Positions 1-13,684 of a stretch of DNA of 13,684 nucleotides are shown here, piece by piece. The notes under the pieces are model-generated. The model had not been told where the DNA came from. It was given only the letters and a program-made list of their open reading frames with translations, and did not search any database. The stretch's first letter is position 1; each line of letters starts with the position of its first letter. The translations under genes and the position numbers were made by a program. Source of the stretch: a virus (taxonomy: Duplodnaviria > Heunggongvirae > Uroviricota > Caudoviricetes). The stretch is from the IMG/VR virus record IMGVR_UViG_2563366959_000001, positions 1 to 13,684 of that record; one strand, 5' to 3'.

Positions 1-311
1 ACTGTACTGCGGCGCGCCAGCTGTTTAATGCGCGGATCCGGAGCATCGTATGAATCCGGCAGCGGAAGCCCTTCACCGTAAGCCATGGCATTGGACTGCC
101 CGGCCAGTACGATGACGTAGTACCAATCCGGCTCAGTTGCACCACTGACCACCACATCACCTTCTGCTGTAATCGCCTGCATCAGGGTATAAGGGGTTAT
201 GGCCACCGGACTACCAAACGGCTGCCAGCCCTCTTTCAGTTTGTGTGTCAGCTTTTCCGCAAGGTCTGACGGCGACGCCGCCCTGACAACATCATAATGT
301 TTAAATGTCAT
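1..311 (-). CDS. Late-region esterase, 5' part only (DUF1737-like N-terminus followed by SGNH/sialate O-acetylesterase-like domain; NanS-p-like); gene continues beyond window start
   Basis: ATG at 309-311 (minus) preceded by GGAGG (316-320) with 4-nt spacing; translation MTFKHYDVVRAASPSDLAEKLTHKLKEGWQPFGSPVAITPYTL...VLAGQSNAMAYGEGLPLP with the GQSN block typical of SGNH hydrolases; open to position 1. Confidence 0.6.
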   Translation of the reverse strand, partial: MTFKHYDVVRAASPSDLAEKLTHKLKEGWQPFGSPVAITPYTLMQAITAEGDVVVSGATEPDWYYVIVLAGQSNAMAYGEGLPLPDSYDAPDPRIKQLARRST

Positions 312-354
312 TATTCCTCCCGGCCGGGATAGTGTATTAAATCAGATATGGAGT

Positions 355-399
355 GGGCTGTAGTCCGGAAGCCTGAATGACACACGGGGACTACAGCCC
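355..399. other. Perfect 12-bp inverted repeat GGGCTGTAGTCC / GGACTACAGCCC with 21-nt loop (potential RNA stem-loop)
   Basis: Direct reading: arms at 355-366 and 388-399 are exact reverse complements. Confidence 0.5.
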
Positions 400-423
400 A
401 AGAAATGAAAAAAGGCCACGCAG

Positions 424-453
424 TTGCGCAGCCTGATAAACCCTGGTTAAAAT
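424..453 (+). promoter_or_regulatory. Candidate sigma70 promoter (TTGCGC - 18 nt - TAAAAT) facing the 496-520 terminator
   Basis: Hexamers read from sequence; no experimental support; would give a ~60-nt transcript ending at the plus-strand terminator. Confidence 0.25.
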
Positions 454-495
454 CCACACGATAACAACACAACAATATCAGTATCTCATGCTATT

Positions 496-520
496 GCCCG
501 AACCCATTCGGGCATTTTTT
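496..520 (+). terminator. Rho-independent terminator (GCCCGAA-CCCA-TTCGGGC followed by A + T6)
   Basis: 7-bp GC-rich stem, 4-nt loop, six T run at 515-520. Confidence 0.55.
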
Positions 521-521
521 A

Positions 522-553
522 CCCATAAAAAATGCCCCTCCGGAGAGGGGCAT
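522..553 (-). terminator. Rho-independent terminator for minus-strand transcripts (9-bp stem ATGCCCCTC/GAGGGGCAT, loop, then T6 on minus strand)
   Basis: Stem 532-540/545-553; plus-strand A-run 527-532 gives the U-tract on the minus strand; back-to-back with the 496-520 terminator. Confidence 0.55.
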
Positions 554-718
554 GTTTGCATGCACATTCTTTTTCTTGCATGGTGCCGGGTGCCTCCCGG
601 TGAATTCAGTATCAGCACCTGAATCCGCGATTATCACATATACCTGGTTGCTGATTGCCCCTCCGCACAGGGGGATTCACCATGCAGTAGTATTTTTAAT
701 AAACAGTAAACAAAAAAA

Positions 719-838
719 TCAAGCATTATGCAGGCTGTTTCTTTTTATCACCGGCCACAGCAATACCACAATGCCGCAGACCAGAGCGCCATCAGTCAGT
801 ACCAACATTATCCTGCTGGTGAAATCCATCATCACCAT
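719..838 (-). CDS. Candidate small hydrophobic single-TM peptide (39 aa from ATG: MVMMDFTSRIMLVLTDGALVCGIVVLLWPVIKRNSLHNA); alternative upstream GTG/TTG starts possible
   Basis: Hand translation of minus strand; open frame between TGA stops; no convincing SD; overlaps an antisense plus-strand ORF (552-881) so coding status is uncertain. Confidence 0.3.
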   Translation of the reverse strand: MVMMDFTSRIMLVLTDGALVCGIVVLLWPVIKRNSLHNA

Positions 839-971
839 CACTAAAAGCAGGATCACAACAGCAAGCAGACACAGTTTATAAAACAATGTTCAGAAAACGC
901 ATTCAGCATGCCTAAGGTTCTATTCCTACGAATAGCCAACTTGCAACTTAAAATATTATTTATGCAGCCAA

Positions 972-1730
972 TTAAATTCTGGTCCTTACAATATCAACCT
1001 GAAGATTCTTATCTTGTGCTGATTGATAAATCACAAACCTTTTACTACCTGCATTGAAAGAAGTAGACAAAACCAGACAATTATCATAACGAGCAAGAAC
1101 ATAATACCAACCATCATTATAATTAATCATTTCATATTCTTTCTTAAACTGTGGTTTGTAATATCCTGTCAGAAATGAAAAAAGCCAGAAATATGCCACA
1201 AAAGCAATCATCACAATCTCAAAAAAATGTTTTTTTATAAATGGCTTATCATAGAAGCATGATACCGATAAAAATCGCCCATAAGATCTTATCGAAATTG
1301 TAACCGCCAGCGCAATCGCTGCTGACAGTAGCAAAAGAGGTACCTGAATCTTCTGTCTCAATATAGAAAACTCAATAATTGCCGGCACAAACAATAATTC
1401 CACAGCAAAATAAAGGCGAAATACATTTAGCTCTTGCATAGAATGTTTTCTTTTCACTGCGAAAAAGAATACAACACCAATACCCCAACCGATAAGAAAT
1501 ATAGCAATGACGATAACTGCAAAAAATAAACTTCTGGCAACATCATCAACACCTGCACCTACAATCCACCATGGGAAGCCGTAGTAAAAAGAAGTACCCC
1601 ATCCATAGAAATAAGCACTCCCCCATCCAAGGCATCCCATGTAGGCAATAAAAAGTGAAGAACTCCTGAGCAGCGCACCATCCTTCATAACCACCCCAAT
1701 ACAAGATGATAACATTGGCTTACAACTCAT
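972..1730 (-). CDS. Polytopic membrane protein of unknown function (252 aa; aromatic-rich N-terminal segment, ~4-5 predicted TM helices, ~55-aa soluble C-terminal tail); AT-rich moron between Q/PR' and the late esterase gene
   Basis: Long ORF in an otherwise non-coding-looking, visibly AT-rich block; hydrophobic stretches LFFAVIVIAIFLIGWGIGVVFFFAV, FRLYFAVELLFVPAIIEFSIL, VPLLLLSAAIALAVTISI, FFEIVMIAFVAYFWLFSFLTGYY; candidate promoter TTGACG (1750-1755) - 17 nt - TTATGA overlapping the first ATG; true start may be Met6 (1715). Confidence 0.7.
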   Translation of the reverse strand: MSCKPMLSSCIGVVMKDGALLRSSSLFIAYMGCLGWGSAYFYGWGTSFYYGFPWWIVGAGVDDVARSLFFAVIVIAIFLIGWGIGVVFFFAVKRKHSMQELNVFRLYFAVELLFVPAIIEFSILRQKIQVPLLLLSAAIALAVTISIRSYGRFLSVSCFYDKPFIKKHFFEIVMIAFVAYFWLFSFLTGYYKPQFKKEYEMINYNDGWYYVLARYDNCLVLSTSFNAGSKRFVIYQSAQDKNLQVDIVRTRI

Positions 1731-1879
1731 AACAAAAGCAATTCAATGCCGTCAAGAGGTTACAGGCTAAAAAAACTCTATTACATTGCAGTCAGCATGT
1801 TTACTACACAAATACAATTCAGAGCATAAAAACTACTCGGCGGCAGGTTATTGAGACTCATCAATGACATGTAAAAAAC

Positions 1880-1925
1880 GCCCATTATTGGTGTCAAGTT
1901 TCCCCAAAGTTATTCAAAAAGTCAA
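1880..1925 (-). promoter_or_regulatory. PR'/qut-like late promoter region downstream of Q (minus strand TTGACT-TTTTGAATAACTTTGGGG-AAACTT-GACACCAATAATGGGCG)
   Basis: Position immediately after Q and close resemblance, from memory, to lambda PR' (TTGACT TATTGAATAAAATTGGG TAAATT TGACTCAACGAT); -10-like pause element AATAAT in the initial transcribed region. Confidence 0.5.
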
Positions 1926-1967
1926 TATTATGCCGTTAATATGTTGCCATCCGTGGCAATCATGGCG

Positions 1968-2591
1968 CTAACGTGTGATCGCATTCAAAATGTTGTCTGC
2001 GATTGACTCTTCCTTGTGGCATTGCACAACCAGAGCGTCATACAGCGGCTTAACAGTGCGTGACCAGGTGGGTTGGGTAAGGTTTGGGATTAGCATCGTC
2101 ACAGCGCGATATGCGGCGCTTGCTGGCATTCTTGAATAACCGACGCCTTTACATCTTCCGCACTCTTTCTCAGCAACTATCCCCCACTGCTCTGTTTTGG
2201 CTATATCAACCGCACGGCCTGTACCGTGGCAATCTCTGCATCTTGCGCCCGGCGTAGCGGCACTACGGCAATAATCCGCATAAGCGAATGTTGCGAGCAC
2301 TTGCAGTACCTTTGCCTTAGTATTTCCTTCAAGCTTTGCCACGCCACGGTATTTCCCCGATACCTTGTGTGCAAATTGCATCAGATAGTTGATAGCCTTT
2401 TGTTTGTCGTTCTGGCTTAGTTCATGCTTACCGCAGAATGCAGCCATTCCGAATCCGGCTTGTGATTGCGCCATCCCCATAGCAGCCATCACATCAGTAC
2501 CGGAAAGAGAGTCAGAAGCCGTGGCCCGTGGTGAGTCGCTCATCATCGGGCTTTTTGGCGAATGAAATTTAGCTACGCTTTCGAGTCTCAT
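1968..2591 (-). CDS. Q: Late-gene antitermination protein Q (lambda-type)
   Basis: 207-aa translation [44 protein letters not shown]... matches lambda Q as recalled, including Cys-rich zinc-binding region; ATGA-type overlap with upstream gene. Confidence 0.95.
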
Positions 2592-3253
2592 GCGCCTTCT
2601 CCCTGTACCTGAATCAATGTGAGGTTTCCGCAGAACACTGCGCCGGTATCTATATACATCTGGTTGGCAAACTTGAGTGGTTTCACTGCTGGCGTATGAC
2701 CAAAGATGAACGTGTCCGCGCCTTTGATTTCTTTCACGATCCCGTCTTGTGAGTTGCTGATTCGTTCGCGGTTCCAGATTACCTGCTGATGATCAACTGG
2801 CTTTCCAAACTCGTATTTATCACAAGGATAATCGGCGTGGCAGATGACATATTTTTTTCCTTTACTCACCAGTTCGATGATTAACGGAAGTTCATCTGCT
2901 TTATGGGCAAGAGCTTTAGCCAGAATTTCTTTGTCGTAATCGAGATTAAAGAACCAGCCACCGCCATTAAGCAGCCAGTGATTGACGTTTCCACGCTCTG
3001 ATAAGCCATCAATCATCATTTGCTCATGGTTTCCACGTACAGCTCTGAACCAGGGGAATGTGATTAATTCCAGGCATTCTACGTTCTCTGTACCGCGATC
3101 AACCAAATCGCCCACCGAGATAAGCAGGTCTTTTTTGGTGTCGAATCCTATCGTCTCCAGTTTTTTCATCAGGTTCGTGTAGCATCCGTGCAGATCGCCA
3201 ACTACCCAAATATTTCGGTATTTGCTGCCATCAATTCTTTCGTAGATATTCAT
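2588..3253 (-). CDS. ninI: Ser/Thr protein phosphatase (lambda phosphatase, NinI/orf221 family; calcineurin-like metallophosphoesterase)
   Basis: 221 aa; motifs GDLHG, GDLVDRG, GNHE characteristic of PPP-family phosphatases; stop overlaps Q start. Confidence 0.95.
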
Positions 3254-3855
3254 GCAACCTCACTTCTGCTGTTTCGCAGTTTTTTAAGTTTCTGTTGATA
3301 CTCCGCCTTGATGGCCCTGCACTCTTCGACAGTCCAGCGATAGCGGTTATGGTTTGATTCGATTTCCTCTACTGCTTCCTGCCCGATGCGGCTAATCAGT
3401 TCGACGCGATACGGAACGAGATTTCCGCTTTTGTGCTGGTTGCACACCACGCATTGCTTGTGAATATTGCGTTCATCAAATCGGAGTTGAGGTGCCGCAG
3501 CAGTTGTCCGGTAATGTCCGGCATCCCACTGAGCAGACGTGAGCGTTCCGCACGAGATACATGGTAAGTCGCGGTCTCTTTCTCTGATGAAGGCGTTTAC
3601 GGCTTGTTGGGCTTGTTTAATCCAGTAACTGCGGGGCTTTAAGGCGAGTTTTCGAATCTTAATTTTATCTTTCTGTTTCTGCTCCTCTCGTCGTCGTTTC
3701 TTCTCTGCTGTTTTTTCCGCCTTTTCGCGTTCTTTATTTCGTCGTTCGAGCGCTAATTTAGTTCCGTGTTCCGGGCTGCACCACCACTGATTTGAGAATG
3801 CCGGGTGAAACCATTCCTTACAGATTTTGCATTTCCTTCGCGCTGGTTTAGCCAT
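3250..3855 (-). CDS. ninG: NinG/Rap recombination-associated protein (Holliday-junction/branched-DNA endonuclease family)
   Basis: 201 aa; N-terminal Cys motif [10 protein letters not shown]...WWCSPEHG, lysine/arginine-rich linker, conserved C-terminal Cys/His cluster; synteny just upstream of phosphatase and Q. Confidence 0.9.
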
Positions 3856-4583
3856 TAAGCAGCCTCCCCTGTTACTTTAAGCATTCCGTTATCGAGCAGC
3901 TTTCTGGTCAGCCACTGTTGACCACGCCCGGTGATTTTTGTGGTGAACGATATCTGTATTCCGTGATTTGTATTGACCGCTGTTTCTTTCACTGTGAAAT
4001 AGCCGCGATCCATATATTCCTGCATTGGCACATTGCGCCGGGCACCTGAAGCAATAAGGATTTTGTGTTCGCGCATCCACGCAAACAGTTTGTTTGGACC
4101 AATACCAACAACCTTTGCATAGTTTCCAATCAAAATTCCGCTGGCCTCGCCAACGCGATCGGCAAACTCAACTTTAGGTGCGGCAATTGCGAGCTGGTTT
4201 TCCAGTTGCATTTTCTGCTCAGCAAGATCAGCAGCAAGGCGCAACGCTTCTGGTAGAGTTTTGGGGATATTAACCGCAGCGTCTTCAAGCTCTCGCCAAC
4301 GGTCAACAAGACGAGCGGTGAATTCCGGCGACAACTGGGCAACGACAATAATGCTGTCTCGCTTACCTTGTTCGCCTTCGAATACATACACACGAAAACT
4401 TTGATTTAAGCCTAACCCATTGATTCTTCCACAATCCTCAATTTGAGGATGTCGGATAACACCATTTTTAGCCAGCATTTCGATAGTACGTTTCACATTG
4501 TCATGACGCTTACCTGTAAGCTCAGAGATTTCAATGCTGGTCATTTTGATGACGTTGCTATTTATCAGCTCGTTCATTGTCAT
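3855..4583 (-). CDS. Phage antirepressor-like protein (Rha-type N-terminal domain + KilA-C/ANT C-terminal domain; Roi-like)
   Basis: N-terminus [23 protein letters not shown] (Rha-like), C-terminus with ANT/KilAC-like block; likely true start at Met3 (ATG ending 4577) 8 nt after GAGG; stop overlaps ninG ATG (TAATG). Confidence 0.8.
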
Positions 4584-4651
4584 GTCCTCTCATATTGAAA
4601 ATTCACCAATAAAAAACCCAGCCGAAGCTGGGTTTGTTAAGTTGTCAATTG

Positions 4652-5356
4652 TCAGTAGCGATGTAGTGAAGGAGGTAATTCTTTGTTCTTAAGCCTTACC
4701 CATGCGGAAAGATTCGTTGGTCCGTCTGGCTCATTAATATCAACATCTCGTGTGTGATTGATTAAAACGTCTCTCGCCATTCCAATAACATACGAGAACT
4801 CATGACCGTAGTCGTAACATCTGCCGGAATAGTTCGATTGAATTTGCTTTAGCGCTGGATACAATTCGCGGAATAATGCCTGTGAGCGGTTAGCATAATC
4901 CCACAGCCATACAAGGCTGTCTGTTTCTTTTGCGGAAAGCCCGTTGAGCTTCTTCTCTTGTTTGCCAGTATTTTTCTCGCACTGGCTGAAATAGCAGTCT
5001 TCCAGTTTTTCGAACACTTCCCACGCCTGATCGGTTTCGAGCATTTTGGCGTGACGGGCTGCTCCGCGTTCTGTCCAGAGGATGAGGGAGCGGGCTTTCG
5101 GGGAAATTTGTAACCCTCTTAAAGATGGTTGCAAATTTTGTGAGTTACTTAAAGTAACCCGCAAAATTTTCAACTCATCACCAACAACCTTGAAAAAGTG
5201 TTTACCCTCAACAAAACGCTCGGAATTACGGGTGTAATTTACTTTGATGTTGTTGATCTCGGTACAGTAAAGCTGTGCCAGTAACTCGGTAGTGATAACG
5301 GGAATTTGGTTGTGTGTAATTGGGGAAAGAGTTTCGACAGAAATCTGAGTGGCCAT
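4652..5356 (-). CDS. ORF6N/KilA-N-family DNA-binding protein (phage regulatory protein)
   Basis: Conserved block ...[34 protein letters not shown] typical of ORF6N-domain proteins; start placed at [10 protein letters not shown] (ATG at 5354-5356) with GGAG 8 nt upstream rather than the longer track ORF. Confidence 0.7.
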
Positions 5357-5513
5357 AACGATAACTCCGTACATTTGGACATTATCGCCACCGTCAGGTG
5401 CTAATCATCATGGTGGCGAACTGTGCGGGGTTAGCACTACCGGGTACGGAAACCGGCGAGCCTTTCGGCTCCCCCACACAGCCCGCCATAAATCGCGAAT
5501 GTGACTGTGCAAA

Positions 5514-5548
5514 CGATATGAAAAAAGACGCGGGCGCGTCTCATATCG
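5514..5548 (-). terminator. Rho-independent terminator in the nin region (inner hairpin GACGCG-NN-CGCGTC followed by T6 on minus strand, nested in a longer inverted repeat CGATATGA...TCATATCG)
   Basis: Read directly; on minus strand GACGCGCCCGCGTC is followed by TTTTTTCATATCG. Confidence 0.5.
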
Positions 5549-5633
5549 CTCCGTAAACATCCGGGGTGCTAATCCCGACGCCAGATTTTGCTGGCGCGTG
5601 AGGAATATAGCCCCGAATAAATCATCGCGTCAA

Positions 5634-5816
5634 TCACCTTGTTTTCCTCGCACGATGTCTTAGCCACCGGATATCCCACAGATGAGCCGTGCAGTTGAAG
5701 GTTTTTACGTCAGATTCTTTTGGGATTGGCTTGCGTTTATTTCTGGAGCGTTTCGTTGGAAGGTATTTGCAGTTTTCGCAGATGATGTCGGTGATGCTTC
5801 GTCGCTGTCGCCTCAT
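5634..5816 (-). CDS. ninE: NinE family protein (60 aa)
   Basis: Translation [60 protein letters not shown]; ATG overlaps the methyltransferase stop (ATGA). Confidence 0.8.
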
Positions 5817-6340
5817 GCCGCCCTCCTGACGCCCTGCCCGATCGCCATCAATGCCGCTTTGGATACAGTAGTAAACATTCGTCGAGGACTGATGAACGGT
5901 CGCCAAATCAGCAGCATGGAGCCTTTGCTGTTTCCCTTCTTCTCCAGCCCTGTCGATGGTTCGATAAAATTAATCCGTCCATCAGTGATAATGCGAACTT
6001 CGTCAACACTCTCCAGAGCCTTGCTGAACCATCCGACTGACATATCCTCTGGCACAAGCATCACTACCGTCTGTCGCTGTTGTATGCACTGCTCAGCGGC
6101 TTTTTCCACCCACGGCCTGATATTGCTGTACGGTGGGTTATTCCAGATTGCACCGTGGCTTATCCACTCAGAATTTAGCGCGTCGTCGGCCTCAGTTAAC
6201 CAGTGAGCGCACAGAGCATTTTTGTCGCTCGCTGCCGAATCCAGCCAGAATCCAAACTCAATATCCAGTGCATCAAAAAGCCAAAGCGGCGTTTGCCAGC
6301 AGTCCTTGTCGTGTGATGGCGTATTTGATTTGATAGTCAT
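5813..6340 (-). CDS. Phage Dam-family DNA N6-adenine methyltransferase (orphan, no adjacent restriction enzyme)
   Basis: 175 aa from [25 protein letters not shown]...; NPPY catalytic motif (motif IV of amino-methyltransferases); occupies the ninC position; ATGA overlaps at both ends. Confidence 0.85.
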
Positions 6341-6939
6341 GCAGCCCGATCTCCCCATCGCGCTTTCATTTTTTCATTTGCAAATCGCCAGAATCTTCCT
6401 TTGTGATATGAGCTTTCGCCATTACAGCAACGACTAATTGACGAACTATCAAATCCTTCTCTGACAGCATCCATAGCTGCTTCATAATAAACCTCCTCCC
6501 CAGTTTTCATGTCAGTAGAAATAACAGCTTTACTGGCAGGATGGTCACCACTAAATTTACCTAGCGATATAGGTATTCTTCCATTTTGTTTATATCCGTG
6601 TTTTGAGTTTTCAGAATGTGATACCCATTCAAGGTTATCAGCCCTATTGTCATCTCTTCGCCCATTTTTGTGATTAACTACCAAGCCATCACAGAACCCT
6701 GTACAGAATGCTTTCGCAACTATCCTGTGGGCGCTGTATTTCTTACCGTATACCTTTATTTGAAGATATCCTGTCGACTTGCACTTGAATGGTTTTACAC
6801 TAGTGCCATTAATTATTTTCTTATATGGCCTCTGTCTGGTTGATGTTACTGTAACTTCCCTCGTAATAGACCTGAAATTTCCTTTATTGCTAACCTGATA
6901 AAATGGAATCCCTTCGATATCTACCCAAACCTCAATCAT
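6337..6939 (-). CDS. HNH homing endonuclease (NUMOD4-like N-terminus + HNH nuclease motif)
   Basis: N-terminus MIEVWVDIEGIPFYQVSNKGNFRS (NUMOD4-like), HNH core VVNHKNGRRDDNRADNLEWVSHSEN; GGAGG 4 nt upstream of ATG; AT-rich; C-terminal 9 residues KARWGDRAA look like a NinB C-terminus. Confidence 0.85.
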   Translation of the reverse strand: MIEVWVDIEGIPFYQVSNKGNFRSITREVTVTSTRQRPYKKIINGTSVKPFKCKSTGYLQIKVYGKKYSAHRIVAKAFCTGFCDGLVVNHKNGRRDDNRADNLEWVSHSENSKHGYKQNGRIPISLGKFSGDHPASKAVISTDMKTGEEVYYEAAMDAVREGFDSSSISRCCNGESSYHKGRFWRFANEKMKARWGDRAA

Positions 6940-7348
6940 AATTCCTCCATTCGCTAAGATGAATTGAGTTCATGGCACAATATGCTTCTATGTAGTCCAT
7001 TATTTCGGATATTTTTTTTACAGATAGAGTCGCCGTACTCTCTCTGATGTTTATTAGCTCACCTTCTAACCCTGATATAATCTCAGGGTGCTGGTTGGTT
7101 GCAATCTGCCAACCAGAAACGAATAACCCCTTCCAAAACTCAATATTTCTTGCTTTTCCGTGATATGTAGCCTTCTTACTTATTTCAGATAGCATCGCGT
7201 GAAGGCGTGCATTTTGCCGAATGCTGCGGTTGCGTTCCTGAATGGTTACTACGATTGGTTTGGTTGGGTCTGGAAGAATTTGCTGGATAGCTTGAATGGC
7301 GTTCTGCTGATGGATGGGGCTTCTTAGTTCAAATGTTAGTTTCCTCAT
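6932..7348 (-). CDS. ninB: NinB (Orf-family recombination mediator) homologue; lambda-like N-terminal third, divergent AT-rich remainder
   Basis: From MRKLTFELRSPIHQQNAIQAIQQILPDPTKPIVVTIQERNRS (near-identical to lambda NinB N-terminus as recalled), 138 aa; start chosen at internal ATG (7346-7348) matching the family N-terminus. Confidence 0.85.
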   Translation of the reverse strand: MRKLTFELRSPIHQQNAIQAIQQILPDPTKPIVVTIQERNRSIRQNARLHAMLSEISKKATYHGKARNIEFWKGLFVSGWQIATNQHPEIISGLEGELINIRESTATLSVKKISEIMDYIEAYCAMNSIHLSEWRNYD

Positions 7349-7511
7349 CACCCTTAATCCTCTCGAAGTTCTTCTCGAAGTTTTTGGTGTCGAACACTGA
7401 CCACCGACCATTATGAATGGCGTATGCACATGTCTTGTTTTCGTCCTGATAAACCACCCTTACCTTGCGATAAAACCGTGGCTTAATCTCTCTGAATATT
7501 TGCTCGCTCAT
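7329..7511 (-). CDS. Hypothetical small protein (60 aa)
   Basis: ATG at 7509-7511 with strong SD AAGGAG 5 nt upstream; MSEQIFREIKPRFYRKVRVVYQDENKTCAYAIHNGRW...; 3' end overlaps ninB start out of frame. Confidence 0.55.
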   Translation of the reverse strand: MSEQIFREIKPRFYRKVRVVYQDENKTCAYAIHNGRWSVFDTKNFEKNFERIKGDEETNI

Positions 7512-7521
7512 GCTCACTCCT

Positions 7522-13684: not shown

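What the first reader, a model, noticed from the sequence alone, without database searches (positions are those of the whole stretch)
355..553. Hairpin-dense intergenic region with back-to-back terminators and a possible ~60-nt small RNA
Between the moron and the esterase gene lie (i) a perfect 12-bp-stem hairpin (355-399), (ii) a sigma70-like promoter TTGCGC-N18-TAAAAT (424-453) pointing at a canonical plus-strand terminator (496-520), which would delimit a ~60-nt plus-strand transcript, and (iii) an oppositely oriented terminator (522-553) that closes the moron transcription unit. Late transcripts from PR' would need Q-mediated antitermination to read through to the esterase and lysis genes, so this is a point where moron expression and late-gene expression are separated. 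The small transcript is hypothetical.
Basis: seen in the sequence. Interest (0 to 1): 0.4.

Follow-up and report, generated by a model that had tools for sequence, protein, structure and literature searches.

The report
Known prophage anti-sRNA AgvB locus
The "possible ~60-nt small RNA" is real and already known: it is AgvB, a prophage-encoded RNA of E. coli O157:H7 that soaks up the host regulatory RNA GcvB, and it sits tail-to-tail with a second known small RNA (EcOnc06, STnc100 family).

Summary
The window is the Sp17-type lambdoid prophage of E. coli O157:H7 and matches strain Sakai exactly across 176-1151.

- **459-520 (+) is AgvB.** It scores 96.5 bits against Rfam RF02702 (cut-off 56), with 62/62 positions equal to the consensus. 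Tree et al. 2014 showed that AgvB is a 60-nt Hfq-dependent "anti-sRNA" that sponges GcvB.
- **The opposing terminator (553-526, -) ends a second known sRNA.** This is EcOnc06, of the STnc100 family (711-521, -; 144.7 bits against RF02076). It is not simply the end of the moron unit.
- **The arrangement is published.** Convergent sRNA dyads between the moron and the esterase/lysis genes are described for at least eight Sakai prophages.

Two elements are not described in the papers I read:
- A second late-strand terminator at 434-407 (-), whose loop holds the AgvB -35 on the other strand.
- The 354-400 hairpin. Covariation and G·U asymmetry across 28 variants place it on the late (minus) strand, in the esterase 5' leader. 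It has no U-tract, so it is not a terminator.

Interest is low to moderate.

The parts
459..520 (+). AgvB anti-sRNA (the AgvB2/EcOnc01b copy of prophage Sp17), 62 nt including the U-tail
   Evidence: Rfam RF02702 at 96.5 bits (gathering 56), model 1-62/62, every position equal to the consensus. Identical to Sakai Sp17. Reported as 60 nt by Northern, Hfq-dependent, with a 5' RLM-RACE start site (PMC4104026).
424..453 (+). AgvB promoter: -35 TTGCGC (424-429), 18-nt spacer, -10 TAAAAT (448-453). The RNA 5' end lies 6 nt downstream.
   Evidence: Sequence read. The -35 and the 18-nt spacing are kept in all 49 distinct slot variants, although the spacer, the -10 (TAAAAT or TATTAT) and the RNA differ. 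Those variants were selected with TTGCGC, so conservation of the -35 itself is partly by construction.
460..479 (+). AgvB seed: a CA-rich mimic of GcvB targets, containing the R1 target consensus CACAACA at 468-474
   Evidence: RNAduplex pairs AgvB nt 2-21 with GcvB nt 66-85 (UGUGAUGUUGUGUUGUUGUG) at -19.4 kcal/mol. 17/1000 composition-matched shuffles do as well. The GcvB sequence used matches E. coli genomes at 100%. The consensus is named in PMC4104026.
495..520 (+). AgvB intrinsic terminator (8-bp stem 495-514, U6 at 515-520)
521..711 (-). STnc100-family sRNA, which is EcOnc06 of Sp17, convergent with AgvB. Its 5' end is not fixed here.
   Evidence: Rfam RF02076 at 144.7 bits (gathering 47), model 1-206. 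The EcOnc06 Northern probe matches 609-643 with 1 mismatch. Reported as ~177 nt. The review states that AgvB forms a dyad with EcOnc06 (PMC7873438).
526..553 (-). EcOnc06/STnc100 intrinsic terminator (9-bp stem 553-532, T-run 531-526)
   Evidence: -17.9 kcal/mol, z -3.2. It shares a perfect 12-nt inverted repeat with the AgvB terminator tail (510-521/526-537).
407..434 (-). Second late-strand intrinsic terminator ('Term2'): 9-bp stem 434-413, T6 412-407. Its loop and 5' arm carry the AgvB -35 on the opposite strand.
   Evidence: Across 28 variants 85% of stem cells pair on the late strand against 68% on the opposite strand. Present in 272 phage records, almost all without annotation under the match.
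354..400 (-). Conserved RNA hairpin in the late transcript, 43 nt upstream of the esterase start codon. It has no U-tract, so it is not a terminator.
   Evidence: 13 perfect bp. 14 aligned pairs, 88% of cells paired, 6 pairs with changes on both sides, 0/500 shuffles reach the observed score. 46 G·U cells against 7 A·C cells. Divergent types fold at about -22 to -25 and -30 kcal/mol on the late strand, against -7 to -14 and -21 on the opposite strand.
309..331 (-). Esterase translation start: SD GGGAGGA (321-315) and ATG (311-309). The SD lies partly inside the palindrome TCCCGGCCGGGA (329-318).
1..311 (-). 5' part of the DUF1737/SASA sialate O-acetylesterase gene (nanS-p type), first gene downstream on the late strand
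   Evidence: PF08410 at 7e-17. Annotated as yjhS, SASA esterase or DUF6645 in relatives.
719..886 (-). DUF3927 small-protein gene. Its stop codon lies 8 nt upstream of the STnc100 model start.
   Evidence: PF13064 at 1.4e-13; RefSeq annotation.
972..1730 (-). Moron: a predicted membrane protein with no Pfam family (Sakai ECs_3500)
1968..2591 (-). Late antiterminator Q. It fixes the minus strand as the late-transcription strand.
   Evidence: PF03589 at 1.2e-57.

Best explanation
Bases 354-711 are the convergent sRNA dyad that lambdoid prophages of EHEC carry between the moron slot and the esterase/lysis genes. This is the Sp17 version.

Shown in strain Sakai, for sequence identical to the window:
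- On the plus strand a sigma-70 promoter (TTGCGC-N18-TAAAAT) makes the 60-62-nt Hfq-binding RNA AgvB.
- AgvB's CA-rich 5' end imitates an mRNA target of the core sRNA GcvB. It pairs with the GcvB R1 seed and relieves GcvB repression of targets such as dppA.
- On the minus (late) strand the STnc100-family sRNA EcOnc06 ends at a terminator whose tail abuts the AgvB terminator.

Inferred here:
- A second late-strand terminator (434-407) backs up the EcOnc06 terminator. In the lysogen, transcription from the morons or from EcOnc06 then stops before the esterase, holin and lysis genes.
- Only Q-modified polymerase from PR' reads through both terminators.
- Because the AgvB -35 lies inside that second terminator, and read-through RNA is fully antisense to AgvB, late transcription should shut AgvB off.
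- The 354-400 hairpin is an RNA structure of the read-through late transcript, in the esterase 5' leader. It most likely acts as a stabilising or processing stem. Its function is not shown.
For: Identity of the two sRNAs:
- AgvB scores 96.5 bits and STnc100 144.7 bits, both full length and well above their gathering scores.
- Window 1-3073 aligns to Sakai Sp17 at 99.7% with no gaps, and there is no mismatch in 176-1151.
- Tree et al. 2014 (PMC4104026) list EcOnc01a/b (AgvB1/2) in Sp10 and Sp17 as 60 nt and Hfq-destabilised, with mapped primary 5' ends. They report the GcvB R1 consensus CACAACA, compensatory-mutation tests and a growth advantage in bovine rectal mucus. [quoted passage not shown]
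- The EcOnc06 probe maps to 609-643.
- The review PMC7873438 names the AgvB/EcOnc06 dyad.

Seed pairing was recomputed: -19.4 kcal/mol with GcvB nt 66-85.

Context: Q, DUF3927 and the DUF1737 esterase all lie on the minus strand.

Term2 and the hairpin. The fixed -35 position and 18-nt spacing across different sRNA cargoes are shown.
Against: - No expression data exist for this exact isolate. The functional claims are carried over from Sakai on sequence identity.
- The insulation role of the two late-strand terminators, the shut-off of AgvB by late transcription and the role of the hairpin are inferences.
- Some esterase-linked prophages lack Term2, the hairpin or both (types D and E; the iraM-bearing locus). 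Neither element is therefore essential for esterase or lysis expression.
- Most type B hairpins carry one or two uncompensated mismatches in mid-stem. Pairs 49-87 and 50-86 are unpaired in 19 and 12 of 28 rows.
- The T-run of Term2 could equally serve as an UP-like A-tract for the AgvB promoter.
Confidence: 0.9

Rival explanations
1. The region is only a cluster of transcription terminators that insulates the moron from the late genes. No independent functional small RNAs are made.
For: Three good terminators lie within 150 bp. RefSeq and GenBank annotate no RNA gene here.
Against: Both RNAs match curated Rfam families far above threshold. Both were detected by Hfq-CRAC and Northern for identical sequence, and AgvB has genetic and biochemical function.
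Confidence: 0.03
2. The 355-399 inverted repeat acts at the DNA level or on the plus strand, for example as a protein or recombination site or as the end of a plus-strand transcript. On this view it is not an RNA structure of the late transcript.
For: In the window and in type B relatives the stem is pure Watson-Crick, so it folds about equally on both strands. Conserved module junctions in mosaic phages can be recombination hot spots.
Against: Across 28 variants there are 46 G·U cells against 7 A·C cells, with 88% pairing on the late strand and 78% on the other. Types F and C fold about 8-17 kcal/mol better on the late strand. Six pairs show changes on both sides while the loop sequence and length are free. 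No T-run follows on either strand.
Confidence: 0.1
3. The 434-407 element is conserved only as AgvB promoter architecture (-35 plus an upstream A-tract acting as an UP-like element). It does not terminate late-strand transcription.
For: The invariant core GCGCAA is the -35 on the other strand. The A-tract lies at about -47 to -52 of that promoter. In types F and G the T-run is displaced from the stem.
Against: It has a canonical 9-bp G+C-rich stem, a 4-nt loop and T6 on the late strand. Stem changes keep late-strand pairing: G-C to G-U at three pairs, G-C to C-G at one, and 85% against 68% paired. Both roles can coexist.
Confidence: 0.15
4. The signals belong to protein-coding ORFs on the plus strand: 488-622 (44 aa) or 552-881 (109 aa, annotated in Sakai as ECs_3499).
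For: The ORFs exist, and one is annotated as a hypothetical protein in Sakai.
Against: There is no Pfam match. The ORFs lie antisense across EcOnc06 and the DUF3927 gene, and newer RefSeq annotation drops the call. The conservation pattern is that of RNA stems.
Confidence: 0.03

Closest known systems
AgvB (EcOnc01a/b; Rfam RF02702), anti-GcvB sponge sRNA of EHEC prophages Sp10 and Sp17
   Same: The sequence is identical (62/62 to the family consensus and identical to the Sakai Sp17 copy). It has the same promoter, terminator, CACAACA seed and position between the moron and the esterase.
   Different: Nothing at the sequence level. Expression in this isolate was not measured.
AsxR (EcOnc02; RF02703), anti-FnrS sRNA 3' of stx2B in Stx2 phages, together with EcOnc03
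   Same: It occupies the same slot with the same -35/spacing/-10 and the same ~42-nt 3' domain and terminator. The window scores 43 bits on the AsxR model over 470-518, and 933W carries AsxR at the homologous place.
   Different: The 5' seed of 14-22 nt differs, so the target is FnrS rather than GcvB. AsxR's 5' end pairs with GcvB at only -7.5 kcal/mol, against -19.4 for AgvB. The window stays below the AsxR gathering score of 63.
STnc100 / EcOnc27 (sRNA103) / EcOnc06 / PasD family (RF02076)
   Same: The minus-strand partner gives a full-length match with a conserved core and terminator. It takes the same convergent position in all eight relatives checked.
   Different: The window copy is a shorter variant (191 nt aligned against a 206-nt model, ~177 nt by Northern). 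Its function and 5' end are unknown.
SroC, the GcvB sponge derived from the gltIJKL mRNA (PMC4474525)
   Same: It works the same way, as an Hfq-associated RNA that base-pairs with GcvB and counteracts it.
   Different: SroC is core-genome encoded, processed from an mRNA and unrelated in sequence. That it triggers GcvB decay is from my own knowledge. AgvB was reported to block GcvB without clearly lowering its level.
Moron transcription units of lambdoid phages (own promoter plus terminator, Juhala et al. 2000, cited in PMC4104026)
   Same: Terminators bracket the accessory DNA downstream of PR', so that only Q-antiterminated polymerase reaches the lysis genes.
   Different: Here the terminators are the 3' ends of functional sRNAs. 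One terminator also houses a promoter for the opposite strand.

Membership tests
AgvB (RF02702) | Covariance-model score at or above the curated gathering score over the full model | tested here: met
   96.5 bits against 56; model 1-62/62; all positions equal to the consensus.
AgvB (RF02702) | 5' variable domain carrying the GcvB R1 target consensus CACAACA and able to pair with the GcvB R1 seed | tested here: met
   CACAACA at 468-474. The duplex with GcvB nt 66-85 is -19.4 kcal/mol, and 17/1000 shuffles do as well.
AgvB (RF02702) | Conserved ~42-nt 3' domain with a Rho-independent terminator and U-tail | tested here: met
   Two 3' stems and U6; terminator scan.
AgvB (RF02702) | Location in a lambdoid prophage downstream of Q/PR', between the moron and the esterase/lysis genes, convergent with an STnc100-type sRNA | tested here: met
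   described in PMC4104026 and PMC7873438.
AgvB (RF02702) | Expressed as a ~60-nt primary transcript, Hfq-dependent, and relieves GcvB repression | not testable with these tools
   Reported for the identical Sakai sequence. No expression data exist for this isolate.
STnc100 (RF02076) / EcOnc06 | Covariance-model score at or above gathering, full length, with a terminal intrinsic terminator | tested here: met
   144.7 bits against 47; model 1-206; terminator 553-526.
STnc100 (RF02076) / EcOnc06 | Identity with the RNA detected experimentally as EcOnc06 | tested here: met
   The published probe matches 609-643 with 1 mismatch and matches Sp10 perfectly. Published CRAC coordinates could not be mapped exactly because the genome version changed.
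AsxR (RF02703) | Score at or above the gathering score | tested here: not met
   43 bits against 63. Only the shared 3' domain matches.
Intrinsic (Rho-independent) terminator, for the 354-400 hairpin | G+C-rich stem directly followed by a U-tract | tested here: not met
   No T-run follows on either strand. It is therefore not filed as a terminator.
Intrinsic terminator, for 434-407 (-) | G+C-rich stem of at least 5 bp, short loop, at least 5 U within 8 nt | tested here: met
   9 bp, 6 G-C, 4-nt loop, T6. Actual termination was not measured.

The most novel reading that the evidence does not exclude
The dyad may act as a lysogeny/lysis toggle rather than a chance pile-up of terminators.

- The AgvB promoter is built into the loop of a late-strand terminator, and everything between the two late-strand terminators is antisense to AgvB.
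- Q-antiterminated late transcription would therefore occlude the AgvB promoter and make a perfect antisense to AgvB, silencing the host-reprogramming sponge once the phage commits to lysis.
- That read-through RNA carries a GcvB-R1-like GU-rich stretch.
- The conserved late-strand hairpin would then mark or protect the 5' end of the processed esterase-lysis mRNA.

Probability: 0.25. Interest if true: 0.45.

Novelty: already known. Interest (0 to 1): 0.25.

Why it matters
AgvB is a textbook case of a prophage rewiring host post-transcriptional control. It helps O157:H7 grow in bovine rectal mucus.

- **For the scan.** A tool-less reader correctly predicted a real 60-nt sRNA from promoter and terminator geometry. 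Genome annotation still omits it: 619 of 5426 complete E. coli genomes carry AgvB, with no feature annotated under the match in any listed record.
- **What is new.** The additions are modest. There is a second late-strand terminator that contains the AgvB -35. There is also a covarying late-strand hairpin in the esterase leader, present in 272 Stx-type phage records.
- **Why that could matter.** Together they give a testable rationale for why these sRNA dyads sit where they do.

Tried and rejected
- **Hairpin as terminator.** Rejected: no U-tract on either strand.
- **Hairpin or Term2 as a described sRNA (PasA/PasC).** The Pas preprint places PasA/PasC next to the holin, on the far side of the esterase, and PasD with STnc100. 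They are not this element. I did not obtain the Pas sequences, so this rests on position only.
- **Published EcOnc06 CRAC coordinates (3486349-3486411).** Taken at face value on NC_002695.2 they would fall antisense to AgvB (window 422-484). The AgvB1 coordinates show a shift of about 137-146 nt between genome versions. I therefore relied on the Northern probe, which maps to 609-643.
- **Weak Rfam hits below threshold.** These were GcvB 407-555 (-) at 20.7 bits, OmrA-B, Phe leader and others. I treat them as chance or as a by-product of the antisense seed.
- **Generic sigma-70 scan.** It does not report the AgvB promoter because the -35 matches only 3/6.
- **EcOnc06 promoter.** TTGATT-N18-TAAAAA (722-693, -) is a candidate, but the predicted length (~161 nt) does not fit the ~177-nt Northern band. 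The 5' end is left open.
- **Literature on the stx-nanS-p flank.** PMC10462455 says nothing about these RNA elements.
- **Protein and structure searches.** Not used: the finding is non-coding, and Pfam sufficed for the flanking genes.

Full report
**What is in the sequence**

The window is a lambdoid prophage read against the direction of late transcription.
- The Q antiterminator (PF03589, 2591-1968) is on the minus strand.
- So is a 252-aa membrane-protein moron (1730-972).
- So is a 55-aa DUF3927 gene (886-719).
- So is a DUF1737/SASA esterase that starts at 311.

- Hairpin: a perfect 12-bp stem at 355-366/388-399, extending to 13 bp at 354-400. It is the longest perfect short-range inverted repeat in the window. 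It folds far better than shuffles on either strand (z -4.6 and -6.1).
- Promoter and plus-strand terminator: TTGCGC-N18-TAAAAT at 424-453. The terminator has its stem at 495-514 and T6 at 515-520.
- Minus-strand terminator: stem 553-532, T-run 531-526.

Terminator-like sites are enriched. There are 7 in the first 3 kb, against 2.9 +/- 1.9 expected, and four of them fall in 413-563.

**Identity of the small RNA**

A scan of the window against Rfam gives two strong full-length matches inside the finding.
- AgvB (RF02702) at 459-520 (+): 96.5 bits against a gathering score of 56, with all 62 positions equal to the family consensus.
- STnc100 (RF02076) at 711-521 (-): 144.7 bits against 47.

Window 1-3073 aligns without gaps at 99.7% to prophage Sp17 of E. 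coli O157:H7 Sakai. There is no mismatch between 176 and 1151.

Tree et al. 2014 (PMC4104026) report the following.
- They found EcOnc01a/b in Sp10 and Sp17 as the most abundant unannotated Hfq-bound RNAs.
- They mapped primary 5' ends and measured 60 nt by Northern.
- They showed destabilisation in an hfq mutant and renamed the RNA AgvB.
- Its 5' domain carries the GcvB R1 target consensus CACAACA.
- It relieves GcvB repression of dppA, with compensatory-mutation support.
- It gives a competitive advantage in bovine terminal rectal mucus.

CACAACA is at window 468-474. I recomputed the pairing. AgvB nt 2-21 pair with GcvB nt 66-85 at -19.4 kcal/mol, and 17 of 1000 composition-matched shuffles do as well. 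The GcvB sequence used is 100% identical to E. coli genomes.

**The partner RNA**

The Northern probe published for EcOnc06 (Sp17, ~177 nt) matches window 609-643 with one mismatch, and matches the Sp10 copy perfectly. The STnc100 match is therefore EcOnc06. The "oppositely oriented terminator" is its 3' end.

The arrangement is described in print.
[quoted passage not shown] All eight relatives I fetched have STnc100 at the homologous place. 933W carries AsxR where this window carries AgvB.

Among 49 distinct versions of the slot, the -35 TTGCGC and the 18-nt spacer length are kept. The -10 (TAAAAT or TATTAT), the spacer sequence and the RNA cargo vary.

AgvB is present in 619 of 5426 complete E. 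coli genomes, with a median of 2 copies. None of the listed records has a feature annotated under the match.

**What the papers I read do not describe**

(a) Term2, at 434-407 (-). It is a canonical terminator on the late strand. Its loop and 5' arm are, on the other strand, the AgvB -35.

In an alignment of 28 distinct variants written in late-strand orientation (A1), stem changes keep late-strand pairing.
- G-C changes to G-U at three pairs, and to C-G at one.
- 85% of cells pair on the late strand, against 68% on the opposite strand.

(b) The hairpin, at 354-400 (-). The evidence for a conserved late-strand RNA structure is as follows.
- Across the same 28 variants, 14 aligned pairs are 88% paired.
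- Six pairs show changes on both sides.
- No shuffle out of 500 reaches the observed covariation score, and slid registers fall to 34-46% pairing.
- Loop length and sequence are free.
- There are 46 G·U cells and only 7 A·C cells.
- The divergent types fold much better on the late strand. Type F gives about -22 to -25 kcal/mol against -7 to -14, and type C gives -30.4 against -21.4.

The hairpin is thus an RNA structure of the late transcript, 43 nt upstream of the esterase ATG. It has no U-tract, so it is not a terminator.

There are caveats.
- Many type B copies carry one or two uncompensated mid-stem mismatches.
- The sequences are related, so the shuffle control overstates significance.
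- Some esterase-linked prophages lack the element altogether.

The Term2-hairpin unit occurs in 272 phage records, essentially all of them Stx-type lambdoid phages, and almost all listed records have no feature annotated under the match.

**Mechanism**

Shown, by identity with Sakai: AgvB and EcOnc06 are made as convergent Hfq-binding sRNAs, and AgvB sponges GcvB.

Inferred:
- In the lysogen, transcription entering from the morons or from EcOnc06 is stopped by two successive terminators before the esterase, holin and lysis genes.
- Q-modified polymerase from PR' reads through.
- The read-through RNA is fully antisense to AgvB and passes over its promoter. AgvB should therefore be a lysogeny-specific product.
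- The hairpin probably stabilises or marks a processing site of the esterase-lysis mRNA. It follows a U-rich single-stranded stretch and precedes a CUCC/SD region. This last point has the least support.

**Verdict**

- The minus-strand terminator belongs to a discrete sRNA.
- A second late-strand terminator was missed.
- The hairpin is a late-strand RNA element.

The core feature is already known and well characterised. The new details are incremental but give a testable rationale for the dyad architecture.

Noticed in passing
window 5409-5610 (-): Rfam gathering-level hits to C4 antisense RNA (5409-5493), isrK (5521-5597) and the c4 a1/b1 target (5558-5610). This is a P1/P7-type C4 antisense immunity module inside this lambdoid prophage.
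   Followed up: no
window 552-881 (+): This 109-aa ORF is annotated in Sakai as hypothetical protein ECs_3499. It lies antisense across EcOnc06/STnc100 and the DUF3927 gene, has no Pfam hit and is dropped in newer RefSeq annotation. It is probably a spurious gene call.
   Followed up: partly
window 318-329 and 350-353 (-): The esterase SD GGGAGGA is half buried in a perfect palindrome, TCCCGGCCGGGA. Type C relatives have UCCC-GGAAA-GGGGA instead, which keeps the pairing. A CUCC anti-SD-like tetramer directly follows the big hairpin in most types. Together these hint at translational control of the esterase.
   Followed up: partly
relatives L005-L008, L120, L140, L156 (the slot homologous to window 435-520): In many Stx2-type phages the same promoter slot carries a longer (~75-nt) sRNA-like cargo with a -10 of TATTAT and its own terminator (..GCTGAAATATTACTTCACGTTTTGTTGTTTATTCCTTGCCGCCCGCG..). 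It reaches no Rfam gathering score. Two further short alleles with new 5' seeds also occur.
   Followed up: partly
L226 (E. coli 1162C) 1089-1424: In this prophage the slot between the esterase and STnc100 holds iraM (an RpoS anti-adaptor) in the AgvB orientation. Term2, the hairpin and the anti-sRNA are absent.
   Followed up: partly
window 510-521 / 526-537: The tails of the AgvB and EcOnc06 terminators form a perfect 12-nt inverted repeat (GGGCATTTTTTA / TAAAAAATGCCC). The two 3' ends are only about 5 nt apart, and each U-tail is templated by the other's A-tract.
   Followed up: no
window 407-555 (-): A sub-threshold hit to the GcvB model (20.7 bits against 42). The antisense of the AgvB seed is GU-rich like GcvB R1 and is followed by Term2, so a read-through late-strand RNA would carry a GcvB-seed-like sequence.
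   Followed up: no
window 972-1730 (-): The 252-aa membrane-protein moron has no Pfam family. It is marked frameshifted in at least one otherwise identical O157:H7 genome, PV15-279.
   Followed up: no

Follow-up and report, generated by a model that had tools for sequence, protein, structure and literature searches.

An AT-rich cargo gene of the STM1630/TfpB membrane protein family behind the late promoter of a lambdoid prophage

The window analysed here, a stretch of 13,684 nucleotides from a tailed virus of the Caudoviricetes, carries on its minus strand a late regulatory region of the lambda type, as had been proposed in an initial annotation made from the sequence alone. The 207-aa late-gene antiterminator Q (positions 1968..2591, minus strand) matches PF03589 (1.2e-57) and is named “antitermination protein” in RefSeq; the 3′ end of its gene is ∼90% identical to that of the Q gene in the HK97/HK022/HK446 group. 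It is followed by a lambda-type PR′ promoter with the qut site and the early transcribed region (1881..1925, minus strand), whose −35 (TTGACT, 1925-1920) and −10 (GAAACT, 1902-1897) hexamers could be read directly. The previously suggested assignment of this segment (1880-1925) as PR′/qut-like agrees with blastn comparisons, in which the sequence from 2000 down to 1881 is ∼90% identical to the Q 3′ end and the annotated PR′/qut of phages HK446, HK542, and mEpX1; in those phages, the matched stretches are labeled “promoter” and “similar to lambda Qut site.” The homology shared with lambda, HK97, HK022, and the HK446 group ends at about position 1881, and a separate module begins at about 1849. 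The left end of this module is a degraded remnant of a tR′-type terminator hairpin (AACCTGCCGCCGAGTAG-TTTTT; 1828..1849, minus strand), which aligns with the intact terminator of phage 434 (AAACCCGCTGCCGAGTGGGTTT followed by a T-run). The hairpin is degraded or variant in ∼42 loci with a lambda-type PR′ and intact in ∼32 loci with a Q82-type PR′. In this window, the terminator scan listed no terminator between PR′ and the first gene of the module, and the leader of that gene folds no better than shuffled sequences (z score of 0.26), so that neither scanning nor folding revealed a terminator at this position, and the idea of one was dropped.

The first gene of the module, referred to here as tfpB, corresponds to a previously noted AT-rich open reading frame (ORF) of 252 aa (972..1730, minus strand), which is indeed present and has a GC content of 0.36 versus 0.51 to 0.53 in the neighboring Q gene; values in 300-nt windows range from 0.32 to 0.39. 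In sequence alignments, every 236- to 238-aa homolog begins at Met15 of this ORF, so the start codon is likely ATG 1688-1686 and the product a protein of 238 rather than 252 aa (972..1688, minus strand, stop codon included). A Shine-Dalgarno-like GGGGTGG (1691..1697, minus strand) was read ahead of this family-consensus start, other alleles carry a G-rich patch at an equal distance from theirs, and the ATG at 1730 falls within the proposed −10 element. The claims that the gene lacks a good Shine-Dalgarno sequence and would give a near-leaderless message fail because they were based on the wrong start; from Met15, the predicted leader is ∼30 nt long. The putative sigma-70-type promoter that would give this leader (1726..1755, minus strand) was placed correctly by the initial annotation (1727-1755), and the layout proposed there, TTGACG-N17-TTATGA, is better described as TTGACG (1755-1750)-N18-TGnTATGAG, with an extended −10 element. 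This promoter was not listed by a generic promoter scanner, and its assignment comes from conservation: the sequence CTTGAC...TTTGTTATG is kept upstream of alleles whose proteins are only 57 to 59% identical and that reside in another prophage, an enterotoxigenic Escherichia coli (ETEC) plasmid, and a uropathogenic E. coli (UPEC) island, and it occurs in both the lambda-type and Q82-type architectures. Intact ORFs of equal length are found across genera (all alleles encode 236 to 238 aa), with dN/dS values of 0.05 to 0.21. By these sequence criteria, tfpB can be considered with high confidence a real gene, conserved above chance; its preservation as an intact ORF in related prophages had been named earlier as a check.

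Downstream of tfpB, the predicted small single-helix peptide is a 55-aa “TciB-like” membrane peptide of the DUF3927 family (719..886, minus strand) that matches PF13064 (1.4e-13; the score of 51 bits exceeds the Pfam gathering score of 25) and phrog_1470 (2.7e-19); in phage 434 the peptide is annotated as TciB. A search of the literature on DUF3927 returned nothing related. The back-to-back terminators described earlier are confirmed as hairpins on both strands, and they belong to small RNA (sRNA) genes, as judged by matches to covariance models. An STnc100-family element lies directly after the DUF3927 gene (521..711, minus strand; Rfam RF02076, full length, 144.7 bits versus a gathering score of 47) and ends in a strong terminator (553-532, minus strand), with a second terminator following at 434-413 on the same strand. 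The plus strand carries the gene for the AgvB (anti-GcvB) sRNA (459..520; Rfam RF02702, full length, 96.5 bits versus a gathering score of 56) with its own terminator (495-514); at this site, the AsxR model scored below its threshold. The NanS-p-like esterase gene recognized in the initial annotation starts at position 311 and runs off the window (1..311, minus strand). Its 5′ part encodes a SASA-family (NanS-p-type) carbohydrate esterase that is specified by a 1854-nt coding sequence in the identical RefSeq locus and is 86% identical to the esterase of phage 434 (tblastn). According to the RefSeq annotation of the identical locus, the esterase gene is followed by a set of genes for a class II holin, a lysozyme, and a “lysis protein.”

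The 238-aa protein is 100% identical to RefSeq entry WP_001302581.1 and to the product of the coliphage 434 gene CPT_434_68, and it matches phrog_1521 over the full profile (2.1e-154). All 103 homologs, including the identical protein in its 247-aa form (P0001), carry a precomputed assignment to PF27470; the Pfam-A copy used in our scans lacks this model, hence the absence of a direct hmmscan match. The family architecture, as seen in alignments and in AlphaFold2 (AF2) models, comprises ∼238 aa with an aromatic/Gly-rich motif (GWGSAYFYGWG..YYGFPWW), a DxxARSL motif, a YKPQxKKEY junction, and a C-terminal beta domain. These matches assign the protein with high confidence to the STM1630/TfpB family (“TfpB” in Pfam PF27470, “STM1630 family protein” in the newest PGAP annotation, PHROG 1521). 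The profile searches suggested in the initial annotation led to a catalogued family, and its description of the protein as unrecognised holds only in that no function is attached to any of the three entries. Scans of this protein and 44 family members against Pfam-A (the copy without PF27470), NCBIfam, and PADLOC gave only isolated matches at the chance level. A profile search of all PDB sequences returned nothing at E ≤ 10, and Foldseek returned nothing from BFVD at E ≤ 0.001, so neither a sequence relative nor a fold relative with a function was found there; among 1.84 billion representatives, a profile search recovered just 72 clusters, all unnamed or labeled “hypothetical.” Literature searches on PF27470, the RefSeq accession, and “STM1630 family” found nothing, and “TfpB” led mostly to papers on chemistry and anaesthesia, with the Moraxella ORF not among them. 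The Pfam name presumably goes back to Moraxella, where the pilin-inversion region contains an ORF called tfpB; the homolog searches recovered no Moraxella sequences, and no pilin gene lies beside any family member examined. One Shigella dysenteriae plasmid record names its copy “TfpB protein.” As it stands, the gene is an ordinary and already catalogued hypothetical membrane moron.

“Moron” is used here in the sense of Hendrix and colleagues, for an accessory gene unit of a lambdoid phage, and tfpB can be described with high confidence as the first gene of such a mobile AT-rich cargo module, inserted right after PR′ in the position that stx occupies in Stx phages. The module consists of the promoter, tfpB, the DUF3927 gene, and the STnc100/AgvB sRNA-terminator block. 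Its composition deviates from that of Q, the junction homology to related phages stops at ∼1881, the promoter-like sequence is conserved in unrelated contexts, and strong terminators follow the DUF3927 gene, a layout that may allow expression from the repressed prophage. At least two types of Q/PR′ precede the module. In phage 434 (OL657226.1; CPT_434_68 is annotated as “putative membrane protein”), the same module, with TciB/DUF3927, a SASA esterase, and a pinholin, lies behind a Q resembling that of phage 82 (Q82-like), with the terminator intact, whereas here it lies behind a lambda-type Q/PR′ and a degraded hairpin; in both the 434 and the RefSeq annotation, the ORF begins ahead of the Met at which the family consensus starts. 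Alleles that are ∼57% and 45% identical follow differently annotated or typed Q genes in E. coli and Yersinia, which answers the earlier question of whether the after-Q position recurs in other prophages. In the Q-to-lysis slot, lambdoid prophages carry stxAB (Stx phages), nmpC (DLP12), or lc (PA-2). Like tfpB, these cargo genes have foreign composition and lie just after Q/PR′, before nanS-p and the lysis genes; unlike them, tfpB codes for an integral inner-membrane protein and has a putative promoter of its own, rather than specifying a secreted toxin or a porin. None of the stx phages in the phage collection searched has a TfpB relative. In one variant of the locus (L111), genes for tRNA-Ile and tRNA-Arg lie slightly further downstream, and similar tRNA genes precede stx in Stx phages. 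The phage 434 annotation marks a region of nonhomology to 434B that covers tfpB. Because 434B, a propagated clear-plaque phage in which the Q-to-lysis region is replaced by DLP12 DNA (PMC9119081), is viable without this region, tfpB is dispensable for lytic growth.

The tfpB gene was detected in 1197 of the 5426 complete E. coli genomes (about a fifth), with at least 99% identity in 679 of them, many of which are O157:H7 and other strains of the Shiga-toxigenic E. coli (STEC) type. Relatives are also found far from the prophage setting, in many pathogens of the gut and of mucosal surfaces. PLSDB contains them on 106 plasmids from Shigella (the copy on pWR100, a pINV plasmid, was inspected), and in all ETEC places listed, an allele indexed in 1285 blocks lies divergent to eltAB, 866 bp away. 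Other copies are found near the STb gene in Klebsiella and ETEC, in UPEC and extraintestinal pathogenic E. coli (ExPEC) islands, and, within prophages of the enterohemorrhagic E. coli (EHEC) type, in the stx slot. In Glaesserella parasuis, tfpB is convergent with cdtC-cdtB-cdtA; in Mesocricetibacter, it adjoins HlyD/HlyB/RTX genes, again convergently; and in Salmonella, a chromosomal copy lies between steB and sseJ, which are described as genes of translocated effectors. Two Aggregatibacter actinomycetemcomitans loci and those of Pasteurella canis, Rodentibacter, and Neisseria arctica have housekeeping surroundings with no toxin gene nearby. The chromosomal copy is syntenic between Salmonella and Citrobacter, and the contexts in Pasteurellaceae and Neisseria are core-like. 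At icd, an island encodes a distant subfamily member beside a pair of AAA ATPase genes. The idea that the copies in ETEC, Shigella, Salmonella, and UPEC are plainly the remains of prophages was rejected, as their flanks show no homology to the prophage regions; among the copies compared, only the one in the ExPEC iro island has flanks homologous to prophage regions. Recent horizontal acquisition, read from composition in the initial annotation, applies to the module, while the family itself is old. DUF3927 was likewise rejected as an obligatory partner of TfpB: the two genes are linked only in prophage alleles, and DUF3927 is missing next to all non-prophage alleles.

The protein that gave the family its PGAP name is encoded in Salmonella. 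The 238-aa protein P0075 matches the 252-aa ORF with an E value of 1.3e-70 and 46% identity over 94% of the ORF, and it was identified as STM1630 by its gene size, its neighbors, and a deletion primer that encodes the P0075 N terminus, NSSMLLAYLGGLGWG (primer from PMC6785131). The Salmonella Typhimurium protein (SL1560) resembles the one described here in being 238 aa long, 46% identical over the full length, equipped with the same motifs, and encoded by an AT-rich gene; it differs in being chromosomal (steB-sseJ) rather than prophage borne, in using a different promoter ∼200 nt upstream, and in its expression in SPI-2-inducing medium and macrophages. STM1630 has been reported to be bound by H-NS and to group with SPI-2-coregulated genes. 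Signature-tagged mutants were reported to be attenuated in calves and chickens, and deletion in strain 4/74 raised intramacrophage replication. A deletion was hypermotile in a screen, but a clean deletion did not reproduce this phenotype, and a role in motility was accordingly rejected. Overall, the STM1630 phenotypes are weak or inconsistent.

The initial prediction of four to five hydrophobic helices, an aromatic-rich N-terminal segment, and a soluble tail corresponds to four strong hydrophobic segments, one weaker aromatic/Gly-rich N-terminal segment, and a nonhydrophobic tail of ∼60 aa. The AF2 model (pLDDT of 78, pTM of 0.71) contains five helices and a beta domain. Topology was called from hydropathy and charge: the number of Lys plus Arg residues per sequence is 2.5 in loop 78-87, 3.3 in loop 135-154, and 0.2 in loop 32-51. 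The resulting prediction is a protein with five transmembrane (TM) helices, the first of them weakly hydrophobic, with a cytoplasmic N terminus and a 60-aa periplasmic C-terminal beta domain. The residues kept throughout the family are aromatic or small (Ala25, Tyr26, Trp30, Trp40, Ala51, Gly175, Tyr195, and Phe218) and map to the periplasmic end of TM1, loop 1, and the beta domain; the family alignment contains no conserved polar residue of the catalytic type. Because of these two features, a binding role is favored, and TfpB may act by binding an envelope partner on the periplasmic side of the inner membrane, which is a tentative suggestion. A similar combination of several N-terminal TM helices with a small periplasmic beta-containing domain, acting or proposed to act by binding rather than catalysis, is found in the TfpY/FimB-like accessory proteins of type IV pili, which have three TM helices and are encoded next to pilin genes (PMC11841053). 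Compared by architecture and context, TfpB differs from them in having five predicted helices and in never being encoded beside a major pilin gene in the loci examined.

The arrangement of the locus suggests that tfpB would be transcribed in three ways, which together are a likely reading of the sequence. In the lysogen, the gene would be expressed from its own promoter, yielding the short leader with its Shine-Dalgarno sequence. In the lambda-Q form, the constitutive PR′ transcript probably also reads into tfpB in lysogens because the upstream terminator is degraded here; with the first good terminators located only after the DUF3927 gene, the PR′ “short transcript” would then be an ∼1.35-kb mRNA for TfpB and DUF3927 that ends in STnc100. 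Such read-through could still be prevented within the AT-rich leader, either by termination that depends on Rho or by silencing through H-NS. After induction, Q-modified polymerase would raise the level further. The explanation that we favor for the locus as a whole, with a probability of roughly 0.55, is that TfpB is a cargo membrane protein acting as a host-phase, lysogenic-conversion factor of the cell envelope, expressed by these putative routes and contacting some envelope component on the periplasmic face of the inner membrane, rather than a lysis protein or an enzyme. A host-phase role is suggested by the pINV, eltAB, sseJ/steB, cdtABC, RTX, and UPEC/ExPEC contexts and by the H-NS binding, SPI-2 coregulation, expression in macrophages, and attenuation reported for STM1630. 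Alleles with as little as 45% identity, behind Q genes of different annotation, still occupy the after-Q position. This persistence argues for some tie to late transcription, and it fits a role in the phage cycle as well as one in the host phase. The working analogy for the function is provided by Bor and Lom of lambda, morons that are expressed in the lysogen and alter the cell envelope. Like tfpB, they are single, dispensable accessory genes of the late region; their expression is independent of Q, as predicted for tfpB, and their products act on the envelope, as TfpB is proposed to do; unlike TfpB, these are outer-membrane proteins, and there is no sequence relation.

A rival reading is superinfection exclusion or another membrane-acting defense, in which the periplasmic face of TfpB would block DNA entry or a receptor or translocon, as modeled by P22 SieA, T4 Imm, and HK97 gp15, or the membrane would collapse upon infection. 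Such a role would suit a single prophage-borne gene whose own promoter is predicted to be active in lysogens and whose product is a membrane protein with a conserved surface that, in the model, faces the periplasm; the recurrence of the after-Q position in E. coli and Yersinia and the icd-island member beside the AAA ATPase pair could be read the same way. However, neither PADLOC nor tblastn placed the protein in a known exclusion or defense family: PADLOC gave no match to the query and four isolated ones to the 44 members (E values of 0.014 to 0.022), and tblastn against 50,697 phage records detected relatives only in phages 434 and 2B8, so there is no sequence relation to Sie, Imm, Rex, Cor, or Llp of the model phages in that set. 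The regulation of STM1630 with SPI-2 genes and the many family members outside prophages, including long-resident chromosomal copies and those on virulence plasmids, also speak against exclusion, and we consider it unlikely. The proposal that TfpB is a holin, antiholin, spanin-like protein, or lysis-timing factor made from the late transcript is far less probable still. It would account for a membrane protein encoded on that transcript upstream of the lysis cassette, but the holin gene comes only after the sRNA genes, a pair of terminators, and the 1.85-kb gene for the esterase, and the lysis set farther downstream is complete without tfpB. The protein matches no lysis family in Pfam or PHROG (homology to a holin or spanin would have overturned the initial annotation), the family is common outside phages, and sequenced phages other than 434 and 2B8 lack a homolog. 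We know of no holin class, among classes I to III and the pinholins, that combines five TM helices with a beta domain.

The genomic contexts outside prophages raise the alternative that TfpB is an accessory of secreted toxins or effectors, traveling with their genes and aiding their release or expression or protecting the envelope of the producing cell. Its proximity to eltAB, cdtABC, RTX, STb, and the steB-sseJ pair, as well as its use of the stx slot, is consistent with such a link. Nevertheless, the neighboring toxins are exported by unrelated routes (LT leaves the cell through a type II system, and the RTX toxin gene in Mesocricetibacter is accompanied by type I HlyB/HlyD genes), which makes a shared mechanistic partner unlikely. 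The orientation relative to the toxin genes also varies (divergent, convergent, or codirectional), several members have the toxin-free housekeeping surroundings mentioned above, and AT-rich islands hold both kinds of genes, so that adjacency may reflect shared transfer and H-NS-tolerant insertion sites. This alternative appears improbable, and much the same holds for its broadest version, a rather doubtful one, in which the family would be the inner-membrane partner of mobile toxin/effector loci in Enterobacterales, Pasteurellales, and Neisseriales, needed for toxin release or for protection of the producer envelope and, in lambda-Q prophages, translated also from the constitutive PR′ “leader,” the 1.35-kb mRNA.

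The favored reading remains that of a cargo membrane protein with a host-phase function in the envelope. The comparison of the loci defines two regulatory architectures for this cargo, PR′ with and PR′ without an intervening terminator. Linkage to toxins or exclusion of phages, if true, would provide a function for a widespread pathogen-associated family.

The window derives from a lambdoid prophage whose rightward and late genes lie on the minus strand; its genes include cI, cro/cII, O, P, the nin region with NinB, Dam, two antirepressors, two genes for HNH endonuclease-like proteins, NinG, a phosphatase and Q. The AT-rich tfpB gene corresponds to an open reading frame of 252 aa (972..1730, minus strand) located between Q (1968..2591; PF03589 match, 1.2e-57) and a small ORF (719..886, minus strand), with a GC content of 0.36 vs 0.51-0.53 for Q. 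Escherichia coli O157:H7 strain LSU61 carries the identical locus, where the annotated products are, in sequence, an antitermination protein, the hypothetical protein WP_001302581.1, a DUF3927 protein, a SASA-family carbohydrate esterase, a class II holin, YdfR and lysozyme. The anatomy proposed in the initial annotation (Q, the ORF, the small ORF and terminator-like hairpins) is borne out by ORF calls, the PF03589 match and a hairpin scan, and its placement of a PR' promoter with a qut site is correct, since positions 2000->1881 are ∼90% identical to the 3' end of Q together with the promoter and qut site annotated in HK446, HK542 and mEpX1. Elsewhere in the window, the nin/replication region carries two insertions, the AT-rich genes for HNH endonuclease-like proteins at 6337-6939 (NUMOD4+HNH_3) and 8193-8804 (HNH_3+AP2), both on the minus strand; they look like homing-endonuclease cargo.

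The sequence of tfpB, its family and its status as a moron are already in public annotation, so that this part of the finding is already known. All 103 homologues retrieved from 5.8 billion clusters carry the precomputed Pfam domain PF27470 (short name TfpB), the most recent PGAP annotations give the E. coli protein the name "STM1630 family protein," and PHROG assigns it to phrog_1521, in the function-unknown category. When 1.84 billion representatives were searched exhaustively with a profile, only 72 clusters emerged, those with names coming from Enterobacterales, Pasteurellaceae and Neisseria. The "putative membrane protein" CPT_434_68 of the classical coliphage 434 is 100% identical to the window protein and that of phage 2B8 is 98% identical; no further relatives were found among 50,697 phage genome records. 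Salmonella STM1630 shares 46% identity over its full length and is the same gene as the Salmonella cluster P0075, since the published deletion primer encodes the P0075 N-terminus and the gene size and sseJ neighbor fit. The reading frame is intact (236-238 aa) in each of twelve alleles taken from unrelated contexts, and pairwise dN/dS is 0.05-0.21, which makes tfpB a gene under selection. What the present analysis adds is a corrected start codon, the module boundaries, the distinction between terminator-intact and terminator-degraded architectures, the identities of the small RNAs and a survey of genomic contexts.

All full-length homologues (236-238 aa) begin in alignment at Met15 of the ORF, and the PHROG profiles begin at residue 15 or 31. 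The ATG at 1688-1686 is preceded by GGGGTGG, and a G-rich patch stands at the same spacing in other alleles, whereas the ATG at 1730 falls within the -10 element of the initially proposed promoter; in RefSeq and the phage 434 record a third ATG, also upstream, is used, for a protein of 247 aa. The apparent lack of a Shine-Dalgarno sequence and the near-leaderless message suggested in the initial annotation were thus artefacts of taking the longest ORF.

Homology to phage 434 begins at ∼1849 of the window and continues at near identity through tfpB and the DUF3927 gene to ∼700. In phage 434, the module opens with an intact terminator (nine pairs and a T-run) behind a Q82-type PR'. Its counterpart in the window is AACCTGCCGCCGAGTAG-TTTTT, in which the hairpin cannot form; no terminator was detected by scan between PR' and tfpB, and the predicted fold of the leader is no more stable than those of shuffled sequences. 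When this site (1828-1849 in the window, 4835-4856 of the phage 434 locus L009) was compared across loci L030-L109, ∼42 of the 77 loci carrying the window allele combined a lambda-type PR' with a hairpin that is degraded or variant, and ∼32 a Q82-type PR' with an intact one. The degraded or variant hairpins behind lambda-type PR' comprise several independent sequence variants, and the nearest good terminators downstream of PR' in lambda-Q prophages are 1.35 kb away. The motif CTTGAC-N18-TGnTATGnn upstream of tfpB is kept in both architectures and also in alleles with 57-59% protein identity from another prophage, an ETEC plasmid and a UPEC island. Such conservation is good sequence evidence for a putative promoter that moves together with tfpB.

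Between the DUF3927 and esterase genes, the interval 459-711 is taken up by two small RNA genes. STnc100 (RF02076; 521-711, minus strand; full-length match, 144.7 bits) begins directly after the DUF3927 stop codon and ends in a strong terminator (553-532). Facing it is the anti-GcvB RNA AgvB (RF02702; 459-520, plus strand; full-length match, 96.5 bits); the AsxR model did not reach its threshold there. The "back-to-back terminators" described at first are the terminators of these two RNAs. The DUF3927 gene accompanies the prophage allele only. Judging from this arrangement, tfpB would be transcribed in lysogens from its own putative promoter and, in lambda-Q prophages, would probably also be read from the constitutive PR' as far as the terminator of STnc100; Q would then take polymerase onward into nanS-p and the lysis genes.

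Matches to tfpB are found in 1197 of 5426 complete E. coli genomes, 679 of them at the level of at least 99%. In one bovine strain, OkiPb01684, an otherwise identical gene is broken by IS1A (NZ_AP042519.1, 1167345-1168838). In prophages, tfpB directly follows a lambda-type Q in the window, a Q82-like Q in phage 434 and, in strain 88-3493, a Q with a different annotation, and a 45%-identical Yersinia enterocolitica allele directly follows a PF06530-type Q. The 88-3493 prophage (L111, 5072-12613) has the order Q, tfpB allele, 65-aa ORF, DNA methyltransferase, tRNA-Ile, tRNA-Arg, a short "TolA"-annotated protein and SASA esterase, resembling the stx-phage layout in that tfpB comes immediately behind Q and the place of stx is taken by a different gene. 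A 3-kb contig labeled "MAG: Veillonella sp." (JAIITD010000172.1; lambda Q, tfpB, DUF3927 and the esterase start) is 100% identical to the window segment and is most likely a binning contaminant.

Outside phages, family members are often found with virulence loci. Of the 156 matching plasmids in PLSDB, 106 come from Shigella; in pWR100 of S. flexneri M90T, the one Shigella plasmid inspected, the copy lies between virA and spa40. ETEC plasmids (L011, L113-L117) carry a 58-59%-identical allele, indexed in 1285 blocks of the collection, that in every place shown is divergent from, and 866 bp away from, eltA of eltAB; the pair is flanked by IS elements, with the STb gene ∼3 kb off. Other copies accompany STb and two-partner secretion genes in a Klebsiella island, follow the pap operon in a UPEC island and adjoin iroBC in an ExPEC iro island (L122, 3329-7700). 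The iro-island segment is a decayed prophage, its flanks being lambdoid late-region remnants (an antirepressor fragment, tRNA/STnc100-like stretches, Rz and bor/iss); in another ExPEC strain, tfpB is a pseudogene. Salmonella STM1630 lies between steB and sseJ, and the Citrobacter rodentium copy (L118, 3863-5717), in a neighborhood (ADH, MCP, LysR) syntenic with the STM1630 site, lies 178 bp from, and divergent to, a split lpxR gene for lipid A deacylase. Phage 434 also has lpxR (L009, 2666-3625), ∼1.3 kb upstream of tfpB. In Glaesserella parasuis (L018, 8955-11017), a family member is the convergent neighbor of a cdtA/cdtB/cdtC-like operon with confirmed CdtA/C domains and a middle ORF without a Pfam match, and in a Mesocricetibacter MAG (L017, 8888-15364) one is convergent with HlyD, HlyB and an RTX toxin. 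Members in Aggregatibacter, Pasteurella, Rodentibacter and Neisseria have housekeeping surroundings. In several non-prophage contexts, the genes are AT-poorer than their flanks.

Hydropathy (four strong transmembrane segments and a weakly hydrophobic, aromatic/Gly-rich first one), loop charges (K/R-rich loops 78-87 and 135-154, acidic loop 32-51) and an AlphaFold2 model from a 44-sequence alignment (pLDDT 78, pTM 0.71) fit a predicted topology with a cytoplasmic N-terminus, five transmembrane helices and a periplasmic C-terminal domain. In the model, helices span 10-36, 47-78, 89-111, 116-136 and 155-181, and a beta domain of five strands then occupies 184-235. The family-wide invariant positions are aromatic or small (A25, Y26, W30, W40, A51, G175, Y195 and F218) and sit at the periplasmic end of TM1, in loop 1, at the end of TM5 and in the beta domain; no residue of a catalytic type is shared across the family alignment. 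This pattern suggests a binding protein rather than an enzyme. No relative of known function was found by sequence or structure: searches of BFVD and of PDB sequences came back empty, and PADLOC yielded no credible match.

STM1630 is the sole family member with experimental data. It is H-NS-bound, groups with SPI-2-co-regulated genes, is on in strain 4/74 in SPI-2-inducing medium and macrophages, and is silenced in ST313 through -10 mutations. Its deletion leaves growth normal and, in 4/74, increases replication in macrophages; signature-tagged mutants are reportedly attenuated in calves and chickens. A role in motility was discarded, as the hypermotility seen in a screen was not repeated with a clean deletion.

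In the 434 record, tfpB lies inside a region (41277-45846) marked as absent from 434B. The genome announcement (PMC9119081) presents 434B as a clear-plaque phage that is propagated and that has DLP12 prophage DNA in place of a ∼5.5-kb stretch with Q, the late promoter and the lysis region; it also notes differences in morons between these phages. Since 434B propagates without this region, tfpB is dispensable for lytic growth. A lysis role is very unlikely. Superinfection exclusion or defense would suit the constant position after Q and the putative lysogen promoter, but the searches, PADLOC included, returned nothing positive for it, and we consider it unlikely. An accessory role linked to toxins, suggested by the repeated adjacency to eltAB, cdtABC, RTX and sseJ/steB, appears more doubtful still; this adjacency may simply reflect shared AT-rich islands. 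Because family members are common outside phages, lie near virulence loci and, in Salmonella, are regulated with intracellular-phase genes, we tentatively favor (with a probability of about 0.35) a mechanism in which TfpB would act in the host phase as an envelope factor, binding at the periplasmic face.

We are confident that tfpB is a catalogued, conserved and dispensable cargo gene occupying the stx slot and encoding a predicted inner-membrane protein. Although it would not surprise a phage or EHEC specialist, it is a solid candidate for functional work.

Follow-up and report, generated by a model that had tools for sequence, protein, structure and literature searches.

The spacer between ninE and ant, together with ant itself, very probably forms a self-contained, RNA-controlled antirepressor cassette of the P1/P7 immI (c4) type, in the IsrK-bearing form seen in Gifsy-1. 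The element that carries it is a lambda-like (lambdoid) prophage, and the cassette is located in the nin region. Observed at this locus are matches to RNA families, a fold, complementarities between sites, three-way covariation of these sites, and an overlap of one of them with the Shine-Dalgarno sequence of ant. The repeated motif GTGCTAAYC is the recognition sequence of a C4 antisense RNA along with its two RNA targets, rather than a site for protein binding.

Gene content of the ninE-ninG interval

The genes ninE, ant, roi and ninG are all on the minus strand of the window (the whole stretch of 13,684 bases that was analysed), and follow one another on that strand in the order ninE, spacer, ant, roi, ninG. 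The upstream gene, ninE (5634..5816, 60 aa), scores 140.7 bits with the Pfam NinE model (residues 31-88 of a 90-aa ORF), and ends in a TGA (5636-5634) directly next to the -35 element of the cassette promoter. The downstream edge of the module is ninG (3250..3855; Pfam NinG, 300.6 bits). There is no ORF of ninF size in the ninE-ninG interval of the window, which agrees with an earlier note, made from the sequence alone, that had placed the module in place of ninF; however, some relatives (e.g. PA28) carry ninF alongside ant and roi, so the description is limited to this window. The spacer (5375-5633) is 259 bp long, close to the 260 bp given for it in that note, but its description as GC-rich is too strong, the enrichment being only mild (0.51-0.55, versus 0.42-0.49 in ant and roi). 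A tRNA and tmRNA search of the spacer returned none.

The mechanical ORF of ant runs from 4652 to 5374 (240 aa from the first ATG), while the start that is conserved among relatives is the ATG at 5356, hence a gene at 4652..5356 and a product of 234 aa. It has an N-terminal ORF6N domain (PF10543, 69.2 bits) and the C-terminal domain of P22 Ant (P22_AR_C, PF10548, 95.5 bits), and scores 286 bits against PHROG 377, 'anti-repressor Ant'. Residues 1-124 are 65% identical to Gifsy-1 AnrP, and the last 104 residues are about 89% identical to the C-terminus of P22 Ant. Matches in a tblastn search against P22-like phages span only residues 131-234; the N-terminal part of P22 Ant is absent, and ORF6N is found there instead. 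The second gene, roi (3855..4583, 242 aa), encodes an N-terminal Rha domain (Phage_pRha, PF09669, 30.8 bits with a cut-off of 29.9) and a C-terminal KilAC (ANT) domain (PF03374, 112.8 bits), and scores 321 bits against PHROG 63. The product fits the Roi / Rha-KilAC regulators (HK022 Roi, Phi24B Roi), with both domains present, and its C-terminal half is 54% identical to P1 Ant1. ORF6N, Phage_pRha and ANT/KilAC, all named in the earlier note, are thus each found by Pfam. Solved structures gave no sequence match to either Ant or Roi of the window.

Judged by sequence identity (75% for Ant, 80% for Roi), the two genes are the ant-roi pair of the Stx phage Phi24B. In that phage a knockout of ant slows the activation of the late promoter and leaves it, after induction, with about 27-56% of its wild-type activity (Fogg et al. 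2011, PMC3064807). With this phenotype, the 75% identity to Phi24B Ant and the close match to the P22 Ant C-terminus, the antirepressor role proposed earlier for the module is reasonable for the first gene. A strong intrinsic terminator (4608..4635, minus strand; AAACCCAGC-UUCG-GCUGGGUUU followed by a U-run) separates ant from roi, and is present, almost invariant, in all 23 distinct intergenic variants from 75 relatives. The earlier note had overlooked this second terminator, as well as the promoter and the set of b', b1 and b2 sites described below.

RNA elements and pairing sites

The isrK, c4-a1b1 and C4 families of Rfam all give full-length matches on the gene strand of the spacer, in the order a1b1, terminator, C4, leader, gene. 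Conservation was followed in a sample of 80 loci encoding relatives of Ant, with the leader in 79 matches and 33 leader variants among them. The cassette begins with a sigma-70-type promoter (5604..5633, minus strand) composed of TTGACG (5633-5628), an 18-nt spacer and TATATT (5609-5604), with 10 of 12 consensus matches and a predicted start at G5597. TTGAC and GGGGCTATATT are invariant across the 33 variants, even where the upstream context differs. It is homologous to PisrK of Gifsy-1 (TTGACA...GGGGCTATATT), without which the output of an anrP'-lacZ transcription fusion dropped from 280 units to 3 (Hershko-Shalev et al. 2016, PMC4825925). The CI operators of the prophage, ATAAC-N4-GTTAT, are at OR (11513-11575) and OL (12764-12802), and control of the cassette promoter by CI was rejected, no operator copy with up to 2 mismatches being present near 5597-5640. 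Control by LexA, as for the Gifsy antirepressors, was likewise rejected, the spacer having no CTGT-N8-ACAG site with up to 1 mismatch.

An IsrK-like small RNA (5521..5597, minus strand; Rfam isrK 74.4 bits, gathering threshold 50) carries the sites a1 and b1. It consists of a first hairpin (5597-5578), which is 100% paired over the variants and has both sides changed in 3 pairs; a second hairpin, whose loop contains a1; a linker containing b1; and a terminator. The c4-a1b1 family overlaps it at 5610-5558 (49.8 bits, gathering threshold 46.7). The intrinsic terminator (5521..5542) has the form GAGACGC-GCCC-GCGUCUU with a U-run to 5521; the stem, at 5542-5525, varies in its letters among the variants, while hairpin and U-run are retained. 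The terminator noted earlier at 5514-5548 is therefore real, is on the minus strand and falls within that span. With the model match, its own promoter and a Rho-independent terminator, both conserved, the RNA belongs with the IsrK model (RF01394); a leader ORF of the 'orf45' type, with a stop overlapping the antirepressor start, is absent from the window.

C4 itself (5409..5493, minus strand) matches Rfam RF01695 with 78.8 bits (gathering threshold 45) over positions 1-87 of the 87-position model. The mature RNA is predicted at about 5487-5412 (76 nt), with a GG start as in P1. A 17-bp closing stem surrounds two internal hairpins; the minimum free energy fold, at -49 kcal/mol (z = -5.9), leaves the segments a' and b' unpaired. 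Pairing over the 33 variants is complete (100%) in the closing stem and in hairpin 1 and reaches 96.4% in hairpin 2, and the helices include 9 compensatory pairs, changed on both sides; the observed values were reached in none of 500 shuffles. From the end of C4 to the AUG of ant there are just 52 nt. An icd-like ORF was not found between the two, and the single ORF that runs through C4 varies in length and frame, so b2 is placed directly on the ribosome-binding site of ant.

GTGCTAAYC occurs exactly three times in the 13,684 bases, where 0.13 copies are expected, and three copies were seen in none of 200 shuffles, indicating that the repeat noticed earlier is real and non-random. Two of its positions need correction: the second direct copy is at 5566-5574 (not 5567-5575), off by 1, and the inverted copy, which does exist, is at 5429-5437 (not 5450-5458), off by 21. 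The first direct copy is at 5398-5406, and the two direct copies read on the plus strand, the inverted copy on the minus strand. All six pairing sites are on the minus strand. The second direct copy is the a1 target (5566..5574, GAUUAGCAC; core UUAGCAC, 5572-5566) in the IsrK hairpin loop, and the inverted copy is a' (5429..5437, GUGCUAACC; core GUGCUAA, 5437-5431) in the unpaired segment 3' of C4 hairpin 2. The first direct copy is the a2 target (5398..5406, again GAUUAGCAC), which begins 3 nt past the end of the C4 match and is displayed in a hairpin loop closed by 7 bp (5418-5412 with 5392-5386). This hairpin is 100% paired, and competes with the C4 closing stem. An unrelated set of sites has the same arrangement: b' (5444..5451, UUCCGUAC) is in the loop of C4 hairpin 2, the b1 target (5549..5555, UACGGAG) makes 7 contiguous pairs with that loop, and the b2 target (5365..5372, GUACGGAG) makes 8. 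The b2 site holds the Shine-Dalgarno sequence GGAG (5368-5365), 8 nt before the AUG of ant, and in every variant a cognate b2 with 6-9 pairs is found 9-14 nt upstream of the ant start codon. Unpaired a' and b' segments that match a2 and b2, with b2 on the ribosome-binding site, are features of the C4 family (RF01695), as is a second target pair, a1 and b1, upstream of C4; here both of these are 7 bp and covary.

In the 33 leader variants all three copies of each site set vary in step. Six a-classes and six b-classes are reassorted into 11 C4 types. Throughout the 19 site combinations a' pairs with its own a1 and a2 (7-8 pairs each) and b' with its own b1 and b2 (6-9 pairs each). Pairing reaches 98.3% in both the a1:a' and the a':a2 helix, each with two-sided changes at 4 of its 7 pairs, and in the column-pair test the observed values were reached in 0 of 500 shuffles; sliding the partner by one column lowers pairing over the entire tested structure from 99% to about 37%. 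Within the commonest class b1 (GAGACCG) and b2 (GAAACC) each pair with CGGUUUC, which is a G.U-tolerant pairing. The literal motif GTGCTAAYC is not conserved upstream of homologous modules, the three sites shifting jointly through six sequence classes. Cognate and non-cognate combinations could not be told apart by RNAduplex energies of whole C4 and leader segments, which were too noisy because the conserved GC-rich stems pair among themselves; pairing was scored instead by site-specific contiguous-pair counts and column-pair counts.

Proposed mechanism and alternative readings

In the most likely mechanism, modelled on P1 and on isrK-orf45-anrP of Gifsy-1, a constitutive sigma-70 promoter beside the ninE stop codon would start transcription at about 5597, and the majority of transcripts would end at the intrinsic terminator at 5521, giving an IsrK-like RNA of about 77 nt that would show a1 in its hairpin loop and b1 in its linker. 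Read-through transcripts would run on into C4, the ant leader and ant, a region which N-antiterminated pR transcripts would also traverse during lytic growth. C4 (about 76 nt) would probably be excised by RNase P, as in P1, with its two unpaired segments exposed. Acting in trans, a' (GUGCUAA) would pair with a2, and b' (UUCCGUAC) with b2 and the Shine-Dalgarno sequence in it, so that Ant, it is proposed, is not translated. IsrK bears both target sequences and could titrate C4 by competition, lifting the block. Ant, once made, would bind the CI repressor of this prophage and inactivate it (an assumption based on the domain shared with P22 Ant and on the phenotype in Phi24B), for a faster derepression. 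The strong terminator after ant would shield roi from the cassette, and Roi, as a second antirepressor-type gene, would be reached mainly through antiterminated transcription.

Three copies of a motif in 180 bp, two direct and one inverted and far above chance, might also mark a DNA element, either an operator (possibly for Ant or Roi, as ORF6N and Rha are predicted DNA-binding-type domains) or part of a promoter for the antirepressor genes. Joint change of the three copies is likewise expected of an operator set, and three-way covariation alone would fit an operator with a co-evolving protein; the RNA reading therefore needs four further facts, namely the homology to P1 c4, the position of a' and b' in unpaired segments of a covarying fold, the location of b2 on the Shine-Dalgarno sequence, and pairing that tolerates G.U. 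Each copy coincides with one of the sites a1, a' and a2 in a C4 system recognised by Rfam models based on P1/P7, the inverted copy is unpaired in a fold backed by 9 compensatory pairs, and the b set, unrelated to the motif, behaves alike and covers the Shine-Dalgarno sequence. Nor do the site classes follow the sequence of ORF6N, whose identity is 72.8% among members of one a-class and 71.7% across classes. The -35 and -10 elements are clear of all three copies, the promoter being the separate, invariant TTGAC-18-TATATT at 5633-5604, which is free of a CI operator or LexA box. Moreover, Gifsy-1 mutations at the same positions affect translational fusions, and those in a1 abolish the action of IsrK RNA supplied in trans (PMC4825925). 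With the inverted copy in an unpaired C4 segment and the direct copies being a1 and a2, the motif as its own operator or as a promoter element was rejected, and a DNA element of any kind is considered highly improbable.

The hairpins could instead be nothing but terminators, of the tR2-tR4 kind by which the lambda nin region is defined. There are indeed two good intrinsic terminators on the path from pR to Q, and expression of Q would then be N-dependent, with no small-RNA regulation and the complementarities as relics. Relics, however, would not retain a three-way complementarity through 11 specificity types, nor an invariant dedicated promoter, and the homologous RNAs are abundant in Salmonella lysogens (PMC7067206) and functional in Gifsy-1 (PMC4825925), which leaves this reading with very little likelihood.

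The published Gifsy-1 model deserves somewhat more weight, though it too is unlikely to describe this locus. There the C4 region is seen mainly as a translated leader ORF ('orf45'), with IsrK opening its ribosome-binding site and the antirepressor gene translationally coupled to it; the authors favour alternative structures together with translation of the leader ORF (PMC4825925). In Gifsy-1 this ORF has 45 codons, starts from an AUGG at the 5' end of the C4 stem and has a stop that overlaps the anrP AUG; a tagged product was detected, and a premature stop lowered activation (PMC4825925). All 33 variants keep the AUG at the 5' end of C4, an invariance which, for AUGG, can be attributed to the closing stem and to the GG processing site known from P1. 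In contrast, the ORF from the equivalent AUG has 14-49 codons across the clade, occupies all three frames relative to ant, and has its stop anywhere between 90 nt before and 19 nt after the start of ant; the window version, of 31 codons, ends 37 nt short of the ant AUG. The variation is compensatory at the RNA level and not codon-like. A conserved leader peptide was therefore rejected for this clade, its length and frame being unconserved.

The Gifsy-1 mutants also bear on the three-site model preferred here. Taking +1 as the start of the Rfam isrK match, the IsrK mutations G28A and G31A (PMC4825925) map to a1, and their 'orf45' partners C162U and C159U to a'. Mutations in a' raised basal anrP translation from 4 to 484-926 units, and double mutants that restored a1:a' pairing failed to restore repression (224-327 versus 4 units) (PMC4825925). 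The three-site model predicts this failure because a2 was left unchanged, and so supplies a reason for it: the third site must match too. IsrK supplied in trans raised anrP translation about 140-fold (PMC4825925). With a1 mutated in cis, basal translation rose from 4 to 93-218 units (PMC4825925), an effect that the simple picture of IsrK as a decoy for C4 leaves unexplained.

The locus is an ordinary one: many Stx phages have ant-roi annotated, and curated Rfam families already cover the RNA elements. What changes is that the operator idea for the repeated motif gives way to an RNA-RNA recognition code, and that a P1-type C4 switch, left out of RefSeq and GenBank annotations, precedes the antirepressor studied in Phi24B-type Stx phages. 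Such a switch could influence how easily toxin-carrying prophages are induced. More tentatively, the a and b sites may amount to a combinatorial RNA address code, by which co-resident lambdoid or Stx antirepressor switches would be heteroimmune if their classes differ and coupled if they are shared. The code would have at least 6 x 6 classes, with 11 combinations observed in the 33 leader variants. Where classes are shared, the C4 of one prophage would silence the Ant of another, and the IsrK of one would unlock the Ant of another; co-induction in polylysogenic EHEC, and hence Shiga-toxin output, would be set in part by the IsrK/C4/leader layer. A layer of three RNAs would then be missing from current annotation, and IsrK/orf45 would be a P1-type immI system. 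Of 5,426 complete E. coli genomes, 733 give megablast matches to the leader, and a single genome can have as many as 4 copies, so any cross-talk between copies would be common. There are hints of such a code: among isolate genomes with two or three sampled prophages the C4 types differ in 3 of 4, and one phage has two cassettes of differing classes.

Comparison with known systems

C4 is an experimentally proven antisense repressor in P1 and P7, and in P1 RNase P releases it, at about 77 nt, from a longer transcript. The immI operon of P1/P7, with icd and ant1/ant2, was reportedly described by Citron and Schuster in 1990 and 1992. The P1 record (NC_005856) annotates the order promoter, a1, b1, c4, a2, b2 and then the gene, with c4 at 77 nt and beginning with GG. 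P1 and the window have the same RNA family (C4 scores 68.8 bits in P1, 78.8 in the window), and a1/b1, C4 and a2/b2 follow in the same order with similar spacing; a' is in the 3' unpaired segment, b' in the loop of hairpin 2, and the antirepressor gene is downstream of the leader. The b2 site lies on a Shine-Dalgarno sequence in both, that of icd in P1 and that of ant in the window, and sequence classes of a and b as specificity determinants have a parallel in the heteroimmunity of P1 and P7. The window has no counterpart to the icd ORF and the Rho-dependent polarity step of P1. It does have a clear intrinsic terminator between a1/b1 and C4, matching the isrK model, whereas P1 falls below the isrK threshold. 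The P1 promoter has a C1 operator, but no repressor operator was found at the window promoter. The regulated protein differs (ORF6N plus P22_AR_C in the window, the Ant1 type with KilAC as its sole Pfam match in P1), as does the host element, a lambdoid prophage here and a plasmid prophage in P1.

In P22 the ant gene is under the sar antisense RNA, Mnt and Arc, while ant of the window has no adjoining mnt or arc. Post-transcriptional restraint of an antirepressor by a small antisense RNA is common to both, if the window cassette acts as proposed, although sar of P22 is transcribed in true cis-antisense to the ant leader, unlike the structured RNA of the C4 type. The proteins share the C-terminal 104 residues and differ in the N-terminal domain. 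The APSE phages of Hamiltonella show the same order of isrK, C4, an antirepressor-type gene and a Rha-domain gene (Rouil et al. 2020, PMC7313666), and their records annotate the sRNAs plus a'/b' sites. These phages of an insect symbiont have a P22-like backbone, and their first gene has a BRO-N domain, versus ORF6N plus P22_AR_C in the window.

Phi24B has the same layout (ninE-a1b1/isrK-C4-ant-roi-ninG), with the same three RNA elements in the spacer; these are undescribed in the Phi24B record, in PMC3064807 and in Smith et al. 2012 (PMC3430580). Min27 is the best-matching Stx phage of this group, and even there the leader is only 87.4% identical to that of the window. Phi24B also has a microRNA-size RNA, 24B_1, with d_ant as its proposed target; both map to the late region (45.5 kb and 27 kb), and they were found to be unrelated to the present locus.

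The isrK-orf45-anrP locus of Gifsy-1 carries all three Rfam elements of the window, and is homologous in promoter, IsrK, C4 ('orf45' / STnc1160) and leader. AnrP shares the ORF6N domain and is without P22_AR_C, the locus is downstream of Q rather than between ninE and ninG, and the 45-codon ORF overlapping the anrP start is not conserved in the window. For no homologue other than Gifsy-1 has IsrK been shown to activate antirepressor translation and prophage induction, and Hfq binding and trans activation of the downstream gene by IsrK are likewise reported for Gifsy-1 only (PMC4825925). In Gifsy-1 lysogens, expression of IsrK and of STnc1160 (the RNA processed from 'orf45') is high under every condition tested (PMC7067206). 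Phage P1 is never mentioned in PMC4825925, and no sign of a link between the locus and C4 was found there. On the Rfam matches and the mutation coordinates given above, IsrK/orf45 of Gifsy-1 is tied to the immI system of P1.

Genes and RNA elements between ninE and ninG

The window represents the early-right region of a lambdoid prophage, with genes read from the minus strand in the order CI/Cro, cII, O, P, NinB, HNH endonuclease, Dam, NinE, the ant-roi region, NinG, phosphatase and Q. The ORF6N and Rha/KilAC proteins that the earlier note had placed between ninE and ninG are both present, as domain searches are positive for all the domains it named. The first gene, ant (4652-5374, minus), specifies an ORF6N domain (69.2 bits) and a P22 antirepressor C-terminal domain (95.5 bits), and the last 104 residues of its product are ~89% identical to P22 Ant. 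The second, roi (3855-4583, minus), specifies a KilAC/ANT domain (112.8 bits) and Phage_pRha, the latter barely exceeding its cut-off (30.8 vs 29.9 bits); over its C-terminal half, Roi has 54% identity to P1 Ant1. Both products fall in the PHROGs category 'anti-repressor', and both genes are annotated in many Stx and other lambdoid phages. The Ant start at ATG 5356 is conserved while the in-frame ATG upstream (5374) is not; relatives have a 16-residue stretch in common and diverge upstream of it. Elsewhere in the region, an ORF of the HNH/NUMOD4 homing-endonuclease type (6337-6939, minus) is inserted between NinB and Dam, and an ORF further upstream (8193-8804, minus) looks similar to it in sequence.

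The spacer between ninE and ant is 259 bp long (5375-5633), close to the 260 bp proposed earlier, but is only mildly GC-rich (0.51-0.55 vs 0.42-0.49 in genes). An Rfam scan of this spacer returned three curated families, each matched over its full length on the gene strand and scoring above its gathering threshold: isrK (5597-5521, minus; 74.4 bits, gathering score 50), c4-a1b1 (5610-5558, minus; 49.8 bits, gathering score 46.7) and C4 antisense RNA, the immI-type regulator of P1 and P7 (5493-5409, minus; 78.8 bits, gathering score 45). A sigma-70-type promoter, TTGACG-18-TATATT (5633-5604, minus), abuts the ninE stop codon, and the transcription start predicted from it is the first base of the isrK match. 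The terminator that the earlier note saw in the spacer is real; it lies on the gene strand (stem 5542-5525, U-run to 5521) and is the terminator of IsrK. A second terminator, strong and nearly invariant, follows ant (4635-4614, minus), so that roi should not be reached by transcripts from this cassette promoter. The C4 RNA folds as a 17-bp closing stem enclosing two hairpins (-49 kcal/mol, z = -5.9), with two stretches left unpaired: UUUCCGUAC, the loop of hairpin 2, and the segment AGUGCUAA.

Neither a CI operator (searched as ATAAC-N4-GTTAT, the type of this phage) nor a LexA box was found at the cassette promoter. The CI operators of the prophage appear to be the three ATAAC-N4-GTTAT copies between cro and cI (OR, 11513-11575) and two further copies 1.2 kb away (OL, 12764-12802), with none elsewhere in the window at 0-1 mismatch. 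CI itself is encoded at 11587-12294. On the downstream side of Q, positions 459-520 (plus) match the anti-GcvB sRNA AgvB perfectly (Rfam 96.5 bits), and STnc100 (521-711, minus; 144.7 bits) adjoins them on the opposite strand; these two are the small-RNA pair known from EHEC lambdoid prophages.

Recognition sites and their covariation

The motif GTGCTAAYC, reported in three copies by the earlier note, occurs exactly three times in the window, against an expectation of 0.13, and none of 200 shuffles reaches three. One copy was correctly placed (5398-5406, plus), but the second direct copy lies at 5566-5574 (plus), one base from the position given, and the inverted copy at 5429-5437 (minus), 21 bases away. 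In the nomenclature of the annotated P1 record, where targets read 5'-a-b-3' and b2 lies on a Shine-Dalgarno sequence, the inverted copy is a' of C4 and the two direct ones are a1 and a2. The a1 site is located in the loop of IsrK hairpin 2; a2 begins three bases past the C4 match. A second complementary set had been missed: b' in the C4 hairpin-2 loop (UUCCGUAC; 5451-5444, minus), b1 (UACGGAG; 5555-5549, minus) and b2 (GUACGGAG; 5372-5365, minus), the last including GGAG, the Shine-Dalgarno sequence of ant, which lies eight bases 5' of the AUG. The a2 site is presented in the loop of a 7-bp hairpin (CGCCACC/GGUGGCG; 5418-5412 with 5392-5386, minus), which is 100% paired in 33/33 variants of the leader, the spacer RNA region 5' of ant, and shows one compensatory pair. 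Because this hairpin recruits the 3' strand of the closing stem of C4, it cannot form together with that stem.

Scanning IMG/VR with the Ant protein gave 80 loci (59-100% identity), with 79 leader matches that collapse to these 33 distinct variants. The literal motif is not conserved upstream of homologous modules; instead, the three a sites vary in concert, and likewise the three b sites. The a classes (target/C4) are UUAGCAC/GUGCUAA, UUGGCGU/ACGCCAA, UUUGCAC/GUGCAAA, UUGGAAC/GUUCCAA, UUAGGAAC/GUUCCUAA and UUGGCAU/AUGCCAA, and the b classes UACGGAG, UCGAAACG, UCAACC, GAAAAAGG, CUACCG and GAAACC; for every b class the C4 loop has the complementary sequence. These are reassorted into 11 C4 types; in 19/19 site combinations the cognate a sites pair over 7-8 contiguous bp and the cognate b sites over 6-9. 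Between classes, GUGCUAA is predicted to pair weakly with UUGGCGU by way of G.U pairs, and ACGCCAA is predicted not to pair with UUAGCAC. Across the alignment, pairing amounts to 98.3% in a':a2 and likewise in a1:a', and 4/7 pairs in either helix have changed on both sides. Within C4, pairing is 100% in the closing stem and in hairpin 1 and 96.4% in hairpin 2, and nine pairs have changed on both sides. If the partner is shifted by one column, pairing over the whole tested structure falls from 99% to ~37%, and the observed values are reached by 0/500 shuffles. The IsrK terminator hairpin keeps its shape while its sequences differ among variants, and the hexamers of the promoter do not vary, including in variants with a different gene upstream.

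The earlier note had taken the motif for an operator or promoter element. Taken alone, a three-way covariation would also fit a set of DNA operators co-evolving with a protein, and it is therefore other facts that decide for RNA pairing. Both a' and b' fall precisely on those parts of a covarying fold that stay unpaired, b2 and the ribosome-binding site overlap, and the system is homologous to the experimentally established antisense RNA of P1 and P7. G.U pairs are tolerated: in the commonest class, b1 (GAGACCG) and b2 (GAAACC) are unequal as DNA, yet both pair with CGGUUUC. Nor does class membership at the a and b sites follow the ORF6N domain, whose identity is 72.8% within a-classes vs 71.7% between them, and in the homologous locus of Salmonella Gifsy-1 there are published genetics at the a1 and a' positions. 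An operator set is thus very improbable, and the motif copies are best read as the a1, a' and a2 sites of a C4 system.

One phage (L068, 635-933 and 2220-2516; also L069) has a pair of complete isrK-C4-ant cassettes that are separated by 1.5 kb and flank NinB; they differ in a class (AGCAC vs GGCGU) and b class (UCGAAAC vs GAAACC). In some relatives the isrK-C4 cassette precedes an ORF6N gene that is truncated (102 aa), and a different structured RNA, sRNA-Xcc1 (RF02221, 76-79 bits; L047, 2378-2461, and L072, 2370-2453), then lies directly upstream of a full ORF6N+P22_AR_C gene. For this gene family sRNA-Xcc1 may represent a second antisense class resembling C4, because its unpaired GUUCUGAA is complementary, by eye, to UUCAGAA ~20 nt before the gene's Shine-Dalgarno.

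A proposed switch and the Gifsy-1 locus

Under the mechanism proposed here, the cassette promoter would be constitutive and yield mostly terminated IsrK RNA of ~77 nt, with C4, leader and ant carried on read-through transcripts and on N-antiterminated pR transcripts. C4 would probably be released by RNase P at GG 5487, as in P1, to give an RNA of ~76 nt, and could act in trans, its a' and b' pairing with a2 and b2 to hide the ant ribosome-binding site. IsrK, which bears the same two sites, would compete for C4 and so titrate it, and Ant would then antagonise the prophage repressor, presumably by binding CI. This last step is consistent with an ant knockout of the Stx phage Phi24B, in which late-promoter activity after induction is ~27-56% of wild type (PMC3064807).

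The isrK-orf45-anrP locus of Gifsy-1 shares promoter, IsrK, C4 (69 bits) and leader with the window, and its AnrP has the ORF6N domain in common with Ant (65% identity over residues 1-124). With +1 set at the Rfam isrK start (L085, 34131-34316), the published IsrK mutations G28A and G31A map exactly to a1 (U26-U32), their 'orf45' partners C162U and C159U exactly to a' (A158-A164), and the first orf45 AUG (A107) coincides with the AUGG that opens the C4 closing stem on its 5' side. In that work, anrP translation rises ~140-fold with IsrK in trans, and a' mutations raise basal expression from 4 to 484-926 units (PMC4825925). Repression is not restored in a1/a' double mutants (224-327 units; PMC4825925), which the three-site model predicts because a2 is left unchanged. 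The a1 mutations in cis raise basal expression from 4 to 93-218 units (PMC4825925), which does not fit a pure decoy model. IsrK and STnc1160, the processed 'orf45' RNA, are highly expressed in Gifsy-1 lysogens under all conditions tested (PMC7067206). The Gifsy-1 paper never refers to phage P1, and no sign of a link to C4 was found in it (PMC4825925). A coding reading of 'orf45' was rejected for this clade: the ORF from the equivalent AUG has 14-49 codons and occurs in all three frames relative to ant. In the window it begins at 5488, has 31 codons and stops 37 bases before the ant AUG. In its sequence, promoter and terminator the cassette is an IsrK family member, but it lacks the orf45 coupling.

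Distribution and comparison with known systems

Leader matches by megablast occur in 733/5,426 complete E. coli genomes, in up to four places per genome and at least 888 places overall. A leader 100% identical to that of the window is present in nine or more genomes, O55:H7 and O111:NM strains among them. Among four isolate genomes with more than one sampled locus, C4 types differ in 3/4 and are the same in 1/4; together with the two-cassette phage (L068/L069) this is too small a sample, and diversifying selection is not claimed. One record labelled 'Actinobacillus phage vB_Apl-pPE4' (PP818812.1, 15553-15811) carries an E. coli-type leader with 96.9% identity; no Stx phage in the collection comes as close to the window, and the host named in the label seems out of keeping with the sequence.

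Phi24B has the same ninE-spacer-ant-roi-ninG layout as the window (Ant 75%, Roi 80% identical), and the RNA elements are unmentioned in its record and in the Stx-phage papers open to search. RefSeq annotates only 'NinE' and 'phage antirepressor Ant' over the leader stretch. C4 motifs were predicted in enterobacterial prophages in 2010 (PMC2864571), and in the records of APSE phages isrK and C4 are annotated ahead of an antirepressor-type gene, the order seen here. What is new is modest: the link of the Stx-type ant gene to a C4 switch, the identification of IsrK/orf45 with a1b1/C4, and a catalogue of reassorting specificity classes.

In contrast to P1, the cassette has no icd ORF, and therefore no coupled-translation and Rho step. 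Its regulated protein is of a different antirepressor type, and P1 has a C1 operator at the promoter position where the window has no CI operator. The cassette would work like P1 immI, and it displays most features of the C4 family. P1 forms an analogous hairpin around its own a2, and its element order of promoter, a1, b1, c4, a2, b2 and gene is mirrored in the window, spacing included.

What the first reader, a model, noticed from the sequence alone, without database searches (positions are those of the whole stretch)
6337..7348. HNH homing endonuclease inserted at the ninB 3' end, capturing the NinB C-terminus and apparently co-converting the 3' two-thirds of ninB
The NinB homologue is lambda-like for its first ~45 residues, then becomes divergent and AT-rich and ends early (…SEWRNYD). 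The HNH endonuclease gene starts 8 nt before that stop (GGAGG SD embedded in ninB). It is AT-rich throughout except for its last nine codons, KARWGDRAA, which I recall as the C-terminal end of NinB, followed by the conserved ATGA junction into the next gene. This is the signature of a freestanding homing endonuclease inserted into a coding gene, with the flanking sequence transferred along with it.
Basis: partly seen in the sequence, partly recalled or inferred. Interest (0 to 1): 0.5.

Follow-up and report, generated by a model that had tools for sequence, protein, structure and literature searches.

The report
Homing-endonuclease cassette replacing most of ninB
A selfish-looking HNH endonuclease gene sits in the recombination gene ninB of a Shiga-toxin prophage; it arrived with a foreign copy of the last two-thirds of ninB, and the endonuclease now reads into the leftover end of the old gene.

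Summary
All genes are on the minus strand.

- **Anatomy.** ninB codons 1-42 (7348-7223) match the HNH-less Sf6 allele at 96%. An 855-bp AT-rich block follows (7222-6368, 39% GC against 46-51% in the flanks). It encodes a complete alternative NinB C-terminal domain and a 200-aa I-HmuI-type HNH endonuclease. The last 31 nt (6367-6337) are identical to the 3' end of HNH-less lambda-type ninB. They give the endonuclease the tail KARWGDRAA and the original ATGA junction into dam.
- **Distribution.** About 180 phage records have an empty ninB-dam site. Only 77 of 5,426 complete E. coli genomes carry the cassette.
- **Mobility signature.** The core is at least 98.5% identical across at least 11 flank combinations, while the tail is much more polymorphic.
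- **Wider lineage.** HNH relatives down to about 39% identity nearly always follow a NinB-family gene. Many carry other NinB-like tails.
- **Correction.** NinB here is not truncated. It has the natural length of a widespread NinB subtype.
- **Limits.** Cleavage and homing are inferred, not shown.

This is a new member of a known kind, the free-standing homing endonuclease with co-conversion. Interest is moderate.

The parts
7223..7348 (-). Resident 5' part of ninB, codons 1-42 (MRKLTFELRSPIHQQNAIQAIQQILPDPTKPIVVTIQERNRS). It is the left homology arm and ends in the RNRS-coding block.
   Evidence: It is 96% identical to the HNH-less ninB of phage Sf6, and the match ends at 7223. In 1,318 E. coli genomes the match to this part likewise stops at query position 126, which is 7223.
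6368..7222 (-). Foreign 855-bp core of the cassette: the ninB 3' part followed by the native part of the HNH gene.
   Evidence: GC is 39.1% against 46-51% in the flanks. The block is at least 98.5% identical in 23 loci (the window plus 22 others) that together show at least 11 flank combinations. It is absent from about 180 phage records that have a ninB-dam junction.
6932..7222 (-). Foreign ninB 3' part, codons 43-138 plus the stop. It encodes a 'type-a' NinB C-terminal domain (LFVSGWQIAT...GLEGELINIRES...).
   Evidence: It is only weakly similar to lambda NinB: 45% overall, with most of the identity in codons 1-42. The same subtype is widespread without any HNH gene and ends at the same length. 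dN/dS against SEN22 is 0.036.
6944..6948 (-). GGAGG ribosome-binding site of the HNH gene, lying inside the ninB coding sequence 4 nt upstream of the ATG.
   Evidence: Read directly from the sequence.
6337..6939 (-). HNH endonuclease ORF of 200 aa plus stop, I-HmuI type. The motif residues are N89, H90, N102 and N111.
   Evidence: Pfam finds NUMOD4, HNH_3 and an I-HmuI NUMOD-like domain. phmmer against I-HmuI (1U3E) gives E=3.7e-14 over residues 55-186. The AlphaFold model has pLDDT 91.9, and its only significant PDB match is 1U3E at E=5e-12. H90, N102 and N111 are invariant in 36 homologues.
6337..6367 (-). Remnant of the displaced lambda-type ninB 3' end, read in frame by the HNH ORF as KARWGDRAA plus the stop.
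   Evidence: All 31 nt are identical to the HNH-less mEp332 ninB end, and the nine residues equal the lambda NinB C-terminus. Mean pLDDT over residues 191-200 falls to 66. The remnant is far more polymorphic than the core, with up to 5 differences in 31 nt.
6337..6340 (-). ATGA stop/start overlap between the HNH gene (formerly ninB) and dam.
   Evidence: The same junction occurs in HNH-less phages between ninB and dam, and in lambda between ninB and ninC. In cassette-bearing loci the same overlap joins the HNH gene to ninC-like, ninD or ninE genes.
5813..6340 (-). dam, a phage N6-adenine methyltransferase. It is the resident downstream gene and the right flank.
   Evidence: Pfam Dam, E=7e-65. 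It is 97-99% identical in HNH-less phages.

Best explanation
A free-standing HNH homing-endonuclease gene of the I-HmuI type entered a lambda/Sf6-type ninB gene as part of an 855-bp cassette. The cassette also carries the 3' two-thirds of a different ('type-a') ninB gene, which is the endonuclease's home neighbour.

**What the comparisons show.**
- The cassette replaced resident ninB codons 43-137.
- The left joint lies in the conserved RNRS-coding block at 7223. The right joint lies 28-31 nt before the old ninB stop.
- ninB is therefore a chimera that still encodes a complete NinB domain.
- The HNH ORF has no stop codon of its own. It reads in frame through the leftover ninB end to the old stop, and so keeps the ATGA overlap with dam.

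**What is inferred.**
- In a cell that holds both an HNH-plus and an HNH-less lambdoid genome, the enzyme nicks or cuts the lambda-type ninB allele somewhere in the stretch that its own allele has replaced or disrupted.
- Repair from the HNH-plus genome copies the cassette. The conserved ninB 5' block serves as the left homology arm. The ninB remnant, plus the downstream gene where it is shared, serves as the right arm.
- The whole heterologous ninB 3' part is co-converted, because the nearest left homology lies upstream of codon 43.
For: - **Empty sites and breakpoints.** They are defined.
- **Homology to a proven homing endonuclease.** Sequence and fold both match I-HmuI, and the motif residues are conserved.
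- **Purifying selection on the HNH gene.** dN is 0.14 against SEN22 while synonymous sites are saturated.
- **Sporadic distribution.** The cassette is in 62 of about 245 dam-context phage records. Among E. coli genomes, 77 of the 1,318 with a matching ninB carry it.
- **Linkage.** All 65 phage records with the foreign ninB part also hold the HNH gene.
- **Spread across contexts.** The nearly identical core sits behind 4 ninB 5' alleles, 9 upstream contexts and 8 downstream contexts: dam, ninC-like and ninE, plus ninD in an E. coli genome. In APC_JM3.2 the homology stops exactly at the ATGA.
- **Separate history of the tail.** The tail is much more polymorphic than the core, and its 3' half tracks the downstream gene.
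- **Decayed copies, as in a homing-endonuclease life cycle.** These include frameshifted proteins, an IS5-disrupted copy and a truncated copy in Mixta.
- **Lineage-wide association.** Of the 54 viral loci whose HNH relative is at least 39% identical, 47 have a NinB-family ORF ending at the HNH start. Of 44 long HNH tails, 19 resemble NinB C-termini better than every one of 40 shuffles.
- **Precedent.** Co-conversion from cleavage sites far from the endonuclease gene is established for free-standing phage endonucleases (PMC2988022).
Against: - No cleavage, nicking or biased inheritance has been measured for this protein, and the target site is unknown.
- Lambdoid phages exchange modules at gene boundaries anyway, so several contexts for one block do not by themselves prove homing.
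- The right homology arm would be only 31 nt when the downstream gene differs.
- The first metal ligand of I-HmuI (D74) is Asn here. Both N and D occur in the family.
- A polymorphism 8 nt into the tail is hard to explain by crossovers inside the tail. It may reflect later patch conversion or mutation.
Confidence: 0.75

Rival explanations
1. This is ordinary lambdoid mosaicism. The ninB 3' part plus HNH block is one more module shuffled by general or Red-type recombination at short conserved boundary sequences. The HNH protein plays no part in its own spread; it is inert, or it does something else.
For: - Type-a NinB is a natural, widespread lineage that mostly lacks the HNH gene.
- The junction motif GC(N)GCATGA is shared by many nin genes: dam ends ...RRAA and ninC ends ...REAA. 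The Sf6 record annotates 'boundary sequences' in this region.
- Downstream contexts vary in just the same way in HNH-less phages.
Against: - The right joint is not at a gene boundary. It lies inside lambda-type ninB and leaves a remnant.
- The block is at least 98.5% identical across flanks that are unrelated or only 67-83% identical.
- The HNH ORF is intact, under purifying selection, and a full-length I-HmuI relative.
- Remnant capture recurs with other NinB subtypes across the HNH lineage.
Confidence: 0.15
2. The HNH protein is a functional partner of NinB/Orf, a nuclease working with the recombination mediator. It would be kept next to ninB for function, like the Orf-HNH fusion proteins (DUF968) of Gram-positive phages.
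For: - The HNH gene is persistently adjacent to Orf-family genes of several divergent subtypes, including a sub-threshold NinB/YbcN-like gene in Klebsiella.
- Orf domains fused to an HNH motif are described in PMC4118853.
Against: - Most ninB genes lack it: 75 of 77 type-a loci in species-representative genomes, and about 94% of E. coli genomes with a matching ninB.
- Some relatives sit behind DUF1367 or unrelated genes.
- The NUMOD-type DNA-binding modules and the I-HmuI architecture are those of site-specific homing enzymes.
- Decayed copies occur.
Confidence: 0.07

Closest known systems
I-HmuI (and I-HmuII, I-BasI): HNH nicking homing endonucleases of Bacillus phages SPO1, SP82 and Bastille; structure 1U3E
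   Same: It is a direct homologue by sequence (E=3.7e-14) and by fold over the whole length (E=5e-12, 190 aligned columns). The architecture is the same: an N-terminal beta domain, the HNH motif and a C-terminal helical DNA-binding part. The equivalents of H75, N87 and N96 are conserved.
   Different: I-HmuI is encoded inside a group I intron of the DNA polymerase gene. Here there is no intron: Rfam finds none and the ORFs overlap with no spare sequence. The D74 equivalent is Asn. This protein also carries a 9-10 residue tail derived from another gene.
Free-standing homing endonucleases of T-even phages (SegF, SegG, SegB, MobE): 'intronless homing' with marker exclusion
   Same: The endonuclease gene lies between or within host genes, without an intron or intein. 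Its distribution among related phages is sporadic. Flanking sequence is transferred with the gene, and the cleavage site may lie hundreds of base pairs from the gene (PMC2988022; PMC2790892).
   Different: Those enzymes were shown experimentally to cut and to be over-inherited, whereas here that is inferred. They occur in virulent T4-like phages, and this one is in temperate lambdoid (Stx) prophages. Here the co-transferred flank is a non-homologous allele of the target gene, and the endonuclease ORF is fused to the displaced gene end.
Mobile endonuclease ORFs that bring a replacement 3' end of the invaded gene: Allomyces mitochondrial atp6 with a GIY-YIG ORF (Paquin, Laforest and Lang 1994), and LAGLIDADG genes in fungal rps3 (Sethuraman et al. 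2009). Both are recalled from memory, not retrieved here.
   Same: The element carries a foreign copy of the C-terminal coding part of the target gene, so the gene stays intact. The resident 3' end is displaced downstream as a remnant.
   Different: Those cases are in eukaryotic organelles and involve other endonuclease families. There the endonuclease is usually fused to the upstream gene. Here it is a separate, overlapping ORF that reads into the downstream remnant.
MobE insertion that splits nrdA in Aeromonas phage Aeh1 (Friedrich et al. 2007; recalled from memory, alluded to in PMC2988022)
   Same: An HNH free-standing endonuclease gene lies inside a phage coding gene, and the gene's function is preserved.
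   Different: In that case the target gene is split into two expressed pieces. Here the 3' part is replaced by a foreign allele, and only 9 codons of the old gene survive.

Membership tests
HNH homing endonucleases of the I-HmuI type | HNH (beta-beta-alpha-metal) motif with the catalytic His and the conserved Asn residues | tested here: met
   Pfam HNH_3 scores E=2.4e-11. The alignment to 1U3E places N89, H90, N102 and N111 opposite D74, H75, N87 and N96. H90, N102 and N111 are invariant in 36 homologues. The D74 equivalent is Asn.
HNH homing endonucleases of the I-HmuI type | Extended three-part architecture with NUMOD-type DNA-binding modules | tested here: met
   NUMOD4 scores E=1.4e-13 and the I-HmuI NUMOD-like domain scores E=9e-4, which is below Pfam's cutoff. 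The model has pLDDT 91.9 and its only significant PDB match is 1U3E (prob 1.0, TM 0.56/0.63).
HNH homing endonucleases of the I-HmuI type | Encoded within a self-splicing group I intron | tested here: not met
   No Rfam intron family is found in the window. The ORF overlaps ninB by 8 nt and dam by 4 nt, so there is no non-coding sequence. It is therefore free-standing.
Homing endonuclease genes in general | Site-specific cleavage or nicking of the allele that lacks the gene, with immunity of the allele that carries it | not testable with these tools
   This needs purified protein and HNH-less ninB substrates. The sequences show only that the carrier allele differs from empty alleles over 7222-6368.
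Homing endonuclease genes in general | Sporadic presence at one homologous site among related genomes, with empty sites | tested here: met
   There are 62 HNH-plus and about 180 HNH-less phage records with the dam junction. Among 1,318 E. coli genomes with a matching ninB, 77 carry the cassette.
Homing endonuclease genes in general | Over-transmission in crosses (super-Mendelian inheritance) | not testable with these tools
   This requires mixed infections with wild-type and catalytic-mutant phages.
Free-standing endonucleases with co-conversion ('intronless homing') | Flanking host sequence is transferred together with the endonuclease gene | tested here: met
   The foreign ninB 3' part is found with the HNH gene in all 65 phage records that hold it. 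The 855-bp core is at least 98.5% identical behind four different ninB 5' alleles. This shows co-transfer. It does not show that a double-strand break drove it.
NinB/Orf recombination mediators (PF05772), for the chimeric ninB | Full-length NinB domain with the conserved cavity residues (lambda R41, Q45, N46, W/H50) | tested here: met
   Pfam NinB scores E=2.5e-40 over profile positions 2-129 of 131. The sequence ...ERNRSIRQNARLHAM keeps R41, Q45, N46 and H50. The residues are those named in PMC4118853. Function of the chimera was not tested.

The most novel reading that the evidence does not exclude
This NUMOD4-HNH lineage may be a specialist parasite of the Orf/NinB recombination-mediator locus of proteobacterial temperate phages. 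On this reading it moves as a unit with a replacement copy of part of its target gene, which acts as a portable immune allele. It repeatedly ends up reading in frame into the displaced gene end. That would preserve the stop/start coupling to whatever gene follows, and would keep a short universal right-hand homology arm. ninB would then be a hotspot invaded from both ends. One viral contig (L034) has a second, AP2-type HNH gene fused to the displaced ninB 5' end, so that no original ninB sequence remains except the RNRS codons. The RNRS-coding block could be the shared target.
Probability: 0.3. Interest if true: 0.6.

Novelty: new member of a known kind. Interest (0 to 1): 0.45.

Why it matters
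Free-standing homing endonucleases have been studied almost only in virulent T4-like and SPO1-like phages. This is a clean, datable example in temperate lambdoid phages, including the Stx2a prophages of E. coli O157:H7.

- **Mosaicism.** It points to a selfish nuclease, rather than random recombination alone, as the likely cause of one sharp mosaic boundary inside ninB.
- **A testable system.** HNH-plus and HNH-less alleles are available in lambda-like phages that are easy to cross.
- **Remnant capture.** It shows that capture of the displaced gene end recurs across the endonuclease lineage. That gives a sequence signature for finding similar events elsewhere.
- **Annotation.** The 138-aa NinB is a chimera, not a truncated protein. 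The last nine residues of the 'NUMOD4 domain-containing protein' belong historically to NinB.

Tried and rejected
- **RNA hairpin at the HNH ribosome-binding site.** T4 mobE is regulated this way. Folding 6900-6990 gave -13.3 kcal/mol, z = +1.3, no better than shuffles.
- **Own promoter or terminator in the cassette.** There are no minus-strand promoter-like sites in 5700-9300, and the total count is no higher than in shuffles.
- **Group I intron or another structured RNA around the HNH gene.** None was found.
- **Truncation of NinB by the insertion.** Rejected, because HNH-less type-a NinB proteins end at the same length.
- **'AA*' endings of HNH homologues as proof of a ninB remnant.** Rejected as a criterion, because dam, ninC and other nin genes also end in ...RAA plus ATGA. 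Only the longer tails were tested, against shuffles.
- **Microhomology at the right joint (AATGG).** A crossover there would shift the frame and does not reproduce the observed sequence. The origin of the joint stays unresolved.
- **Literature.** Searches for a prior description (ninB plus homing endonuclease; HNH plus nin region plus Stx) found none. PMC4118853 marks HNH genes in nin-region maps and describes Orf-HNH fusions. A search for the mitochondrial analogue returned nothing usable.
- **dN/dS for the HNH gene.** It could not be computed because synonymous sites are saturated. Only dN is reported.
Full report
**What is there**

All genes in this part of the window are on the minus strand.
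- ninB runs 7348-6932. It encodes 138 aa and gives a full-length Pfam NinB hit (E=2.5e-40).
- An HNH endonuclease ORF runs 6939-6337. It encodes 200 aa with NUMOD4, HNH_3 and an I-HmuI NUMOD-like domain.
- dam runs 6340-5813 (Pfam Dam, E=7e-65).

The HNH ATG overlaps the ninB stop in an 8-nt overlap and is preceded by GGAGG at 6948-6944. The HNH TGA overlaps the dam ATG as ATGA at 6340-6337.

The window is 100% identical over this stretch to the chromosome of E. coli O157:H7 strain TR01. It is 99% identical to many Stx2a- and Stx1a-converting phages.

**Check of the observation**

Lambda NinB, read from J02459, ends ...[14 protein letters not shown]. The HNH protein ends ...[15 protein letters not shown].

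At the DNA level, the last 31 nt of the HNH ORF (6367-6337) are identical to the end of ninB in the HNH-less phage mEp332. Identity continues into dam.

The first 42 codons of ninB are lambda-like. Their closest match is the HNH-less ninB of phage Sf6, at 96% DNA identity, and that match ends at 7223. Lambda-type alleles match the same stretch at about 85% and also stop at 7223.

Between the two joints lie 855 bp (7222-6368). Their GC content is 39.1%, against 46% for the ninB 5' part and 51% for dam.

**The HNH gene is optional and the site is often empty**

A query spanning the HNH 3' end and the dam 5' end found 245 phage records.
- 62 carry the HNH gene.
- In about 180 the match begins only at window 6370-6346, because ninB is joined directly to dam.

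Among 5,426 complete E. coli genomes, 1,318 have a ninB matching the 5' 126 nt. Only 77 carry the whole ninB-HNH stretch. In the listed rows without the cassette, the match stops at query position 126, which is window 7223.

**The tail is not native to the endonuclease**

In an alignment of 36 homologues, conservation ends at W184-R185-F186. After that the sequences differ in length (0 to about 35 residues) and in content.

I-HmuI, the solved relative, ends four residues after the equivalent motif. In the AlphaFold model (mean pLDDT 91.9), the last ten residues drop to a mean pLDDT of 66.

The Salmonella phage SEN22 copy is 77% identical in protein. It ends ...FADERMAA*, without KARWGDR.

**The divergent ninB part travels with the endonuclease**

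All 65 phage records that contain the divergent ninB 3' part also contain the HNH gene.

Phage APC_JM3.2 is P22-like and otherwise unrelated. It shares about 100% identity with the window from about 7265 to 6337. The first roughly 28 ninB codons are only 67-83% identical. Nothing matches beyond the ATGA, where a ninC-like gene follows instead of dam.

I compared 22 loci and the window.
- The 855-bp core is at least 98.5% identical, with at most 13 differences.
- It lies behind four ninB 5' alleles, nine upstream contexts and eight downstream contexts. The downstream genes are dam, ninC-like and ninE, plus ninD in an E. coli genome.
- The 31-nt tail shows up to 5 differences, and its 3' half tracks the downstream gene.

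The tail therefore shares the history of the flank, not of the core. That is what is expected if it is resident DNA and serves as the right-hand edge of homology.

**A correction: NinB is chimeric, not truncated**

The foreign C-terminal part belongs to a distinct NinB subtype with the motif LF(V/I)SG..IAT....GLEGE..N(I/L)RES. This subtype is common in prophages of many Proteobacteria.

In species-representative genomes, 75 of 77 such loci have no HNH gene downstream. Their proteins end at about the same length as the window's NinB.

The window's ninB is thus a chimera of an Sf6-type N-terminus and a complete type-a C-terminal domain. It keeps the cavity residues R41, Q45, N46 and H50, which PMC4118853 names as important. 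The lambda-specific C-terminal helix is the piece left behind, and it is now attached to the endonuclease.

**What the endonuclease is**

- phmmer finds only I-HmuI (1U3E) in the PDB, at E=3.7e-14 over residues 55-186.
- The structural model matches only 1U3E significantly (E=5e-12, 190 aligned columns).
- H90, N102 and N111 align with I-HmuI H75, N87 and N96 and are invariant in the family. The D74 equivalent is Asn.
- Against the SEN22 copy, dN is 0.14 while synonymous sites are saturated. For the ninB 3' part, dN/dS is 0.036. Both have been kept as working proteins.
- Decayed copies also exist: frameshifted proteins, an IS5-disrupted copy (L036) and a truncated one in Mixta.
- There is no intron, no RNA hairpin at the ribosome-binding site, and no promoter of its own. 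Expression presumably rides on nin-region transcription and on the GGAGG site inside ninB.

**The wider lineage**

I scanned viral contigs with the HNH alignment.
- Of the 54 loci whose HNH relative is at least 39% identical, 47 have a NinB-family ORF ending at the HNH start.
- Relatives below about 38% identity almost never do.

The neighbouring NinB genes belong to several subtypes: type-a, lambda-like, a Pseudomonas-like type, and a sub-threshold NinB/YbcN-like type in Klebsiella. A few relatives follow a DUF1367 gene or an unrelated gene.

Many of these proteins carry other NinB-like tails, for example ...AFGTQRGVEWSPTSLGRAA...FGTEHGVKWADEAKAA and ...ASRLEIEWATRWGKS. Of 44 tails of 12 or more residues, 19 align to a set of 127 NinB C-termini better than all 40 shuffles of themselves, where about one would be expected by chance.

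In L010, NinB ends ...YAFGAEHDVKWGEAT* and the HNH protein ends ...FGTEHGVKWADEAKAA*. There the ninB end is present on both sides of the endonuclease gene.

Capture of the displaced ninB end is thus a recurrent feature of the lineage, not a peculiarity of this window.

**Most likely mechanism**

The comparisons show replacement of resident ninB codons 43-137 by a foreign ninB 3' part plus the HNH gene. They also show an in-frame read-through into the 9-codon remnant, and preservation of the ATGA overlap.

The rest is inferred. The enzyme would nick or cut HNH-less lambda-type ninB in a co-resident phage or prophage. Recombinational repair would then copy the cassette, using the conserved ninB 5' block and the remnant (plus any shared downstream gene) as homology arms. 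The whole heterologous ninB 3' part would be carried along, because the nearest left homology lies upstream of codon 43.

This matches 'intronless homing' of free-standing T4 endonucleases. There, cleavage sites can lie hundreds of base pairs from the gene and flanking markers are co-converted (PMC2988022). I put this at 0.75.

The rivals are ordinary module shuffling with a bystander HNH gene (0.15) and a functional NinB-HNH partnership like the Orf-HNH fusions of Gram-positive phages (0.07; PMC4118853).

**Novelty and verdict**

The gene is annotated in public records as 'HNH endonuclease' or 'NUMOD4 domain-containing protein'. I found no paper describing the chimeric ninB, the captured tail or the lineage-wide association. 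The held library is incomplete, so this is not proof of absence.

Conceptually it is a new member of a known kind: a free-standing homing endonuclease with co-conversion. Its anatomy resembles mitochondrial endonuclease ORFs that bring a replacement gene end; I recall those cases from memory and did not retrieve them. Interest is moderate (0.45). It is a tidy, experimentally accessible case in medically relevant prophages, not a new principle.

Noticed in passing
window 8193-8804 (ORF, minus strand); insert about 8197-8854; hairpin 8167-8194: The window holds a second AT-rich endonuclease gene (HNH_3 plus AP2 domain, 203 aa). It lies in a 658-bp insert between ren and the tR2/ninA-like terminator hairpin. 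The insert is absent from Stx2a_WGPS9, from the other two-piece matches listed, and from most records in the search. An 8-bp overlap marks the empty-site junction. Only 3 phage records carry it, and PA28 annotates it as a homing endonuclease.
   Followed up: partly
L034 (IMGVR_UViG_2751185961_000005), about 1410-3103: Here ninB is invaded from both ends. Resident ninB codons 1-33 are fused in frame to an AP2-type HNH endonuclease ORF. An unrelated new ninB 5' part follows, joined at the RNRS codons (about 15 nt of identity) to the same 855-bp core, NUMOD4-HNH gene and lambda-type tail as in the window. This is a mirror image of the window's architecture. It hints that the RNRS-coding block is a recurrent joint or a target.
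   Followed up: partly
L037, L039-L041, L049 (viral contigs); L011, L053 (Pseudomonas-type): Some HNH relatives follow a DUF1367 gene instead of ninB. In L039 a 933W-type ninB 5' remnant (MKQTYLLRNEAIRNNA...) lies just upstream of that gene. In L053 the upstream gene is an unrelated coiled-coil ORF, yet the HNH tail (AERGVVWSDRARQEIVDDWESA) is still NinB-like.
   Followed up: partly
L036 1371-2351: One copy of the same HNH gene is interrupted after about codon 46 by an insertion encoding a 326-aa protein that I recognise as the IS5 transposase. Frameshifted (P0004, P0005, P0007) and truncated (P0057; Mixta L096) copies also exist. These fit the decay phase of a homing-endonuclease cycle.
   Followed up: partly
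window 5813-6340 and related loci L003, L014: Several nin-region genes end in ...RAA or ...EAA with the same GC(N)GCATGA stop/start overlap: dam ends ...VRRAA, ninC ...GREAA, and the L014 downstream gene ...GRAA. This short shared junction could act as a boundary sequence for module exchange. The Sf6 record annotates such 'bsq' features.
   Followed up: no
window 459-711 and 5409-5610: Rfam finds the sRNAs AgvB (459-520, plus strand) and STnc100 (521-711, minus strand). It also finds C4 antisense RNA (5409-5493), isrK (5521-5597) and c4-a1b1 (5558-5610), all on the minus strand. These last three lie next to a 240-aa ORF at 4652-5374, whose counterpart in phi419 is annotated as an anti-repressor.
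   Followed up: no
L006 (phage 933W) 1065-1511: 933W-type ninB has a different 5' part and ends ...QRKGRAA. It precedes the same dam gene but shares only about 10 nt before the ATGA with the window. Every 933W-type record listed is HNH-less. That fits a need for lambda-type left homology or a lambda-type target.
   Followed up: no
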